This document shows, one piece after another, positions 1-64,000 of a stretch of 64,000 nt of DNA. The number at the start of each line of letters is the position of its first letter. The first letter of the stretch is position 1. The notes under the pieces are model-generated. The model made no database searches. It saw nothing but the letters and a program-made list of their open reading frames with translations, and was not told the origin of the DNA. The translations under genes were made by a program, and so were the position numbers. The stretch is taken from positions 1 to 64,000 of the IMG/VR virus record IMGVR_UViG_3300021387_000109, one strand, 5' to 3'. The DNA is from a virus. Taxonomy: Duplodnaviria; Caudoviricetes.

Positions 1-34
1 AAAAAAAAATACACCTTGTAATGAGGTGTATTTT
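1..34 (-). terminator. Intrinsic terminator downstream of gp51-like gene
   Basis: Stem AATACACCT(8-16)/AGGTGTATT(24-32) with A9 run at 1-9 (U-tract on minus strand). Confidence 0.7.
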
Positions 35-55
35 AACAGATCTTAATAAGTATGC

Positions 56-1219
56 TTAAATTATTCTCTTATCTAAATCTGAATTACGAGTAAAGAGTGA
101 TTGCTTTTCGTATAGAGATCTATTAAAGGCTTTCCGCATTAATGCTTCTTTTTGTTCTTCAGGAATAGCCTTATTATTCTTTATTCGTGTAATAGCACTT
201 TGAAGTTTAGCATCAATATTTTGTACTTGAGGTTTAGCTGCTTTAAGTGCTTTAAGAGAATTAGAAAATTGTGTTATCTCAGCAAGAGCCTTTACTCTAG
301 AATCATATCCTGTAGCTAAAGCATTAGCTGCGGCAGTTGCATCATAATCCCAATCTCTTGCATACCAAAGTGGATCATATCCAGTTTGAGTCAGGTAATG
401 CATTACCTCATCTTCACTGAAGGAAATGTCTTTACCAGTTCTTTCCTTATATAATCTTTCAGCAGTTGTCTTAGCAGTTACTAAAGCTTTATTTAAATTA
501 TCTACAGCATCCGCTAAATTACCACCGGATTCTTTAATAATTGGTTTGAGCTGCTTTTCAATATATTCATTCTTAGATAAGTGTTTTAGATTACCTTCAT
601 TATCTATAGAAACACCGGGAGCTTTACCTACAAGTGCATTAATCTTGTTCTGAAGATCTAATATCTTAAGAGATATTTTATTGGGATCAGATAAATTCTG
701 AGTGCTTGCTTTATCTGCATCAGACATGGAATCATAACTGTTCCAATCACCCTTGCCACTAGTAGATAGAGTAAGAATTTTTTCATATGCTCCTGGATTT
801 AATTCCAGCGCTTTTCTATTTTCTTCAATCCATTCAGCATCTCTCAACCCAGCATTATTTTGATTCTGCTCTAAGTATCTGGATACCCAAAGAGATTCAT
901 TTCTGGCTCTTGCATCTTTGGCAAGATCTGCTTCCAGACGTTTTAGATCCATGCTGGTTTTTATAGCATTTTGTACAGCCTTGGCTGTAACAACTCTAGG
1001 ATCTAAATTACTAATCTTACCTCCGGATAAGATATCAGAAGCAGCTTTAGCAATTCCTTCATCTCTTTTTGCATCATAATAAGCATCACCAAGTTTGAGT
1101 ATTGGATTAACATTATTATATTTAGCAGAATCTCCAATAGCTCTCATCATGGCTGTGGCTATAGCACCAGAATCAGGTGCATGTACTTGAGCAAAATTAT
1201 CAGGTATAAAAGAAGGCAT
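56..1219 (-). CDS. N4 gp51-like ejection (internal virion) protein
   Basis: 387 aa helical protein; assigned mainly by synteny (last of the gp59-gp51 block before vRNAP). Confidence 0.5.
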   Translation of the reverse strand: MPSFIPDNFAQVHAPDSGAIATAMMRAIGDSAKYNNVNPILKLGDAYYDAKRDEGIAKAASDILSGGKISNLDPRVVTAKAVQNAIKTSMDLKRLEADLAKDARARNESLWVSRYLEQNQNNAGLRDAEWIEENRKALELNPGAYEKILTLSTSGKGDWNSYDSMSDADKASTQNLSDPNKISLKILDLQNKINALVGKAPGVSIDNEGNLKHLSKNEYIEKQLKPIIKESGGNLADAVDNLNKALVTAKTTAERLYKERTGKDISFSEDEVMHYLTQTGYDPLWYARDWDYDATAAANALATGYDSRVKALAEITQFSNSLKALKAAKPQVQNIDAKLQSAITRIKNNKAIPEEQKEALMRKAFNRSLYEKQSLFTRNSDLDKRII

Positions 1220-1229
1220 TATTTATCCT

Positions 1230-1709
1230 TTAGGCTAAAGCATTGTAGCGGCGAAGAACGTTATTCCAACCAGAGCTTTCAGCAGCATTGTTAACACCAA
1301 TATTGGCACCTGCTCTATCAATACCGGCTGTAAGTGTGGATAGATTATTTGCTCTTTCAGCAGCAGCTTCAGGATTAAATCCTGCTAAACCTTGCAATTG
1401 CATAGCAGATAATTCACTTCTATTTTGAAGTTGATCCATCCAGTTTGATTGACCAAAAGCTCTATTTTGACCTAACTGTGCATAACCAAAATCTAATTGA
1501 CGGTCTAATGCTTTTCTTTGCTGACGATTGTTGTATAAACCACCAATTAAACCAAGTCCTAGTTGACCATAGGTAGTAGCATTATCCCCTGAACCAAGTT
1601 GAGTTCCTAAGAAACCTTGCAGGCCATTACCAATAGTTTTAAGGCTTGAACCAAAACCACTATTGTTGTACCAAGCACTTAGTTTACTTAATAGTCCGTC
1701 TTCTTCCAT
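1230..1709 (-). CDS. N4 gp52-like small ejection/membrane-channel protein
   Basis: 159 aa, Gly-rich hydrophobic segment GQLGLGLIGGLY followed by Q/R-rich helix; size and position match gp52. Confidence 0.6.
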   Translation of the reverse strand: MEEDGLLSKLSAWYNNSGFGSSLKTIGNGLQGFLGTQLGSGDNATTYGQLGLGLIGGLYNNRQQRKALDRQLDFGYAQLGQNRAFGQSNWMDQLQNRSELSAMQLQGLAGFNPEAAAERANNLSTLTAGIDRAGANIGVNNAAESSGWNNVLRRYNALA

Positions 1710-1769
1710 TTGGATAAATCCTATAAATTATGTAATTTTATTATATCTTTTATTTATTAGAAAACAAAA

Positions 1770-4700
1770 TTAATCTTCATCCATAGCCCAACTAAGGTAT
1801 TGCTGATTATAGTAAAGTGTATCAGGAGCATATGTACCATTAATAGAAAGCATATCTTCTACATAAGTACTTACAGAGGCTGTACAGGATAAAGGTATTT
1901 CAGTTGTAGTTGCAAAACTTAAAAAGTTATCTACTGATAATGATCCCATAGATTCAGGGAACATTGTTAATAATCTTCCTATACTTGCTTGCATCTTTGC
2001 TACATATTCAGCATTTACAGTAGATGTTGTTTGTGCCTTAAGAGTATTAAGAACATCCATAGCACTTTGATAAGCATTATTAAACTCGTCAAAGTCACTT
2101 TTAAGTCTTGCTAATTTTCTAGCATATTTGGCTTCTTGAGACTGATTAACATACTCCATAACAGAGTTCATGTTAAGAAGTCTTTTACTAATAAGACCAC
2201 TAACTTGTTCAAAGAAAGTTGTATCTTGCATAACACCATAGTTGATGTTTGCTAGTCCACCTAAAAGTTCTTCGCCTTGAACAATATTTTCTTCTGTGTA
2301 ATAGGCATGAGAAAGTTCTTGTAAAAGTTTGTCTTCAGCAGAAGTAAATGCTTCAGTTAAAAGTTTAGTACCACCTACAGAAACTAAGGTAGAAATACCT
2401 GCTATTGCACCTTGGGTCAAACCTGCTCTAAGAGCATCTTTAAAGGAACCACCATTAATAAGAGAACTACCTAAACCTTGAGCCAAACCAGATAAAGCCA
2501 TTCCTCCTGCTAAAGCACCTACAGCCATAGGATTATTTGCAATAGCTTGCATGGTTTGTCCCATAGTGTCCATGCCAATTTTTACACTATCAGAGATACC
2601 TAAGAAAAATCCATCTGCTGAATCATAAGCACCTTGTATGGCAGAATTCATATTAGAAGCAGTAGAACCTTCTACACCGCTTACTAAGTCACCAGCAAAA
2701 TAAAATGCTTGCTGACCAATATAAGTAGAAATACCTGAAACAATACCCATTCCTAAAGCCTTGGAGAGACTTCCTGTTTGAGCATAAGTTTCACAAGCAC
2801 TAACATAACCTACTACAAAAGGTAATGCATATGGAGCAAATACAGCAACAAGGATAAAAGCTACAATTTTAATAATTGAGTAGATCCAAGCTCCAATCTT
2901 TTCTCCGAAAATTGCTCCTAGAACCTTTTTAGCTAGATTTAATACTTTTGTGCCTACTGTAACAGCCACTAAGACTGTGCCTACAACCATAAGAGCATTA
3001 CCAACAGCAGGCCACCAAAATCTTATAACTGCACCAACAGCCTGAAAAACGAATCCAACAAACTTAAATACACCTCTTTGATACCATCTTTTCTTATAGG
3101 TTACTTGAACCCAGCAGTTGCAAATTAAGAAAAGACCACCATTGGTAATATCCATTTGAATCCTTGCTCCTACTTCATTGTAGGTATTTAATTCAAATGG
3201 AACTATGAATGGAGAAGTAGCATCTGGTAAACCGGTACCATATTTAAAGGTTAATTTAAGCCATTTAGCTGGATTTGCTGCTCTAAAGTCATTAGCAACT
3301 TGTTCTTCAGGGGAGAGAATTTCATGGTCCAGGAATCTAAAGATTCTCTTCCAAGACCAACCTTCCCTATATTTCTTTACCTTTGCTATTTCATCATAAT
3401 AAAGTTGGTCATAAGCAAAGTCATTGGTAAAGTCATGGGTAACTGAAGATACTTGTGAGTTATCAGTTATTGCTTCATATGCAGTAGTAATAATGGATTT
3501 ACCTGCATAGATATGATTAGTTAATTCTAGGCAAACATAGAGAGTAAATCTCCAACGATCTTCAGATTCTTGATGACAGAATAGAGTAAAGGTAAATGGA
3601 ATTGAATGTTCTTCTTCATGATATGAGACTACACTTGTTTGAGTATCTTCATCCCAATGAGTAATAACATTACCTTCAGCATCTGTATCTGGTTCCATAG
3701 TAGTCCATGTATATACAAAACTACCAGTCAGAACTCCATAATCATTTACCTTAGCATCCGGTCTGAATTTACCATTGGCTTCAAAATACTCAGACATTGC
3801 CCAATGGTAGTCATAGTTTAAGTTAGAACTGGCACAGGTAATATTAAGGTGATGGTGAAAGGAAGATCCAATATCTCCTCTTCTGAACCAGGATTTCTTA
3901 CCTCCCTCATTGATGTGCCATTTATGTACTGTATTTTCAACAAAGGCACCAAAAAAGTTACTTCCTACATAAGTAGATCTTGGATTCCAAACTGTTAAAG
4001 GATCTTCACCTCTGGATAAGGCTTCATTAATATGAAGATTGAGGAAGAATGTATAGATATATTGAAGATCTGATTGATTGCTTGAGTTTAAAGTGACTCC
4101 ATGAAGCAATGTCATGTAGTCTATATCACCCAAAGAACCTTGAATATTACTTGTTAGAGTATTCTTAAGCGCACTATATGGATCAGCCCTATTTTTAAGA
4201 CTATCATAAATTTCTAGGAATCTTAGAGTATTATTAATCCTAATTGCTTTATCCCCTGAATACCAAGCAGTATTAGTTCTAATAGGTATTACAGGAAAGA
4301 ATGTTCCAGCAGCAACAGTACCACTATTGGCAATAATAGAATCAAGATAAGGTATTCCTGAACCTTCTTGATAATCCATATAGCCATAGTAATCTTTATA
4401 AACAGTATAGTGAATAACTACAGTTTTACCATCTACTATAGTTACTTCATCTTTTTCTGTAACAGTTAGATAAGAGTATCCAATCTCTAGGAATCTGCTG
4501 TTAGGTGTATATGTAGGCAATGCTCCTTGAATGATCCAGGTAGAAGAATCTGGATATTCTTCTTTCTGGTTCTCAGGGATTCTAGTAAATGTGGCTTTAA
4601 TGCTTGAATCAGTAGGATAAGAGATTGTATAGGCATATTCATCAGGTTGATATATCCATGCCTCTTTACCCTGTTGAGTTGCTAAATGTCTGATCCAAGC

Positions 4701-5069
4701 ATCTTCAGAAAAAAAGTTTAGAGAGGTGCTGTAAACAGCAAAATTTGTAGCACCTTCTCTAAATGAAACATATGGACGTATTACATTAGCAACACTTACA
4801 TTATCAACTGTTGGATCACCATAGAATCTGGCTTGTATTTTTCCAAATACCTTGTCATTCCCTGAGTTATCCCACCAGTTTAGATAAGAACGATAATTGC
4901 GAAAACGGGCAGGTGTATAGTAATTTTTCATGTACTCTGAGTGTTCTATTTGACTATTGGAGGTATAGTCAAGCATTGCACTCAGGTATGAATTCAACCT
5001 ATTGTCAGCATCAAATAATGGATAAGAATATGATGCTACATAAGTTTCTGTATGTTTTTTACTGCCCAT
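1770..5069 (-). CDS. N4 gp53-like large virion/tail protein
   Basis: 1099 aa, N-terminus MGSKKHTETYVASYSYPL, long hydrophobic Gly/Ala-rich C-terminal region; synteny. Confidence 0.6.
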   Translation of the reverse strand: MGSKKHTETYVASYSYPLFDADNRLNSYLSAMLDYTSNSQIEHSEYMKNYYTPARFRNYRSYLNWWDNSGNDKVFGKIQARFYGDPTVDNVSVANVIRPYVSFREGATNFAVYSTSLNFFSEDAWIRHLATQQGKEAWIYQPDEYAYTISYPTDSSIKATFTRIPENQKEEYPDSSTWIIQGALPTYTPNSRFLEIGYSYLTVTEKDEVTIVDGKTVVIHYTVYKDYYGYMDYQEGSGIPYLDSIIANSGTVAAGTFFPVIPIRTNTAWYSGDKAIRINNTLRFLEIYDSLKNRADPYSALKNTLTSNIQGSLGDIDYMTLLHGVTLNSSNQSDLQYIYTFFLNLHINEALSRGEDPLTVWNPRSTYVGSNFFGAFVENTVHKWHINEGGKKSWFRRGDIGSSFHHHLNITCASSNLNYDYHWAMSEYFEANGKFRPDAKVNDYGVLTGSFVYTWTTMEPDTDAEGNVITHWDEDTQTSVVSYHEEEHSIPFTFTLFCHQESEDRWRFTLYVCLELTNHIYAGKSIITTAYEAITDNSQVSSVTHDFTNDFAYDQLYYDEIAKVKKYREGWSWKRIFRFLDHEILSPEEQVANDFRAANPAKWLKLTFKYGTGLPDATSPFIVPFELNTYNEVGARIQMDITNGGLFLICNCWVQVTYKKRWYQRGVFKFVGFVFQAVGAVIRFWWPAVGNALMVVGTVLVAVTVGTKVLNLAKKVLGAIFGEKIGAWIYSIIKIVAFILVAVFAPYALPFVVGYVSACETYAQTGSLSKALGMGIVSGISTYIGQQAFYFAGDLVSGVEGSTASNMNSAIQGAYDSADGFFLGISDSVKIGMDTMGQTMQAIANNPMAVGALAGGMALSGLAQGLGSSLINGGSFKDALRAGLTQGAIAGISTLVSVGGTKLLTEAFTSAEDKLLQELSHAYYTEENIVQGEELLGGLANINYGVMQDTTFFEQVSGLISKRLLNMNSVMEYVNQSQEAKYARKLARLKSDFDEFNNAYQSAMDVLNTLKAQTTSTVNAEYVAKMQASIGRLLTMFPESMGSLSVDNFLSFATTTEIPLSCTASVSTYVEDMLSINGTYAPDTLYYNQQYLSWAMDED

Positions 5070-5078
5070 TATTCACCA

Positions 5079-6035
5079 TTAATTACTGTTCTTGGCAATC
5101 ATTTGCTGTAGTTTAGTAGTTGCTGTATTGATATCAGCAGCAGCTAGACCAGTACCAGCAACAGTAGCAGTACCCATAGAGGCTTGAGTAGCAAAGGAAT
5201 CAGCATAGATCTTTGCACCCTTGATAACAGCATCATTTCTGAATGCTTGAGCCTGCATTGTTAACAGAGAGTTCTGATGACCTGTATAACCGGTAACAGG
5301 TGTAGTACCATCTAACTTAGTATCGGATGTCTGAGCATGCGTTTGTTCAGTCTGCTCAACAGTAAGAAGTTTCTGCTGTTTGAGTAGGTTGATGTTTCCA
5401 CCCATAATACCAGTTACTGAGGTACTACCATCAAGTTTTTCATCTGAAGTCTGAGCATGTACCTGTTCAGTCTGTTCTTTAGCCAATTTCTCCTGCTGGA
5501 TCAATAGATCTCTCTGAGAGTCATTGACAGCAAGAGACATTACTGCACCTGCATATTGAGCTTTATTTTGATGTGCCTGAGCTTGAGCAATAGCAAGTTG
5601 TACCTTGGCTGTATAAACATCAATGGCACCTTTAAGAGCCATAATTGTTGAACCAAGAGCCTGATAATAAGCTTGATCTCTACCAAGCAGATACTGAACA
5701 GCAAATTGAAGGGCAGACTGACTTAAAGCAATATAAGCCTTGGTGTATTCTGCACCTGTAATTCGACCATTATCATACTCATCCATTAGATGTGCTCTAT
5801 TGGTAGTCATGAGTTGGTCATACATGCCCATGCCATTGACTTTTCTTTCTGTTAAGTCTTCAGGCTTTAACTTATCAGGAGCATGAAGTAAAGCATCTTT
5901 TAATTCATCTGGAATTTTAAAGATGTCATCATTGAAATCTATATCAGGAATACTAAAGTCAAGACCTTTAGTAATCTCATTTAAAAGTTCAACACTTCTT
6001 AATTCTGCAAGAGTTGCCATAAAAATAAAACCCAT
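5079..6035 (-). CDS. N4 gp54-like tail tube protein
   Basis: 318 aa, LTERKVNGMGMYDQLM..HLMDEYDNGRITGAEYTKAY typical of N4-like gp54; synteny. Confidence 0.7.
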   Translation of the reverse strand: MGFIFMATLAELRSVELLNEITKGLDFSIPDIDFNDDIFKIPDELKDALLHAPDKLKPEDLTERKVNGMGMYDQLMTTNRAHLMDEYDNGRITGAEYTKAYIALSQSALQFAVQYLLGRDQAYYQALGSTIMALKGAIDVYTAKVQLAIAQAQAHQNKAQYAGAVMSLAVNDSQRDLLIQQEKLAKEQTEQVHAQTSDEKLDGSTSVTGIMGGNINLLKQQKLLTVEQTEQTHAQTSDTKLDGTTPVTGYTGHQNSLLTMQAQAFRNDAVIKGAKIYADSFATQASMGTATVAGTGLAAADINTATTKLQQMIAKNSN

Positions 6036-6078
6036 TACGTTAATAATGGGTTAATTATAAAATATTTAATTATATCTG

Positions 6079-6807
6079 TTAATGTTTTCCAGCCATATAA
6101 GCCAACCCACCTACTGCTAAGTATGGGAGTAGATCATTGAGCCAAGAAAGACTTGAACCAAAGAGACTATCTGGTGGATTATTAGGTTTTTTTGTACCAG
6201 CATTTATATTAGCAACAGTCTTGTTTGCTTCTTTTACAGCCTTTTTAGTTGCTTTAGATGCATTAGCAGGTGCTTGTATTGGTTCAGCAGAATCAAAACC
6301 AGAGGCTCTATTTCTATCAAATGTAGGAAAATACTCTGGTTCAGCAGAGGCAAATCCAGCATCTCTATTTGCATTGTATACTGGGTGATAAGAATCTTGC
6401 TGAGGTGTTGTGGGAACAAAATCAGCAATAATTTGTTCATCGCTGCCTGAGTAAGAATCCCCGGGCATTTGTTCTTTACCATCTACTTGTCTAGCCATAG
6501 CACCAGCAACAGGCAAAGCAAAAGCAGCAACAGCTGGAGAAGTTCTTACTGCTCCAGTAACAGCATTACCAACAGTTTCAGCAGAAGGTACTAAACGACC
6601 TAAATTTTTAAGATTACGATTTACAGATCTACCAAGATTTCTTGCCCAATCATATCTATCCGCTAATACAGCGTTTTCTGCACCTGCACCTGAAGCAGAT
6701 TGAAGTAATTCAGGCATTAATCCATCTTGAGAAGCAGCTACTAAAGCATTTGATGTAGGGCTAGGAAGTCTAGGAGCGTTATAAAAAGTCCAATTTGGAA
6801 TAGGCAT
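6079..6807 (-). CDS. Hypothetical Ala/Pro-rich protein with C-terminal hydrophobic tail
   Basis: 242 aa ORF; internal repeat NRDAGFASAEP/NRASGFDSAEP; ends LLPYLAVGGLAYMAGKH. Confidence 0.6.
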   Translation of the reverse strand: MPIPNWTFYNAPRLPSPTSNALVAASQDGLMPELLQSASGAGAENAVLADRYDWARNLGRSVNRNLKNLGRLVPSAETVGNAVTGAVRTSPAVAAFALPVAGAMARQVDGKEQMPGDSYSGSDEQIIADFVPTTPQQDSYHPVYNANRDAGFASAEPEYFPTFDRNRASGFDSAEPIQAPANASKATKKAVKEANKTVANINAGTKKPNNPPDSLFGSSLSWLNDLLPYLAVGGLAYMAGKH

Positions 6808-6816
6808 AATAATAAA

Positions 6817-6848
6817 AAATCCTATAAGTTAACTTATAGGATTTATTT
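6817..6848. terminator. Bidirectional intrinsic terminator
   Basis: AAATCCTATAAG-TTAA-CTTATAGGATTT flanked by A and T runs. Confidence 0.7.
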
Positions 6849-6866
6849 TAATAACTAATTATTTAT

Positions 6867-7982
6867 TTAGTCAATTTTATATGTTCTTGCTGGAAATATT
6901 CCAACAGATGCTGATGTAGAATTATAAGATTCACCTGCTAAAGTCTTTAATACAGCCTCTAGAATAATCTTTGCTCCTTGATAAGGAACAGCCATACCAA
7001 TCTGTCTTCGTATAGATTCTTTAGAACCAGAAAAGTTAAAAGTATCTGGAAATGTTTGAAGTCTTGCTCTTTCTCTATTTGTCAATGCTCTGTTTTCAGA
7101 CCAATGATAAATATGAGTTCCACCTCCACCACTTCCTGTAACTGTATAAGCTGGTTTAGTAGAATCAAGTCTTTTATAAATTTGAGATAATCGAGCACCT
7201 TTAACATTTAATCTTAGATCCAATGGTATTAAATGCTCTGCCTCCCAAATATTCATGCCCTCAGGAATATAAGACAATCTTTCAGTAACTGTCTTTGATT
7301 GTCTAGGCATTTCCTGATGAGTAGCCCATACAGGAATTCCTGTAAGAGCATCTTTACAAGTAACCAGTATATTACTTGGTTTAGGAACCAGGAAAACTTT
7401 ACCTAGATCTCCACGGATACCAATCAAAATATATCTGTGTCTTGCTTGAGGTACACCATATTCTTCAAATTTATATAAATTTGCTGTAATGGTATACCCA
7501 TATTTTCCAGCATGATTTAAATCATAAAGAATTTTTTGAAAAGCTTTTCCACCATTGGCAGAAGAGAGTCCACTTACATTTTCAGCAAAGAAAAATAATG
7601 GATTTGCTTGATTAATGTATTTAACACCATAGGTATACAAAGGTCCATAAGAACCATTAAAACCTTTTTGCTTACCTACAGTACTAAAGTCATTGCATGG
7701 AAAACCATAACAAAAACCATCTACTGGATCTAAAGAAGCAAGATCTAATTTTCTGATATCTTCACAGATAATTTTTGCATCTGGATCATTTTGTAAAACA
7801 TTATTTTTGAATGTTTCACAAGTATCTAGATCATAATCAGTAGCCCAGAGATGCTTAAAAGAATACTTAGCATTCTGGGCATTATTTACAGCAAGTCCAA
7901 TACCCCCAGGACCAGAAAACATTTCACCAATAGTTAAGGTTTCTTTTTCTTGGGGGTTTTGCATGTTAACTGCCTTAGTCAA
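6867..7982 (-). CDS. DNA (cytosine-5)-methyltransferase
   Basis: C5-MTase motifs: I EMFSGPGG, IV GFPCNDFS, VI AENVSG, VIII YGVPQARHR, IX RERARLQTFPD, X QIGMAVP. Confidence 0.95.
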   Translation of the reverse strand: MTKAVNMQNPQEKETLTIGEMFSGPGGIGLAVNNAQNAKYSFKHLWATDYDLDTCETFKNNVLQNDPDAKIICEDIRKLDLASLDPVDGFCYGFPCNDFSTVGKQKGFNGSYGPLYTYGVKYINQANPLFFFAENVSGLSSANGGKAFQKILYDLNHAGKYGYTITANLYKFEEYGVPQARHRYILIGIRGDLGKVFLVPKPSNILVTCKDALTGIPVWATHQEMPRQSKTVTERLSYIPEGMNIWEAEHLIPLDLRLNVKGARLSQIYKRLDSTKPAYTVTGSGGGGTHIYHWSENRALTNRERARLQTFPDTFNFSGSKESIRRQIGMAVPYQGAKIILEAVLKTLAGESYNSTSASVGIFPARTYKID

Positions 7983-8502
7983 TTCTATTTCCAGCTCTCT
8001 GATCAGCAGCTAGTCTTGCTAGTTCTGAAGGAGTTAGTGGAGGTAGTTCTTCAATAGAAAATTCAGGAACAAAGATCTTTTCTTTGACTTGTCCCTTGTC
8101 ATCCATAGTTACCTTTAGGAACTGACGTCTCTTTAGAACACTAAGAATACACTTAGGTACATGGTATCCATTTGTATAGAACTTGGCTTCAAATGGAACA
8201 AACTTCTTTACAGTACCAAAGACATTATTGGCTACAGTAATAACCTCACCTCTCCAAGCAGACTTAAGAGGATTCATTACTGTCAGACGAATGCGAACCA
8301 GTCTTGTCTGTTCAGCAATCTCCTTCTTTCTCAATTCCTGAAGGGAAATCTTCTCTTCCTGCTTAACATCAGCATTTTCAAGTCTTTCATTAACCTTGGC
8401 TCTTAAAGTATCAACAGTTACATTACGAGAATACTTGATGCCAAGCAGATCTGCTCTTTCTTTTAGGAGTTCAAGTTCACTCTTAACTACTTCTTCTTCC
8501 AT
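7975..8502 (-). CDS. N4 gp55-like protein
   Basis: ELELLKERADLLGIKYS..LRAKVN and RLVRIRLTVMNPLK..GEVITVANN typical of gp55; lies directly after MCP. Confidence 0.75.
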   Translation of the reverse strand: MEEEVVKSELELLKERADLLGIKYSRNVTVDTLRAKVNERLENADVKQEEKISLQELRKKEIAEQTRLVRIRLTVMNPLKSAWRGEVITVANNVFGTVKKFVPFEAKFYTNGYHVPKCILSVLKRRQFLKVTMDDKGQVKEKIFVPEFSIEELPPLTPSELARLAADQRAGNRID

Positions 8503-8539
8503 ATTATTATCTTACCTCATCTCTGTGGGTATAAAAATT

Positions 8540-8565
8540 AAAAAAGGTGGCTTTTCAGCCACCTT
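8540..8565 (-). terminator. Terminator after major capsid gene
   Basis: AAGGTGGCT-TTTC-AGCCACCTT preceded by A run. Confidence 0.8.
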
Positions 8566-8586
8566 GTATTCTAACAGATTATTCTA

Positions 8587-9804
8587 TTAGATAGGAGCAA
8601 CAGTCTTAATAACTGCAATTCTTTCTGGTCTCTTGCAGAGGAATCCATAGTAGAACTTCAGACTGGAGAAACCAGTTTCACCATAAGGATCATCCTTATC
8701 GGCTGTATCACGACCAGGAACCTTAGTGATGATGTGGAACTTACCGTTATTGGCATTGCTCATCTGGTAACCAATGGTGTTGAAGGATTCAGAACCAACA
8801 ACAAGGATTGGATAGACGTCATACTTGCCATTGGTCTGACGATAACCATCTTCACTAGCAGCAGTAGCGCCTTCACCAGCCCAGTGAAGCATTTCAGGAA
8901 CCTGAATGAATCTGAAATGACCAATGGAACCGATCTCACCACGCATGATGGTAGTAGCGGCACCATACTGCTGAACAGGGATAAATGCCTTATTGCCAAA
9001 TTTATCCTTCATGTCCTCAAGTAGAGGAACAATCTCAGAACCAACATAAGCAACACGAGCAGCAGCAATTGTCTTTGTATCGATATTGCGAGTGCCAGTG
9101 ATGATCTTGGTATTACGTGGGCATCTGTTGTCATCAAGGATCTGATCAACTCTACGAAGGATATCGTAGTTGACAATATCAGGATTGGTACCAGCGGCAG
9201 ATACTTCACTCTGATCTGTAGCAGCACCAGCAAAGGTAACAACACCAGCGGCATTCAGAAGATCAATCTGAAGAATATCTTCCTGAAGTTCAACCATGCC
9301 TCTCATGAGTTCCTTAGAGAGATGACCACGGAGTTCAGAGTCAGAATCAAACTCTAGAGACTCACGAGACCATTCATAGAAGACACCCATCTTAAAGAAG
9401 GTACCTTCAATCTCTGTACGGGAGAAGCCAACTCTGTTGACTCTACCGCCATTCTCACCAACTAGTGGGAGTTTGCTTTGAATGGTACCAATGTCCTTGC
9501 TGGAACCATAGAGGTTACCATTAGCAATAGTAGCGCCAGTAGCATCAATACCCTGATCGTTGACGTTTCGATCATCTAGCAGGGGAAGATAATGGTAAAG
9601 CTTGATCTTCTTACCATAATGCTTTGGCATTCCAATGCTGTCAGCAAGCTGAGTGAAATAGCTTTCCTTAGCAGCATCTTCTAGAGACTTTCTAATCCAA
9701 TAGAAAGTATTCATCTGGTCAGACTGAGATGCGTAGTCAATTGAAGACTTGCCTGCATTAGCACCAGTATAACCAGGAGCGTATTGTAAACCAGTAAATG
9801 GCAT
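8587..9804 (-). CDS. Major capsid protein (N4 gp56-like)
   Basis: 405 aa; [55 protein letters not shown] are N4-type MCP signatures. Confidence 0.95.
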
Positions 9805-9820
9805 AATTAATTAGTTCCTT

Positions 9821-10906
9821 TTATACGTAATTTTTAAATTGTTTTTCAAACTCTTCATCACTTAGGGTGAAGGGATCAATGAACTGTGTAGCAGATTTAT
9901 TGGATCTACCAGTAGGAGCTGCGGATTTAACTTGTGCAGAGTTAGTCTTTGGTTGCTGTGGCAACGTTCCCTTGGGAAGATTTTGCATGACTCTCTGTTG
10001 TTGTGCCGAAGCTTGGTATTGTTGAAGTAATGCACCGCCAACAATCTGGTAGGCTTGAAGGAAGGGCGTATCAGCTGATATACGACCTAACACTTTTTGC
10101 CTTTCAATCTCATTGGAAATAAGATCAAAGACTCCATTTTGTTTCTGCTCGTGAATGGTATGCATAATATCAGGCTCTGAATAGATAGCCTGCAAACTAG
10201 CTTGATCCCAATTCCCGATTGTCTTCAATGTTTCAATTCCATCAGGAGTAGATTTAAGATCATCCACAACAGAATTTACATGCATCTCAGCATCGGAAAC
10301 TTGGTGATTTCCAGGTACATACTTTGGTGCTGTATCACTTACATCAATATCTAAAGGATCAATCTTATTGTCCCTTAGAAATTTAGAAATTGCCTCAGGT
10401 TTCTTCTGAGACAAATCGATAAGAAAGTTAATCTTATCTTCTTCAAACAGTCCTGCATTCTCAAGCATCTGCATCTTCTTGCGATATGGAGCAAGAGATT
10501 GCATCTTGTGAGTGTAGTTAGCACCCATTTGCATGAGTCTAATTACATCTTGAGGACTCTTGATTTGAATCTCTTTGCCATTAGCCTTAATTGGGGAGGT
10601 AATGGCTGTATAGAATTGTTTGTAGTCAGGTTCAGGTTCAGAAGTTGCCTGAACTGTTTCAGGAGTTTTAACACCTTCATTTGAACCAGAAGAATTCTCT
10701 ACTGGTTCAGTCTTTGCTGGTTTATCTTTTTCCTGTTCTACAGGAGCAGCAGTATCATTACCAGCATCATCATTGACGTTATCAACTGAGTTACTATTAT
10801 CGTTGCTGGTATCAGCTGATCCCTTTGGTTCGGGATCATCTTCTTTAATTTCTGGAGGAAGTTCTTTATCAAAATCTTCATCTGCCATATTGAAATAATC
10901 AGTCAT
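9821..10906 (-). CDS. N4 gp57-like (putative scaffold/tape-measure) protein
   Basis: Acidic low-complexity N-terminus then PIKANGKEIQIKSPQDVIRLMQMGANYTHKMQ. Confidence 0.8.
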   Translation of the reverse strand: MTDYFNMADEDFDKELPPEIKEDDPEPKGSADTSNDNSNSVDNVNDDAGNDTAAPVEQEKDKPAKTEPVENSSGSNEGVKTPETVQATSEPEPDYKQFYTAITSPIKANGKEIQIKSPQDVIRLMQMGANYTHKMQSLAPYRKKMQMLENAGLFEEDKINFLIDLSQKKPEAISKFLRDNKIDPLDIDVSDTAPKYVPGNHQVSDAEMHVNSVVDDLKSTPDGIETLKTIGNWDQASLQAIYSEPDIMHTIHEQKQNGVFDLISNEIERQKVLGRISADTPFLQAYQIVGGALLQQYQASAQQQRVMQNLPKGTLPQQPKTNSAQVKSAAPTGRSNKSATQFIDPFTLSDEEFEKQFKNYV

Positions 10907-11238
10907 TATTCAATCTCCTGTGCTTTCAGTTCTTCAAGTTGATCTTCTACTTCAGGTAATTCATTTCTTGCCTGATCTCCCTTAATATGGATAAAAGCAA
11001 GATAATTATCTAAAGCAGCAGAAGATTGAGCCAGACGATTATATAAATCTCTATTCTCTGCTGATACTTTATCGCTTACCGCTAAACTCAAGTAACGAGC
11101 CATCTCTTCTTTACAGAATCCCTCTTGGATAATAGCTTTGAAATCTGAATTGATTTCCAGTCTCTTCAACTTATCTGAGAGATCAATAATGTTCTTAAGG
11201 TGTTTAATATAAACTTCAAGTTCCTTGACTTCTGACAT
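10906..11238 (-). CDS. N4 gp58-like protein
   Basis: 110 aa, LKRLEINSDFKAIIQEGF..E.ARY; between portal and gp57. Confidence 0.7.
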   Translation of the reverse strand: MSEVKELEVYIKHLKNIIDLSDKLKRLEINSDFKAIIQEGFCKEEMARYLSLAVSDKVSAENRDLYNRLAQSSAALDNYLAFIHIKGDQARNELPEVEDQLEELKAQEIE

Positions 11239-11273
11239 ACAGATTAGTCCTATTAAGTATATGAAATATTTAT

Positions 11274-11283
11274 ATTATATACA
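11274..11283 (-). promoter_or_regulatory. Candidate late promoter (TG-YA-TATAAT) for gp58-gp57-MCP
   Basis: Minus strand TGTATATAAT in the portal/gp58 gap; same motif at 18365 and 28093. Confidence 0.45.
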
Positions 11284-11290
11284 AATAATT

Positions 11291-13591
11291 TTATCTATTG
11301 CCATATAAGGCCATGTTTTTTAATACATCTGTCATTGTATTGAATCCAAACATGGCATCAATATTTGGTTTAGTTTCATCAGGCTTTCTTGGTTTACCAA
11401 GAGCCTTGACAATTTCAAGATCCTGATTACCTCTTGCCTGAGCCTGCATTAACTGTAGATCTCTTAGATGTTTAGTTCCATCAAGATCCATCTGAGTATC
11501 AAGTATCTTGGCTTGTGCTTCAACATCCTCTCTGACTGCCTTGGCTTCAGTTAACTTGGCATCAGCAATTGTCTTCTGTACCTGAGAGGGTAGTGTAGCC
11601 TGAGCAATAACAGCCTTAGTCTGTGCATCAACTGCCTTGGTTTGAGCATCTGCACCAAGTTTCTGAGCATTGGCCTGATTCTCAAGAATCTCAGACTTAA
11701 GTTTCTCATTCTGTAGAGCCAGATTCTCAATCTGTAGTTGCTGCATCTGCTGTTGCATTTGAACCTGTTGAGGATCAGGTTGCCAAGTTCTTAATTTCTC
11801 AGCAAGAGCAGGCATTCTCTTAAGATCAGCAATCTCAGCAAGAATCATCATGGAAATAGATTGATCCATGTTATTGCCTATTGTCTGAAGCAGGAAGGCT
11901 AAGTTTTCTGATTTGGCATTGTCTTCTTCAGCAGTAGCAATATCTACTTCAAGATCAAAGTTACCTTGAATGTCTTCTCTATTGACTGTAATGAATTCTC
12001 TATTGGTTACACGAATGACTTCCTTATCAGTAAGGAATACTTCATTCATTGCAATGATCTTGTAACCTATTTCCTGCATGCCTTGAGCCAGTCTTCTAAG
12101 AATGCTCATTTCTCTCTTAGAAGCAGCATCCAGAACACCTCTAATGGCAGTAGCTACCTTGGTGTTATAGGCATCACCTGCAAGACCACCAGAGAAGGCT
12201 TTAACACCTGTTAATGCTTCTGCCTCCTGGTTTTGCATTTGAACCATAAGAAGAGCAGACTGAGGCAATTCAGGGTACTTGTGTTCAATGAATCCACCAC
12301 CCTGAGGATTCATTTGAGGATTGAATTCATAATCCTCACCCTGTTCAAATCTCTTCTTGTTGATAGGATCTAGCATGCCTTTAGCAAAGCCCTGTTGAGC
12401 ATTTGCAGATCGACCCAGAGAATCAATCATTCCTCTGGTAACTGCACCTAAAATCCGTTGATTTGCTTCTAGGAGTTCAGCATCAGGTTCACCATAAATG
12501 TTCCTTAAAACAGGAATATATGGAACTACTACATAAGGAACCTTTCTATCTGGAAAAGGATTCTCTTCAAGCCTAATTAATGTATCTCTGATCCAAGTAG
12601 CAACAATAGGAACAAGCCTACCATCATCATTAATGTCATAGAACCCCCAATATTCATAAGCAACACATCTCTTTCTGGACTTGTCTGAGAATTGGAATTC
12701 ATCAGGAGTATCTGATGTATGTTGAGGATCATCAGTACCTATATCATCCCAATTAATCAATTCCAGATTCTTATATCTACCATCCTTGACTAAATCAGAA
12801 TAACTGGTTTCAAAGGATTCTATAACGAATTTAGCCCTATCCAACTGTCCATTGCAGGATGGATCAATATAAATATTCGCAGGATTGACTACTTCAACAA
12901 ATGGTTGATTATGAACAATCTCTTCATCAGGAACCTGTTGATAACCTACTAATTGACCAACAATGGGGAATGGTGCCTGATTAGCCATTTCCACACCAAA
13001 CTTGATTTCAGGTGGAGTCTTTTCATTGTATGTTCTTGGATCAGCTTGAGACAACTGCATTGCCTGTTGAAGCATTTGAAGTGTCTGTTGATCCTGAACA
13101 GGCACAGCCTGAAATACAGGTTCCTGTCTGATGATTGGCTTGGTTTCTCTGATCCAAGATATCTTGACAATACCAGTACCTTCATTGATGACTGCCCTTA
13201 CATATTCATCAATGAATTTAACCTTATTAAGTTTTGTATTGAATTGCCAATTAAGAAGAAGACTTTGTTGCTTGGCAGCATCTTCATCTTCAAAAGTCTT
13301 TGGAGTGACAGAGAAAATCTTATCAGTACCTAAGAAAGGTTCAGACAGAGCAGAATATCTCCATTCTGCCTGTCTTCTAACTAACTTAGGTTGTACGCTG
13401 GATCTACCTTTTCTAGTTCTAGGCTTTTCCGAACCAGTAACATTAAGCAGATCCTTCCAATGATTAATCTTACTTAACTGAATATCATGAGCAGGTTGAG
13501 CAGCTCTAAAATCTTCCTTTAGACCTGCTAGTGTAGGCTCATTAACCCAATCAGTTAGTTTTGTATTCTCTAAGGGCATATTAACAAACAA
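11291..13591 (-). CDS. Portal protein (N4 gp59-like)
   Basis: 766 aa; KLTDWVNEPTLAGLKED, GRSSVQPKLVRRQAEWRYSALSEPFL. Confidence 0.95.
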   Translation of the reverse strand: MFVNMPLENTKLTDWVNEPTLAGLKEDFRAAQPAHDIQLSKINHWKDLLNVTGSEKPRTRKGRSSVQPKLVRRQAEWRYSALSEPFLGTDKIFSVTPKTFEDEDAAKQQSLLLNWQFNTKLNKVKFIDEYVRAVINEGTGIVKISWIRETKPIIRQEPVFQAVPVQDQQTLQMLQQAMQLSQADPRTYNEKTPPEIKFGVEMANQAPFPIVGQLVGYQQVPDEEIVHNQPFVEVVNPANIYIDPSCNGQLDRAKFVIESFETSYSDLVKDGRYKNLELINWDDIGTDDPQHTSDTPDEFQFSDKSRKRCVAYEYWGFYDINDDGRLVPIVATWIRDTLIRLEENPFPDRKVPYVVVPYIPVLRNIYGEPDAELLEANQRILGAVTRGMIDSLGRSANAQQGFAKGMLDPINKKRFEQGEDYEFNPQMNPQGGGFIEHKYPELPQSALLMVQMQNQEAEALTGVKAFSGGLAGDAYNTKVATAIRGVLDAASKREMSILRRLAQGMQEIGYKIIAMNEVFLTDKEVIRVTNREFITVNREDIQGNFDLEVDIATAEEDNAKSENLAFLLQTIGNNMDQSISMMILAEIADLKRMPALAEKLRTWQPDPQQVQMQQQMQQLQIENLALQNEKLKSEILENQANAQKLGADAQTKAVDAQTKAVIAQATLPSQVQKTIADAKLTEAKAVREDVEAQAKILDTQMDLDGTKHLRDLQLMQAQARGNQDLEIVKALGKPRKPDETKPNIDAMFGFNTMTDVLKNMALYGNR

Positions 13592-13612
13592 TAATTAATT
13601 ACTAATTATCTG

Positions 13613-14677
13613 TTATTTCATGTACTTTGTAAAAAATCTTTGTATCTCTGTAGGATTAGTGCCAGAAGGAACAGTAACTTTTACATAACCATCTTCTATC
13701 TTCATTCTTATAGTATTTGAATGACTGTCAATTCGATCATTGAAAGATGGGTTCCAAGAAGGTTCTTTACTTTTATGTAATAAGAAGTCTTCATCAGGGA
13801 ACACTTCATTACAATATTGTTTAAGAGCAGTCTTATAGAATCTTGGATCTTTAAAACCATTACCTGCTTTAATAACAGGATAGTTATTTACAGACCAGGA
13901 TTGAAAATAATCTGTATCATAAAAAACCTTTGTCTTAAATACATTCTCTGAACCAAGAGTATAAAGTTCATTGTAATACTTAACCCAATCCCATTTAAGA
14001 CTAAAGTTCATCATCCAGCCTAATTCACAAGCACTGGAAATATCCACATTAAATAGATCTTTACCCATTTGCTTGTAAACTTCAATGCATTCTTTCTTTT
14101 CTTTATTGGATAGAGGCTTTATTAGATTAACCTTGTTAAAGAAATCCTCTAAGGATAGAAAGTACATTTCAGGTTGACTGTAAAAGAATACTGATCCAAA
14201 CAGTTGATCTGCACACCAACCATTAACAATAGTATCAGTATCTACTGTAGATAAACAATTATCCCAATTTTTAATATGTTTTAACTGATACTTTTTATCT
14301 ACTAAATGCTGGTAAAGTTTTGGATACTCTTTAATGGAATTTTCATCCATAAGGATTATTAAATCTTCTTTACTGATTCCATTTTTTATTAGAGCCAAAA
14401 GTAAAGAAGTAGAATCAACCCCACCAGACCATTGAACAGCGATTGACTTTCCTATAAGTTCATTAGCCCGTCTATCCATTAATTCAGGTAATGGAGTATC
14501 TTTGGGTTCAGGAATAGGATCTGCTTCTTTAGACCAATTGAAGATACTATATTTATTTAAATAATTGAATCTGTCTCTACAAAGCCTACCTGTAAATATC
14601 CAGTTGGCAGTACTGAAAGGATTTCCAAACCTCTCTACAAACATTGGTAAAGTCTGTATAACTTTTATTTTTTGCAT
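13613..14677 (-). CDS. PP-loop ATPase, asparagine-synthetase-like synthetase domain without glutaminase domain
   Basis: WSGGVDSTSLLLAL PP-loop and IVNGWCADQLFGS (cf. Asn synthetase B SGEGADELFGG). Confidence 0.75.
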   Translation of the reverse strand: MQKIKVIQTLPMFVERFGNPFSTANWIFTGRLCRDRFNYLNKYSIFNWSKEADPIPEPKDTPLPELMDRRANELIGKSIAVQWSGGVDSTSLLLALIKNGISKEDLIILMDENSIKEYPKLYQHLVDKKYQLKHIKNWDNCLSTVDTDTIVNGWCADQLFGSVFFYSQPEMYFLSLEDFFNKVNLIKPLSNKEKKECIEVYKQMGKDLFNVDISSACELGWMMNFSLKWDWVKYYNELYTLGSENVFKTKVFYDTDYFQSWSVNNYPVIKAGNGFKDPRFYKTALKQYCNEVFPDEDFLLHKSKEPSWNPSFNDRIDSHSNTIRMKIEDGYVKVTVPSGTNPTEIQRFFTKYMK

Positions 14678-15015
14678 TCAATTACCTTAGTATCTTCAAA
14701 ACCAAACTTCTCAGCATCCTTAAAGAATTCCTGAATGTCATGTTCAGTAATTTCCATAGTTGTTGGTCCCATAGGAACTCTTAACATAGGGATGAATTTA
14801 AAAGTATTGAGAAGTTTTTCTTTTAAAGCAGATAGATCAATAATATAGTCATCATCAATCAGATTAAACTTTCTAAGTAATGGTTCAACCTGAGCATTGA
14901 ATGATGGAAGAACAGAAGCAGTTAAAGTAGTTAGATCCATATTGGATACATCACCTACCTTTTGACCCAGATGCTTGGCAAACAACTCAACAAATTTAGC
15001 CTTATTAATCTTCAT
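14665..15015 (-). CDS. Hypothetical protein (probable paralogue of 15974-16306)
   Basis: 116 aa ORF; LIDDDYIIDLSAL motif. Confidence 0.6.
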   Translation of the reverse strand: MKINKAKFVELFAKHLGQKVGDVSNMDLTTLTASVLPSFNAQVEPLLRKFNLIDDDYIIDLSALKEKLLNTFKFIPMLRVPMGPTTMEITEHDIQEFFKDAEKFGFEDTKVIECKK

Positions 15016-15018
15016 TTG

Positions 15019-15633
15019 TTACTCCACATAATTATTGGAGAGATTATACTGCTTGCATTGATCTAAAGGGATGTTCTGAACTCTTTTATTTAACCAGCCT
15101 GCTGTATATCTGAAGTGTTGCTTTAGAGAAAGATAATAAGCACCTTGATAACTATCCAGTGCTTTTAGAACCAGAATACAAGTAGTCTCTGATCCTCTTA
15201 CTTTTTCCATTTTTAAGTAGGCTTGTATTGTCTTTGAACCAAGAACACCATCTTCCTTTAATAAAGGAAAGTGCGTGCCATTACCTGATAAAGCATTCAA
15301 GGATTGCTGAAACCATTTAATGGCTCTTGTAGGACCTACATTAACTCCTGCATCAATCAACTTATGGGAAATGGCAGGATTAATATCTACCAATTGATCC
15401 AGTCCTGGTTTCTGAATATAGAGGTGTGTATAAATCTCATTGGCTTGTTCCTTGGTAAGATCTACCATTTTTCCTTGATACCCATAATCTCTGGCTACTT
15501 TTTCAGTAATGCCATATTTAGTCTCTTGGCCTGGATCATATGGATCATTGGAATAAACACCTTCAACAACAATAATTGAGGCTAGGATAGTTCCTATGAT
15601 TCTTGTACTATTTGCTACCTGTTTGGCTTGCAT
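15019..15633 (-). CDS. Endolysin, glycoside hydrolase family 108 N-acetylmuramidase
   Basis: VEGVYSNDPYDPGQETKYGIT catalytic motif, DAGVNVG, C-terminal GWLNKRV; hydrophobic N-terminus. Confidence 0.9.
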   Translation of the reverse strand: MQAKQVANSTRIIGTILASIIVVEGVYSNDPYDPGQETKYGITEKVARDYGYQGKMVDLTKEQANEIYTHLYIQKPGLDQLVDINPAISHKLIDAGVNVGPTRAIKWFQQSLNALSGNGTHFPLLKEDGVLGSKTIQAYLKMEKVRGSETTCILVLKALDSYQGAYYLSLKQHFRYTAGWLNKRVQNIPLDQCKQYNLSNNYVE

Positions 15634-15892
15634 AATTACTCTTAACCTCTTGTAATTGAAGCTCCAATACCTTCTTTCTTAATTCATGTTCTTCGGTAGC
15701 TCTTTGGTCTCTTTTATATTGAAAGTAGGCGTTTAAAACAAAGCCAAAGATTGTTGTTACTACACCGGCAATTACTAACATCTCATTATCGGACAGGCAA
15801 CCAAAAATACTTGTGGCTGTTCCACCGCCCATTCCCCATTTAGCACTAGCAGCGGCTAACGTTGCATCTGTGTATTCGGACAGTTCTGACAT
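15608..15892 (-). CDS. Holin
   Basis: 94 aa, hydrophobic segments and charged C-terminus, overlaps endolysin start. Confidence 0.7.
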   Translation of the reverse strand: MSELSEYTDATLAAASAKWGMGGGTATSIFGCLSDNEMLVIAGVVTTIFGFVLNAYFQYKRDQRATEEHELRKKVLELQLQEVKSNYASQTGSK

Positions 15893-15973
15893 TTTTATTC
15901 TTCAAAGTAGTTGAACCAATGAGTGCCTGATTAGTAATTGCTTATCCTCTAATTCAATTATACTTTTTAATGT

Positions 15974-16306
15974 TTATGTGAAAAGTTTGTTATGAATCTC
16001 CCTAAACTTCGGGAGGTCTTGTGCAAATAAAACATAGTTAAGACCCTGTATCTTCACACCATTCTTAAGGAATGGTTCAGCCTTTTTAATAAGTTCTTCA
16101 CAATCTATAAGACCATCATGATTAATGTAAGACCATTCTGGATCTCTTAGACAAAGCATCAATCTCTTTGCAAGTACCCTTCCTCCACCAAATTTGGTGA
16201 ATACAGGATTAGGATCAAAACTCTGTTTTAAAATAAATTCATCCAAGGCTTTTTGAAATACCTGGGTTAATTCATCTTCTGTTAAAACCATATCGTTAGG
16301 AAGCAT
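15974..16306 (-). CDS. Hypothetical protein (probable paralogue of 14665-15015)
   Basis: 110 aa ORF; YINHDGLIDCEEL motif. Confidence 0.6.
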   Translation of the reverse strand: MLPNDMVLTEDELTQVFQKALDEFILKQSFDPNPVFTKFGGGRVLAKRLMLCLRDPEWSYINHDGLIDCEELIKKAEPFLKNGVKIQGLNYVLFAQDLPKFREIHNKLFT

Positions 16307-16362
16307 GATTAATATTTAAGAATTTTAATGCTAGTTTGAAAATCAGCAAATTTTAACACAAT

Positions 16363-16386
16363 AAAAAAGCTGGGTTTCCCCAGCTT
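16363..16386 (-). terminator. Intrinsic terminator
   Basis: AAGCTGGG-TTTC-CCCAGCTT with A run. Confidence 0.7.
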
Positions 16387-16390
16387 ATTT

Positions 16391-17314
16391 TTACTTATTA
16401 AAGTATTTTTGAGTCAAGTGTCTCATTCCCAAGTACAACATGGTAACTGCTAGAAGTACTCTAACTACTCCAAAATTACTCCATAGATCTAAAATACCTA
16501 CTTTAATAAAGATACCCCATAGAATACAAATAGCAAAGCATATAAGAGTACCTAGATTAACTCCAAAGGATTTATGCATCGCTACTGCAATAGAGTCTAT
16601 AGTGGATGTAGTAACACCTAGAACAGCTATGAATAATAGCCATGAACCAGTAAGAGAAAGTTGATAATGAGCCAGAAGATAAACCAAGGATAAATAGAAA
16701 GCAAAGAATCCTGTAGCCCATTCAAAGGCATATCCATTGCCATTTACCTTTGCTCTTTGCCAATGCTGTAAGTCAGAGATAATACCTGACATTAAGATGC
16801 AAGCACTCCAACCAGCCCATATTAAAGAACCAGAATCTGAAGAAGGGAGTACTGTAATTGTTTGACCTTCATAAAAGCACAATCCTAGAAGAGTCATTAG
16901 AGCTAGTAAGGTAATAGCTCCTTGAAAGTTATCTGTAAAGATAGAGGCTTCAAGACCTCTCCAATACATAATACCTACAAAGAGTAATCCAATAGCAGAA
17001 ACAATGAAATATGAATATTCTGAACCAAAAGGAATAGAACAGATATCATTAAGAATCTTTAGTTGAATTATTAGACAGAATGCTTGAATAATGGTAAGCA
17101 ACCATTTAACAATCTTGTACTCAAGAATTTTTTCTGTAAGTATTCCTGTTTTATAAAGAATACCAAAGAAAGTTAGAGTTAGACAGTTAGCAGTAGCCCA
17201 TACTAAAAAGGCTTCAGTACCTTTAGTTTGAGCTATTTGCATACCCATAATAAGAGATGTACCCCATGCCCAAGAAATGGCAATAGAGGCACCTATATAA
17301 GCAGATTTAAGCAT
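16391..17314 (-). CDS. Multi-pass membrane protein, sodium:solute symporter (SSS/DUR3)-like
   Basis: 307 aa, roughly 9-10 hydrophobic segments; SIAISWAWGTSL and GLEASIFTDNFQG resemble SSS TM motifs. Confidence 0.6.
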   Translation of the reverse strand: MLKSAYIGASIAISWAWGTSLIMGMQIAQTKGTEAFLVWATANCLTLTFFGILYKTGILTEKILEYKIVKWLLTIIQAFCLIIQLKILNDICSIPFGSEYSYFIVSAIGLLFVGIMYWRGLEASIFTDNFQGAITLLALMTLLGLCFYEGQTITVLPSSDSGSLIWAGWSACILMSGIISDLQHWQRAKVNGNGYAFEWATGFFAFYLSLVYLLAHYQLSLTGSWLLFIAVLGVTTSTIDSIAVAMHKSFGVNLGTLICFAICILWGIFIKVGILDLWSNFGVVRVLLAVTMLYLGMRHLTQKYFNK

Positions 17315-17349
17315 AAAAAAAAATCCTCTGATTTTTAAACCAGAGGATT
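17315..17349 (-). terminator. Intrinsic terminator
   Basis: AATCCTCTG...CAGAGGATT with A9 run. Confidence 0.7.
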
Positions 17350-17367
17350 ATAGATTATTTAAGAAAC

Positions 17368-17595
17368 TTAGAGAGTTTCTTCAGTAATCTGTTCTTCAGG
17401 GAAGATTTCATTACCTTCTGCATCAAATTCTCTGGTTCTACCAGTAGCACCATCCTGCCAAAGATCCATATTAACGATCTTTACAGAAACCTTGGGCAGA
17501 GCATTAAGAGCCTGCTTGATAGCACCATAAAGTGCAACATCATCCTCAGCATCAGCGACACAAAGGACAGAAATATTAAAACGATTGTAAGCCAT
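17368..17595 (-). CDS. Hypothetical protein
   Basis: 75 aa ORF with capsid-gene-like codon usage. Confidence 0.6.
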   Translation of the reverse strand: MAYNRFNISVLCVADAEDDVALYGAIKQALNALPKVSVKIVNMDLWQDGATGRTREFDAEGNEIFPEEQITEETL

Positions 17596-17600
17596 AGTAT

Positions 17601-18068
17601 TTATTCAGTTTTAGTTTGTTCAGGAAGAGAAATCAAAGATTCCTCAAATGTTTGTTTAGGGGTGGATACTCCACATAGACCATTATAAATGGAATTCCTG
17701 TGATTTGCTAATGGATGAGCATATACACATGCCCTTAGCCAATCATCTCTAGTAATGGTAGATGGATTGAATGTAGGATCTCCTTGAGTAGAGAACCAGG
17801 TGTAAAGGATAAGAGTAGGCTTCTCTGTTGAAGAAGCGGGTCTCTTGATTCCTTGACAGCAATAACACCAAACCTTTCCATTACTATTAGGATACTCTTT
17901 ACACCATGCATCAGTAAAGAATACTAAAGATGGGTCAGGAATACTTGTAGAGGAGTCAAATGCAGATTTGGCTAAAGTATAAGTAATACCATCATCTGTA
18001 GTAATTTCTTTTACTGGTTCCTTATCCTTTATTTGTGAAAGGATTCTAGTAGAAGAATATACGTTCAT
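17601..18068 (-). CDS. Hypothetical protein
   Basis: 155 aa ORF, Cys/Trp-containing. Confidence 0.6.
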   Translation of the reverse strand: MNVYSSTRILSQIKDKEPVKEITTDDGITYTLAKSAFDSSTSIPDPSLVFFTDAWCKEYPNSNGKVWCYCCQGIKRPASSTEKPTLILYTWFSTQGDPTFNPSTITRDDWLRACVYAHPLANHRNSIYNGLCGVSTPKQTFEESLISLPEQTKTE

Positions 18069-18069
18069 A

Positions 18070-18375
18070 TTACTTATGATAGGTATCTAAAATAGCTAAT
18101 CCACAAGCAGCTGCTAGATGAAGAAGATTCTCTTTCCAATCAGCAATATCACCCTTAGCCTCTGCATTCTTCAGTTCTTGATACTCCATATCAATAATTT
18201 TATTAGGAGTACCCATTAAAGAATGCCAAGTTTCAGGAGGATTCCATAGGATTTTAGAAGCATCCTTAAAGAACTCTGCATGCTGAGTTGTATCTTCAGA
18301 ATGCTTATGTTTACAAATAATAATGTAAGACATTTTAGATAAAAGAATGGTTGCACATGAGTTTATTATATGCAA
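18070..18375 (-). CDS. Hypothetical protein (true start probably MSYIII, about 18333)
   Basis: Called ATG overlaps a TGCATATAAT promoter-like motif at 18365-18374. Confidence 0.55.
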   Translation of the reverse strand: MHIINSCATILLSKMSYIIICKHKHSEDTTQHAEFFKDASKILWNPPETWHSLMGTPNKIIDMEYQELKNAEAKGDIADWKENLLHLAAACGLAILDTYHK

Positions 18376-18393
18376 CCATTCTTATTTATTCAA

Positions 18394-19017
18394 CTAGCCA
18401 GCAGAGGCTGTAGTTGTAGTGGGCTTAAGTTGAGAGATTAGATAAGTAGTCTGAGCATTCATCTGAGCAGTTAGATTCTTCTCAGCTTCAAGAGCAGAAA
18501 TCTTAGCCTTGGCATCAGCAAGTTCATTCTGCATATTCTCATATGCAATCTCTCTCTGAAGTTCTCTACTCTTGCAACCTTCATCAGAAATCTGATGACC
18601 TAGAACACAGAAACCCATCTGAGTTTGAGATGCTAGTTGCTGATTCTGAAGTCTATTCTCATAGCCCTGAGTAGTAATATTATTATTAATACCACAAAGC
18701 TGTCCAGATACACCACCAATAGCACCAACAATGGCATCACCAGTATTATTAACTAGATTGCCCATGAACATATTGGAGTTATTAGCATTCTGAAGAACAG
18801 CTAACTGAGCAGCTTGAGCAGAATCATCAGCATGAGCAATCTGGTTGGATAGAAGTGTAGCATCAACACCTACATTACCAACACCTCTATTACTCCAACC
18901 CCAACCACCGCCACCGAAGAGCATACCTCCAATGAGGCCACCGACTAGACCAGAACCTAATCCATTGCCTAGAAAGCCATCATTGTTATTAGCAGGGAGA
19001 ATTGTAGTTTCAGACAT
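18394..19017 (-). CDS. Gly-rich membrane/coiled-coil protein of a family I recognise from gut phages
   Basis: GGLIGGMLFGGGGWGW, QLCGINNNITTQGYENRL, C-terminal coiled coil ending QTTYLISQLKP. Confidence 0.65.
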   Translation of the reverse strand: MSETTILPANNNDGFLGNGLGSGLVGGLIGGMLFGGGGWGWSNRGVGNVGVDATLLSNQIAHADDSAQAAQLAVLQNANNSNMFMGNLVNNTGDAIVGAIGGVSGQLCGINNNITTQGYENRLQNQQLASQTQMGFCVLGHQISDEGCKSRELQREIAYENMQNELADAKAKISALEAEKNLTAQMNAQTTYLISQLKPTTTTASAG

Positions 19018-19062
19018 TTTAGTTGCCTTTACTTACATAAGTAAGTTGTTAAAATTAATAAT

Positions 19063-19094
19063 AAAAAACCTGAACTAGTTTTTCTAGTTCAGGT
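19063..19094 (-). terminator. Terminator after tail-fibre operon
   Basis: ACCTGAACTAG-TTTTT-CTAGTTCAGGT with A run. Confidence 0.75.
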
Positions 19095-19186
19095 ACATAT
19101 TAACTCTCTTTTTGGAAGGTGTAAAATTTATTTTTAAATTTTCCACAAGCCTTGCTCAAGCACGTACAATTACATTTACAAAATAA

Positions 19187-19690
19187 TTACTTTGTGAAAG
19201 TAACTGTATAAGTACCATATACTTTATAGTTGCTACCTTTGCCTGAATATTTAGCTTGCCAGTGACTACCCAAATCAGGAACACCAGAACCAGCATATGA
19301 AAGAGAATATCCTCCCATAGTAAGATTTGATACATATTGACTTGTATATATAATACAAAAAGCAGCACCGCTGTCATGCCTATACATAAAGTCTACACCA
19401 TCAATAATAGCATCAGCATACTCCCAAGTATTCTCACCATCTGAGTTGGGTTTTATATAAACGCTTCCACTACTCATGGGAGACCTATTGCTTCTTAAAT
19501 ACCCAATATCAGTACCAGCACTATTTTTATATCCAATAGTTTGATTTAACTTAGTAGAAGCATTAGAGTATCTATTACCTAAATCAGCACCATCGGATAT
19601 TTTAAATCCAATAGCACCTGCATTAGAGTTATTAACTAAGAATAGACTGTCTAAGTCAGTACCTGCACTATTCTTATAATTACTTGCCAT
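19187..19690 (-). CDS. Putative tail-fibre tip adhesin
   Basis: Duplicated N-terminal YKNSAGTD(L/I) motif, aromatic/Gly-rich C-terminus; follows chaperone-bearing fibre. Confidence 0.55.
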   Translation of the reverse strand: MASNYKNSAGTDLDSLFLVNNSNAGAIGFKISDGADLGNRYSNASTKLNQTIGYKNSAGTDIGYLRSNRSPMSSGSVYIKPNSDGENTWEYADAIIDGVDFMYRHDSGAAFCIIYTSQYVSNLTMGGYSLSYAGSGVPDLGSHWQAKYSGKGSNYKVYGTYTVTFTK

Positions 19691-20849
19691 ATTTATTCTC
19701 TAACTCATTAACTTTAATAACCAGTAAAGCAACTATTGCATTGTAGTCAAGAGATTTAAATCCTTTTTCATCAGTAGTAACTGCTTCAGGATATAACTTC
19801 TCTACTTCTTGGGCAATAAGACCTATCTTTCTATCTTTATTTCCTATAAAGTTATAAGAATAAGCATTGAGAGAAGATAGATTTGTATTATTAATCTTAA
19901 TTAGATTCTCTTTCTTTCTAATATCTGATGTTGCTTGGAAAGAGGTAGCAAACATATTTCCATTAGTTTCATAAACACTTGAATGAGAATATGTTTGAGG
20001 ATTAGCACCTTGACTTGTAGCACCAATTAAAAATAGTTTAGAGGTACTATTTGTTGATCCAGCAGTATTTTTGGTGTCATTATCAGTTTGAATTGGAGGA
20101 GTGTATGTCTCCCATTTAGCAGTACCATCTGCTGACCATCTAAGAAACTGTCCATTTGAACCACCAGAAGGAATATGCTTATTACCAGCACTGGTTGGAT
20201 GAACATAAGCGTTAGCTTTAACAAAAGCTGTAGTAGCTACTTTAGTAGAACTATCTTCCTTTTCAGGCGTAGGTGCATAAGGAGAAACTTTAAAAGTTTT
20301 AATACCTTTAATTTCTTCACTACCATCTATATGTACTACATCATCATCCTTAACTGCACCAATAGCATCTCTTAAAGCAACTTTTTGGGTATCAGTTAAA
20401 TTCTGGGGATTATCTAATTTAAGCGCTTTAGCACTAATAATATCTTGTACAAATTTAGTGGACGCTGCTTTAGTAGAACTATCATCAGTACCTAAATTAG
20501 GTACTAGAGGGCTAGCACTAAATGTCTTAACACCTGAAATAGTTTGCTTGGTAGATAAAGTAACTACTGAACTAGCCTGAGGAACATCTATATTCTTTCT
20601 AGCCTGTTCCTTCTGAGCATCAGTTAATGCCTGAGAAACAGAATATTTAACAGCGGAACTATCAACAGAATCTTTAACTGCTTTAGGAGTAACAGCAATA
20701 CCTCCTGAACTACCTGAATTACTTAAAGTATCAGATAATTTAACAGCACCTTTTTTATCTTTAGTAGCACTAGGAAGAATCTCTGAATTTAGAATTCTAG
20801 TAGCACCATTACCCTGAAATAATACTTTCCAAATCTTAGGAAAATCCAT
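19680..20849 (-). CDS. Tail fibre with C-terminal intramolecular chaperone (peptidase S74)
   Basis: SFQATSDIRKKEN...GLIAQEVEKLYPEAV...LDYNAIVALLV; STKAASTKFV / STKVATTAFV fibre repeats. Confidence 0.85.
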   Translation of the reverse strand: MDFPKIWKVLFQGNGATRILNSEILPSATKDKKGAVKLSDTLSNSGSSGGIAVTPKAVKDSVDSSAVKYSVSQALTDAQKEQARKNIDVPQASSVVTLSTKQTISGVKTFSASPLVPNLGTDDSSTKAASTKFVQDIISAKALKLDNPQNLTDTQKVALRDAIGAVKDDDVVHIDGSEEIKGIKTFKVSPYAPTPEKEDSSTKVATTAFVKANAYVHPTSAGNKHIPSGGSNGQFLRWSADGTAKWETYTPPIQTDNDTKNTAGSTNSTSKLFLIGATSQGANPQTYSHSSVYETNGNMFATSFQATSDIRKKENLIKINNTNLSSLNAYSYNFIGNKDRKIGLIAQEVEKLYPEAVTTDEKGFKSLDYNAIVALLVIKVNELENKYGK

Positions 20850-20858
20850 GATATACCT

Positions 20859-23156
20859 TTACTTGTTTTCTAATTCTTTAATTCTAGCTTCTAGTTTATT
20901 AACCTTGGCTACTAACACAGCAACTACAGCATTGTAGTCAAGACTTAAGAATCCCTTTTCATCTGCTTTAACAGCATCAGGAATAACATCTTGTACTTCC
21001 TGGGCAATTAAACCCGTATGTCTTCCATTAGTATCTTTTAGAATGTAATTATAAGATTTAATGCTTGATAGATTTAAGTCACTTATTTCTTTAATATCTG
21101 ACTTTTTTCTTCTATCAGAAGTTGCTTGAAAAGATGAAGCTTTAACTTCTTTATTAAAAGTAAATGCATTATTTACTTCTACTTGACCAACATTTGTGTC
21201 ACTACTATTAAAGAATGCTATACCTGTTGCAGTACTTGTTTGGGTTTTAATGCAAAATTTTCCACCAACATTATGATCACCAAAACTTGCATCATCCCCA
21301 GATTTATTCCAAGTATTATTTGCGAGATTAATAGCACCAGTTAGGGTACCTCCACTTAAAGGTAAATAACTATGTGTATGATTACCAGCAGCTGCTGTCG
21401 TTGCTGTAGTGCCTATAGTTAAATTACTCTTATTATTCCAAGTATATTTTTCTCCAGTGGTAACTAAAGATACATCTGTTCCTCCACTAGCAGCAGTTTT
21501 AGAAGAATAAGTTGTATTGTTATCAGCAGGAGTCTTGAAGATAACACTAGTACCTCCTGCTGTTAACTTGTAAACAGTATTATGAGCAAGTGTTACAGTG
21601 GCTGTGCCTGAGTCAGTAGCAAGAGTTGTTGTGTGGGTATGATCACCCTTAGCAGCAGTAGTACTTGTAGTGCCTAAAGCAAGGCTACTCTTATTATTCC
21701 AGGTATATTTCTCACCTGTAGTTACTAGAGAAACATCAGTACCACCACTTGCTGCTGTCTTTGAACTATAAGTGGTATTGGTATCAGGAGGAACTTGCCA
21801 AGTGCCATCTTCTCTTAGGTACTTTGTGGTACCTGCTGTTGTAGAAGGAGCAGGAACCAAACCAGCTGCTGCGCCTGAGCCTGATTTAACAAAGTTACTA
21901 TAAGTGGTATTGTTATCTTGTTGTGTAAATGTACCTGTAGTACCATCAACACATGTGTATGTAAATGTTGTACCACTTCTAGTAATAGTAGTAATAGCCT
22001 TATCAGCCTTGCCTTTTACATAATCGGCAATTTGTTTAGCAGGCCATACTCTATTAGCAGTATCAGTACCAGTAGTTAATTGAGCAGTAGTACCTGCTGA
22101 GTAAGTAGTATTAGTGTCTTTTACCTTCTGGTTCGTTGTACTAATACCTACAACGTGACCTTTAGCATCTCTGCTTAAAGTAATTCCAGTAATTACATTG
22201 TATTCAGTATTAAGTGCATATGCACCTGTACTAGATACATCATTTGTTAATGCAGAATCAGCATTAGCACTAGGAGTATAGTGATTACCAACAGAAGTAA
22301 CTTTTGTATCTGTATTGGTATCCTGAGTAACTAAAGTATCAGTAGTATCATCACCTCTGGTAAAAGTAATTGTTTTCCCAGAAATGCTTAAATCTTTAAT
22401 GTAATTTGCACTATCACTATCTAGTTTATTTCCAATATTGTTAGCTACTGTAGTAGCAAAATTGGGATCATTACCAAGTGCTGTAGATAATTCAGAAAGT
22501 GTATTGAGAGTTTCTGGAGCATTATCAACTAATGATGCTAATTCATTAGCAATTTTTGCATCTAATACTTTTGCAGTAATTGATCTTGCAGTTGTGGCTG
22601 TACCTGCTAAAGCTTCAGCCTCTGACATGGCTGAGTATTTAGTATTAGTATCCCAATTAGAAAGTTTCCAACAACCTGTAAAAGAAGTTGCAGTATCATT
22701 TATAGTAACTGTAGCTGTATCTTCTGCATCATATACTAATACAAGTATCGTACCTACAGGATAATGTGTAGTTACTAATGTGTCTGCATTTAGAAGAACT
22801 GGATGTTCTCCCAAATTATTAATATTTAGCGTTACACCATCAGAAACTCCTGCTACAGGTACTTTATAACTGATGGTTAAACCTGAATGAAGGGCATTTA
22901 TATTACTTATTGTACCTGCCCAAATTGATCTAGTAACTCCTTTAGTACCTACAGTACCAGTAGGAGAACTAACATAATAAATACCATCCTTAGGGGATGA
23001 AGCCAGACTAGTTAAAGTCTGTTTGTCTTCAGCAGACATGAATCCTGCTTTAGACGTTGTTGCATTACTATGAGTATGAGAAGCTCGGGCAAACTTCTCT
23101 TTACTACCTTCTGCAAATCTTTCTAGATTATCTGGTGTAACAATATTAACTGTCAT
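20859..23156 (-). CDS. Long tail fibre with C-terminal intramolecular chaperone (peptidase S74)
   Basis: 765 aa Thr/Ala/Ser-rich; LVDNAPETLNTLSELSTALGNDPNFATT; SFQATSDRRKK...GLIAQEVQDVIPDAV. Confidence 0.88.
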   Translation of the reverse strand: MTVNIVTPDNLERFAEGSKEKFARASHTHSNATTSKAGFMSAEDKQTLTSLASSPKDGIYYVSSPTGTVGTKGVTRSIWAGTISNINALHSGLTISYKVPVAGVSDGVTLNINNLGEHPVLLNADTLVTTHYPVGTILVLVYDAEDTATVTINDTATSFTGCWKLSNWDTNTKYSAMSEAEALAGTATTARSITAKVLDAKIANELASLVDNAPETLNTLSELSTALGNDPNFATTVANNIGNKLDSDSANYIKDLSISGKTITFTRGDDTTDTLVTQDTNTDTKVTSVGNHYTPSANADSALTNDVSSTGAYALNTEYNVITGITLSRDAKGHVVGISTTNQKVKDTNTTYSAGTTAQLTTGTDTANRVWPAKQIADYVKGKADKAITTITRSGTTFTYTCVDGTTGTFTQQDNNTTYSNFVKSGSGAAAGLVPAPSTTAGTTKYLREDGTWQVPPDTNTTYSSKTAASGGTDVSLVTTGEKYTWNNKSSLALGTTSTTAAKGDHTHTTTLATDSGTATVTLAHNTVYKLTAGGTSVIFKTPADNNTTYSSKTAASGGTDVSLVTTGEKYTWNNKSNLTIGTTATTAAAGNHTHSYLPLSGGTLTGAINLANNTWNKSGDDASFGDHNVGGKFCIKTQTSTATGIAFFNSSDTNVGQVEVNNAFTFNKEVKASSFQATSDRRKKSDIKEISDLNLSSIKSYNYILKDTNGRHTGLIAQEVQDVIPDAVKADEKGFLSLDYNAVVAVLVAKVNKLEARIKELENK
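21427..21780 (-). repeat. Two copies of a 31-aa identical repeat within tail fibre, synonymously diverged at DNA level
   Basis: NTTYSSKTAASGGTDVSLVTTGEKYTWNNKS at about 21688-21780 and 21427-21519. Confidence 0.9.
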
Positions 23157-23193
23157 ACAAAATTTACCTAACTTCTCATACCATAGTTTTAGG

Positions 23194-23856
23194 TTAGTCT
23201 GCTAAAAGAGCATCAACCTGTGCATCAGTCATAGCCTTGAATTCGGCTGTGGTTGTGTAAGCAGAGAGATCAACTACACCTGCAAGCACGTCCCAACCAG
23301 TACCATTCCAAGCTACGTTATCACCAGCCTTGACATTGGCGGCAGGATTGGCCTGAGCAACGTTGTACATATCACCAACTTCTGGAGAAGCAGGAAGTTC
23401 AGCATATGTATCAACAGAACCCTTATAATGAACGGCAGAAGAAATCTTGCCATCAATCTCACTCTTGGTGTATGCGTCAGTAATGCCATAACCAGCAAGA
23501 GTAGTAGCCTCTACTAGAGCATCATAAGCAACTCTCTTAGTAGCATTGATACCAGAGTTAGCAGCAGCCTGCTGTGCTTCTGTAGCAACATCAGATAACT
23601 GAGTTGGAACAGTTACATCAACAGCCTTACCATCAACAGTAAGAGCAGTACCATTGACCTTGACGGATTCGATGACATTGACCTGAGCGCCAGACTCAAG
23701 ACCATCAACCTTATCCTTAAGACCAGCACCGGTCTCAGCATTACTGCGGATGGTAGCAAGATCTGCAATGTTATCCTGCTTGGTAGCGAACTTAGCTTTT
23801 ACATTAGCGCCAAATCGCTGTAGGTTTTCATGGGAAACAAAAGGAAAATCAGCCAT
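23194..23856 (-). CDS. Tail/head fibre-associated protein
   Basis: TTLAGYGITDAYTK fibre motif; HYKGSVDTYAELP..GDMYNV..GDNVAWNGTGWDVL domain. Confidence 0.65.
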   Translation of the reverse strand: MADFPFVSHENLQRFGANVKAKFATKQDNIADLATIRSNAETGAGLKDKVDGLESGAQVNVIESVKVNGTALTVDGKAVDVTVPTQLSDVATEAQQAAANSGINATKRVAYDALVEATTLAGYGITDAYTKSEIDGKISSAVHYKGSVDTYAELPASPEVGDMYNVAQANPAANVKAGDNVAWNGTGWDVLAGVVDLSAYTTTAEFKAMTDAQVDALLAD

Positions 23857-23868
23857 TATTTATTAGCC

Positions 23869-25059
23869 TTATAAAGAAATAGCATCAACTTCAGAATCAG
23901 TGAGTTCTCTGATCAGATCCTGTTTTTCTGTCTCATAGTTAGCCTGTAAGACAGACCAATCAGAATCCTTGAACTCTCCACTAAAGTCTTTGATGCAGAT
24001 GATTAAATCTCCAACTTCGCATACTTGTCCAGCATAAGTACCAGCTTCTTTAACTGTGTACTGCCAACCGGACTTATATCCTTCAGTTGGAAGTCCATTA
24101 GCCTTGGTTACAGCACCCCTAAAGTGAATTCCTTCTGCAAGAGCAGACTGAACACCCTCTCTAAGTGATACAACCTCAGCCAATACGTTAGACTCCTCTC
24201 CATCTGCATCAGTAATACTAACTTGACTAGCAGTAGTTTGAGGAGCAATATCCTCTCTGCCTTCATCCCCATTATGGTAAATCTGATTACCTTCAAGGAA
24301 TGCGGCAGTAGAAAGAATCGTTTTGATTTGAATAAGTGCTCGTTCAGCCTTATCAATAGCATCAGCCACTTCCTGTTTACCAAGAGCGGCTACCCAAGCA
24401 TTTATTTCATCCCCTTCTTGAACAGGGAACAATAACTTAACTGTCTTTGACAGTTGATCAGGAGTACCTACTTCTTCATACTGTTTATCCTTAAACAGCA
24501 TCAAGCCATTCCAGGCAAGTCTCAAATGGTTTCTTCCAACCAGATAAGAAACTTCCAATTCAACTTCAGCACCCTCACCATAAGAAGCATCTACATTCCA
24601 AACTGACTGAACACAACCTAAACCAGAGAAAGTAAGAACTTCTGCTTCAACCTTATTGGACAGATCCTTGATTTCTTCAAGATCATTCTTGACACTATCA
24701 GCATCCAACTTAATCAACTGGATCTGATTAAAGATATCCTGACTCTTATCCAGATCATTTTTAACATCATTAGACAGATCAGACAACTGTTCATACTGGT
24801 TCTCAAGAGCCTGTACTTTCTCCTGAGCATCTGTAATCTTTGTTATCAGTTCTTGTTTAAGATCTTCTGCAACATCCAGTTTACTTAGAAACTCTTCCAG
24901 ATCTGTTAGATGCAAATAAACATCCTTAACCACATAATAGGCTTCACCTAAAATATGGTCTACAACAGGTACTGGTTGTGTACTGCCATTAGGATGATAA
25001 TGACGGGGATAATTAATCTGTCTTATATATGGCTGAGGGGTTAATAATCTTGGTTCCAT
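23869..25059 (-). CDS. N4 gp66-like appendage/fibre-anchor protein
   Basis: N-terminal PVVDHILGEAYYVVKDVYLHL, coiled coil, C-terminal GWQYTVKEAGTYAGQVCEVGDLIIC domain. Confidence 0.6.
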   Translation of the reverse strand: MEPRLLTPQPYIRQINYPRHYHPNGSTQPVPVVDHILGEAYYVVKDVYLHLTDLEEFLSKLDVAEDLKQELITKITDAQEKVQALENQYEQLSDLSNDVKNDLDKSQDIFNQIQLIKLDADSVKNDLEEIKDLSNKVEAEVLTFSGLGCVQSVWNVDASYGEGAEVELEVSYLVGRNHLRLAWNGLMLFKDKQYEEVGTPDQLSKTVKLLFPVQEGDEINAWVAALGKQEVADAIDKAERALIQIKTILSTAAFLEGNQIYHNGDEGREDIAPQTTASQVSITDADGEESNVLAEVVSLREGVQSALAEGIHFRGAVTKANGLPTEGYKSGWQYTVKEAGTYAGQVCEVGDLIICIKDFSGEFKDSDWSVLQANYETEKQDLIRELTDSEVDAISL

Positions 25060-25119
25060 AGGAAACTCTTATAAATGTTTATTTAAGTATAAGCAGGATA
25101 ATAGAATATGCAAAATTAT

Positions 25120-25815
25120 TTACACCCAGCCATTCTTTCTAAATTTCATGCCTGTTCTATTAACAGAAACAGTTATGGAATCATTGGCAATGGCATCATT
25201 AACAATCTGTTCATAAATGCTCATATGCTTCTGAGCATTAACAACAGCCTCCTGAGTATTCATATTTGAATACACCTGATAAGCAACATATGCCCTTAAA
25301 GCACCTTCAAGAACTTCAGGAATCTGAATCTCCTGATCCAGATCTCCAGTAATCTTTGGATGCTTTGCCCAATACTTAACATAGAGTACTGTACCACCTA
25401 CAGGTCTTCTTACCTGAAGAACATTGTATAATGGTGTGTAAACACTCCATTCCTCATCAGGATTATTAATGGGAAGTTCAATATCAGGAGATGTTCTTAC
25501 TTCATAAATCTTTAGAACATCATCTTCAAACTTATGATTTCCCAAGTCAAATATATATTTAATTTCCTTGCTTTCTTCATTTGAATATGCATGAGCATAT
25601 GTAAGAGGATAATCCGTCTTCCATTCAAGCAATTCCAAATAAAGAGTTTTTTTAATCAAGGGAAACCTAGAGCAAAGTCTAAGCAATCCTTCATTTATAT
25701 ATTCAACTACTACAGGTATCTTGTCTTCTTGGATCTCACCTGAACCAGAAGAACCAAACCTAGTATTGCTTAATTCTCCATGAGACAGTTGAGTTAACAG
25801 CTCACTTAATTTCAT
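25120..25815 (-). CDS. Head-tail adaptor (N4 gp67-like)
   Basis: MKLSELLTQLSHGELSN, INEGLLRLCSRF, FRKNGWV C-terminus. Confidence 0.85.
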   Translation of the reverse strand: MKLSELLTQLSHGELSNTRFGSSGSGEIQEDKIPVVVEYINEGLLRLCSRFPLIKKTLYLELLEWKTDYPLTYAHAYSNEESKEIKYIFDLGNHKFEDDVLKIYEVRTSPDIELPINNPDEEWSVYTPLYNVLQVRRPVGGTVLYVKYWAKHPKITGDLDQEIQIPEVLEGALRAYVAYQVYSNMNTQEAVVNAQKHMSIYEQIVNDAIANDSITVSVNRTGMKFRKNGWV

Positions 25816-27404
25816 ACAATATACGAATCCATTCTGCTTACAGGTTCTTCATATTCTTCTGGATAGATAGCATTGCCATACTGATTGACTATAACAGGAG
25901 TTTCAGCTGGTTTCCAAGGTTCTAAATATCCCAACATACTAATGGTATCCAGACAATCATCATGCCCTTTAATCCCACTTTTTGTGGTTAATTTAATTTC
26001 CTGCATGAACTTACCCATAATTATAGAATCTCTCATCTCTTCAGGAAATTTTATTTTTCCAGCCTTGAACCAAGGAACAACCATATTAAACCTAGTCAGT
26101 TTATCAATGGATGGTCTGATACCAGGTTGATTCTTGGTTCTAGCAAAATTGAACCAGATATTCCTAGTCATCATCTCCTTTTCCAACCATTGAATAAATG
26201 CTCCCTGCTGACCTGTAATTTCAATGCCTACACTTTGAGGCTTGTAATCAACAACAAATTTGAACAAGTCATCTACATTCTTGTCCATTGTTTGTTTTTC
26301 ACAAATACCATCTACCCAGAACCAGTCTCCATTAAAGTTATAAGCCCATACACTAATGACTGAATCATCAGCAGTCTGTTTCTTACTGGTGGCAAAGTCA
26401 GTAGTAATATAAAAGTTATACCTATTTGGATTCTTCAATAACTCAGATCTTGAATACCACCTGATTTCAGAATCCTGTACCATTCTTTCATCATCAGAAG
26501 TAATTCTTAACATCAACTCCTGATAAAAAGCATTCAACTTACCTGTCTTTAAAGCAAGATCATACTGACTTTTAATATAATCATATGAGAATCTGTCAGG
26601 CCATGCTCCTCTAAAATCCTTAATAGAACAGGGAAACTTCTCACACACAGGCCATACGTTTACATCCCATGCACCAGATTCAACAGCTTCAATCAGAATG
26701 TCATCCTTATTGAATGGAGTGCCATTGAAGATAACCTTTCTTCTTGTTGGATCAAGAGCATGGTTAACACCCTTGTAAACAGTATCTTTAATTAGATTCA
26801 TTACTGTCTGAGAGTTGGCTGCTTCATCACTTAACAGGTCATCAAGCACACAAAGAACAGGTCTCTTGCCAAATATCTTTGTACCTCTTAAACCAGTAGT
26901 AGCACCAAATAACTTAACTCCCAACTGTTCTCCCTTCTTGTTCTTAAATTCCAAGTAAGCATCAGTAAACTTAGCCTCTGGAATCCATTCCTGAAGGAAA
27001 TCAGAATGTTCATATCTGAACTCAATATTCTTTCTGGCACTCTTTGCACCATTCTCCATTGAGTCAGCAATGTAAATCATTCCATCTACAGGACCAAATC
27101 CAGGTATTTCATGGAATACTGCCAAATACAAAGTAAAGTACTCCATAAATAGAGTAGTCTTAGCGGCACCTCTAAAGCATAGATTAGCAATATATTCATT
27201 ACCACTAACTACTTTATCAAGCATAGCTAAATGAACAGCAGGAGTTTTATGACTTTCTCCTTCTGCTCCATTAACCAGTTTAATAAAACTCATGAATCCT
27301 AGAGCAAACTCAGAAGGAACATAATTTGAAGAATTCAGATATGAATAATCTACTTGGTCTAACCAAGTATCAAGATCCTGTTTCTTAATTGTCATTTTCT
27401 TCAA
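25812..27404 (-). CDS. terL: Terminase large subunit (N4 gp68-like)
   Basis: Walker A CFRGAAKTT, Walker B VLDDLL, nuclease ITTDFA and HDDCLDTISML. Confidence 0.95.
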   Translation of the reverse strand: MKKMTIKKQDLDTWLDQVDYSYLNSSNYVPSEFALGFMSFIKLVNGAEGESHKTPAVHLAMLDKVVSGNEYIANLCFRGAAKTTLFMEYFTLYLAVFHEIPGFGPVDGMIYIADSMENGAKSARKNIEFRYEHSDFLQEWIPEAKFTDAYLEFKNKKGEQLGVKLFGATTGLRGTKIFGKRPVLCVLDDLLSDEAANSQTVMNLIKDTVYKGVNHALDPTRRKVIFNGTPFNKDDILIEAVESGAWDVNVWPVCEKFPCSIKDFRGAWPDRFSYDYIKSQYDLALKTGKLNAFYQELMLRITSDDERMVQDSEIRWYSRSELLKNPNRYNFYITTDFATSKKQTADDSVISVWAYNFNGDWFWVDGICEKQTMDKNVDDLFKFVVDYKPQSVGIEITGQQGAFIQWLEKEMMTRNIWFNFARTKNQPGIRPSIDKLTRFNMVVPWFKAGKIKFPEEMRDSIIMGKFMQEIKLTTKSGIKGHDDCLDTISMLGYLEPWKPAETPVIVNQYGNAIYPEEYEEPVSRMDSYIV

Positions 27405-28065
27405 TCACTAAATCCTGTTCAATTACCTCCTTGGTTGTTGCTCCTGCCTTAATCAACTCCTGTTGCTTCTTGGCAAGTTCAACCAAGGCTTTCTTCATAT
27501 CTTCTATACCAGAATCCTTTCTCATGTCAATATTAACTAGAGGTGCTACAGCATCAGGCTTCTTTAAATGATTGAGAATACTATCAGCTGCCATTGCTCT
27601 TACTCTTTCACTCTTGGCATTAGCCATTAACTCAGCCTGAGTATTAATAGCTTTCTGATAAATATCCTGATTAAGCACCCAGGTAGGAACCAGAGTCTGT
27701 TCAAGGATAAGATTAACTAACTTACCTTTATTGTATGCTGCTACATAAGCAGCCTGATCCTTTGCACTAACCCCTCTTACCAAGAAGTTCTGATACCTAT
27801 CCGGAAAAGTCTTGATGTAACTTTCCTGATTGCTGAATCCCATTAACTTGTAAGAGACATACTTAATGGCATTGAGATATTCATTAGCATCAAACTTACC
27901 TTCCTGAAGAATGTGCGTATATCCAATGAAGTTCTTCTTGATCTCTTCTGCTTCTACTGGATCAGATGCAACATTATTCAATTTATCCAATAGTTCCTGA
28001 GTAGCGCATCTTCTTAAATTTTTAGGAAGTGCTTTTTCTAATAACGGCAAAGTAATCTGTTCCAT
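27385..28065 (-). CDS. N4 gp69-like protein (putative terminase small subunit)
   Basis: YLNAIKYVSYKLMG...YVAAYNKGKLVNLILEQTLVP...AADSILNHLK. Confidence 0.8.
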   Translation of the reverse strand: MEQITLPLLEKALPKNLRRCATQELLDKLNNVASDPVEAEEIKKNFIGYTHILQEGKFDANEYLNAIKYVSYKLMGFSNQESYIKTFPDRYQNFLVRGVSAKDQAAYVAAYNKGKLVNLILEQTLVPTWVLNQDIYQKAINTQAELMANAKSERVRAMAADSILNHLKKPDAVAPLVNIDMRKDSGIEDMKKALVELAKKQQELIKAGATTKEVIEQDLVIEENDN

Positions 28066-28435
28066 ATGAATCCTTTTAGATAAATATAGTAGATTATATG
28101 CATTTTTTATAAAAATTCATAAAAAGGGTTCCTGTAAATAATTTGAACCAGAAAAGAAAAGATTTTTAAAAATCTACTATATCCTCCTGAAAGCCTCTAG
28201 GAGCCTTTGAGTACCCTTTGCAATAGGGTTACTAGGGCTAACCTCATTTGGTTCAATGGGGACCCTTTTTAAGCGATTTTAGAGCATATATGAGAAAGGA
28301 ATAAAGGAAGGATAGATACGAATTGTTTTTTACATAATGAGAGGGGTAGATACGAATTATTTTTGATGGTAGGAGAGAGGTGTAATACCAGGGGGGCTTG
28401 CCCCCCAATAAATCAACTATCCCCCCCCCTCTTTT
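28066..28435. other. Divergent late/early junction: probable joined genome termini
   Basis: Strand switch between terminase genes and first early promoter, as in N4 genome order; ORF-free. Confidence 0.6.
28313..28358 (+). repeat. 12-bp direct repeat TAGATACGAATT x2
   Basis: Copies at 28313-28324 and 28347-28358, each followed by a T-run. Confidence 0.8.
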
Positions 28436-28454
28436 GGACTGTCGTCCTTAATTG
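28436..28454 (+). promoter_or_regulatory. vRNAP-type hairpin promoter P1
   Basis: GGAC-TGTC-GTCC-TTAATT-G; +1 G predicted at 28454. Confidence 0.75.
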
Positions 28455-28484
28455 ACTATTATCCTTTACTCATGGAGGTACATC

Positions 28485-28673
28485 ATGGATAACTATGGCC
28501 TTTCTCAGATCATTTCTTATCAGCTTGCGGAAATCCGTCAGGAGTTGCGTGAGCAGAGCGAGACTGAAGAACGGAACTGGCTCGTAGAAGAGCAAGAGCG
28601 CTTAGCAGGGATTCTGTGGACTTTGCACAGTGAGAACAAGGATCTCAAGGCTAAGAAGGAAGAAGACGACTAA
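28485..28673 (+). CDS. Early hypothetical protein
   Basis: RBS GGAGGT then ATG at 28485 (MDNYGLS...), downstream of P1, followed by terminator. Confidence 0.7.
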   Translation: MDNYGLSQIISYQLAEIRQELREQSETEERNWLVEEQERLAGILWTLHSENKDLKAKKEEDD

Positions 28674-28679
28674 CCTTCA

Positions 28680-28722
28680 AAGGAGAAGGAACATTTAATA
28701 ATGTTCCTTTCTCCTTTTTTTT
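28680..28722 (+). terminator. Intrinsic terminator
   Basis: AGGAGAAGGAACATT-TAAT-AATGTTCCTTTCTCCT then T run. Confidence 0.8.
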
Positions 28723-28794
28723 CTTTATTTATTTCTTTAACACTCTTAACACATATACACATACACACATACACACTCAACCATACTCATTATT

Positions 28795-28814
28795 AGTCCT
28801 GTCGGACTTAATTG
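28795..28814 (+). promoter_or_regulatory. vRNAP-type hairpin promoter P2
   Basis: AGTCC-TGTC-GGACT-TAATT-G. Confidence 0.85.
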
Positions 28815-28840
28815 ACATTAACCTTTCTAAGGAGATTACT

Positions 28841-29053
28841 ATGGGTTTCTTCAAAGGCGATATCACCAAGACTCTTAAGAACGCTTCTAAGGCTTGGGAG
28901 ATCAAGACAAGAGAGTGGTGTATTGAAACTAAAGATCAAGCACTACTTGATTTAGCAGAACATCGAAAGGATCTTGCAGAAAGAAAGCAAGAGTTAGGAG
29001 TAGATGAAAATGCTTGGAAGGCATTACAGAAGGAATTGGAGGACTTCAAATGA
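28841..29053 (+). CDS. Early hypothetical protein
   Basis: RBS AAGGAG, 70 aa, terminator at 29064-29100. Confidence 0.75.
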   Translation: MGFFKGDITKTLKNASKAWEIKTREWCIETKDQALLDLAEHRKDLAERKQELGVDENAWKALQKELEDFK

Positions 29054-29063
29054 CCTAAAATAA

Positions 29064-29100
29064 ATAAAAGAGTACTTAATGTACTCTTTTATTTTTTATT
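29064..29100 (+). terminator. Intrinsic terminator
   Basis: ATAAAAGAGTAC-TTAAT-GTACTCTTTTAT then T run. Confidence 0.75.
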
Positions 29101-29301
29101 TACTTCTTTTTTATGGTTACACCCTTATTATACTGATAGTATATATATAAGGAAGAAGAAAGTCAAGAGAAAGATACATATTAATATTAGGTAAAAGTAT
29201 GTAGATTTTATTTATACTTACTTTATATTTACTTACTTCTTATATCTTCCTTATAACTTAAAGAGGTAATAACTACTAAAGTGGTTATTTATAGTTTCAC
29301 T

Positions 29302-29322
29302 AAGTTCTGACGAACTTAATTG
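29302..29322 (+). promoter_or_regulatory. vRNAP-type hairpin promoter P3
   Basis: AAGTTC-TGAC-GAACTT-AATT-G. Confidence 0.85.
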
Positions 29323-29364
29323 AAAGAGAGAATTCCTCTCTCTTAACAACTCTAGGAGGCTTCA

Positions 29365-29628
29365 ATGCTTGAAAAGTTTATCAACCAAGAAGGACTTCGT
29401 GGCTATCGTGTAGAAGAGGCCAATGGCTTCTACTTCACTACTATCGAAGGGGACGAAATGTCTGATGTAGATGTAACAGTCTACGCCTTCAGTGCAGAAT
29501 ACATCCTTGATCGCATCACTCCGATGCCCTTCAAGGAGCAGGCTAAGCGACTGTACAATGAGTACAAGAACTCATTCCTGTTTAACAACATGCATGCCAA
29601 CCTGTCTTTGAATAATGTTCTTTATTAG
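29365..29628 (+). CDS. Early hypothetical protein
   Basis: RBS AGGAGG, 87 aa, terminator at about 29643-29678. Confidence 0.75.
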   Translation: MLEKFINQEGLRGYRVEEANGFYFTTIEGDEMSDVDVTVYAFSAEYILDRITPMPFKEQAKRLYNEYKNSFLFNNMHANLSLNNVLY

Positions 29629-29679
29629 GTTGGCAAATATCTGACCCATCATCATTTTGGTGTTGGGTCTTTTTTTTCT

Positions 29680-29700
29680 AAGTCCTGACGGACTTAATAG
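29680..29700 (+). promoter_or_regulatory. vRNAP-type hairpin promoter P4
   Basis: AAGTCC-TGAC-GGACTT-AATA-G. Confidence 0.85.
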
Positions 29701-29725
29701 GATCAACACACAAGGAGGATACATC

Positions 29726-29947
29726 ATGGTTCCTATGGATATCAATGCTTACAAGGCTCTTGATGCTGAATACACCAAGGTGTTTGGTGAATTGGAAAGC
29801 ATCTATTACCTTGAAGTTCTGCCCTTTGGCAAGGCAGATAATGAAGCCGAATATAGTAGGCTTCAGAGTCGTCTTTCTGAGATTTCTCGCACTATGGATA
29901 AGTGGAGAAGTCTCATTGACGAAACTGAGCAAATTCTCAAGAAGTAA
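29726..29947 (+). CDS. Early hypothetical protein
   Basis: RBS AAGGAGG then MVPMDINAYK..., in frame with track ORF 29657-29947. Confidence 0.7.
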   Translation: MVPMDINAYKALDAEYTKVFGELESIYYLEVLPFGKADNEAEYSRLQSRLSEISRTMDKWRSLIDETEQILKK

Positions 29948-29994
29948 AAGATTTGAACCAGTGGCTACTTTGACCATTGGTTCATTTCCCTATT

Positions 29995-30014
29995 AGCCCT
30001 GTCGGGCTTAATTG
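29995..30014 (+). promoter_or_regulatory. vRNAP-type hairpin promoter P5
   Basis: AGCCC-TGTC-GGGCT-TAATT-G. Confidence 0.85.
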
Positions 30015-30132
30015 AGCGCTTACTCCGATTAACCCTTAACCGACCAATGATTAACCCTCTTCGCCTGCTCGATTCTAGAAAGAGCAGAGACCCTCTACAG
30101 ACAAGGCCAGTCTGTAGGGGGTTTTATTTTTT
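30014..30132 (+). ncRNA. Candidate early small RNA (P5 to terminator)
   Basis: Promoter and strong terminator (30090-30132) enclose ~115 nt with no SD-led ORF. Confidence 0.55.
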
Positions 30133-30137
30133 CTCTA

Positions 30138-30157
30138 AGTCCTGACGGACTCAATTG
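30138..30157 (+). promoter_or_regulatory. vRNAP-type hairpin promoter P6
   Basis: AGTCC-TGAC-GGACT-CAATT-G. Confidence 0.85.
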
Positions 30158-30179
30158 ACATTTACTTTTGGAGGTTATC

Positions 30180-30590
30180 ATGTCTTATCGTCTTTGTGTT
30201 GCTGGTTCTCGTAACTTCAACAACGTTCAACTCGCTGAAGAGGTTCTGAGCCAAGTGTTCAACTTCATTGCCAAGAAGCATGGTGATGCCATCACCATTA
30301 TCTCTGGAGGTGCCAAGGGCGCTGACTCCGTTGGAGAGTTGGTGGCTCATAAGCACCACTACGACATTGAACGCTATCTTCCCGATTGGGATAGGTATGG
30401 CAAGAGTGCTGGTTACAAGCGTAATCAGTCGATGTGTGCAGCCAGTAATGGCTGTGTGGTGTTCTGGGATGGTTCCAGTAGAGGGAGTCATCACATGATC
30501 GACATCTGCCGTAAGGCAGGTAAGCCGATCATGGTGGTTGACATGAACGGAAGTGTCATGGACGTGTCCAAGATTCCGTTCCTGTCGTGA
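30180..30590 (+). CDS. SLOG-superfamily protein (DUF2493/YspA-like)
   Basis: VAGSRNF, IISGGAKGADS, SAGYKRNQSM, VFWDGSSRGSHHMI. Confidence 0.85.
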   Translation: MSYRLCVAGSRNFNNVQLAEEVLSQVFNFIAKKHGDAITIISGGAKGADSVGELVAHKHHYDIERYLPDWDRYGKSAGYKRNQSMCAASNGCVVFWDGSSRGSHHMIDICRKAGKPIMVVDMNGSVMDVSKIPFLS

Positions 30591-30596
30591 AGAGTT

Positions 30597-30637
30597 AGGA
30601 GCCAGAGCATGTGGTGTGCTCTGGTTCCTGCTTTTTT
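30597..30637 (+). terminator. Intrinsic terminator
   Basis: AGGAGCCAGAGCA/TGCTCTGGTTCCT then T run. Confidence 0.75.
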
Positions 30638-30652
30638 AATAGGTAAATAGTC

Positions 30653-31060
30653 ATGAAGTTTAGAGATATTTATTGGTTCTTGAGCAATTTCTATCCTTGC
30701 AGGATTACTTTCAATGGACATACATATTTATGTGCTGAAGCGGCATATCAAGCACAGAAATGTCCTGAAAGAGCCATAGAATTTATTAGTCTGAATGGTC
30801 TTCAGGCCAAAAGATTGGGTAGGCATGTTGCAATGGCTAAAGACTTTAATGAGCACAAGGTATACATCATGTATCAGGTGCTTTATTACAAGTTCACTCA
30901 GAATCCTGCTTTAAAAGATAAATTGCTTGGTACTCATGATCTATATCTGCAAGAGGACAATACATGGCATGACACCTATTGGGGTGTTTGCAATGGTATT
31001 GGACAAAATGTGCTTGGCAGATTGCTCATGTGTGTTCGAGACGATTTAAAACACATCTAA
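30653..31060 (+). CDS. NADAR (YbiA-like) family protein
   Basis: FLSNFYP, AEAAYQAQK, KFTQNPALKDKLLGT, LQEDN..DTYWG...GQNVLGRLLM. Confidence 0.92.
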   Translation: MKFRDIYWFLSNFYPCRITFNGHTYLCAEAAYQAQKCPERAIEFISLNGLQAKRLGRHVAMAKDFNEHKVYIMYQVLYYKFTQNPALKDKLLGTHDLYLQEDNTWHDTYWGVCNGIGQNVLGRLLMCVRDDLKHI

Positions 31061-31069
31061 TTCCTATAT

Positions 31070-31088
31070 GCCCTGGCGGGCTTATATG
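31070..31088 (+). promoter_or_regulatory. vRNAP-type hairpin promoter P7
   Basis: GCCC-TGGC-GGGC-TTATAT-G. Confidence 0.75.
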
Positions 31089-31115
31089 GCAAAACTAACC
31101 CAAAAGGAGACAATC

Positions 31116-31631
31116 ATGCGTGATTCCAACGCTATCCAGATGCCTGTTCCCACTTCCACTGTTTCCGTTCCCACCACCACCTCTAACAAGAAGTTGACCC
31201 AGAAATGGATTAACTTCGGCATCGTTTACGACAAGAACAACCTTGAAACCTCTGATGCAGGATTCTGTGCTGCTGGGTACGGAACTCCTGCGGATGACCT
31301 TGAGGCTCTTCGCAAGAAACTTGTTAGAGGTACGAAGCAGAGCAGAGCAGTCTACAACGGACTGGTGAACATGCATCAGTACTATACCAATCTTCTTAAG
31401 GAAGGTGGTCAGTCTGAATATCAGATTATCGGGTCTCTTACTCCCGAATCTGAAAGAAAGGCTGCTGTTGAAGAAATTCTCAACAATAACCACATTTCTG
31501 AAGAACTCAAGGCTCAGATCTTGAGTGCGGCATTCCCTGAAGGTCCGAAGTGGGCTATTCAGTATCACAGACAAGGGATCAAACAGGAATCTGAGGATTC
31601 TTCGTTTGTTATTCCTACCAATCGTCTTTAA
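31116..31631 (+). CDS. N4 gp2-like ssDNA-binding transcription cofactor, paralogue 1
   Basis: KLTQKWINFGIV...FCAAGYGTPADD resembles gp2 as recalled (KAQFWLNIGY...FISLPTGIPLD); RBS AGGAG at 31105. Confidence 0.5.
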   Translation: MRDSNAIQMPVPTSTVSVPTTTSNKKLTQKWINFGIVYDKNNLETSDAGFCAAGYGTPADDLEALRKKLVRGTKQSRAVYNGLVNMHQYYTNLLKEGGQSEYQIIGSLTPESERKAAVEEILNNNHISEELKAQILSAAFPEGPKWAIQYHRQGIKQESEDSSFVIPTNRL

Positions 31632-31642
31632 AAAGGAGCAAT

Positions 31643-33814
31643 ATGCTTAAGGAAATTTTCGAAAGCATGAAGGCAAGTGATTCCCTTCAAGAGGTGCAGG
31701 TCAAGAACGAACAGACCTACGCCAATGTTAATTACTTGCCCTTCGCTGAAGAGGCTCTTTGGAAGAACAATCCGATGCTGAAGGACTACATTAAGTCCAT
31801 CAGCAATGGAGAAACTGAAGAAAAGTTCTTCAACAAACTGGTTCTTCAGATGGCACTTCAGAAGTGCGCTGACCTCAATACTCTCTGGGGTATCATGAGG
31901 ACAGGTTATTCTGAAAACAAGAACCAGTGGGTTCTTGACCTCATCAAGAGAGGTCTTGAAGCGAATCTCATGAGCCTGTCCAGCAATGGCAAGTTCATGT
32001 ACCGCTATGCTATCGGTGAAGAGGAAGAACGTGTTCTTGATGCGTTCTTCTATCCTCTGCCCTCTGTTGTGCCCATGAAGAAACTTAAGAGCAATTTTGA
32101 TACCGGTTATCAGACTCTCAAGGGTCATGGACTGGTGTTGAACAGCACTGACCTTACTAAAGATCAGGATATCTGCCTTGATGTTCTCAACAATTTCCAG
32201 TCCATGACTTTCAAAGTCAATGAGACTGTGTTGAACAATGTTAATCCCGCTTGGGATTTCGTTAGCACTCAGAAAGCAACTGAGAGTTACGAAACCTACA
32301 AGAGCAGGGTTGACCAGTTCGTGAAGTTTGAAGAGCAGTCTAAGGCTGTTCTTGAGGCACTCAAAGGACTTCCGCTTCATCTCACCGCAGAGTGGGACAA
32401 GCGTGGAAGGCTCTACGACATGGGATATCACTTCCACATCCAGTCCAAGGAATGGACTAAAGCCGCTGTAGACTTCTACATTGGCTTGCCCATCCTGAAC
32501 CAGATTCATGAAGCCAAGGGTTTCAAGGGACAGCAGTTCTCTGACATGGATTACCTGCGCATTGACATTGCAGGCTCTTTCGGTCTTGACAAGAAGACTT
32601 GGAAAGAACGTATTGCATGGACAATGCAGCATGAAGAAGCAGGTGATCTTCTGTCTAAGGAACTCCTGTCTCAGGCTGAATCCCTTCCGCTGTACATGGC
32701 TGGTGTTCAGGCTCTAATGGATGCCAAGGCAGGCAAAGAGGTTCACTATGCAGTTAACCTCGATGCAACTGCTTCTGGTACTCAGATTCTTGGTACCCTG
32801 CTTGGTGATGAGCAGGCCATGATGATCTGCAACGTACTTCCTGTTGCTGATCAGAGTGGTGAAGTGATGCGTCAAGATTCGTATACCATCATTCACAAGA
32901 GCGTAATGCAACTCTTGGGTGGAGCGAATGTCATGACGTACTTTGATCCAGACCTTAATGGAATGGGTCAACGTGCCATGCCTGTATCCAGAGCACATGC
33001 CAAGTGTGCGGTGATGCGTTCCTTCTATGGATCTGAACTGATCATTGATCAGGTCTATGGAGAGGATTCTCCTGCATCTCGGGCATTCTGTCAGGCAATG
33101 GAGATTCATGCTCCGTATGCCTGGGCATTCAACAGTGCCATGCTCGATGCCTGGGACCCTCAGGCAACTGAGTATAACTGGACGATGCCAGATGGCTTCG
33201 AGGTGCATATCCCTGTTGAAGGTCAAGTTGCTGTTGACCTGATGTGGGGTGATACGCCTGTCACGCTCACTTATGTCAAGAGTGGCATCACCAAGAAGAA
33301 GGGACGTGCTCTTAGTGCAAACTATACGCACTCCTTCGATGCTCTGGTTCTCAGAGAGATGTATCGCCGTTGCCATTACAATCAAGGCATGGTGAACTAC
33401 GTCAATGGTGTGCTTGATGGAAAGATCACCAAGGGTAATGCAACTTTGGAACAGAAGGCTCTTTGTGCAAGACTTGCAATTCTTGCCAAAGAGAGTGGGT
33501 TCCTTAGTGCAAGAATCCTTGAGTGTATCAATCCTGATACCATGTCCATTCTCACTGGACTTGAAAGCAAGATCAAAGATCTCATTGCATCTCTGCCCTC
33601 TGAGCCGTTTGAGATCATGAGCATCCACGATTGCTTCAGGTGCCTGCCTCGCTACGGCAATGACGTGCGGTATCAGTACACGAAACTCCTGTCCGAACTG
33701 AACAAGAGCAAGTGTGCTCGATTCGTCTGTGCCCAGATCAGCCCCAGACTCGTTATCAGTGATCCTGTTGACGTATCTGAGGAAATCCTTGAAGCCAATT
33801 ACGCTTTGTCGTAA
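31643..33814 (+). CDS. Single-chain T7-like RNA polymerase = fused N4 RNAPII subunits gp15+gp16
   Basis: gp15-like YPLPSVVP, DICLDVLN, WDKRGRLY..GYH; gp16-like DYLRIDIAGSFGLDK; motifs A LDATASG, B KCAVMRSFYGS, C SIHDCF. Confidence 0.9.
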   Translation: MLKEIFESMKASDSLQEVQVKNEQTYANVNYLPFAEEALWKNNPMLKDYIKSISNGETEEKFFNKLVLQMALQKCADLNTLWGIMRTGYSENKNQWVLDLIKRGLEANLMSLSSNGKFMYRYAIGEEEERVLDAFFYPLPSVVPMKKLKSNFDTGYQTLKGHGLVLNSTDLTKDQDICLDVLNNFQSMTFKVNETVLNNVNPAWDFVSTQKATESYETYKSRVDQFVKFEEQSKAVLEALKGLPLHLTAEWDKRGRLYDMGYHFHIQSKEWTKAAVDFYIGLPILNQIHEAKGFKGQQFSDMDYLRIDIAGSFGLDKKTWKERIAWTMQHEEAGDLLSKELLSQAESLPLYMAGVQALMDAKAGKEVHYAVNLDATASGTQILGTLLGDEQAMMICNVLPVADQSGEVMRQDSYTIIHKSVMQLLGGANVMTYFDPDLNGMGQRAMPVSRAHAKCAVMRSFYGSELIIDQVYGEDSPASRAFCQAMEIHAPYAWAFNSAMLDAWDPQATEYNWTMPDGFEVHIPVEGQVAVDLMWGDTPVTLTYVKSGITKKKGRALSANYTHSFDALVLREMYRRCHYNQGMVNYVNGVLDGKITKGNATLEQKALCARLAILAKESGFLSARILECINPDTMSILTGLESKIKDLIASLPSEPFEIMSIHDCFRCLPRYGNDVRYQYTKLLSELNKSKCARFVCAQISPRLVISDPVDVSEEILEANYALS

Positions 33815-33822
33815 CTGACTAG

Positions 33823-33862
33823 CCCTTGGGAGACTTCGGTCTCTCAAGGGTATTTTTTTTTT
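33823..33862 (+). terminator. Strong terminator with UUCG loop
   Basis: CCCTTGGGAGAC-TTCG-GTCTCTCAAGGG then T run. Confidence 0.9.
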
Positions 33863-34025
33863 CTTCCAGATTTCTAAAAGATTTCGCAGTCTTGGGTTGG
33901 AATCTATTTTTCTTTCAGATTTCTTTGCCGCTTCGCGGCATTTTGGCAATAGTCACTTTCAACCGATTTCGCAGCTTTGGAACGGGAAGTGATTTTGCTT
34001 CTCAAACTTAAAGGAGATTTTTATA

Positions 34026-34510
34026 TGCGTACCGATGCACAGATTAACGAAGCGATGGCTACTCTTCAGGCAGTTTTCGGCAAGCCTGCTGTTCCTGCGA
34101 CCGCACCTATGACAGTCACTGAAAAGAAGGCATCTCAGTACTGGGCGCATCTTGGTTTTATTACGAACCTTGATCTGCTTCAGGAACATAACATCAAGGG
34201 TTTGACCTATCTCTTTGAGAGTGGTTTCCCTGTTGATGGTATTAAGGACAAGCTTGAGAACTTCTCAACCAATGAAGAAGCCGTTGAGTATAACGAGCAG
34301 ATTGGTCTGAAGAACGGAATCCGAGCTGATATTATTGCAGCTATGGCTGATCTTGAGTGTGGTGACTTCAAGGCTGTCGCACTTACGGATGATCCTGCTA
34401 ACGGAGATCCCATTCTTGTGATTCGTAGGCTTGATCCGAACAACAAGAGAGCTGAGATTAATCTCAAGAAGACTCTGAGTATGCGTACTCAGGCTCGCAA
34501 GACCTTCTAG
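34026..34510 (+). CDS. N4 gp2-like ssDNA-binding transcription cofactor, paralogue 2
   Basis: KKASQYWAHLGF, SGFPVDG, KNGIRADIIAAMADLECGD, LVIRRL follow the gp2 motif order; RBS AAGGAG. Confidence 0.6.
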
Positions 34511-34569
34511 TTAATCCAAGGGGAAGTAGATTAATTTCTACTTTCCCCTTATTCTTTTAAGGAATAGTC

Positions 34570-34842
34570 ATGAATATTGCAAATAGTATTTATGAGGTTG
34601 CAAAGAATCTTGATCCAGACAGCAAGAAGGCCATGCTTAAGGCTATGTGTGCTGGAACCAAAGTTCTTGTTGGACCCAAGAAGTACAAGGTCATTATCTT
34701 TCCAGATGGATCTGCAATTGATGTCATCCGTGTAAACGGAGAGAAAGTCCATTCTGTGCTTACAGATAAAGAGGCTTTGATTGCCAGCTGCTGGATGGCT
34801 GAAGCAAGAACTATTCTTGATGACATTTCAGACCTCTTTTAA
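34570..34842 (+). CDS. Hypothetical protein
   Basis: 90 aa ORF with RBS AAGGA. Confidence 0.65.
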   Translation: MNIANSIYEVAKNLDPDSKKAMLKAMCAGTKVLVGPKKYKVIIFPDGSAIDVIRVNGEKVHSVLTDKEALIASCWMAEARTILDDISDLF

Positions 34843-35165
34843 CTACCTAATTTTGCATTGAGAAGAATTGAAAAGGCAGATAGTATCTGTCTTTCTAGTG
34901 GATAACTCACCGCTACTCATAGAGTAGTTTTATTAACTCCACTAGGTAACAGAAAATGCTCTTCTTAAAACTTATATGCGCTGTGTTTTTGTTAGGGTTC
35001 AAAGTTCTATTAGAACGATTCATCCTTCCAAATCTCACAAGAGCCATTAAAGTCTTTTAGAACTCTTAAATCTGTAAAGGTTTAAGAGATTTTCTTTACC
35101 TTTGCGGATTGAGTTATAGGCGGGGCTTTATGCCCTGCCTTTTCTTTTCTTTAAAGGAGACAGCC

Positions 35166-35222
35166 ATGATTGTTTATCCGGATTGGATGGGAGATGATTA
35201 TTCTGAGAATAGTTTTCCGTAG
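35166..35222 (+). CDS. Candidate 18-aa small protein MIVYPDWMGDDYSENSFP
   Basis: RBS AAAGGAG before ATG; bracketed by terminator-like hairpins. Confidence 0.4.
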   Translation: MIVYPDWMGDDYSENSFP

Positions 35223-35248
35223 AATTAATAAAGCCCTCAATAGAGGGC

Positions 35249-35313
35249 TTATTTATTAGTGTTCGGTGGTAGAGTTTTGCTCCTATTGGCTACTGTCGAA
35301 CACTAATAAATAA
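35249..35313 (+). repeat. Long stem-loop with TTATTTATTAG/CTAATAAATAA base (copy 1)
   Basis: 17 perfect bp plus 7 bp with G-U pairs, directly after a terminator hairpin. Confidence 0.8.
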
Positions 35314-35330
35314 CTATTTTGGAGATAGTC

Positions 35331-35591
35331 ATGTCTAGATCCTTTAGATCTATACCTGTTGCCAAATGGCACAGGCATCATAATAAAAATACGCTACTGC
35401 GTAAGATAATTCGAGCCAAAGATAGAATGAGATTAATCAAGGCAATTAAGGAAGAAAATCTAGACTCCTATATTCCTGCAACTCTTTTAGATGTAGGAGA
35501 GCGCTTTGATGATCCAATTTTACGTTCGCCAAGAAGTTTAGAAATTTGGTGTACAGAATTTAAAGATTTGGCAATCCTTTGCCGCAAATAG
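35331..35591 (+). CDS. Basic hypothetical protein (MSRS-start family)
   Basis: RBS GGAG; MSRSFRSIPVAKWHRHH... Confidence 0.6.
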   Translation: MSRSFRSIPVAKWHRHHNKNTLLRKIIRAKDRMRLIKAIKEENLDSYIPATLLDVGERFDDPILRSPRSLEIWCTEFKDLAILCRK

Positions 35592-35600
35592 GAGATAGTC

Positions 35601-35783
35601 ATGGATATTCCTGTCTACCCATCAAAAGAAGCAGAAGAACTTGCTCGTGAATATGAAGAGCAAGAATTTGCCATTCTCGTAGTTAAGGGTCATCTGACCC
35701 GAGATGAATTCAAAACCCTCACTGGAAAGTCCTTTGAGGATTATTTAAAGGAAATCGAGGAGATTGACGATGATCCTGTGTAA
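35601..35783 (+). CDS. Hypothetical acidic protein
   Basis: 60 aa, RBS AGGAG. Confidence 0.6.
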   Translation: MDIPVYPSKEAEELAREYEEQEFAILVVKGHLTRDEFKTLTGKSFEDYLKEIEEIDDDPV

Positions 35784-36111
35784 TAGCTTTTCAATCAACA
35801 TGCTGCCTAAATTCATTGGGGCATGTGATATTCATATTGAATCCATTAGCAAGGAAGGAGCAATGAGTTTAACTCATGCTGCTCAGATTAATGGAAAACT
35901 AAAGTCCATTATTGGGCATCCAGACATTGCAAAGATTGTCCAGAATGAACTTCAACTTGATATGGATCTCTTTAATCGAGAGACTTTCAAATGGACTGAA
36001 AAGACTGAGAACCTTTTAGTAGCTCAGTATATGGGTGAGAGACTTCCTGAAGGAACCAGAACTCTTCCTACTGGTTCAATTATCATTTACTATCTGGTGA
36101 TGCGAAAATGA
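35764..36111 (+). CDS. acrIII-1: DUF1874 / AcrIII-1-like viral ring nuclease
   Basis: LCNSFSINMLPKF, SIIGHPDIA (catalytic GH), FNRE, LLVAQYMGERLPEG match the STIV B116/SIRV1 gp29 pattern. Confidence 0.85.
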   Translation: MTMILCNSFSINMLPKFIGACDIHIESISKEGAMSLTHAAQINGKLKSIIGHPDIAKIVQNELQLDMDLFNRETFKWTEKTENLLVAQYMGERLPEGTRTLPTGSIIIYYLVMRK

Positions 36112-36413
36112 TTGATTTAAGAATTTCATCCTATTCCCGAGTAGTTCAGTTCCTGAAGAAGAGAGGTTTTGAGTTTAATACCATTACCTTTCCTATGAAA
36201 GATTGCATGAACATTGGGAGATATAAGCAACAGTTCTCTCTTTGCTTGACTTACAGTGTTGAAGGAATTCAACATGTATATATCAACATTAAATGGAAAT
36301 CTCAACATGGCCCAATCATAGTTGATAGAGTCATTCCTGTTGCTTTAAGGAGAGGTATGACTCTCAAAGAGATCTGTTTACGTGCTCTATTTAATCTCAT
36401 GGTGAATGAATGA
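36108..36413 (+). CDS. Hypothetical protein
   Basis: 101 aa ORF, overlapping start/stop with neighbours. Confidence 0.6.
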   Translation: MIDLRISSYSRVVQFLKKRGFEFNTITFPMKDCMNIGRYKQQFSLCLTYSVEGIQHVYINIKWKSQHGPIIVDRVIPVALRRGMTLKEICLRALFNLMVNE

Positions 36414-36724
36414 CAGAAAGAAAATTCTTTCAAGTTTCCTTTGGAAATAAGAAAATTATCATCTATTCCAAAGTGATCGGAGAAGGGTATGAAGCAATAT
36501 TTGAGCATGAAGGAATACTCTGTTTTGCTTCTGTTATTAATCTTTCAGATCATGTACTCTATAAGGAAGGAAATATAGAGTGTATGATCTTTCCAATTGA
36601 TCCCAACACTCATGAAATAGATTTTGGAACTGAACTATACATTAATAGAACAGATTCCAAAGATATGCTTTGGTTTATTAAACAATGTATTGACGACTTT
36701 ACGGAGGAATATCATGCGTCTTGA
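36410..36724 (+). CDS. Hypothetical protein
   Basis: 104 aa ORF, coupled ATGA junction. Confidence 0.6.
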   Translation: MTERKFFQVSFGNKKIIIYSKVIGEGYEAIFEHEGILCFASVINLSDHVLYKEGNIECMIFPIDPNTHEIDFGTELYINRTDSKDMLWFIKQCIDDFTEEYHAS

Positions 36725-36908
36725 CATTCAGACATCAGATGAAACCAATGTTCATATTGACATTGATACTGATGAACTTAAGTTGCTTCTTGAACATAAG
36801 GAATGGCTTATTGCCAATAAAGAAAAAGCAGCTGAGTTCAGTATGAACCAGATTGCTTTGCTCAGAAGTCTGTTTGAAGTTTTGAGTGCCGAAAAGTCTT
36901 CTAAGTAA
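36714..36908 (+). CDS. Hypothetical protein
   Basis: RBS GGAGG then MRLDIQTS... Confidence 0.6.
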   Translation: MRLDIQTSDETNVHIDIDTDELKLLLEHKEWLIANKEKAAEFSMNQIALLRSLFEVLSAEKSSK

Positions 36909-36935
36909 GCATAAAACCCCTCATCATTAGAGGGG

Positions 36936-37018
36936 TTATTTATTAGCATCCAGATAGACTTTGCTTCGTTTGATGTTCCTTCTATCCTTGTTCGTTTTAT
37001 CTGGGTGCTAATAAATAA
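36936..37018 (+). repeat. Long stem-loop with TTATTTATTAG/CTAATAAATAA base (copy 2)
   Basis: 21-bp stem with one G-U pair, directly after terminator hairpin 36914-36937. Confidence 0.8.
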
Positions 37019-37036
37019 TCACAAAAGGAGATTGTT

Positions 37037-37354
37037 ATGATTAAAGAACTCATTTCTAGTTTATCTTATAGAGAACATTCTCCCTTTAAGGAGAATGAAT
37101 TTGGATATGGTTTTTATTGCCATTTCAAACTGTTCTCTCATCCTTTCTATGCTTCTATTAGAGAGCATGATAATGGAGAGATAGTCTCATTCATTCATGA
37201 TGAGGCTACAGGGGATATTCTTTATAAGGACTATCCTGAAACACTCTCTAAGGAATCTCTTGAAGAAACAATCATTCTCTGGTTGAACCAAGAGATTAGT
37301 ATCAACAATGACACAGAAGATGATTACTTCTGCGAGGAGGAAATAAATGTGTGA
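37037..37354 (+). CDS. Hypothetical protein
   Basis: RBS AAGGAG, 105 aa. Confidence 0.65.
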   Translation: MIKELISSLSYREHSPFKENEFGYGFYCHFKLFSHPFYASIREHDNGEIVSFIHDEATGDILYKDYPETLSKESLEETIILWLNQEISINNDTEDDYFCEEEINV

Positions 37355-37631
37355 ACATTATGTTATTGAACTTGTGGGTCTCAATTATCGAGAACCCAAG
37401 TATTTCACTAATGTGAAAGAGGTTGCTAAGTATCTTCAGATTACTACTAGTTCAGTGTATCACTATCTGAACACAGGAGTTGCCAATAACTGTGGATATA
37501 AGTTCCGTACAGTCTTTGGCAAGAAGGCAAAGATTACTCGCATCTCTGCCATTTATAACTTCCTCTATTGGGAGACTACAGGATGGAGAAAATCTATCAA
37601 AAATTGGATGAGGCGTACAACCTGCATCTAG
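37347..37631 (+). CDS. Putative HTH/NUMOD1-like DNA-binding protein
   Basis: KYFTNVKEVAKYLQITTSSVYHYL..G...CGYKFR. Confidence 0.5.
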   Translation: MCEHYVIELVGLNYREPKYFTNVKEVAKYLQITTSSVYHYLNTGVANNCGYKFRTVFGKKAKITRISAIYNFLYWETTGWRKSIKNWMRRTTCI

Positions 37632-37804
37632 ATGTAGATAGTCTAATCATTAAGACATTAGACAAAATGTCCTCAATTGAGGATACGGAAGATATTTATA
37701 GAGGACTAAATACTGTTATTTGGTCCTTAACCAATTTGGAGAGAATCTGTAATGCTCACCTTGACTCCAAGCAAGACAAAGGAAGCACTGATCAAGTGCT
37801 TTAA
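37568..37804 (+). CDS. Hypothetical protein
   Basis: 78 aa helical ORF overlapping both neighbours. Confidence 0.45.
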   Translation: MGDYRMEKIYQKLDEAYNLHLDVDSLIIKTLDKMSSIEDTEDIYRGLNTVIWSLTNLERICNAHLDSKQDKGSTDQVL

Positions 37805-38777
37805 AGCAAAACTCGTTCCCTTTCTCCAGAGTTCACCTGGAATGGGAAAGAGTAGTCTCATTAAGGAAATTGCCAAGGAATGGAATCTTGAACTAATTGA
37901 TGTTCGACTTTCCACTATGGAACCCTGTGATTTAAACGGCTTACCAACATTTGATATGGATGGTAAAGCTACATTCCATCCTTATTCCATGTATCCTCTT
38001 GAAGGCATGACACCTCCTGAAGGTAAAGATGGTTGGCTGTTGTTCCTTGATGAATTTAATGCTGCACCTAGAGCAGTTCAGGCAGCAGCCTATAGAGTGG
38101 TGTTGGATCATGAAATTGGACAATACAAACTTCATCCAAACTGTCTTGTTGCCTGTGCTGGTAATTTGTCTACTGATAATGCCATCACTACTCGATTGAG
38201 TACAGCAATGCTTTCAAGACTTATCCATATTCATATGGAAGTTAGTCTTAAGGATTGGATGGAGGCAGTAGCAATTCCTCAGGCATATGATGAGAGAGTT
38301 ATTGCTTTCTTGAATATGTATCCTGACAAATTGATGCAGTTTGATCCAGAAAGAGAAGATGAAACATTCTCTTGTCCACGAACATGGGAATTCACTAATA
38401 GACTAATTAAGCCTATTAAGAATCTCACTGAGACTGATGCAATTCTTCTATCTGGAACAATTACACCAGATATTGCTACTGAATTTGTTCAGTTTACCAA
38501 GGTCTATAAGCACCTTGTTACTTTGAAGGAAATTGTTGATAAGGATGGAGATTGTCCTGTTCCTGATGATATGGCTACAAGATATGCCATCTTGGTTCAT
38601 CTTATGATGAATGTTAAGAAAGATGATTTTGAACCAGTATTGAAATATGTGGATAAGTTCGATTCTTCAATGAAGATTGTTTTCGTCAGAAACATCATCA
38701 AGAGAATGCCTGAATTTAGAACACATCCAGCAATGGTTCAGATGATCATTAGGGAAGGCAAGTATCTCCTTGGATAG
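37752..38777 (+). CDS. MoxR-like AAA+ ATPase (N4 gp24-like)
   Basis: SSPGMGKS Walker A, LFLDEF Walker B, VACAGN, AMLSRLIH. Confidence 0.9.
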   Translation: MLTLTPSKTKEALIKCFKAKLVPFLQSSPGMGKSSLIKEIAKEWNLELIDVRLSTMEPCDLNGLPTFDMDGKATFHPYSMYPLEGMTPPEGKDGWLLFLDEFNAAPRAVQAAAYRVVLDHEIGQYKLHPNCLVACAGNLSTDNAITTRLSTAMLSRLIHIHMEVSLKDWMEAVAIPQAYDERVIAFLNMYPDKLMQFDPEREDETFSCPRTWEFTNRLIKPIKNLTETDAILLSGTITPDIATEFVQFTKVYKHLVTLKEIVDKDGDCPVPDDMATRYAILVHLMMNVKKDDFEPVLKYVDKFDSSMKIVFVRNIIKRMPEFRTHPAMVQMIIREGKYLLG

Positions 38778-38779
38778 TT

Positions 38780-39901
38780 ATGGATGACAAGCAAATACTT
38801 GATAGGATCAAGGCATCTGCATTCGTGTACAGCAATACAGCATTCCTAGGAATCATTTCCTGTATGCTGACTCTTGACTGGAAGGAAAATCATCCTGAAG
38901 TTCAGGAAGACTTTAATGCCGGTATCTATTATAAGAAGAAGTTATTGCTTCTTAAGAAGGACTGGTTTTTAAGTCTTCCCAAGAAACAACAGACAGGTGT
39001 TTTCCTGCATGAATTGTGGCATGCTGCAAGACTTCATGATGTAAGACTTGGTGATAGAGATCCTTTAATTTGGAATATTGCTGGTGACTTCAGAATCAAT
39101 AATGACTTGCTCAAGGATGGTTTTGAATTACCTCCTGATTGCTTGCAGAATTCCAAATATACAAGGGACATATCTGAAGAAGAAATCTATGATGAGATCT
39201 ATCAGGCATCTCCCCGGATAAAGGCAAAGTATGTCAATCAGTTAAATGCCATTGGTCATGACGTTCAGCAGGTTAATGAAGAAGAAAAACTTGCTCAAGT
39301 CATGATGGTTCAGCAGGCTATTCAGCAAATGAAAGTCACAGGTGCTGGAAAGGTTCCTGGTGACATTGAGAAAGTTCTATCCAATTACCTTAAGCCAAAA
39401 CTTCCTTGGTGGAGACTTTTAAGAAATTACTTGACAGATTCCTTGGATATTGAGTGGTCTTGGAAAAGACCCAATAAACGATTCAAGGATATTTATCTGC
39501 CCAGCATTACCAAGGAAGAGGGTAAACTTACACATGTAGTTCTGTTCTTAGATACCTCTGGATCAATTTCAGAGAAAACTCTTGAAAGGTTTAATTCAGA
39601 GGTACGATTTATTCAGGAAGTTCTTTGTCCTGAAAAGTTAACTGTCATTCAGTTTGACTATACAATTCAAAAAGTTCAGGAATGGAAAGAAGGACAACAT
39701 TACCGGAACATCAAGATGTACGGTGGTGGTGGTACTTCACTCCATGAAGTTCATGATTGGATTGTCAAGAACATGCCTACGTGTGCAATCATCTTCAGTG
39801 ATCTCTGGTGTGAACCAATGGAACAAGTAAAGGTTCCTGTCATCTGGGTCATTGAAGGTGATCATGAAGAACCCTCATTTGGTAAGAGTTTTAGAATATG
39901 A
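38780..39901 (+). CDS. vWA-domain putative metallopeptidase (N4 gp25-like, DUF2201)
   Basis: HELWH zinc motif, WNIAGDFRIN, DTSGS MIDAS, GGGGT. Confidence 0.9.
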   Translation: MDDKQILDRIKASAFVYSNTAFLGIISCMLTLDWKENHPEVQEDFNAGIYYKKKLLLLKKDWFLSLPKKQQTGVFLHELWHAARLHDVRLGDRDPLIWNIAGDFRINNDLLKDGFELPPDCLQNSKYTRDISEEEIYDEIYQASPRIKAKYVNQLNAIGHDVQQVNEEEKLAQVMMVQQAIQQMKVTGAGKVPGDIEKVLSNYLKPKLPWWRLLRNYLTDSLDIEWSWKRPNKRFKDIYLPSITKEEGKLTHVVLFLDTSGSISEKTLERFNSEVRFIQEVLCPEKLTVIQFDYTIQKVQEWKEGQHYRNIKMYGGGGTSLHEVHDWIVKNMPTCAIIFSDLWCEPMEQVKVPVIWVIEGDHEEPSFGKSFRI

Positions 39902-40713
39902 ATAACACACCTAAAGTAGAAATTATTGCTGATTCTATTAATAGAAGTTGCCCAAGGTTGACAACATTCAGGTTAACCTATTGGAGACCAATCCTTGCGG
40001 AGATGAATACTCATAGAGTGTTCTCTCGCAATGCCAGTTCCTCAAGAGCAATGAGGTTTGAAAATCTTGTTGATCAGGTAGTGGATGATCCTTGGATGCC
40101 TAAGCATTGGGCTTCTGAGCAGAAGGGAATGGTTGCAGGTGAAGAATTTGATGAAAAGACTAAGAATTTCATTGAGAAGCAGATTGCAGAATTAGCCAGA
40201 TATACGGCTGAAACTCTAATGCATATCAATGACAGTGTGATTAATCAGACTGGCAAGGGAATTCATAAGGAATTCATCAATCGTTACCTTGAACCATTCC
40301 GTCCAGTAACTCAACTGATTACTGCAACGGATTGGACTAATTTCTTTAAGTTGCGTACTGCTTCTGATGCACAGCCTGAGATTAGAGATGTTGCTCTTGC
40401 AATGCAGGATCTATATCTCTCTCATACTCCTGAAGTAATCAAGGACAATGGCTGGCATCTTCCCTTCATTACTGAAGAAGAGAAAACAAAGTATGACATC
40501 AATATCTTGAAGAAGATTTCTGTTGCCAGGTGTGCAAGAGTGTCATATGACTCAACTAAGTTCGATCTGGACAAGGATATTGCCCTACATGACAGATTGC
40601 TTAAGAATGGGCATTTAAGCCCATTTGAGCATATTGCCACTCCAATGTTCACGAAGGTATTGGAAAGGAATTTCCGAGGTTGGAACCAGTATAGAACAAT
40701 GCTTGCTGGTTAA
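39898..40713 (+). CDS. thyX: Flavin-dependent thymidylate synthase
   Basis: AEMNTHRVFSRNASSSRA, AQPEI, SVARCARVSY, HLSPFEH. Confidence 0.85.
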   Translation: MNNTPKVEIIADSINRSCPRLTTFRLTYWRPILAEMNTHRVFSRNASSSRAMRFENLVDQVVDDPWMPKHWASEQKGMVAGEEFDEKTKNFIEKQIAELARYTAETLMHINDSVINQTGKGIHKEFINRYLEPFRPVTQLITATDWTNFFKLRTASDAQPEIRDVALAMQDLYLSHTPEVIKDNGWHLPFITEEEKTKYDINILKKISVARCARVSYDSTKFDLDKDIALHDRLLKNGHLSPFEHIATPMFTKVLERNFRGWNQYRTMLAG

Positions 40714-40719
40714 TTGATT

Positions 40720-40752
40720 AAATCCCCTGTCTAATAAACAGGGGATTTTCTT
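40720..40752 (+). terminator. Intrinsic terminator
   Basis: AAATCCCCTGT...ACAGGGGATTT then T-rich tail. Confidence 0.7.
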
Positions 40753-40756
40753 ATTT

Positions 40757-41047
40757 ATGCTACAAGATCCTACCAGACTTTTTTACAATGATTTCAAATA
40801 TGCATATGAACATTGGTTGGATGCTGTAGCATCTGAACCAGAAGGAGAATTTAGTGAAGAAGCCCTTAATTGGGAGGCTTTACTGGTTAAACGCTGTGTA
40901 GCAGCAGTAAAGAAACATTTGATTCCTCCTTATCTTGAAGTCAAAAAGACTACAAGAGGAGTAGAATCTCTTACTCTCATTGCTCCTGACAATAAGAACT
41001 ATTGGGAATACATCAGAAATTGGTTAGGAGTTATTGACCATATTTAA
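40757..41047 (+). CDS. Hypothetical protein
   Basis: 96 aa ORF. Confidence 0.55.
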   Translation: MLQDPTRLFYNDFKYAYEHWLDAVASEPEGEFSEEALNWEALLVKRCVAAVKKHLIPPYLEVKKTTRGVESLTLIAPDNKNYWEYIRNWLGVIDHI

Positions 41048-41048
41048 T

Positions 41049-41082
41049 GGGCCTATAGCTCAATTGGTTAGAGCACTTGATT
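41049..41082 (+). pseudogene. Orphan 5' half of a tRNA (acceptor 5' strand + D arm)
   Basis: GGGCCTA-TA-GCTC-AATTGGTTA-GAGC-A-CTTGA; no matching 3' half found downstream. Confidence 0.75.
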
Positions 41083-41105
41083 AAATAAACTGATTTAATT
41101 ATAAT
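41077..41105 (+). promoter_or_regulatory. sigma70-type promoter for HNH gene
   Basis: TTGATT-N17-TATAAT. Confidence 0.7.
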
Positions 41106-41133
41106 TTAATTTATTTAAAAGGGTGCTTTAACT

Positions 41134-41574
41134 ATGGAAATACAATTAGAATATCCATACAACAAAGATTGGCGTAAAGGATACTTAGTAAAAAATTCTG
41201 AAAACCGAGATACAGTAATTTTGTTCAACTCATCTTCAGATAGATCTTCTACCCAATATGCAAGATATCTAATGGCTGTCTCTTTGCAAAGATATTTAAC
41301 AGATGATGAAACTGTAGATCATATAGATGGTAATAAAAATAATAATGATTTGAAAAATCTACAGATTTTATCTAAAGGAGATAACATTAGAAAATCTTCT
41401 AAAAAACCAGATTATATTTGTATATGTCCTATTTGTCATAAAACATTTACAGTTCCTAGAAAAAAAGCTTCTGGCATTGTGGCAAAGAAGAAAATACTTT
41501 CAGGAACTAAATGTTGTTCTAGACAATGTGGATATAAACAAGTATCTAAAACATTAATGGGCCGTGAGCCATAG
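41134..41574 (+). mobile_element. Free-standing HNH homing endonuclease with C-terminal Zn finger
   Basis: ETVDHIDGNKNNNDLKNLQIL, CPIC...CCSRQC; AT-rich; flanked by TTAATGGGCC direct repeats. Confidence 0.85.
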
Positions 41575-41635
41575 TAGTAGAGGCAGCGTTCTCATAAAGC
41601 GCAGACAGTAGGTGCAAGTCCTACACGGCCTACCA
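41559..41635 (+). tRNA. tRNA with CAT anticodon (Met or Ile2)
   Basis: Acceptor GGGCCGT/ACGGCCT, anticodon arm GCGTT-CTCATAA-AGCGC, T arm GTAGG-TGCAAGT-CCTAC, ACCA. Confidence 0.85.
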
Positions 41636-41641
41636 AATTTT

Positions 41642-41959
41642 ATGAAGAAGCGTTTTAACATTACTGCTACTATCCTTGATAAGCATGGAAAGGTTATTAG
41701 TGTAGGACACAATTCCTATGTTAAGACTCATCCCCTACAGGCTCAATTAGCCCATAAAGTAGGCAAGGATAAGAAAGTATTCTTACATGCTGAAGTAGCA
41801 GCAATCATTAAAGCAGGTAAAAGGATCAAGAAAGCACATACAATCTACATTACTAGGTACAATGCCAAAGGTGATCCTGTAAATGCATGTCCTTGCGCTA
41901 TTTGCAGTTCTTTGATCCATGCTGTAAGAATTCCTAATGTGGTGTATACAAATGATTAA
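41642..41959 (+). CDS. Zinc-dependent cytidine/dCMP deaminase-fold protein
   Basis: SVGHN, LHAEVAAI, CPCAIC, VVYT. Confidence 0.85.
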   Translation: MKKRFNITATILDKHGKVISVGHNSYVKTHPLQAQLAHKVGKDKKVFLHAEVAAIIKAGKRIKKAHTIYITRYNAKGDPVNACPCAICSSLIHAVRIPNVVYTND

Positions 41960-42962
41960 ATATCCTCACATTGAAAATATTTCTACTATTTCAAGTACAC
42001 AACTAGTTCAACTAAACAATAAGACTTATTGTGTAACTGAGAAGATTCATGGTGCAAATTGTCAGTTTGTACATACCAAGAAGTATGCTGATGCTTGGGG
42101 AATCTTCTCTAGGAATAACCAGATTACTAATGAAAGTTTCTACAATGCTGTAGAAGTTTTAAAAGCAGAGATTATGAATCCTGCTTGGGCTGTTGAAGAT
42201 TATCTTAGTAAATCTGGTTATCCTAGTGATAAGTATTATTATTTTGGAGAAATCTTTGGTGGTTGTTATGACCATCCAGAAGTACCCAAGGCAGTTGGAG
42301 CCAAGAGAGTTCAGAGAGGTGTTTATTATTCTCCTAAAAATCATTGGAAGTGCTTTGATATTGGCATTGAAAAAGATGGAGAGTTTCACTTCATTCCTCA
42401 GAAGATTTTATTTGCTGCTTATAAAGAAACCAACTTTCCTGTAGTACCTCTTCTTGGTGTTTACAGTACTCTTGAAGATGCTCTGAAGCATCCAAATAAT
42501 GGTTTATCAATTGTCCATAAGGACTATGGACTTCCTCCTATTGATAACAATATCATGGAGGGTGTTGTAATCAAACTTTGGGGTGAAGACACACCTTTCA
42601 ATGATGAACGAGTAGTCTTTAAGAATAAGAATGAAATTTTCAGCGAAAAAGCTCATAGTCAAAAGCAGCGAGACATTAAAGTACTATCTGAAAATTTTAG
42701 TGCTGTATGTCAGATTGCTGATACATATTTGACTTCTAACAGAATTATCAATGCAATGTCTCATATTGGTGAATGTACCTTTAAGGACATTGGTTCAATC
42801 CTGAAGGAAGTTATTACTGATATTCATGATGAAATGAGTAAGGATTGTCCTGAATTCATTGCCTTGGAAAAAAAGGAACAGTCAACAGTCTGTAAACTTC
42901 TTTCTACAAAAGCTGCTAAAATGATCAAAGAAGAAATCCTTAAACAGAGTACTGGCGCTTGA
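41937..42962 (+). CDS. rnl2: RNA ligase 2 (Rnl2 family)
   Basis: TEKIHGAN motif I, FGEIFGG, CFDI, MEGVVIK, FKNKNEIFSEK. Confidence 0.9.
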   Translation: MWCIQMIKYPHIENISTISSTQLVQLNNKTYCVTEKIHGANCQFVHTKKYADAWGIFSRNNQITNESFYNAVEVLKAEIMNPAWAVEDYLSKSGYPSDKYYYFGEIFGGCYDHPEVPKAVGAKRVQRGVYYSPKNHWKCFDIGIEKDGEFHFIPQKILFAAYKETNFPVVPLLGVYSTLEDALKHPNNGLSIVHKDYGLPPIDNNIMEGVVIKLWGEDTPFNDERVVFKNKNEIFSEKAHSQKQRDIKVLSENFSAVCQIADTYLTSNRIINAMSHIGECTFKDIGSILKEVITDIHDEMSKDCPEFIALEKKEQSTVCKLLSTKAAKMIKEEILKQSTGA

Positions 42963-42997
42963 CTAGAAATCCTAGGAAATTAGTCAAGTGAAAAATA

Positions 42998-43061
42998 AGA
43001 ATCGCTTTGGTAGTCTTCCTGGATCAGGGATGAGGAGGTTCAATTCCTCCCGATTCTTCCA
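42998..43061 (+). ncRNA. 64-nt shrunken tRNA-like element
   Basis: Acceptor AGAATCG/CGATTCT + TCCA, canonical T arm GGAGG-TTCAATT-CCTCC, collapsed D arm, non-canonical anticodon arm. Confidence 0.6.
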
Positions 43062-43079
43062 CTTAATTCAAGGAGCATT

Positions 43080-43400
43080 ATGTCCAGATCATATAAAAAA
43101 CATCCAGTTCATCCTATAACAGTTAGTGATTCAGAAAAGAATGATAAGAAGATCTGGCATTCATGCTTTAGATCCAAATCCAAACAATACATCAAAAATA
43201 AGTTGGTCTTTAATGATGATTGGGATTTCCCAATCCATTTTAGAAATGTATCCAATGTTTGGTGCTTTGATAAAGATGGTAAATGCTGGTTTTATCCTCT
43301 TACTTGGAAACGTGGTAAATCCATGTTTAAAAAGGATATAAAGACCTTGAGAAAATACCTGTATACTCAAAAATACCTTTATCAATTGTTTGGAAAGTAA
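43080..43400 (+). CDS. Basic hypothetical protein (MSRS-start family)
   Basis: MSRSYKKHP..SDSEKNDKKIWH..FR...RNVSNVWCFDKDGK; RBS AAGGAG. Confidence 0.7.
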   Translation: MSRSYKKHPVHPITVSDSEKNDKKIWHSCFRSKSKQYIKNKLVFNDDWDFPIHFRNVSNVWCFDKDGKCWFYPLTWKRGKSMFKKDIKTLRKYLYTQKYLYQLFGK

Positions 43401-43455
43401 AGACTTTGAGCCAAGACAGTTCTTTGGCGTAAAAGCACATAATAATTAACTATCT

Positions 43456-43530
43456 GGGTCTATAATACAAAGGTTAGTATAGCGGACTTTTAATCCGTCT
43501 ATCTGAGTTCGAGTCTCAGTGGACCCACCA
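43456..43530 (+). tRNA. tRNA-Lys(TTT)
   Basis: GGGTCTA/TGGACCC, anticodon loop CTTTTAA, CTGAG-TTCGAGT-CTCAG, ACCA. Confidence 0.92.
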
Positions 43531-43537
43531 CAGAATT

Positions 43538-43718
43538 CATCATTATAAGCACGAAGAAGAATCAGGTATAGCGTACTTGATTTAGAGTTAACATGGAGGG
43601 TTAGTTGAGTACTCAACAACTAATCTATGTCTTGTTTAAAGAGCGAAAGCAATAGATTGCATGCAAATCTGTTGTATAAGTCACTTGTAAAACTCTCTGA
43701 ATCCGGCTTATAATGATG
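43538..43718 (+). ncRNA. Candidate multi-branched structured RNA between tRNA-Lys and tRNA-fMet
   Basis: 13-bp closing stem plus several internal hairpins with G-U pairs. Confidence 0.55.
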
Positions 43719-43726
43719 TCACTAAT

Positions 43727-43800
43727 CGCGGAATGGTGTAATAGATGCACACAAGGCTCATAACCTTGAAGACTAGGTGCAATTCCTTGTTCCGCAACCA
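43727..43800 (+). tRNA. Initiator-like tRNA-Met(CAT)
   Basis: C1:A72 mismatch, CAAGG-CTCATAA-CCTTG, T loop TGCAATT, ACCA. Confidence 0.85.
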
Positions 43801-43914
43801 ATTAACCGAGAAAAGAGGAAAATTTTTTTGATTAACCCCTAGAGTAGTTGGCTATTTGTTACAGAAACTATTCAATGGTATCGAAGAATTTTGTGCAACC
43901 TCTTTTCTCTTTAT

Positions 43915-43991
<77 letters not shown>

Positions 43992-44095
43992 TTTAAAATG
44001 GTGCTTTGATTTCTTAATTCAATCCCGTAGAACATAGGCAATTTAAAAGGCACCATTTTAAATAGGACAAGATACGTGAGCAACTCATGTTGCTT

Positions 44096-44225
44096 CAAAG
44101 GTTTAAGCGTGTAACAAGAGATCTCTGTCAAGAAGTCTCTAGCGGGCAAAAGAAGTACGCCTCGACTTACCTCCTCCCGTATGATGAAAGGATATCCGTA
44201 GATATTCCTGCTCTTAAACCTTGGG
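44096..44225 (+). ncRNA. Candidate structured RNA in Asn-Arg spacer
   Basis: AAGGTTTAAG/CTTAAACCTT stem enclosing three helices; loop carries ACCTCCT. Confidence 0.45.
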
Positions 44226-44302
44226 AATCACACTAATGAGAGGCAAAGTTTGTAGAATACTCATATCGACATTAGTATGAAACCCTAAACCCTAATTATT
44301 AA

Positions 44303-44379
44303 CTCTCCATAGCATAACTGGAAAATGCCACAGACTTCTAATCTGTAGACTGTAGGTTCGAGTCCTACTGGAGAGACCA
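44303..44379 (+). tRNA. tRNA-Arg(TCT)
   Basis: CTCTCCA/TGGAGAG, ACAGA-CTTCTAA-TCTGT, GTAGG-TTCGAGT-CCTAC, ACCA. Confidence 0.95.
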
Positions 44380-44462
44380 GAATTTGAACCAAGGGAAGTT
44401 ATCTTTCACTCATGACTTTTATTGCCTCCTATGCTTCTCTTGGTTCAATCCGATTTTCAACT

Positions 44463-44547
44463 GCCTGAGTGTCGTAACTAGTAGCCGAAGCAGACTTAAA
44501 ATCTGCCGCCGAAAGGCGTGTGGGTGCAAATCCCACCTCAGGTACCA
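44463..44547 (+). tRNA. tRNA-Leu(TAA)
   Basis: GCCTGAG/CTCAGGT, GCAGA-CTTAAAA-TCTGC, long variable arm CGCC-GAAA-GGCG, ACCA. Confidence 0.93.
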
Positions 44548-44560
44548 TTTTTCAATTCCT

Positions 44561-44929
44561 ATGCCTTCTACAAATTATCCAAATACTAGTTATGCAAGTC
44601 CAAATGTTAGTTATGTAAGGCCAGCTATTACAACTGGTATGCCCATAACAACTGCTTTTAAAGCTGTTGAAGATAATTTGGATAAATTAAATGATGCTGT
44701 ATTTAATTCCATTCAAGTTGATTCAGATTGGAAAATATCTGCATATGCTCATGCATGGACAACTAGTTACTTTGGTAAAACTAGAATTATTCTAAAAAAT
44801 ATTGGAATAGAAATTAATTTAGATGTAGATGAAGATGCTTTAGAGAAATTAATTAAAGATCTTCAAGTTCATTTAAACTACATCAGAGATACCAGATCCA
44901 AGTGGTATCTAGGTGAGCTATCTAAATAG
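44561..44929 (+). CDS. Hypothetical protein
   Basis: ATG after tRNA-Leu, in frame with track ORF 44384-44929. Confidence 0.55.
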   Translation: MPSTNYPNTSYASPNVSYVRPAITTGMPITTAFKAVEDNLDKLNDAVFNSIQVDSDWKISAYAHAWTTSYFGKTRIILKNIGIEINLDVDEDALEKLIKDLQVHLNYIRDTRSKWYLGELSK

Positions 44930-45005
44930 AGGTATCTATGACTGAAACAATGGTATTTTATATTTGTTTAACTGTTGGTGCAGTAGTAGTTCTATAAGGA
45001 TTTCT

Positions 45006-45365
45006 ATGACTAAGACTATTGAACTTACACAAGAAGAATTTGATCTTCTAGTCTATCTTTTAGATAAAGGTATTGATTGGGCAGAAACTAATCAAGATAA
45101 GATAGCAGGTATTGCTCTTAGCACTAAACTTGAAGCTCAGTCAAATGATTGGAAGACACGTTTTGAACTTGAGTATAGACAATTAAAGAAACGTACTCTA
45201 AAACTTAATGATGTGCTTACCAAATGGGATAGTAAAGGAATACCTCCTGGTATTACTAAATGTCCCAAGAGTCTCTATGAGTGGCAGTATCAGAGTATGC
45301 TTCAATACTTAGGTGCTCTAGAAGCAAGAGCAACAATTTTAGGAATTAATTTACATAAGGATTAA
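45006..45365 (+). CDS. Protein with C-terminal crAss001_48-like helical domain
   Basis: DWKTRFELEYRQLKKR.LKL..VL.KW......KCP..LYEWQY..ML.YLGALEARA.I.GINL. Confidence 0.6.
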   Translation: MTKTIELTQEEFDLLVYLLDKGIDWAETNQDKIAGIALSTKLEAQSNDWKTRFELEYRQLKKRTLKLNDVLTKWDSKGIPPGITKCPKSLYEWQYQSMLQYLGALEARATILGINLHKD

Positions 45366-45367
45366 AC

Positions 45368-45640
45368 ATGAAGAGAATTTTTAATGAACTGGTTCTTGAC
45401 AGACATTCTGGAACTGTAGAAATCAGTTCTTATGTTTCTGATGAAGATGCAAGAGAACGTAGAGGAGAAGTTCGTATTGAACAGGAAATTAATGGACATC
45501 ATATCTCCTTGGATCTTCTTCCTGAAGAAGCAAATGCTTTATCTGCTGCTATCTTTCAAGCCACTTATCATATTGATAGGGAATTGACATATAAGTATGA
45601 GCAAGAAGTATCTACTCCGGTTAAGCAGGACGGAGCTTGA
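45368..45640 (+). CDS. Hypothetical protein
   Basis: 90 aa ORF in tightly packed run. Confidence 0.6.
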   Translation: MKRIFNELVLDRHSGTVEISSYVSDEDARERRGEVRIEQEINGHHISLDLLPEEANALSAAIFQATYHIDRELTYKYEQEVSTPVKQDGA

Positions 45641-45830
45641 ACTTATTCAAGAAGTCCTAAGAACTAATGCAGATTACATAAAGATACTTTATGGTTTATA
45701 TCTGCGCTCAGGATGCTTAGAGACAGAAAAAGAAACTGTTGATAAGTCTCTTACCATCTGCAACAAAATAGATAAAGTATTGGATGTTGCAAATGACAAA
45801 GCACAACCAAAATCTACAAAAGATTCTTGA
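45597..45830 (+). CDS. Hypothetical protein
   Basis: 77 aa ORF. Confidence 0.5.
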   Translation: MSKKYLLRLSRTELELIQEVLRTNADYIKILYGLYLRSGCLETEKETVDKSLTICNKIDKVLDVANDKAQPKSTKDS

Positions 45831-46023
45831 ACCATTCAAACTTTATCAGTTTGATGTAAAAGAATTACTTGACTTCTTTATCTTTCTTGAAGCCCATATG
45901 GATTACATAGAAAGTGCAATCTATACATCTAGAACAAGTGAAGCAGCAGAAACTGCTAGAACAATTGAAAAGATTGCTAAAGATGGTATAGATTTATGTG
46001 AAGAATTAATGAGGAGTAGATAA
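45784..46023 (+). CDS. Hypothetical protein
   Basis: 79 aa ORF. Confidence 0.5.
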   Translation: MLQMTKHNQNLQKILEPFKLYQFDVKELLDFFIFLEAHMDYIESAIYTSRTSEAAETARTIEKIAKDGIDLCEELMRSR

Positions 46024-46343
46024 TGAAGGAAGATGATTTTAGATACCTCCTTGAAAAGAAGATATGTGAAGTACTAGAACCCCTCAAGTTTAGTATTGAG
46101 AAGTGTGTTCCAGGAGAATTTGAAGCACATTTTATTGGTCCTAATAGAACCATGCGATTGACTGTGAATACAGTTAATCATGTTACATTACTCTGGTATG
46201 AAGATGCTGGAGAAATTAGGATCAAATATCCAGCAAATGAAACTGGTAGATATGAACAAAAAATGTTTTTACAGGATATTTGTAAACAACAGAGTTTCGA
46301 TAACAATGACTATATCTCCTGTATTTTTAGAGGGGGAGATTAA
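46023..46343 (+). CDS. Hypothetical protein
   Basis: 106 aa, RBS GAGGAG, TAATG coupling. Confidence 0.6.
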   Translation: MKEDDFRYLLEKKICEVLEPLKFSIEKCVPGEFEAHFIGPNRTMRLTVNTVNHVTLLWYEDAGEIRIKYPANETGRYEQKMFLQDICKQQSFDNNDYISCIFRGGD

Positions 46344-46345
46344 TA

Positions 46346-46726
46346 ATGTCTGAATGGACTTTATACCTAATTATTATTGTTCATAACCTAGATTCTATTC
46401 TAGGTATTCTGCTTTGTTTATTCCTCTGTGTAGTAACTGTATGTGCTGCATTTGGAATTACTGGATATGTCATGTGTGATGAATATGAATCATCCAGATT
46501 TAAAAGCAAAATGCAATTCTTTAAAAAGATTTTAATGCATCCTCTTACAGTAGGATTTTTAATTCTCTCTCTTCTCTCTTCAATTCTGGTTCCTTCTTAC
46601 AAAGAGATTGTTGCTATTTACATTATTCCTAAGGTAATTAATGCACAGATGACCCAGAAACTTCCAGAGACAATCAATCTCTTCCTAAACAAATATATTA
46701 AGGAAATGTCCAATGAGAAGCACTAA
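46346..46726 (+). CDS. Hypothetical membrane protein
   Basis: Two hydrophobic segments, LVPSYKEIVAIYIIP motif common in phage membrane proteins. Confidence 0.65.
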   Translation: MSEWTLYLIIIVHNLDSILGILLCLFLCVVTVCAAFGITGYVMCDEYESSRFKSKMQFFKKILMHPLTVGFLILSLLSSILVPSYKEIVAIYIIPKVINAQMTQKLPETINLFLNKYIKEMSNEKH

Positions 46727-46916
46727 GAAGGAAGTTGGTATCTTTATTGAGGAGCAATTAACAGATCTAAGAAATCTTGTAAAGGATCTTAAGAAACCTG
46801 AAGATTTGATCCATAAGGAAAGAGATCCTCTTCAGGATATTTATGAACACCTTTATAAGATTAAAAAGTCTTTGGATTACTATAAGATTGCTCCTATTAC
46901 ATCCGTAAACAGTTAA
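46713..46916 (+). CDS. Hypothetical protein
   Basis: 67 aa ORF. Confidence 0.5.
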   Translation: MRSTKKEVGIFIEEQLTDLRNLVKDLKKPEDLIHKERDPLQDIYEHLYKIKKSLDYYKIAPITSVNS

Positions 46917-46924
46917 GGAAATAT

Positions 46925-47305
46925 ATGGAAAAGAATACAGATATGGTGAATAGACCACCACACTATAAGAAGCATATTGCTACTCTTGAACCTATTGATG
47001 TTCTAGAGTATCTTACCTTCAATCTTGGCAATGCCTTCAAGTATCTTATTCGAGCCAAGGATAAAGGAAATGAACTTCAGGATTTGAAGAAGTCAGAGTG
47101 GTATTTTCAAAGAGCTACTAGGAGAGGTGAAGTCGATGAATTAAAGCCAAAGACCCTTCTTCTACTAAGTTTATACTTTAAACATCAAAAGCAAGTATTT
47201 AAAGTAGGAGAATATAGATATGATTATTTTGAGCCAGATGCAATAATTGGTAATATGCGTAGATATATTCAATTCCGAATTGAAGAACTTGAGGAAAAAG
47301 AATAA
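46925..47305 (+). CDS. DUF3310 (T7 gp1.7-like nucleotide kinase) family protein
   Basis: DMVNRPPHY, FNLGNAFKYLIRA..KG...QDLKKSEWY. Confidence 0.85.
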   Translation: MEKNTDMVNRPPHYKKHIATLEPIDVLEYLTFNLGNAFKYLIRAKDKGNELQDLKKSEWYFQRATRRGEVDELKPKTLLLLSLYFKHQKQVFKVGEYRYDYFEPDAIIGNMRRYIQFRIEELEEKE

Positions 47306-47847
47306 TGGAAGAATTTGTTGAAAAGCGAGTGAAGATGCGTAATAACTTCGGTAGGAAGTTTGAAGTCTGCAAGAAGTATATTTCAGATCATGGTGAAACC
47401 AATATTGTTCTTCCTAGGAGACAAACTCCTCATTCAGCAGGATATGACTTTTATTGTGCAGAAACTGTTAGAATTCCTTCTATTTGGAAACAGGCTATCA
47501 AAGCTCTATTTCTAAGGAAACCTGTACAACCTACAGTGGTGTTTACTCATGTCAAAGCTAAAATGCGTCCTAACGAGTTTCTTTTACTCGCTAATAGATC
47601 GAGCAGTCCTAGTAGGCTGGGTCTTGTATGTGCTAATGGTGTCGGCATTGTGGATAGGGATTTCTACAATAATCCTGATAACGATGGCGATATTGGTTTC
47701 TCCTTTTATAATCTTATGCCTTGGGATACAGTACTTCATCCAGGTGACAGGATTGGACAAGGTATTTTCCAAACGTACCTAAAGACAGAAGATGATAGTC
47801 CCCTTATTAAGTCAAGGTCTGGTGGCTTTGGTTCAACCAATAAGTAA
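47305..47847 (+). CDS. dut: Trimeric dUTPase
   Basis: HSAGYDF, NRSS, GVGIVDRDF, DRIGQGIF, RSGGFGST. Confidence 0.95.
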   Translation: MEEFVEKRVKMRNNFGRKFEVCKKYISDHGETNIVLPRRQTPHSAGYDFYCAETVRIPSIWKQAIKALFLRKPVQPTVVFTHVKAKMRPNEFLLLANRSSSPSRLGLVCANGVGIVDRDFYNNPDNDGDIGFSFYNLMPWDTVLHPGDRIGQGIFQTYLKTEDDSPLIKSRSGGFGSTNK

Positions 47848-48274
47848 ATACCTTATCTCTGGTTCTATAGGCATAGCAATAGGTCTAGGAATAGCATCCT
47901 ATTACTATAACCTGAAAATGGATAGGATTACTAAAGACTATGTGGCATCCATTGATCAGGCTAGATCCAAAGAGAAGGAATGGATGCAGGTTGCAAATGA
48001 AATTGAGAACGCTTACAAAGATAAACTTACTGCTGTTAATAGGGATCACAACGAACTTGTTAATGGGTTGCGCAAGCAACTCAGTGAGTATTCCCAAAGA
48101 GTGTCCTCAACTTCAACAACCTCCAGCAAGTCTGATGATTCAACCAGAAGAACCGAAGTGGCAGAAAGACTTGGAGATCTTGTTGAATTCTCTTCAAAGT
48201 GTTCTAAGCGAGTTGACCAACTCATTATCCAAGTAAATTCTCTTCAGGAGTTTATTAAGAATGAGCGAAAATAG
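47792..48274 (+). CDS. i-spanin (Rz-like); exact start uncertain
   Basis: Single N-terminal TM (IGIAIGLGIASYYY) then coiled coil; carries embedded lipoprotein gene. Confidence 0.7.
   Translation: MIVPLLSQGLVALVQPISKYLISGSIGIAIGLGIASYYYNLKMDRITKDYVASIDQARSKEKEWMQVANEIENAYKDKLTAVNRDHNELVNGLRKQLSEYSQRVSSTSTTSSKSDDSTRRTEVAERLGDLVEFSSKCSKRVDQLIIQVNSLQEFIKNERK
47997..48236 (+). CDS. o-spanin (Rz1-like lipoprotein) embedded in i-spanin
   Basis: MKLRTLTKINLLLLIGITTNLLMG|C lipobox, Pro-rich CPQLQQPPASLMIQP. Confidence 0.75.
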   Translation: MKLRTLTKINLLLLIGITTNLLMGCASNSVSIPKECPQLQQPPASLMIQPEEPKWQKDLEILLNSLQSVLSELTNSLSK

Positions 48275-50264
48275 TCTTGTCACCAGATTTCAAAAGTATG
48301 ACCCAGAGGACATTAACTTTGTAAATATGGTTTGTCATATCAGAGGAATTGAATCCCCTTTTGTTTTAATGGTTGATCTATATGATGAAGTTCAAGCATT
48401 AAGAAGTAATGGAGATGGCATATCTACTGTTCTAGATATAGGTACAGGAGATCGAGTTGTTGATTCAAAAATAAAGAATCTTCATCAAGAAATTGCTTTA
48501 GATTTCCTTAGACCTACTCTTGGTTCAATAAAGAAGAAATTCTATGATACCTTTGGATGAAAGCCTACGGGATATCTGTAATATCTGTACTATAGCTGAT
48601 CTTGATAATCCTCTTAAGCAAATTTTAAAAATTGTTGAGGATAGTCTATCTGAATGTAATAGTACTCTAAATGTAACTTTTGGTATAGAACAGAAAGTAA
48701 ATGATGCTTGGCTAAACAATCCACTTTATATAGATATGATTAATGAAATTCATTTTGCCCAGCGAAGAATACAGTGTTCTATGGACCCTCTTAAATATTT
48801 AAGGGTAGTTTTATTAGATGCTCTCTCAGAACGAAAAATCAGTTCAGACTCCTCTAGATAACTTAAAAGAGTTCTGTAAAACCTATCAATTAGAAGACCC
48901 TTCCCAAGAATTTGAGAAGGGTTTTTTAGATCTTATTGAAAGTTTTGGACAACAATTGGAATTTTTTGCAGGCAGTATCTGGTATGTTAAAAATTGCTGT
49001 CCAAGATTCATATTGGATACTATCAGTATACCTACTGAAAGAAAACTAACTGAATTTAAGACAGCCTATGCTGAAGCACGACATAAGTTTCTTACAGATC
49101 CAAAAGATAACTCAGTTCTGTGAGTTATATAACTTGGAAAATCCTCTGATTCCTGTAATGGAAGAATTTGAATGGATACTAACATATTTACATGACTGTA
49201 TCTCTTCACATACTAGATATTTAAAAAATTGTGAACGAATTCTAGAGCAAGTATGTCCAGATGAAATAAGAATAAGAAATGATATATCAAAGCGATATCA
49301 AGATGCTTTAAATAAATATTCAGCATTTTATTGGCATGATGGTTTCTACTCAACAGTACATTTAGCTATGACTAATAAAGGAGAAAATAATGAGTAATCC
49401 ATCTTATCCACTAGGAACAGTCGTATATAACATGAGTAAACCATATTATTCAGAAGAAATAATTCAGACATGTTTGGATCGTACCAAGGGTACATCTGGA
49501 TTTAGCAATACTTTATATGAAGCCTGTTTTAATTGTGATGAAGAAACTTTTAAGAATCTTCAAAACATTGTTCAAAAGGAAAAACGGAAGATACTAGAAT
49601 TCTGTACTTTATATGAACTTACTCCTCCAACTCAAATCTTTGAAATATATCAGTATTTTCTTGAAAGAACCCTTGCAGTTCTAGAAAGTCTTCAAAGTGA
49701 TTATGACTATCTAAAGGAAAGAGTTCAAGAACTTGATTCTGTTCTTGATTATGACTATGAAGATGTTCGTAGTGATAATTCTATTGATGACATCTTTAGA
49801 GCCATTAAGCAGAATGATGTAACAGAAGATTATGAACGTGAACTTAAGCGTCTATCAAAAACTCTAGAATGTCTATTTCCCTATGAGGATGAGAAATGAT
49901 TGCAGATACGATAGATCCAAAGGAATTAAGAGAACAATATAAGAAGGTCAAAGAATTTTGTACTTTGTATGAAATAAAAGATCCATTTCTAGAATTCTAT
50001 GATTCCTACTTTAGTGAGTTTCTTAATGAGGTCGATAATCTTTTAAATATTGTAGATGAGATTAATGAAACTGGAAAAGTTCTTTCTGAAAAACTGCCTG
50101 ATGACAGTATTGCAATTGAAAAACCTCTCATTGAAAGAGTTTACTCTACTCATAACAATGTACTCTTCAAGGCTCTTATTTCTCAATCAGAAATATTGCT
50201 AGAGGAATCTAAAACAAAGTTACAGGAATACGATAAAGTCCTTAGACAAGTATTTAAAGTATAA
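48261..50264 (+). CDS. Tandem array of six paralogous hypothetical proteins (48261, 48544, 48818, 49068, 49390, 49896)
   Basis: Shared motif FCx(L/T)Yx(L/I)xxP in four; degenerate forms VCHIRGIESP and ICTIADLDNP in two. Confidence 0.7.
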
Positions 50265-50265
50265 A

Positions 50266-51525
50266 ATGAATCTAACAAATGAACAACAGAAGGCAGTTGA
50301 TGCCTTTTTCTCCTTCCTACTCTCGGAAGATAAGAATTTTTACCTCTTCGGGAGTGCAGGAACAGGTAAAAGTTTTTTAATCAAGTATTTCCTGGATTCT
50401 GTACTCGAACAATATAGACAAACTAATCAACTTTATAGTCTGAATGATCCATTGGATCATGTCGTTGTGTCTGCACCTACTCATAAGGCTGTAGAAGCTT
50501 TACATGACAAGACTAATAAAGAGGTTATTACAACCTTTGAAGCTATTCAGGTTAGAGTAAAGACTTCTGGAAGAAAGGTTGAGTACATTCCTTATGGACC
50601 AATGCCAAGCACTGACATTCTCTTTATTGATGAATGTTCTTTTCTACCTGAAGATCTACTTCCTTTTATCAATGCTTGTGCAAAGAAGGTTGTCTATATT
50701 GGAGATCCTTATCAATTGATTCCTGAAAAGGGTATCAACTGGCTCAAATATACTTCTAAAGCAAGTATTCTTACTGAAGTCAAGAGAACTGGTAATCAGG
50801 ATATTATGGATATGAGCAATTATCTAAGAAATCTCTTGATTTCTGGATCAAAGAATAAGATTGATGTTACTCTAGATTCTGATTGCATTCATATTTTGAA
50901 TGATGATCAAATGATCAAAAATCTAGATGATACTTTCAAGACTTCAGATACAAATGGTAAGGTTCTTTGCTTTACCAATGAATGTGTATTGAATTATCTA
51001 AAGTATATTCAATCTACAGTCAGGAAAGAATTTCGGGATAGAGTTCCAAAGAATACTTATATTAATAATGCATTTACAGAAATTAGTCAGAATAGAAAAT
51101 TCTATCCTGAAACTCCTATTAAGCTAATTAAGTTTATAGAGGATAGAAACTTTAGAGGTATTGATTATGAAGTATGGAATTGTGAAGTCTATGGAAGAAT
51201 TCACACTCTTCCTGTAGTTAAGAATGCAAATGAACTGAAACTTGCTCTTAGAAAGTATTGGGATAATACAGATGTCTATGATACCTTGAAGAAAGGTTTT
51301 GTTGATCTTAGACAGCCTTGGGCAAGTACCATTCATAAATCTCAAGGAAGTTCTTATGACACAGTATTTATTGACCTGAATTCTTTCAAGGTCTGTAAAG
51401 ATTTGGAAACTGCCATCAGACTTCTCTATGTGGCTGTGTCAAGAGCAGTTGATAAAGTTTATCTTTATGGCTCACTTCCGAAACGATTTGGGAGTATCAA
51501 AGATGCGAATGCTTTGTCAATTTGA
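50266..51525 (+). CDS. SF1B Dda/RecD-like DNA helicase
   Basis: GSAGTGKS, FIDECS, IGDPYQL, TIHKSQGSSY, YVAVSRA. Confidence 0.92.
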   Translation: MNLTNEQQKAVDAFFSFLLSEDKNFYLFGSAGTGKSFLIKYFLDSVLEQYRQTNQLYSLNDPLDHVVVSAPTHKAVEALHDKTNKEVITTFEAIQVRVKTSGRKVEYIPYGPMPSTDILFIDECSFLPEDLLPFINACAKKVVYIGDPYQLIPEKGINWLKYTSKASILTEVKRTGNQDIMDMSNYLRNLLISGSKNKIDVTLDSDCIHILNDDQMIKNLDDTFKTSDTNGKVLCFTNECVLNYLKYIQSTVRKEFRDRVPKNTYINNAFTEISQNRKFYPETPIKLIKFIEDRNFRGIDYEVWNCEVYGRIHTLPVVKNANELKLALRKYWDNTDVYDTLKKGFVDLRQPWASTIHKSQGSSYDTVFIDLNSFKVCKDLETAIRLLYVAVSRAVDKVYLYGSLPKRFGSIKDANALSI

Positions 51526-52060
51526 TGTAGATGTAGGAATCAAAACCCACAAAGTAACTAAGCAAATCTTTAAAGGTGCTGCTTTTATTTATTATGATAC
51601 CTTGGTTCATACATTGGAACAGATTTCAAAAGATCCAGTACCTTATTGTGCAAGATTCAGAGGACAGGTCTTCATTGACCCAGAAGCATATGTAAATTTT
51701 TATGATTTATCACATCCTGTAATAATCACAGAAGAGTCTCCTACATATGATCTGTTTGTACAACTCAGAGACAATCTTAATGTCCTGCGTACAGATGTCC
51801 GTTTGATTAATCAGTATATCATTACTTTAGAATTAGCCTATGGTAAGGATAGACAAAAACTAAGAAATGCCATTCCTGACATTCTTACCAGATTCTTTAA
51901 TCTAGAAGATATTCCTAGAACTGCTCAAGGTAATTATTCTGATAAGTTTTCTCCGAACATCAAGAAGATGATAGAAGATAGACTGGACTATTATTGCAGT
52001 CTAAGTGTGTTTATGGAAACCAAGTATGGACAAGTCTTCGATTCTAATTTTGACAACTGA
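51503..52060 (+). CDS. N4 gp38-like protein
   Basis: Position between helicase and polymerase; QKLRNAIPDIL motif. Confidence 0.55.
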   Translation: MRMLCQFDVDVGIKTHKVTKQIFKGAAFIYYDTLVHTLEQISKDPVPYCARFRGQVFIDPEAYVNFYDLSHPVIITEESPTYDLFVQLRDNLNVLRTDVRLINQYIITLELAYGKDRQKLRNAIPDILTRFFNLEDIPRTAQGNYSDKFSPNIKKMIEDRLDYYCSLSVFMETKYGQVFDSNFDN

Positions 52061-53984
52061 GAATAGAGCAGACAAGATCAAGAAGGAATACATTGACAAA
52101 ATCCATTTAGATCCAAGCAATATTCAGGTAGGCACTCTTTACGTAGATAAGACAAGGAAGAAAACCAAGACCTCAGACATTAAAGAGTATCTGTCTTCTA
52201 TCTCTGAAGAGATCAGTAAGTATGATTATGTACTCATTGCTGATCCAGAATATTTTAAAGTATATTCTGGTTCAAAGAATGCAGTACAGTCTCTAGGTTA
52301 TCTTATTCCTGTTGGTTCTCAAAAAGTTGCCTATCTGCCTAACTATAAGGCTATCTTCTATGATCCAGTAAAGACAAGAGCAAATATTGATATTGCAATT
52401 AATGCTCTTAACAAGGATCTGGAAGGTAAATATCAAGATCCAGGTAAGGATATTATTGAATATTCCTGTTATCCAGATACTGTAGAAGATATCCAAGAAG
52501 CTCTAGAAGCCATTAAATTGGCTCCTAAGTTGACTTGTGATATTGAAACTTATTCCTTGCATGTACAGGATGCAGGATTAGCCTCTATTACCTTCTGTTG
52601 GAATGAGCATAAAGGCATAGCCTTCAAGATTGATGATGGAAAAGACAAACCTAACTATATGGTTAGAAAGTTTCTTAAAGACTTTTTTATGTCTTATCGA
52701 GGAACTCTGATATTCCATAACATCTCTTTTGATGCAACTATCCTTATTTATAATCTCTTTATGGAGGATATTGAGGATGTTCAACATCTTCTCTTGGGTC
52801 TTCGGACTCTTCTTTGGAACTTTGAAGACACTAAGCTTATTGCTTATCTTGCTACTAATTCTTGTTCTGGTAATGAACTAGGTTTGAAAGCACTCTCTAG
52901 AGAGTTTGCTGGAAACTATGCTCAGGAAGATATTGATGATGTAACTAAGATTCCTCTAGATCAATTGCTTCAATATAACCTTACTGACGGATTGGCTACT
53001 TGGTATGTCTATAACAAGTACTATCCCAAGATGGTTAATGATGATCAATTAGAGATTTATGAAGAACTCTTCAAGCCTGCTGTAGTTGACATTGTTCAGA
53101 TGCAACTGACAGGCATTCCTATGGATATGAACAGAGTTCTTGAAGTAGAACAGATACTTCTAAATGATCAGAATGCAGCACTTGAGACAATCAAGAACAA
53201 TAAGTATGTACAACAGTATGTCAACATCCTGAATGAAAGATGGGTTACCCAAAAGAATAACAAATTAAAGACCAAAAGAGTTACTATAGAGGATGCTCAT
53301 GAAGAATTCAATCCTAGAAGTCCTCTACATCTGAAAGGTCTTTTATATGATTTTTTGGAGTTACCTATACTCGCTAAAACAGCAACCTGTCAACCTAGCA
53401 CGGATGGAGATACTATTACTGCTCTACGTAATCATACGACTGATCCAGATGTGCTATCTGTACTACAAGGGCTTTTAGATTATTCTGCTGTTGATAAGAT
53501 CTTGACTGCCTTCATACCTGCATTTAAACGAGCTATAAAGGCCCGTAGTGGCCATCATTACCTCTTGGGAGGGTTCAACCTTGGTGGTACTGTTAGTGGT
53601 CGTCTAAGCAGTTCTAAGCCGAATTTACAGCAATTGCCCTCTACAGGCTCAAAGTATGCTAAGGTTATCAAGTCCTGTTTCAAGGCACCTGAAGGATGGT
53701 TATTCTGTGGTCTAGACTTTGCTGCTTTGGAAGATCATATTTCAGCACTAACCACCAAAGACCCCAATAAACTCAAAGTCTATGAACAGTCTTTTGACGG
53801 GCATTGTTTAAGAGCATTCTCCTATTTTGGAGATCAGATGCCTGACATTACTGCTGAGATTGAAGAAGTAAAGAAACCTGGAAAGGTGTACAAAGTGGAA
53901 CTAGATGATGGTTCTATCAAGTATTTGAATGAAAATAATCCTGAATTAAAGGAGTTGTTAAATGAGAGTAACAAAAGCAATTAG
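52005..53984 (+). CDS. Family A DNA polymerase, N-terminal part (3'-5' exonuclease to motif A)
   Basis: LTCDIETYS, FHNISFDA, YNLTDGLATW, GTVSGRLSSSKPNLQQLP, motif A GLDFAALED; lacks motifs B and C. Confidence 0.9.
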   Translation: MCLWKPSMDKSSILILTTENRADKIKKEYIDKIHLDPSNIQVGTLYVDKTRKKTKTSDIKEYLSSISEEISKYDYVLIADPEYFKVYSGSKNAVQSLGYLIPVGSQKVAYLPNYKAIFYDPVKTRANIDIAINALNKDLEGKYQDPGKDIIEYSCYPDTVEDIQEALEAIKLAPKLTCDIETYSLHVQDAGLASITFCWNEHKGIAFKIDDGKDKPNYMVRKFLKDFFMSYRGTLIFHNISFDATILIYNLFMEDIEDVQHLLLGLRTLLWNFEDTKLIAYLATNSCSGNELGLKALSREFAGNYAQEDIDDVTKIPLDQLLQYNLTDGLATWYVYNKYYPKMVNDDQLEIYEELFKPAVVDIVQMQLTGIPMDMNRVLEVEQILLNDQNAALETIKNNKYVQQYVNILNERWVTQKNNKLKTKRVTIEDAHEEFNPRSPLHLKGLLYDFLELPILAKTATCQPSTDGDTITALRNHTTDPDVLSVLQGLLDYSAVDKILTAFIPAFKRAIKARSGHHYLLGGFNLGGTVSGRLSSSKPNLQQLPSTGSKYAKVIKSCFKAPEGWLFCGLDFAALEDHISALTTKDPNKLKVYEQSFDGHCLRAFSYFGDQMPDITAEIEEVKKPGKVYKVELDDGSIKYLNENNPELKELLNESNKSN

Positions 53985-54414
53985 AGAATATATTGAAGAT
54001 CAAGTCAGGCTGAAGACCAAGTCTCAGTTGGAAGAAATTGAGACTCAGATCAAGAAGTGGGATGATGATCTTGAAGTTCAAAAGAATAAGTTTAAGGCAT
54101 TAGGAAATAAGGAAATTATCAAGTTTGTTACGGCCTTATATCCTAAGCTTCAAAAAGTCACTCCTAAGGATACTACTTTTCATCTATCTCTCTGGAGTCG
54201 ACAAGGTGAAGCCTTAGAAGATTTTATTGGAGGCTTTACTGACTTCTTTGAAGATAAGATTCGTTTTAAATATACGAATCCATATACAGAGAAGAAGCAG
54301 AAGTTTATTAATCTGCGTGAACAGAAGATTACTGAAATCATTCTCCAACTGGAACTTGGAGCCAAGAGAGAAGAACTTCAGGAAATGCTTTCCAATATTA
54401 TTATTGAAGTTTAA
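53962..54414 (+). CDS. Hypothetical protein nested between the polymerase halves
   Basis: 150 aa, RBS AAGGAG, overlaps polymerase N-part stop. Confidence 0.7.
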   Translation: MRVTKAIREYIEDQVRLKTKSQLEEIETQIKKWDDDLEVQKNKFKALGNKEIIKFVTALYPKLQKVTPKDTTFHLSLWSRQGEALEDFIGGFTDFFEDKIRFKYTNPYTEKKQKFINLREQKITEIILQLELGAKREELQEMLSNIIIEV

Positions 54415-54416
54415 TC

Positions 54417-54725
54417 TTGAAAGTACTAACTTTTGAAGACAAAACCTCTAAAAGATCCTTTCCTTTCTCCAGTTCAACAATAACAAAGATCAGAAAAGAG
54501 TTTCCTCATATTGAAGAAGATGAACTCTTTAAGAAACTGGTTGATGTTGTTGTTAAATGCAGATGGGAAAGGACTGATTCCTTCTGGTGGAAGACACCTA
54601 CAAGTGGGCATGTTAGAGGTAAGAGCGGTTATCTAAAAACAGGTTTATCGAAGGTTTACATTGAAAATACAAGAGATAGACCCAAAACTAGCCGAAGTAG
54701 AAATCATCAACAGCATCAAAAGTAG
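54417..54725 (+). CDS. Possible second nested hypothetical protein
   Basis: TTG-start 102 aa ORF overlapping polymerase C-part by 65 nt. Confidence 0.4.
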   Translation: MKVLTFEDKTSKRSFPFSSSTITKIRKEFPHIEEDELFKKLVDVVVKCRWERTDSFWWKTPTSGHVRGKSGYLKTGLSKVYIENTRDRPKTSRSRNHQQHQK

Positions 54726-55377
54726 ATACAAAGCCTTAAGACAGAAATCTAAAGCCCCAACGTTCGCCTTAACTTATGGAGGAACATACAGGACTTTGAT
54801 GACTAATTGTGGTTTTGATGAAACAACTGCAAAAACAGTTGAAGCAAAGTACCATGAACTCTATTCGGTTTCAGATCAGTGGGTTAAGAACAAACTGATC
54901 CAAGCTTCCAAGGATGGATATGTAACAGTTGCTTTTGGACTAAGAGTAAGAACTCCAGTCATTAAGCAATGTATTCTTAATACCAAGGTAACACCCAAAG
55001 AAGCAGAAGCAGAAAAGAGAACAGCAGGAAATGCTTTAGGACAGTCTTGGGGCTTATTGAATACTAGAGCAGGAATAGAGTTCAACTCTTTGGTTAGGGA
55101 ATCCCCTTATAAGTATTCAATAAAGCCCTGTGTTCAAATTCATGATGCACAGTACTTCTTGATCAAGGATGATCCAGATGTAATCCTATGGGCTAATGAA
55201 CATCTTGTAAAAGCAGTTCAATGGCAGAATCATCCGGATATCTATCATGAACGTGTTAAACTTGGTGGTGAATTTTCTATATTCTGGCCTGATTGGTCTC
55301 ATGAGTTAACTTTACCCAATAAATTGACTAAAGAAGAATTGATCTCTTTGGTTCAAAACTATGTGAAATCACAATGA
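54661..55377 (+). CDS. Family A DNA polymerase, C-terminal part (motifs B and C)
   Basis: RQKSKAPTFALTYGG (motif B), RTAGNALGQS, VQIHDAQYF (motif C); in-frame TAA at 54634 limits upstream extension. Confidence 0.9.
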   Translation: MKIQEIDPKLAEVEIINSIKSRYKALRQKSKAPTFALTYGGTYRTLMTNCGFDETTAKTVEAKYHELYSVSDQWVKNKLIQASKDGYVTVAFGLRVRTPVIKQCILNTKVTPKEAEAEKRTAGNALGQSWGLLNTRAGIEFNSLVRESPYKYSIKPCVQIHDAQYFLIKDDPDVILWANEHLVKAVQWQNHPDIYHERVKLGGEFSIFWPDWSHELTLPNKLTKEELISLVQNYVKSQ

Positions 55378-55664
55378 CTGAGAAGAAATATTATTTCTAT
55401 TTGCTTACTGCTGAACTTTCTAGTAGACATAAGAATGAAAAAGAATCTATTAGATTTCCAATCTCTACTATAGTACCTTGGTCTAAGAACCATTTCACTC
55501 AGAAAGATCTTGAATCTCTGGTTCAAAAACTTTCTGATGCTGCTAAGGAATGTTGTGACAAGAGTAATTATGAATTCAAGAGTTATGAACTTCTTGCTCT
55601 AAGTTATCTTGGACACATGACCAAGGAAGAATTTTCAGGAAAGAATGATGAAGTTCACGAATGA
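55374..55664 (+). CDS. Hypothetical protein
   Basis: 96 aa coupled ORF. Confidence 0.6.
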   Translation: MTEKKYYFYLLTAELSSRHKNEKESIRFPISTIVPWSKNHFTQKDLESLVQKLSDAAKECCDKSNYEFKSYELLALSYLGHMTKEEFSGKNDEVHE

Positions 55665-56613
55665 GTCTTCAGTACCACTTCCTCTGGCAGTATGGGCAGT
55701 AGATGATGATTATGATTTTGTTAATGATCCTGATTATTTCTCTGTTACTTCTTTACTTAAGCCTATTCGACAGGTGGTGCTATCTAAAAGAATTGATCCT
55801 GACTCAATTAAGACAGATGTGGAAGGTCTTGTAGCCATTGCTATGGGCAAGAGCATCCATGCTGGAATTGAAAGAGCATGGACAAGAAATCTAGTCACCA
55901 ATCTAAAGTTGCTTGGTTATCAGGATGGAATCATCAAGCGTTTCAAGGTCAATCCTGAAACGATTAGTGAAGGTGACATTCCTGTTTACATTGAGCAGAG
56001 GAAGATCAAGGAATTTGAAGGATTCAAGATCGGAGGAAAGTATGACATGGTTCTGGATGGTGTGGTATACGACAACAAGTCCACTTCCACATTCAAGTGG
56101 ACCAACCATTCCAGTGACGATGACTACATCAAGCAAGGTAGTCTTTATCGTTGGTTGAACCAGGATAAGATTACCTCAGACTATATCCGTATTAACTTTA
56201 TTTTTACGGATTGGTCTAAGTTAAGTGCAATTAAAGATCCTGAATATCCACAGCACAAGGTAGCATACAGAGATTATCCTCTCATGAGCATTCCTGAAAC
56301 GGAAAGGTTCCTGAGAGAGAGACTGGCTCAAATCAAGCGGTATTGGAATAGTCCTGATGATGAGATTCCAGAATGTACTGATGAAGAACTCTGGAGAACT
56401 CCCACCAAGTACAAGTACTTTGTCAATCCATCTGCTTCTAGAGCAACCAAGAACTTTGATTCTCTGGCTGAAGCAAAGAAATGGATGGCTGACATGGGTA
56501 AAGGTGTAATCCGCATTGTTCCAGGTGAAGCCAGACGCTGCAACTACTGTAATGCTGTACCTATTTGTGAACAGTATAAGAGGTTACACAGTGGATCTGA
56601 GCAATGTTCCTAA
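55645..56613 (+). CDS. PD-(D/E)XK Cas4-like exonuclease
   Basis: FSVTSLLKPIRQ, GGKYDMV, DNKSTS, C-terminal RCNYCNAVPICEQ. Confidence 0.8.
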   Translation: MMKFTNESSVPLPLAVWAVDDDYDFVNDPDYFSVTSLLKPIRQVVLSKRIDPDSIKTDVEGLVAIAMGKSIHAGIERAWTRNLVTNLKLLGYQDGIIKRFKVNPETISEGDIPVYIEQRKIKEFEGFKIGGKYDMVLDGVVYDNKSTSTFKWTNHSSDDDYIKQGSLYRWLNQDKITSDYIRINFIFTDWSKLSAIKDPEYPQHKVAYRDYPLMSIPETERFLRERLAQIKRYWNSPDDEIPECTDEELWRTPTKYKYFVNPSASRATKNFDSLAEAKKWMADMGKGVIRIVPGEARRCNYCNAVPICEQYKRLHSGSEQCS

Positions 56614-58765
56614 TCCCCCTGTAATTGATGAGATTGTTGAGGTACTATGCAACAAGACTCAGAATACGGATAAGGGATTTTTCAAAGTAGAAGTAGCCTA
56701 CTTCCTTGCGAAGATGGCTGCCTGTATGAGAGCAAAGATCCAGACTAAGGATAGAGGTGATGTACCTGTTAACCTCTATGCTTTAGCCCTTGGATCAAGT
56801 GGCTATGGCAAAGGCCACAGCATCTCCATTATGGAGAATGACTTTATCGCAGGCTTCAAGACAAGGTTCTTTGAAGAAACGATGCCCGAGATTTCCAATA
56901 AACATCTGGTCAGGCTGGCTCAGGATAGAGCAATCAGAAACAACACTGAAGAAGAGAAGGAATTAGAAGCTCTAGAAGGCGAATATAAGCGCCTAGGAGC
57001 GTATCCTTTCACCTTTGATAGTGGTACTGCCCCCGCAGTAAAACAACTGCGTGAGAAGCTCATTTTGGCTGATTGTGGGGCTATCAATCTTCAGATTGAT
57101 GAAATCGGTTCTAATCTGATTGGTGCTACGGAAGTCTTGAATACATTCCTTGAATTGTACGATCAGGGACAAATCAAGCAAAAGCTGGTAAAGAACACAG
57201 TAGATAACACAAGAGGAGAAGATCGTGATGGCAAAACACCTACGAACATGCTTCTCTTTGGAACTCCTGTAAAGCTTCTGGATGGATCTCAGACAGAAGA
57301 TCAGTTCTATTCTTTTTTAGAGATTGGCTATGCAAGAAGATGCATCTTTGGAATTGGCAAACCATCAAAGAAATCTTCTCATAATCTAACACCGGCTGAG
57401 ATCTTTGCAAAACTGACAAGTCCTCAGAATGCAGCTACAGTCAAGAAGTGGAGAACCACCTTCACTAGATTGGCTAACCCTGACAAGTATGATTGGGGAA
57501 TGCAGATAGCAGATGCTACTTCCATAAAGTTAATTGAGTATAAATGTGAGTGTGAAAAACTTGCTGATGAACTTCCTGAACATGAAGAAATCAGAAAGGC
57601 AGAACTCTCCCATAGATACTTCAAGGCTTTAAAATTGGCAGGTGCATTGGCTTTTGTTGATGAAAGTCTTGAAGTGACAATGACGCATTTGCTTCAGGCA
57701 ATTAAGTTGGTTGAAGAATCAGGTAATGCTTTCTCTGCCATTTTGACTAGAGAAAAGGCTTACATGAAACTAGCCAAATACATTGCCCAAACAGATACAG
57801 AAGTCACTCATGCTGATTTGACAGAAGCACTTCCATTCTATAAGTCTGGAGTTGGAGCCAGAAATGAAATGATGAGTCTTGCAATGGCATGGGGCTATAA
57901 GCACCATATCATTATCAAGAAATCATTCGTGGATGGTATTGAATTCTTTAAGGGTGAAACTCTTAAGGAAACAAATCTAAATGAAATTATTGTCTCTTAT
58001 TCAGATGAATCTCAATTCCAGAACCCTGTGGATGCTTTTGCATGGGGATATCAAAATGAAAGAGCACCTTGGAACCAGATGAATGTTCTGGTTCAATCAC
58101 CAGGAATTCATTGGTGCAACCACTTCTTTATTGATGGACATAGGTGTGAAGAGTCTGTAATGACTAAGTTCAACATGATTGTTGTTGATGTGGATCATGG
58201 CATTAAACTCAGTAGTGTTCATGAACTCCTCAAGGAGTACAAGTTCATTACATACACAACCAAGAGACATCAAACGGAAGGTGAAGATAGATTCCGAATT
58301 CTTATTCCGATTAACTATGAGCTGGATCTTAGTTCAGAAGAATATAAGGAATTTATGAACAACTTCCTGAGGTGGTTGCCCTTTGAATCTGATGAATCTG
58401 CGAACCAAGCAAGCAAGAAGTGGCTCTCTAATCCTAATGGTATCTTCTATCAGAATGATGGAAAACTGTTGGATGCTCTGATGTTCATTCCAAAGACTAG
58501 TAGGAATGAACAATATAAGAAAGACATTCAGAAGATTGAGAATCTGGATGCTCTGGAAAGATGGTTTGCCAATTTAATGACAAATGGAAATCGTAATAAT
58601 CTTCTTATTAGATATGCATTGACTCTAGTAGATAATGGCTGTCCATTGCATGAAGTAGAAGCCAAGGTAAGGCATCTCAATAAGTCAATTGTCAATGGCA
58701 TCTCTGATGAAGAGATTAGTAATACGATTATGGTAACTGTAGCTAAGAGGTGTAATAGTGCCTGA
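56516..58765 (+). CDS. DNA primase(-helicase), N4 gp43-like; probable start at GTG 56591
   Basis: KTQNTDKGFFKVEVAYFL, SSGYGKGHS, NMLLFGTP, C-terminal GNRNNLLIRYAL (PriCT-like). Confidence 0.85.
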   Translation: MFQVKPDAATTVMLYLFVNSIRGYTVDLSNVPNPPVIDEIVEVLCNKTQNTDKGFFKVEVAYFLAKMAACMRAKIQTKDRGDVPVNLYALALGSSGYGKGHSISIMENDFIAGFKTRFFEETMPEISNKHLVRLAQDRAIRNNTEEEKELEALEGEYKRLGAYPFTFDSGTAPAVKQLREKLILADCGAINLQIDEIGSNLIGATEVLNTFLELYDQGQIKQKLVKNTVDNTRGEDRDGKTPTNMLLFGTPVKLLDGSQTEDQFYSFLEIGYARRCIFGIGKPSKKSSHNLTPAEIFAKLTSPQNAATVKKWRTTFTRLANPDKYDWGMQIADATSIKLIEYKCECEKLADELPEHEEIRKAELSHRYFKALKLAGALAFVDESLEVTMTHLLQAIKLVEESGNAFSAILTREKAYMKLAKYIAQTDTEVTHADLTEALPFYKSGVGARNEMMSLAMAWGYKHHIIIKKSFVDGIEFFKGETLKETNLNEIIVSYSDESQFQNPVDAFAWGYQNERAPWNQMNVLVQSPGIHWCNHFFIDGHRCEESVMTKFNMIVVDVDHGIKLSSVHELLKEYKFITYTTKRHQTEGEDRFRILIPINYELDLSSEEYKEFMNNFLRWLPFESDESANQASKKWLSNPNGIFYQNDGKLLDALMFIPKTSRNEQYKKDIQKIENLDALERWFANLMTNGNRNNLLIRYALTLVDNGCPLHEVEAKVRHLNKSIVNGISDEEISNTIMVTVAKRCNSA

Positions 58766-59486
58766 TTCAAATGATCAACTGGTACTAATTTGTGGTTACT
58801 CTGCCAATGGTAAGTCTGCTTCTTTAAGGAACATCAGGAACCAGGAGAAATGGTACTATTGTTCCTGTGAAGCAGGCAAGAAGCTCCCCTTCAAGAATAA
58901 GTTTAATTTCTTGAAGGTATCTGATCCATATCAGGTATATGAGGCTTTTGATCATGGCAAGGATGATCCAAACTGTGAAGGCATTGTGATTGATTCATTA
59001 TCCTTCCTAATGGATATGTTTGAGGTAATGTATGTCAAGAATGCCTCAAATACCATGAAAGCATGGGGGGAGTATGGAGACTTCTTCAGAACCCTCATGC
59101 AGGAGAAGGTAACTACCTTTAACAAGCCTGTAATCTTCATTGCTCATGTCAAAGATGTTCTTGATGAAAAGTCAATGGAGATTAAGACTTCCGTTCCTAT
59201 TAAAGGTTCTCTGGCTGGACAAGGTGTTGAAGCTTTCTTCAGTACTGTTGTAGCAGCTAAGAAGATTCCTATTAAGGAACTTGAGGGATACAAGTCTGAT
59301 CTTCTTCACATTGATGATGAAGAAAAGGAACTTGGATTTAAGTATGTGTTTCAGACGAGAATCACTGGTAAAACAACTGGTGAGAGAATTAGATCTCCGA
59401 TGGGTCTGTTCTCCAAAAATGAAACCTTTATGGACAATGATGCACAGATCCTGTTGGATCATCTAAATGAATTTTATAAGGAATAA
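58758..59486 (+). CDS. Sak4-like AAA ssDNA annealing protein (N4 gp44-like)
   Basis: GYSANGKSASL, VIDSLSFLMD, GVEAFFSTVV, IRSPMGLF. Confidence 0.85.
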   Translation: MPDSNDQLVLICGYSANGKSASLRNIRNQEKWYYCSCEAGKKLPFKNKFNFLKVSDPYQVYEAFDHGKDDPNCEGIVIDSLSFLMDMFEVMYVKNASNTMKAWGEYGDFFRTLMQEKVTTFNKPVIFIAHVKDVLDEKSMEIKTSVPIKGSLAGQGVEAFFSTVVAAKKIPIKELEGYKSDLLHIDDEEKELGFKYVFQTRITGKTTGERIRSPMGLFSKNETFMDNDAQILLDHLNEFYKE

Positions 59487-59491
59487 GTAAA

Positions 59492-60190
59492 ATGAGCATT
59501 TTTGCTAACATGACAACCAATGGTCTAGAGGAACAGAAGGATTCTCTCGGTGGTTACTCTCCTCTTGAGACCAATATCTATGAAGCCACAATCAAGGCAC
59601 TCTATGCACAGACTGCCAAGAGTGGTGCTATGTCTCTCAACCTCATTGCTGACATTGATGGTCGTGAGTATCGTGAGACTGTTTATATCACCTCTAAGGA
59701 TGGTGTGAACTATTATGTGAATAAGGCAGGTAAGAAGGCTCCTCTTCCTGGTTTCATTACCATGAATGATCTCTGCCTGTGTGCAGTTGGTCGTGAACTC
59801 TCTGAACTTGAAACTGAGACCAAGGTCATCAAGCTTTATAATCGTGAAGCTAAGACCGAAATGCCTACTGAAGTTCCAATGGTTGTTGATCTTATTGGAA
59901 CCAAGGTTGCTCTTGGCATCTTCAAAGAAAAGGTCAACAAGCAGGTTCTTGAAGGCAATACCTATGTGGATTCTGATGAAACTCGTGAACAGAATGTGAT
60001 CAACAAGGTGTTCCATCTTGAGACTCACAAGACTGTCAATGAGGCCAAGAATGACCTTGAAGCAGAGTTCTGGGACAAGTGGCTTGCCAAGAATCAGGGC
60101 AAGGTGATTGACCGGACAAAGAAAGGTGTAAAGAGCAATGCTCCTAAGGCATCTGCTCCTGCTCCCAAGAAGAGTCTGTTCGCTAAGTAG
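59492..60190 (+). CDS. ssb: Single-stranded DNA-binding protein (N4 gp45-like)
   Basis: LEEQKDSLGG, REQNVINKVF, KKSLFAK tail; position after Sak4. Confidence 0.85.
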   Translation: MSIFANMTTNGLEEQKDSLGGYSPLETNIYEATIKALYAQTAKSGAMSLNLIADIDGREYRETVYITSKDGVNYYVNKAGKKAPLPGFITMNDLCLCAVGRELSELETETKVIKLYNREAKTEMPTEVPMVVDLIGTKVALGIFKEKVNKQVLEGNTYVDSDETREQNVINKVFHLETHKTVNEAKNDLEAEFWDKWLAKNQGKVIDRTKKGVKSNAPKASAPAPKKSLFAK

Positions 60191-60191
60191 T

Positions 60192-60608
60192 ATGAAGTAC
60201 TGCCAATATGAATTGGTAGTACCTGCATCTGTAAAGGTTGGGAGAAAGAAATATTCTCTCAACCTTAATATTTATCGAAACTTGAATCCATACATCTTGA
60301 ACCAGATGAAAAGAAACTTTACAGATCTGGTAAAAGATCAACTGGATCAACTCCCTAAATTCAAAACTTTAAAAATCACTTATGTCTTTTACCATAAAGG
60401 CAAGAGGTTGATTGATGTATCGAACTTTTGTTCGATAGTAGATAAGTTTTTTAGCGATGCTTTAGTAGAAGCTAAGATTATCAAGGATGACAACTATACG
60501 ATTATCCCGCAAGTAGTCTATGCCTTCGGTACTCCTACTACAGAAGAATCCCATTTTAGAATTAAATTAGAAGGTTTAACCTATGAAAATCAATCTGACA
60601 CAGCCTGA
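60192..60608 (+). CDS. RusA-like Holliday junction resolvase
   Basis: YSLNLNIYRN, DVSNFCSIVDKFFSDALVEAKIIKDDN. Confidence 0.75.
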   Translation: MKYCQYELVVPASVKVGRKKYSLNLNIYRNLNPYILNQMKRNFTDLVKDQLDQLPKFKTLKITYVFYHKGKRLIDVSNFCSIVDKFFSDALVEAKIIKDDNYTIIPQVVYAFGTPTTEESHFRIKLEGLTYENQSDTA

Positions 60609-60852
60609 AATTGAACAGGCCATCAAGGACTATCTTAAGAATTACATCTCTATGCCTGGATGTGACTTCCGTATTGAAATGAGTGCTACCAGAGGTGCTG
60701 CTGGATTCATTGCAGAAGTTACTGTCTGCAAGGCAGAAGAGGTTCATACTCTTACTCCAAAGCAACTTGAAAAACCTGTTCCTGAAGTAAATACTGAAAC
60801 AGGTGAAGTTGAACAGCCTAAGAGACAGTCTCTCTTCTCAGGTTTAAAGTAA
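60583..60852 (+). CDS. N4 gp46-like protein
   Basis: MKINLTQPEIEQAIKDYL...SATRG; ends QSLFSGLK. Confidence 0.6.
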   Translation: MKINLTQPEIEQAIKDYLKNYISMPGCDFRIEMSATRGAAGFIAEVTVCKAEEVHTLTPKQLEKPVPEVNTETGEVEQPKRQSLFSGLK

Positions 60853-61086
60853 ATGGACAACTCTGATAAAGTAGTCTTAATTGATGCCTCTAATGGAATA
60901 ATTATGGAATATAAAGGTATCAAAGGTTCCTTATTTATTGATCCAGAGGCTGAAATTCTGCGTGGACAACTATTGAATACTAGTAAAATCCTTCTTATTT
61001 ATGAAGGTAACACAATTGAAAGCATTAAGAAAACTTTCAAGAAATGTGTTAAAGCATACTTAGAAATGCTAACTGTGAAAGATTAG
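60853..61086 (+). CDS. Orphan HicB-like antitoxin domain
   Basis: MEYKGIKGSLFIDPEAEILRGQLLN...IYEGNTIESIKKTFKKCVKAYLE follows the HicB N-terminal pattern. Confidence 0.7.
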   Translation: MDNSDKVVLIDASNGIIMEYKGIKGSLFIDPEAEILRGQLLNTSKILLIYEGNTIESIKKTFKKCVKAYLEMLTVKD

Positions 61087-61099
61087 TGTACAATAGGAA

Positions 61100-61309
61100 T
61101 CGAAGCGAAGAGTGGTAATATTGTAGTCATACTGACATGACAATCCTAGAAAGTTAAATCGGACCCCATCCACCAACACCACCATCCGATTTAACTTTCA
61201 GATGAATCCTTGGGGTTTAACTCCTTAAATTCGTTTCATGCATATCTCCTTTACCCGAGGGTTCATCTGAAAGTTTATTTTAGACCTGCTTTTAAGCAGG
61301 TCTTTTTTT
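61100..61309 (+). ncRNA. Candidate ~210-nt structured RNA (or origin) with two long-armed hairpins and its own terminator
   Basis: TACAAT at 61089; stems 61149-63/61185-99 and 61194-214/61254-74; terminator 61282-61309. Confidence 0.5.
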
Positions 61310-61323
61310 ATATAGGCACCAAC

Positions 61324-61587
61324 ATGATTGATCTGAATAATATTGACATGTCTTTTGATAAAGGCATGCTAGGCATTGAATTGTCTAGAGAACGCTGGGA
61401 AATTATTCATAATGCTCTATTAACTTATGCCAAGAGTGATGTACATGCAATCAATCTCAATTCTTTTGATGATGTTGCAGAATTGTATTTAGATGTTCAT
61501 GGAGTATTGAAACTGTATGATCAGCAACTTGATAGATATAAGAAGATTGAAGGGCTTAAAAGAGCAGGACATAGAACCACTAAATAA
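61324..61587 (+). CDS. Hypothetical protein
   Basis: ATG after terminator, in frame with track ORF 61210. Confidence 0.55.
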   Translation: MIDLNNIDMSFDKGMLGIELSRERWEIIHNALLTYAKSDVHAINLNSFDDVAELYLDVHGVLKLYDQQLDRYKKIEGLKRAGHRTTK

Positions 61588-63047
61588 GTTTATTGAAGCC
61601 TTAGAGAATGGTAGAAAGGCTCAACTAATAGCCTATGGAACAGTTGCAGGAACGGGGTGCAATATACTTAAATATTTAAAAATAGCACTTATTGATTTAA
61701 AACATTTTGTTCTATTCGCAAATACTTCTTACTTACGAATATATAAAGAAGCTTTTGATGCTTTAAATAAAGTACAGACAGCTATTTGGGAAGGTAAAAA
61801 GAGTTGGGAATATACAGAATTTTTAGGCTGTTTTATAGATGAATTTGTAGTCTATGATTTTACAAAGTTTTTAAAAAATCTAATGGAACAGATTATAAAT
61901 AATAATTATATAGAGACTGAGTTAAATCGTAAGCATTACACAATAATAAGTGATGTTTTATTTCGACTTATAAAAGCACAAATGGCTATCAATGATCAGG
62001 GAATGGAAGAATATTTAGAAACTGCCTATAGATACTTTCAATCTGGAGTAGATAATGATTGAATCTCTAAGCAAAGAAGAAATACAACAGTATAAAAAAT
62101 TCGTTGATGCATTAGAAACTGCTAGAAATGCTCAGATCTTAGCATATGGAGAGACTATAAGTTATAAGTGCAAATTCTTTAGAGACCTTGAACGAGTTTT
62201 AGATTGTTTAGAATATCCATATGGAACATACGTATCTAGGAATATAATAGAAGTACTTGAAGATATTCGTTTAACACTTGAAAGAAAATCAAGAAAAAGT
62301 TCTACATATAGAGCATATTCAGAGTGTTTTTTACCTGAAGAAGCTATATTAGATTTTATAGACTTTATTCTAACAATAATAGATAAAACCACTGGTTTTA
62401 CTATGGAAGAATATTATAACTATAGTTCAGCAAATTATATGCTTAGTTGTTATATTCGAGCACAACTATCACATAGTTCTGATACCATAGAAAAATATAT
62501 TGCAATAGGTAGCAAACATTATAAAAATTTGTTTGGATAAATTATGAGTAAATTTTTCCTTGAAAATCATGCTATGCAATATAAGAAGTTTGCTGATGCT
62601 CTAGAAAATGCTAGGAATGCCCAGATATTGGTGTATGGAAAAACTAAAAGTTGGCACTGTAAACTTTTTGATGAACTTGAATGGGCTTTAGTATATTCTT
62701 GGAGACATATGTCTGATGGAACAAAAGAAGCTTTTAATTATAAGATTAACCATATCCGTGAAGTATTAAAGAAAAAGTCAAAGAAAAGTTCCATCTATAG
62801 AGCATATACAATGTGCTTCTTACCTGAAGAAACTATGCTAGAGTTTATAGATTTTATTTCAATAGCAAGAGTTATGGCTGAAGTTTGTAATCTTGATGAT
62901 TTTGAAGTAGAAACTTATGACAGAGCAAATGATATGATTAAAGCATATATTCAAGCACAATCTTTATTTGATTCTTCTATGTATGCAGAGGAAATGGCAA
63001 GTTATCTTAGAATGGCTAACTATGACTATAAGCTACTGTTTGGATAA
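61517..63047 (+). CDS. Tandem array of three paralogous hypothetical proteins (61517, 62055, 62544)
   Basis: KF(I/V/A)(E/D)ALE(N/T)(G/A)R(K/N)AQ(L/I)..YG.....C shared N-terminus. Confidence 0.85.
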
Positions 63048-63077
63048 AAGAAAAGCCCCTTTTCAGGGGCTTCTTTT
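63048..63077. terminator. Bidirectional terminator between convergent genes
   Basis: AAAAGCCCCT-TTTC-AGGGGCTTCTTTT. Confidence 0.8.
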
Positions 63078-63078
63078 A

Positions 63079-63627
63079 TTAATTAAGGGTTCTACCCTTT
63101 CTTACTATTGCAAACCAATCATCAGCAAATAGATCTTCATTGCTGGGAATGTAATGTCTTTCAGAAGGCATCAGATTCTCATCAATTTCTCGAATAGATA
63201 GTTCAGGATAATCTACTCCAACAATTCCACTCCAAGACCTGATATCTCCGTCATCATCAAGATTGAACCAAGCCTCTCTTCCAAAGACATTTGCAGGATT
63301 CTCCTCATCATTCATGGATGCAAACATCTCTGCAAAAGTCATGCCTCTCTTAACAACAAGAGCATTCTCAGGAAGATCCAGAGCCATCTTAAGAGCATAT
63401 AGTTCATTAATCTCTTCAGGTGCTACTTCTTCTGGTTCTGTTTTCTTCTTTGGTTCGTTATCTTTCTTTGGCTCAGAAGTGTTCTTCTTAGCATCATTTC
63501 CTCCAAAGAGTAGTTCTAGGAACATACCAAAAGCCTTGGCTTCATCCTTTTCTGCTAGCATTTTATTGAACTTTTCATCAAACTCTTTCTGATTCATTTT
63601 AGTATTCCTATATAGGTCTATTGACAA
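63079..63627 (-). CDS. DUF2829 (Tad2-like) domain protein with N-terminal extension
   Basis: GMTFAEM...FGREAW...YIPSNEDLFADDWF. Confidence 0.75.
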   Translation of the reverse strand: MSIDLYRNTKMNQKEFDEKFNKMLAEKDEAKAFGMFLELLFGGNDAKKNTSEPKKDNEPKKKTEPEEVAPEEINELYALKMALDLPENALVVKRGMTFAEMFASMNDEENPANVFGREAWFNLDDDGDIRSWSGIVGVDYPELSIREIDENLMPSERHYIPSNEDLFADDWFAIVRKGRTLN

Positions 63628-63666
63628 TAGGGATATTAAACCATTCTAAAAGGACTTAGTTGACCT

Positions 63667-63894
63667 ATGTCAAAAGACGTTGAATTTGTAGAAAACCTGT
63701 CTAATAACTGTCCTAAGTGGTTATTCAAGTTATTAACCAGATTTTTCTTTATTCCTTACTTTACATTAAACCTTTGGTTCGTAAAGTTTAGACTTCATTG
63801 CTTGGATAAATACCATATTACTTCTGCTTGGTGGAAGTTATTACTGATATTTATCGCAAGCTATGTAGCAGTAGTTTTACTTACTCAGTATTAG
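63667..63894 (+). CDS. Small hypothetical membrane protein
   Basis: 75 aa with hydrophobic segments, RBS AAGGA. Confidence 0.45.
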   Translation: MSKDVEFVENLSNNCPKWLFKLLTRFFFIPYFTLNLWFVKFRLHCLDKYHITSAWWKLLLIFIASYVAVVLLTQY

Positions 63895-64000
63895 GCTAAC
63901 ATATTTGGAACAGCCATAAGTGGATGCATAGTAAAGGCATTGGCGAGCATCTCAGGACCAATAGCAAAACTCAGAGTACCTCTGAACATTGCACCTAAGA
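63891..64000 (-). CDS. C-terminus of probable virion RNA polymerase (N4 gp50-like), partial
   Basis: Minus frame LGAMFRGTLSFAIGPEMLANAFTMHPLMAVPNMLA*; resembles N4-like vRNAP C-termini and fits synteny. Confidence 0.55.
   Translation of the reverse strand, partial: LGAMFRGTLSFAIGPEMLANAFTMHPLMAVPNMLA

What the first reader, a model, noticed from the sequence alone, without database searches (positions are those of the whole stretch)
28436..31088. Seven virion-RNAP hairpin promoters with GNCA tetraloops instead of N4 triloops
Copies at 28436, 28795, 29302, 29680, 29995, 30138 and 31070. The stems covary (GGAC/GTCC, AGTCC/GGACT, AAGTTC/GAACTT, AGCCC/GGGCT, GCCC/GGGC), so structure rather than sequence is conserved. 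On the template strand the loop is always C-[G(A/T/C)CA]-G. In all seven, a G lies exactly 11 nt downstream of the loop G, matching N4 vRNAP geometry (-11G, +1G). N4 promoters have 3-nt loops, so this vRNAP appears to read a different DNA hairpin class.
Basis: partly seen in the sequence, partly recalled or inferred. Interest (0 to 1): 0.8.

Follow-up and report, generated by a model that had tools for sequence, protein, structure and literature searches.

The report
Tetraloop hairpin promoters, N4-like phage
An uncultured gut phage of the N4 type places a small DNA hairpin with a four-base loop (N4 itself uses three bases) in front of each early gene, most likely as start signals for the RNA polymerase it injects; this is a real variant of a known mechanism, not a new one.

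Summary
The window is the first 64 kb of a complete 76-kb N4-like phage genome that encodes a 4007-aa virion RNA polymerase.

**The hairpins**
- Seven + strand hairpins (4-7 bp stem, C-TGNC-G) lie at 28436-31081.
- The whole genome holds 8 such hairpins, against 0.4 expected by chance.
- All seven sit between a terminator and an SD-led early gene, or directly behind a gene's stop codon.
- An invariant G lies 11 nt after the loop.

**Relatives**
- A relative with 83% identical RNAPII has seven copies with different, compensating stems.
- A 58% relative keeps only GC-TGAC-GC (template GCGTCAGC) plus the G at +11.

**Reading**
- They are best read as vRNAP early promoters, with confidence about 0.8. 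There is no transcript-end evidence.

- The N4 base equivalent to the loop G is -10, so the spacing is one nt longer than in N4.
- GNCA belongs to the same sheared G·A mini-hairpin family as N4's GRA triloop. d(GCGACAGC) melts at 72 °C.
- An eighth hairpin, an N4-type triloop, lies at 33926.
- Similar 4-nt-loop hairpins occur in the early regions of cultured Rhizobium N4-like phages, apparently unreported.

The scan had already noted this stretch in another reading of the same genome.

Verdict: new variant of a known kind, moderate interest.

The parts
28436..28447 (+). P1 hairpin GGAC-TGTC-GTCC (template loop GACA). Predicted +1 G at 28454; drives the 62-aa ORF 28485-28673.
   Evidence: template-strand DNA fold -3.1 kcal/mol, z -3.0
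28795..28808 (+). P2 hairpin AGTCC-TGTC-GGACT. Predicted +1 G at 28814; drives ORF 28841-29053 (70 aa).
   Evidence: terminator 28685-28710 upstream
29301..29318 (+). P3 hairpin TAAGTTC-TGAC-GAACTTA (template loop GTCA). Predicted +1 G at 29322; drives ORF 29365-29628 (87 aa).
   Evidence: terminator 29062-29094 upstream
29679..29696 (+). P4 hairpin TAAGTCC-TGAC-GGACTTA. Predicted +1 G at 29700; drives ORF 29726-29947 (73 aa).
   Evidence: the hairpin starts directly after the T-run of a stem-loop at about 29644-29678 (read)
29995..30008 (+). P5 hairpin AGCCC-TGTC-GGGCT. Predicted +1 G at 30014, followed by about 110 nt without an SD-led ORF and then terminator 30087-30125: a candidate small early RNA.
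   Evidence: no Rfam match
30138..30151 (+). P6 hairpin AGTCC-TGAC-GGACT. Predicted +1 G at 30157; drives ORF 30180-30590 (136 aa, YAcAr/SLOG, DprA-like).
31070..31081 (+). P7 hairpin GCCC-TGGC-GGGC (template loop GCCA). Predicted +1 G at 31088; drives the gp2-like ORF 31116-31631 and the fused RNAPII gene 31643-33814.
   Evidence: The ORF is 55% identical to the L028 ortholog, which carries a weak Pfam Phage_N4_Gp2 hit. RNAPII.
33926..33940 (+). P8, an N4-type hairpin TGCCGC-TTC-GCGGCA (template loop GAA) followed by TTTTGG. A G lies at 33945, again 11 nt after the loop. It sits behind the RNAPII terminator and ahead of ORF 34025-34510. Which polymerase reads it is open.
   Evidence: -7.2 kcal/mol; conserved at L025 12281-12297
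31643..33814 (+). Single-chain RNAPII (N4 gp15 and gp16 homologs in one 723-aa ORF). It lies downstream of P7, so P7 must be read by a polymerase that exists before RNAPII is made.
   Evidence: phrog_2166 on residues 8-425, phrog_2051 on 297-723; PF00940
63894..64000 (-). 3' tip of the virion RNA polymerase gene. The full gene runs from genome 63891 to 75914, encodes 4007 aa, and lies mostly outside the window.
   Evidence: N- and C-terminal domains match N4 gp50, E 1.5e-79. Catalytic motifs T/DxxGR, A, B and C are present.
28066..28435 (.). Divergent junction between the late (-) and early (+) genes. It holds a 2x repeat GATAGATACGAATT..TTTTT, a G6CTTGC6 hairpin and a C9 run directly before P1; probably near the physical left end of the genome.
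   Evidence: the same elements precede the first early promoter in L028

Best explanation
The seven hairpins, and perhaps the eighth, are early promoters for the phage's injected virion RNA polymerase.

Proposed mechanism, by analogy with N4. On entry, negative supercoiling extrudes each inverted repeat as a cruciform. The template-strand arm forms a stable hairpin whose loop 5'-G-N-C-A-3' is closed by C:G and can form a sheared G·A pair. The non-template loop T-G-N-C cannot form that pair. The vRNAP binds the template hairpin, reading the invariant loop G, loop C and A, and an invariant stem G four positions 3' of the loop on the coding strand (C18 in alignment A1). It starts RNA at the invariant G 11 nt downstream of the loop. 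Each transcript carries a 23-43 nt leader with a strong SD, one small early gene, and ends at an intrinsic terminator. The last unit makes the gp2-like cofactor and RNAPII, which then take over.

Shown here: the sequence motif, its non-random occurrence, stem covariation, conserved spacing, genomic context, and the presence of a vRNAP with catalytic motifs. Inferred: extrusion, binding by vRNAP, the exact start site, and the sheared pair.
For: 1. The phage is N4-like. Major capsid protein is 62% identical to KP8/N4; portal, TerL, primase and RNAPII are present; the 4007-aa vRNAP has N4 gp50-like N- and C-terminal domains and polymerase motifs.
2. There are 8 hairpins against 0.375 expected. 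Seven are clustered on the coding strand of the early region, and the other is a weak A/T-rich 4-bp stem on the other strand at 38681-38692.
3. Five of the seven lie 4-210 nt behind a stem-loop with a T-run and 34-57 nt ahead of an SD-led ATG (P5 has no ORF). There is no room for another promoter at P4, P5, P6 or P7.
4. Sigma-70-like sites are not enriched (8 against 11.2 expected).
5. The 83% relative L025 has seven copies with other stems (AGGAC, AAGCAC, AGTAC, AGTGC, AGCCC, AGTTC, AAGCCT) and the same loop and tail.
6. The 58% relative L027 keeps GC-TGAC-GC four times, each behind a terminator, with G again at +11.
7. N4 P1-P3 have the same grammar: stem, C-TYC-G, stem, T-rich spacer, GG.
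8. Template loops GACA/GTCA/GCCA are of the GNNA mini-hairpin type; d(GCGACAGC) has Tm 72 °C (PMC13037366). The RNA or non-template reading UGNC/TGNC belongs to no known stable loop class.
9. All eight template-strand oligos fold into the predicted hairpin as their minimum-energy structure.
Against: - No 5'-end data. The only RNA-library material is assembled contigs, which cannot show starts.
- The polymerase domain is so diverged from N4 that the hairpin-contacting residues (W129, K114/R119, D901/R904) cannot be recognised. Recognition of a hairpin is therefore inferred from the DNA, not from the enzyme.
- The spacing differs from N4 by 1 nt, and the central loop base that N4 needs as a purine is here A, T or C.
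- One L025 copy closes with T:A instead of C:G.
- A close relative (L028) has no hairpins at all at the same places, so a hairpin is not obligatory in this clade.
Confidence: 0.8

Rival explanations
1. The hairpins are promoters for the phage's second polymerase (RNAPII plus the gp2-like cofactor), as proposed for the GC-rich 3-4-nt-loop hairpins at LUZ7 middle promoters.
For: LUZ7 middle promoters are hairpins with 3-4 nt loops about 15 nt upstream of a G start (PMC9163698). RNAPII here is an unusual single-chain form.
Against: P7 lies upstream of the gp2-like and RNAPII genes themselves, so it must fire before RNAPII exists. All seven share one motif, which implies one reader. None occurs in the 30-kb middle region. 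This reading remains possible for the eighth, triloop hairpin at 33926 only.
Confidence: 0.06
2. The hairpins act in RNA: 5' stem-loops that stabilise mRNAs, or processing sites in a long early transcript made from one upstream promoter.
For: They lie in 5' leaders or intergenic spacers. RNA-library contig 33918-34084 includes the P8 hairpin, although DNA carry-over cannot be excluded.
Against: Strong intrinsic terminators stand directly before most copies. UGNC is not a stable RNA tetraloop class, whereas the complementary DNA loop GNCA is. An invariant G at a fixed 11-nt distance and an invariant stem base are expected of a polymerase site, not of a stabiliser. L027 keeps only a 2-bp stem, useless in RNA but sufficient for a DNA mini-hairpin.
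Confidence: 0.06
3. They are host sigma-70 promoters (the tail often reads TTGAC) or operators for a dimeric DNA-binding protein.
For: TTGACA follows the hairpin at 28795 and 30138. The consensus scan finds a weak match at 28435-28462.
Against: No -10 element lies at the right distance, and one placed there would remove the SD from the mRNA. In L025 the tail is mostly TTGG, not TTGAC. Stems covary while sequence drifts, which is the opposite of an operator. The loop is asymmetric. Sigma-70-like sites are below shuffle expectation.
Confidence: 0.03

Closest known systems
Coliphage N4 early promoters P1, P2, P3 (vRNAP hairpin promoters)
   Same: - Template-strand hairpin with a 5-7 bp stem of variable, covarying sequence.
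- Loop begins with G and ends with A, closed by C:G.
- T/A-rich single-stranded spacer, then a G start.
- Located at the leading end of the genome ahead of the gp2 and RNAPII genes.
- A giant virion RNAP is encoded (PMC4496689).
   Different: - The loop has 4 nt (G-N-C-A) instead of 3 (G-R-A).
- The base after the loop G is free (A/T/C) instead of an obligatory purine, and an extra invariant C follows it.
- The start G is 11 rather than 10 nt after the loop.
- The invariant stem G lies one position further from the loop than N4's -8G would by simple counting.
- There are 7 promoters, one per gene, instead of 3.
- The polymerase domain is barely alignable with N4's.
LUZ7 early promoters (mapped by ONT-cappable-seq)
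   Same: Nine early promoters, several per early region. They are hairpins with a stem of at least 4 bp, and the preferred start is G at a distance that differs from N4 (13-14 nt from the hairpin centre; here 12.5) (PMC9163698).
   Different: LUZ7 loops have 3 nt. I confirmed C-TAC-G and C-TTC-G hairpins on LUZ7.
Mini-hairpin DNA, d(GCGNNAGC) and d(GCGNAGC) (Hirao and co-workers)
   Same: The template strand of L027 reads exactly GCGTCAGC. Window copies read CC-GACA-GG, CC-GTCA-GG, CC-GCCA-GG and similar. d(GCGACAGC) has a measured Tm of 72 °C, and the review already lists the N4 promoter GCGGAGC as a biological mini-hairpin (PMC13037366).
   Different: Only GACA of the three loops was measured. 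Some window copies have A:T or T:A as the second pair, which was not among the stable combinations tested.
Early-region hairpins of cultured Rhizobium phages RHph_N38 and RHEph24 (Schitoviridae); found here, not found in the literature searched
   Same: 4-nt loops C-T(T/A)AC-G (template GTAA/GTTA, also GNNA), three per genome, ahead of early genes. One shows a compensatory stem change between the two phages. The tail TATGGCG is the same as behind the GAA triloop hairpins of Sinorhizobium phage ort11.
   Different: The loop sequence differs (GTWA, not GNCA). GG lies 10 nt after the loop as in N4, not 11. Their vRNAPs are ordinary Schitoviridae enzymes.

Membership tests
N4-type vRNAP hairpin promoter | Genome encodes a giant virion-packaged single-subunit RNAP | tested here: met
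   A 4007-aa ORF. Its N- and C-terminal domains match N4 gp50 (E 1.5e-79). Motifs T/DxxGR, A, B and C are present. Packaging into virions was not testable.
N4-type vRNAP hairpin promoter | Sits at the leading (early) end, co-oriented with early genes, upstream of the gp2 and RNAPII genes | tested here: met
N4-type vRNAP hairpin promoter | Inverted repeat giving a 5-7 bp stem whose variable positions keep pairing | tested here: met
   Stems of 4-7 bp. Two pairs show 3-4 pair types; 0 of 500 shuffles reach the observed score. A 58% relative keeps only 2 bp.
N4-type vRNAP hairpin promoter | 3-nt loop with a central purine (-11 A/G) | tested here: not met
   The loop has 4 nt in all 7 window copies and all 7 L025 copies. 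The position after the loop G is A, T or C on the template strand. Only P8 at 33926 has a 3-nt GAA loop.
N4-type vRNAP hairpin promoter | Template loop starts with G and ends with A (sheared G·A), closed by C:G | tested here: met
   Met at sequence level in 17 of 18 aligned copies. The sheared pair itself is not testable with these tools.
N4-type vRNAP hairpin promoter | Conserved G in the downstream stem arm of the template (-8G) and +1C at a fixed distance (10 nt after the loop G) | tested here: inconclusive
   An invariant stem base (column 18) and an invariant G (column 25) exist. The start candidate is 11 nt after the loop G, against 10 in N4 P1-P3.
N4-type vRNAP hairpin promoter | Rifampicin-resistant, gyrase- and SSB-dependent initiation on the extruded or single-stranded template | not testable with these tools
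   No cultured host. Only assembled RNA-library contigs were available.
N4 mini-vRNAP promoter-recognition module | W129 / K114 / R119 (-11 element), K267/K268 (intercalating hairpin), D901/R904 (specificity loop) | tested here: inconclusive
   MAFFT alignment with N4 gp50 and 24 other vRNAPs.
- The 'LNIV' helix after W129 is recognisable, but W aligns with S (a Y is adjacent). This position also varies among other Schitoviridae (W/F/Y/L/S).
- The DDRMR specificity-loop motif is absent.
- About 146 extra residues lie where N4 has the intercalating hairpin (anchors).
The alignment is unreliable at this divergence.
Sheared G·A DNA mini-hairpin (GCGNNAGC type) | 5'-(G/C)C-GNNA-G(C/G)-3' on one strand | tested here: met
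   L027 template reads GCGTCAGC four times. The window has CC-GNCA-GG in 4 of 7 copies and other second pairs in 3. Thermal stability was not measured.

The most novel reading that the evidence does not exclude
This small gut or rumen phage clade carries a deep, previously unsampled vRNAP lineage. Motif A reads DxDG instead of the ExDG used as a census filter, and only 2 relatives appear among 1.8 billion representative proteins. Its promoter code may have drifted through four architectures within 40-83% RNAPII identity:
- GAA triloop hairpin (L029, and P8 here);
- long-stem GNCA tetraloop hairpin (window, L025);
- 2-bp GCGTCAGC mini-hairpin (L027);
- a hairpin-less linear 14-mer, TTCATTTNANGTKG (L028).
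If all four are read by the cognate vRNAPs, the clade would provide natural orthogonal polymerase/promoter pairs on single-stranded DNA. It would also show a hairpin-dependent RNAP evolving into a sequence-dependent one.
Probability: 0.3. Interest if true: 0.75.

Novelty: new variant of a known kind. Interest (0 to 1): 0.55.

Why it matters
N4 vRNAP is the textbook case of a polymerase that reads DNA shape (an extruded hairpin), and every described relative has been reported with a 3-nt loop.

A natural set of promoters with a 4-nt loop, a shifted start distance, a free second loop base and an invariant third one says which parts of that recognition are flexible. A polymerase domain almost unalignable with N4 says the same from the enzyme side.

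Three practical consequences follow:
- It gives a ready-made second polymerase/hairpin pair for transcription from single-stranded DNA.
- Early promoters of metagenomic Schitoviridae should be searched with GNA and GNNA loops, and with 2-bp stems.
- vRNAP motif filters such as ExDG miss this lineage.

Tried and rejected
- **blastn of 28000-32000 against phage records:** no match.
- **The search for related loci with RNAPII in IMG/VR:** nothing.
- **Two IMG/VR pattern scans** (GTCCTGNCGGACTNAAT and AGNNCTGNCGNNCTNAATTG): 22 and 93 single-match loci, none with several hairpins, so chance level.
- **Word-indexed search with the vRNAP polymerase region:** only the protein itself.
- **tblastn of that region against phages:** only a roughly 200-aa stretch at 22-30% identity in 25 of about 480 Schitoviridae records.
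- **Residue-level comparison with N4's hairpin-contacting residues:** alignment too weak to decide. No structure prediction was run.
- **RNA evidence:** two metatranscriptome runs hold pieces of the stretch, but only as assembled contigs. X4 covers 28469-28670, 32829-32986 and 33918-34084; an X7 contig starts at 33954. These show neither starts nor strand, DNA carry-over is possible, and parts without cover mean nothing.
- **Sigma-70 reading of the TTGAC tail:** rejected.
- **Nearest-neighbour folding of the four L027 motifs:** no common structure. The mini-hairpin reading there rests on the GCGNNAGC literature alone.
- **Search for a repeated middle-promoter motif in 33800-64000:** nothing convincing.
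- **Literature searches for tetraloop or 4-nt-loop vRNAP promoters, or for Rhizobium N4-like hairpin promoters:** no description found in the held library. Subscription journals are not covered, so prior description cannot be excluded.


Full report
**What the window is.** The 64-kb window is the first part of a 76,007-bp viral record with terminal repeats, rated complete. It is an N4-like podovirus.
- The major capsid protein is about 62% identical to those of Klebsiella phage KP8 and coliphage N4.
- Portal, large terminase, primase, DNA polymerase and an N4-type RNAPII are present.
- A 4007-aa ORF on the - strand (genome 63891-75914) matches N4 gp50 in its N- and C-terminal domains.
- Late genes run leftward from 28065 and early and middle genes run rightward from 28485. 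The finding therefore sits at the start of the early region, as N4's P1-P3 do.

**The observation.** On the + strand each is a perfect 4-7 bp stem around TGTC, TGAC or TGGC, with C:G closing the loop. The template-strand loops are therefore GACA, GTCA and GCCA.
- Genome-wide there are eight C-TGNC-G hairpins with a stem of at least 4 bp, against 0.375 +/- 0.64 in 200 dinucleotide shuffles. Seven lie in 2.65 kb on one strand. The eighth is a weak A/T stem on the other strand.
- A G follows the last loop base by exactly 11 nt in all seven.
- As single-stranded DNA, every template-strand 29-mer folds into the expected hairpin as its minimum-energy structure.

**Context.** The early region is a string of small cassettes: hairpin, 23-43 nt leader with a strong SD, a 62-136-aa ORF, and an intrinsic terminator.
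- P4, P5 and P6 begin within 4-13 nt of the preceding terminator stem-loop or its T-run, and P7 begins 10 nt after the stop of the preceding ORF. No other promoter fits there.
- P5 is followed by about 110 nt without an SD-led ORF and then a 16-bp terminator.
- P7 drives a gp2-like protein and the RNAPII gene. The gp2-like protein is 55% identical to an ortholog with a weak Pfam N4_Gp2 hit.
- RNAPII therefore cannot be the enzyme that reads P7, and sigma-70-like sites are not enriched.

**Relatives.** RNAPII homologs led to contigs of related phages.
- L025 (83% identical RNAPII) has seven hairpins at equivalent places. The loops are TGTC or TGGC and the tail is YAATTGR, but the stems are different: AGGAC, AAGCAC, AGTAC, AGTGC, AGCCC, AGTTC and AAGCCT.
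- On 18 aligned copies, the two inner stem pairs show 3-4 pair types, 24 cells change on both sides against 8.5 expected, and no shuffle of 500 reaches the observed covariation.
- The invariant columns are loop T, G and C, a stem C four positions after the loop, and the G at +11.
- L027 (58%) has four terminator-preceded copies of tcgCTGACGctc. Only two G:C pairs flank the same loop, and G again lies at +11. On the template strand this reads GCGTCAGC.
- L029 (40%) has three C-TTC-G triloop hairpins ahead of its early ORFs.
- L028 (55%) has no hairpins. It carries nine copies of a linear motif, TTCATTTNANGTKG, at the same kind of place.

**The eighth hairpin.** A note from another reading of this genome mentioned eight promoters, which led me to look further downstream. 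At 33926-33940 I found TGCCGC-TTC-GCGGCA followed by TTTTGG. This is an N4-type GAA triloop behind the RNAPII terminator, and it is conserved in L025. Its G also lies 11 nt after the loop, but L025 has A at that position. It could be a second substrate of the vRNAP or an RNAPII (middle) promoter of the LUZ7 kind. I cannot tell which.

**Comparison with N4.** I read N4's own promoters from its genome. They are GTTGC-TTC-GCAAC-TTATGG, AAGAAGC-TCC-GCTTCTT-TTGG and AAGCTGC-TCC-GCAGCTT-TTGG.
- The grammar is the same, but the start G is 10 nt after the last loop base.
- In N4 numbering the loop G next to the closing C is -10G. It pairs in sheared fashion with -12A, while the central -11 purine stacks on W129 (PMC4496689).
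The structurally equivalent base is -10G, so this phage's spacing is one nt longer, not identical.
- The base that N4 requires to be a purine is free here (A/T/C), and an extra invariant C follows it.

**Is the loop a different class?** Only partly.
- GCGNNAGC and GCGNAGC are the two forms of the extraordinarily stable DNA mini-hairpin with a sheared G·A pair. d(GCGACAGC) melts at 72 °C, and the N4 promoter is already cited as a biological example (PMC13037366).
- The tetraloop therefore keeps the physical principle that lets N4 hairpins extrude and resist SSB. It also explains the strand asymmetry, because the non-template loop TGNC has no G·A.
- Published relatives (LUZ7/LIT1/PEV2, CB1-like) are described with 3-nt loops.
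- My small survey confirmed triloops in LUZ7, Stenotrophomonas C121, Acinetobacter XC38, DSS3phi2 and Sinorhizobium ort11.
- The same survey found three C-T(T/A)AC-G 4-nt-loop hairpins in the early regions of each of the cultured Rhizobium phages RHph_N38 and RHEph24. One has a compensatory change between the two phages.
- I found no paper describing these. Four-base loops are thus not unique to this phage, but the GNCA consensus and the 11-nt spacing are.

**The enzyme.** The polymerase domain is very far from all known vRNAPs.
- tblastn finds only a roughly 200-aa stretch at 22-30% identity in 25 phage records.
- An exhaustive HMMER search of 1.8 billion representatives finds two real relatives, at 34% and 28%.
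- Motifs T/DxxGR, A, B and C align and keep their catalytic residues. Motif A reads DFDG rather than the ExDG used as a census filter for N4-like viruses (PMC10654107).
- The DDRMR specificity-loop motif is absent, and about 146 extra residues lie where N4 has its intercalating hairpin.
- The W129 position is not decidable.
- A changed recognition module is consistent with a changed promoter, but the alignment is too weak to count as evidence of how the hairpin is read.

**Expression.** Two metatranscriptome runs contain pieces of the stretch, but only as assembled contigs, which cannot show starts, strand or level. I do not count them.
- DNA contigs of a relative join P3 to P6 and skip the NADAR ORF. 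This suggests that the promoter-bounded cassettes are exchanged as modules.
- The DNA is held in full by an animal gut metagenome run, probably the source of the record. Relatives occur in a sheep gut run that I laid on the stretch.

**Verdict.**
- The interpretation as vRNAP early promoters is the best explanation (about 0.8), but it rests on context and comparison, not on transcript ends.
- The claim of N4-identical geometry is wrong by one nucleotide.
- The claim of a different hairpin class is better put as a GNNA variant of the same sheared G·A mini-hairpin promoter.
- Novelty: new variant of a known kind.
- The more interesting lead is the clade-level diversity of early promoter architecture, including a hairpin-less relative, coupled to a deep vRNAP lineage.

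Noticed in passing
L028:3919-8097 (+), nine sites: A relative with 55% identical RNAPII and the same gene order has no hairpin promoters. A linear motif TTCATTTNANGTKG stands between terminator and SD-led early ORF nine times. The first copy follows the same G6..C6 hairpin and C9 run that precede P1 in the window. This is possibly a hairpin-independent early promoter in an N4-like phage.
   Followed up: partly
L132:1-14, 349-368, 2795-2810; L134:67-80, 457-476, 3432-3447: Cultured Rhizobium phages RHph_N38 and RHEph24 (Schitoviridae) have three early-region hairpins with 4-nt loops C-T(T/A)AC-G (template GTAA/GTTA). One shows a compensatory stem change between the two phages. Sinorhizobium phage ort11 (L133:491, 3804, 4495) has GAA triloops with the same TATGG tail. 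I found no published description.
   Followed up: partly
window:30014-30130: P5 is followed by about 110 nt with no SD-led ORF and then a 16-bp terminator (30087-30125). This is a candidate small early RNA. It has no Rfam match, and the scan noted it before.
   Followed up: partly
window:31643-33814: RNAPII is a single 723-aa chain covering both N4 gp15-like and gp16-like parts (phrog_2166 and phrog_2051). All six longer homologs found are also single-chain, 723-740 aa.
   Followed up: partly
window:28300-28435: Just before P1 lie two copies of GATAGATACGAATT(G/A)TTTTT, a G6CTTGC6 hairpin and a run of nine C. The same elements occur before the first early promoter of L028. They are likely genome-end, packaging or injection-related sequence.
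   Followed up: no
window:29348-30164 and 30635-31064: DNA contigs of a roughly 85-90% relative (run X6) join P3 directly to P6, with 9 shared letters at the joint. They also replace the NADAR ORF by 31 other letters. Early cassettes appear to be gained and lost at the promoters.
   Followed up: no
window:30653-31060: The NADAR-domain ORF follows terminator 30596-30630 and has no hairpin promoter of its own. How it is expressed is unclear.
   Followed up: no
window:34025-34510: The ORF behind the triloop hairpin P8 hits the same PHROG (phrog_4099) as the gp2-like ORF behind P7. It is possibly a second gp2-like cofactor.
   Followed up: no
L032:95-12115 (-), genome 63891-75914: The vRNAP has 4007 aa, longer than the 2842-3820 aa quoted for reference N4-like phages. 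Its motif A reads DFDG, so the ExDGxxxG filter used in a published census of N4-like viruses would exclude this lineage.
   Followed up: partly
window:33870-33990: Around P8 the spacer carries two copies each of GATTTCGCAG (33880, 33965) and CAGATTTCT. Their role is unknown.
   Followed up: partly

Follow-up and report, generated by a model that had tools for sequence, protein, structure and literature searches.

The locus described here lies in the genome of an uncultured, N4-like gut phage, the assembly of which measures 76,007 bp and has overlapping ends; the window, by which we mean the whole stretch of DNA analysed, is its first 64 kb (64,000 nt). Public runs containing DNA of the phage carry the labels gut metagenome or sheep-gut metagenome, and one of them may be its source. 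On the minus strand, the remainder of the assembly has an ORF of 4013 codons (63894-75932), a length matching that of an N4-type virion RNA polymerase (vRNAP); a T7-like RNA polymerase of 723 aa (PF00940) is encoded at 31643-33814. This RNA polymerase II is a single chain, and most of its 150 best homologues are ~400 aa long and match only residues ~297-723; thus, two N4-type RNA polymerase subunits appear to be fused here and in a few relatives. Leftward late genes start from 28065, and a 420-nt gap separates the divergent late and early arms. Within this gap, TAGATACGAATT(G/A)TTTTT occurs twice, 36 nt apart (28310-28365), and a perfect G6CTTGC6 hairpin with a C9 run (28391-28432) stands just 5' of the first early promoter. 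The latter element is almost identical in a sister lineage (introduced below), in which the intergenic DNA around it has diverged, and it could be a genome-end, packaging or injection signal.

The early arm itself is organized by seven hairpin promoters on the + strand (28436-31081), each with the layout stem-TGNC-stem and mostly followed by TTAATTGA. A hairpin terminator closes each of the first six early units, and at three junctions (T3-P4, T4-P5 and T5-P6) terminator and promoter are spaced by only 5-10 nt. A short leader followed by a GGAG-type Shine-Dalgarno (SD) sequence and an ATG is found downstream of six of the seven promoters, that is, all but P5. The features in and around the P5 unit are as follows.

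28436, 28796, 29304, 29682, 29996, 30139 and 31070 (starts), + strand: 4-bp cores of the seven promoters
29954-29984, + strand: T4, terminator hairpin of the upstream 73-aa gene, an inverted repeat with 11-nt arms and a weak U-run (TTTCCC)
29995-30016, + strand: P5, a vRNAP-type hairpin promoter (AGCCC-TGTC-GGGCT, hairpin 29995-30008) with downstream TAATTGAG
30014, + strand: putative transcription start G, placed by the geometry of all seven promoters and by N4/LUZ7 precedent (PMC4496689, PMC9163698)
30014-30064, + strand: 5' arm of 51 nt, predicted single-stranded by folding, C-rich (18 C, 7 G)
30027-30036 and 30049-30058, + strand: two exact copies of GATTAACCCT, located by repeat search
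30065-30087, + strand: hp1, a hairpin with a 6-bp stem (CUGCUC/GAGCAG, 30065-30070/30082-30087) and an 11-nt loop, GAUUCUAGAAA
30088-30132, + strand: T5, an intrinsic-type terminator with a 15-bp stem (30088-30102/30110-30124), a 7-nt loop and a U4AU6 tail ending at 30132
30138-30159, + strand: P6, the next hairpin promoter, 5 nt past the T5 U-run, driving the SLOG/YspA-like gene at 30180-30590

The genes 3' of the P5 unit (30180-31060) encode a SLOG/YspA-like protein (PF10686) and then a NADAR protein (PF08719), which are candidates for nucleotide or ADP-ribose-related counter-defence; PF08960 was matched in the lineage B orthologue of a gene near the P5 unit. At 90%, the SLOG-type protein falls into a cluster with three members, and its next homologue is only 50% identical, while a homologue search with the upstream 73-aa protein returned only itself.

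Early promoters and relatives of the phage

The relatives available for comparison are few. The sister lineage, lineage B, is represented by three public contigs (L002-L004; L021 and L002 are one record). Between it and the window's own lineage, lineage A, conserved proteins are 83-88% identical and 4-fold degenerate sites 64% identical (213/334), which gives the neutral expectation of 0.64 used below. A fourth contig belongs to lineage A and has the same 232-nt uncalled gap; gene callers placed no gene in the P5 gap on any of the four public contigs. A second A-type variant is ~97% identical in the P5 unit and <85% in the adjacent P4 gene, a difference drawn from contigs that counts as weak evidence in favour of the RNA reading below. 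The next-nearest relative by RNA polymerase II (L019) is 41% identical and has TTC-triloop promoters, and no P5-like unit was found within its 2.1 kb of sequence. Within 620-830 and 1262-1552 of L019, the early intergenic DNA carries three copies of TATAAACCCTT, and a ~150-nt 5' leader closed by a long stem precedes the homologue of the 187-aa gene. A link between the AACCCTT core in the window and these three TATAAACCCTT motifs of lineage C was considered and dropped, the likeness being too weak.

Database searches did not extend this set. GenBank phages include no close DNA relative, the only matches being 80-nt RNA polymerase matches to Erwinia phage Pastis and Pseudomonas phage Zuri. In IMG/VR, a protein-anchored search with the SLOG protein and RNA polymerase II gave no matches and the promoter pattern gave 0; an hp1 pattern gave 14, all unrelated chance matches, and a stricter hp1 pattern gave 0. 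Patterns for the hp1/T5 junction and for P5 each returned 0 matches in JGI metagenome contigs, and two hp1 patterns had 0 exact-pattern matches in 185,579 reference prokaryote genomes, a scan that would miss near-matches. Even at permissive settings, Rfam gave only chance hits below the gathering threshold (the best score, 20.4 bits against a required 88, came from a miRNA model merely fitting the terminator hairpin), and ARAGORN predicted no tRNA or tmRNA in the unit.

The promoters form a covarying family. Each of the seven has a positional counterpart in the sister lineage, and across the resulting 14 sequences (7 promoters x 2 lineages) the 5-bp stem is paired in 97% of cells, with 15 double-change cells, a number reached by 0 of 500 shuffles. 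The motif AGYCCTGWCGGRCT occurs four times against 0.02 expected by chance, and a G 11 nt past the last loop base is common to all seven promoters. P5 had been described as equal to the other promoters, and it is indeed a full member of this family: it has a 5-bp stem (AGCCC/GGGCT), TAATTGAG after the stem and G30014 at 11 nt. The P5 region is identical at 28 of 29 positions in the sister, the stem being unchanged and the loop differing as TGTC to TGGC. Moreover, the P5 stem sequence is unique among the promoters and the same in both lineages, so it is not maintained by gene conversion from paralogous promoters. The upstream terminator T4 is also kept in the sister lineage, with a better T-run there.

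In contrast to the promoters and terminators, which align between lineages, the genes between them have diverged: those of the P1 and P4 units share only ~61-62% nucleotide identity, and the P2-P4 gene bodies have no blastn match in the sister lineage. Conserved terminator-promoter junctions around divergent ORFs, the arrangement of PeSL-like cassettes, are thus present, and the early region as a whole (28435-31090 against L021 1720-4600) behaves as a series of exchangeable cassettes. In one variant contig, the identity class switches at two points, the P4 promoter and T4, which is only suggestive of recombination at junctions. Between T1 and P2 (28745-28780), both lineages carry a CA-rich low-complexity tract of the ACACATAC type. 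In the metatranscriptome of the same sample, a single contig on 28000-32000 covers 28469-28670 and so falls exactly on the first early unit, which is predicted to start at 28454 and has its terminator at 28685-28720; this is a hint only, since DNA may be present in the library and transcript ends cannot be read from contigs. The P5 unit is not covered in this run, which carries no weight in either direction.

Coding potential and conservation of the P5 unit

No SD-led ORF lies between P5 and its terminator, unlike in the other six units, and in this respect the preliminary description holds. The only ATG in the unit, at 30047, opens a 32-codon ORF (30047-30145, + strand), which we rejected as a gene: its leader, CCUUAACCGACCA, has no SD, and its stop (30143-30145) is located beyond the terminator, past the U-run and in the loop of the P6 promoter hairpin. 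The sister breaks this frame in three ways, namely by a change of ATG to GTT, an insertion with a stop, and a 1-nt frameshifting indel. Conversely, a 7-codon ORF of lineage B (MLKFHWG) is absent here, and a TTG frame in lineage B begins 2 nt before the inferred start site. An ancestral coding frame suggested by a shared (M/V)INPL was likewise rejected, because it rests on 10/12 identical bases and the frames are otherwise broken. That the unit encodes a small peptide, 32 aa here and 7 aa in the sister, can draw on the ATG and open frame in the window and on the strong SD ahead of the sister's 7-codon ORF. Yet the 32-aa ORF has no SD while all neighbouring genes have one, its position relative to the terminator would make the terminated RNA a non-stop message, over half of the frame would come from hairpin arms, and no ORF is common to the two lineages. 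As no peptide is shared, protein coding is very improbable. Translation and conservation of the 32-aa ORF had been named beforehand as an outcome that would speak against an RNA; with the ORF not conserved in the sister, the result falls on the side of the RNA.

The 5' arm is the variable part of the unit. Between lineages it cannot be aligned past ATTAAYCCKCTT, contains indels and looks neutral. The arm of lineage B has ~58 extra nt, including GAGGAGGAG (an SD) followed by the ATG and seven codons; in L002 (3259-3340), the C-rich arm is replaced by a purine-rich one with this strong SD, the 7-codon ORF and a perfect 16-nt palindrome (TAAAGATATATCTTTA). The two copies of GATTAACCCT in the window are 22 nt apart with unrelated spacers and occur at these two sites only within the 76-kb genome; a repeat of at least 10 nt arose in only 60 of 20,000 shuffles (0.3%). 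The sister has one degenerate copy only, ATTAATCCG, and the duplication is therefore specific to the window's lineage. Thus, the C/U-rich 5' part with a duplicated GAUUAACCCU exists as originally described, but as a functional feature it is not conserved in the sister.

The opposite is true of the 3' module (30062-30132), which is identical at 64 of 72 positions (P ~1e-6 against the neutral rate). Within it, the hp1 region (30062-30087) is identical at 25 of 27 positions (neutral 0.64, P ~7e-4). The hp1 stem is unaltered in the sister, and the loop, which contains the palindrome UCUAGA, differs by one substitution and one inserted U (11 to 12 nt). The middle hairpin CUGCUC/GAGCAG proposed earlier is therefore present and better conserved than neutral sites. 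It is also dispensable for termination and yet conserved, and a second conserved hairpin of this kind is absent from all other early units. In the adjacent T5 stem, six substitutions fall in four pairs and 15 of 15 pairs are kept in the sister; two of the four carry double compensatory changes (U-A to C-G; A-U to G-C), and the other two proceed via G-U. Because G-U pairs work on the + strand only, the constraint acts on the transcript or on that DNA strand, and because T5 keeps all of its pairs despite substitutions, stopping the transcript just before P6 is selected. Other early terminators in the phage are also well conserved, however, and T5 conservation alone is not distinctive. The terminator had been given as 13 bp; the hairpin with its U-run is there, but the fold extends the stem to 15 bp, of which the 13 bp are the core. 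Similarly, the covariation that was to be sought in relatives is seen as compensatory changes in the terminator stem, while hp1 shows conservation and no covariation. Since only two diverged lineages exist, structure and sequence constraint are inseparable for hp1.

Folding of 30014-30132 gives an unstructured arm, hp1 and then T5 directly (z = -3.2), an architecture of the sRNA type, in which a single-stranded arm is followed by a hairpin and a U-tailed terminator. The sister unit has z = -6.4 and folds into three hairpins after the mini-ORF. Overall, the initial view of P5-T5 as a self-contained early unit without a credible ORF is borne out, promoter and terminator both being conserved in the sister.

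A putative early RNA and its alternatives

What could such a unit be for? Judged by comparison of the two lineages, the data show selection on initiation at P5, on stopping before P6 and on retention of hp1, a combination that fits a discrete RNA whose 3' double hairpin matters. We infer that selection acts on the RNA as such and not on the process of transcribing it; the tolerated change in hp1 loop length mildly favours an RNA loop over a double-stranded DNA operator of fixed spacing. Our preferred reading, to which we give a probability of about 0.45, is that P5-T5 specifies a real non-coding early RNA made by the vRNAP, a putative transcript whose conserved part is the 3' double hairpin. 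The injected vRNAP would initiate close to G30014, on the extruded hairpin of P5, and would stop in the U-run at ~30125-30132, releasing a predicted RNA of ~115 nt here and ~175 nt in the sister. The 3' module, consisting of hp1 with its UCUAGA loop stacked on the terminator hairpin and U-tail, would be the working part, possibly as a protein-binding or stability scaffold or with hp1 as a loop-contact site, and the single-stranded 5' arm would be free to vary between lineages. Most probably, the RNA would serve together with the early genes next to it, as a small regulatory or decoy RNA directed at a factor or an RNA of the host during the first minutes of infection. Against this reading, the 5' arm, which is the usual seed site of sRNAs, is by sequence comparison the least conserved part, and a sister arm with a strong SD and AUG is odd for a purely non-coding RNA. 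A more specific version, in which the vRNAP makes a dedicated non-coding RNA within the first minutes that acts through its conserved 3' double hairpin, by binding or titration, on a host factor (such as a defence sensor, nuclease or RNA chaperone) while the 5' arm evolves fast, is unlikely.

Several concrete roles had been proposed at the outset, and none of them has gained support. An antisense regulator acting within the phage finds no target that scores above chance: blastn-short gave no internal match below E = 0.1, and RNAduplex against 212 candidate SD-led phage start sites gave a best value of -34.3 kcal/mol, which falls within 30 shuffles (-28 to -38.8). In addition, a conserved single-stranded seed, as expected of a base-pairing sRNA, is lacking, only the hp1 loop being conserved and not the 5' arm. 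As a mimic of a type III antitoxin, the unit lacks a ToxI-like tandem array of ~36-nt repeats beside a toxin gene, having two 10-nt copies only, and no ToxN-type Pfam match is found among its neighbours, which are SLOG and NADAR. A decoy of CRISPR repeats is unsupported, hp1 having no exact copy in the reference genomes scanned by a pattern search that would miss near-matches; nor does that scan give any sign of a host-derived element. An 11-12-nt loop like that of hp1 is not known from typical CRISPR-repeat hairpins.

The main rival, and a serious one, is that the unit is an emptied cassette, in which the ORF was lost in the common ancestor and the promoter and terminator were kept as punctuation, with an RNA that has no function of its own. 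We regard this as possible at well below even chances, and hold equally tentatively the roles that such an architecture might serve: transcription-driven DNA entry, re-initiation by scarce vRNAP, or insulation of neighbours. The three tight terminator-promoter junctions, the divergent or unmatched gene bodies of P1-P4 between aligning promoters and terminators, and the neutral look of the unit's own 5' body all suit ORF loss, and the SD, ATG and seven codons of the sister could be the stump of a gene start. Furthermore, early transcription in N4 helps draw the genome into the cell (PMC4496689), and PeSL-mediated deletion or replacement of ORFans is documented (PMC2839356). However, the loss of an ORF leaves the conservation of the hp1 region unexplained, and the empty unit would have outlasted a divergence that lowered 4-fold sites to 64% identity. 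The unique P5 stem, identical in both lineages, speaks against upkeep by gene conversion from paralogous promoters, and an intact ancestral gene was not found in any relative. If the cassette is nevertheless an emptied one, it documents PeSL-like modular punctuation on hairpin promoters and bears on the swapping of early accessory genes in the family.

Two further possibilities keep hp1 in play as a functional element but give it a different part. P5 may be an upstream tandem promoter for the SLOG/NADAR genes, with hp1 and T5 forming an attenuator subject to regulated read-through, and in the sister, translation of the 7-codon ORF might regulate. For LUZ7, early promoters in tandem are reported, as is read-through of terminators that is extensive and varies with time (PMC9163698); the sister does have an SD-led mini-ORF followed by three hairpins, and both hp1 and T5 are conserved. 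Such a cis-acting leader is nonetheless improbable: P6, 5 nt past T5, drives the same gene and renders read-through redundant, the mini-ORF is absent here, and the fold contains no antiterminator pairing, the 5' arm being predicted unstructured. Alternatively, hp1 may work at the DNA level: as an imperfect palindrome of 23 bp (CTGCTC..TCTAGA..GAGCAG), it could be an operator or binding site through which a dimeric protein of phage or host controls early transcription, with the RNA incidental. Its inverted-repeat symmetry around the central UCUAGA palindrome is conserved in both lineages, but the half-site spacing differs by 1 bp between them, the element occurs only once in the genome, and the G-U pairs in the neighbouring stem suggest that the + strand transcript is what selection acts on, which together make an operator quite improbable.

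Comparison with known systems

If the P5-T5 unit does produce a dedicated RNA that acts on a host factor, this would be the first example from a Schitovirus of an immediate-early RNA with a regulatory or counter-defence role, preceding any phage protein. Phages that inject a polymerase can act on the host before any translation; no counter-measure could be faster than an RNA effector synthesized by the virion polymerase, and such an effector would add an RNA layer to the N4 early programme. In that case, hp1 and the terminator would also offer a compact model of ~70 nt for binding studies. In the literature covered, which is partial and so no proof of novelty, we found neither an ORF-less vRNAP unit nor an RNA effector of an N4-like virion polymerase.

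The closest parallels are the early units of N4 and LUZ7 (Schitoviridae), which likewise have a hairpin promoter for an injected vRNAP and begin with a G whose spacing from the loop is fixed; they are short, end at hairpin-plus-U terminators and yield early products of very small size (PMC4496689, PMC9163698). Their described early units encode proteins, whereas the P5 unit has no ORF, and their loops are of 3 nt rather than the 4 nt seen here (TGNC, non-template strand). In LUZ7, nine early start sites have been mapped, and the sRNA candidates are late and intergenic (PMC9163698). Small non-coding phage RNAs that neutralize host defence are known in the form of ToxI and of RNA anti-CRISPRs (solitary repeat mimics), and an early site near candidate counter-defence genes would suit such a function. 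In contrast to ToxI, the P5 unit has neither a tandem array of ~36-nt repeats nor a toxin gene, and, in contrast to RNA anti-CRISPRs, its hp1 hairpin is matched in no reference genome or viral contig by pattern scans.

In overall build, the putative RNA is similar to trans-acting sRNAs of the Hfq/ProQ type from bacteria and phages, which measure ~100-180 nt and combine a single-stranded arm with an internal hairpin and a U-tailed terminator hairpin. Here, however, the 3' module is conserved and the arm, the usual seed, is not, and the maker would be a single-subunit virion polymerase instead of the host RNA polymerase. Finally, the layout of the region is akin to the PeSL cassettes of T4-type phages, in which small ORFans that change fast lie between composite terminator-promoter junctions, the punctuation around this exchangeable content being kept (PMC2839356, PMC4122927). 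The promoters of PeSL cassettes are of the sigma-70 type and those here are vRNAP hairpins; moreover, the P5 unit is not vacant between its conserved promoter and terminator but contains a non-coding hairpin that is itself conserved.
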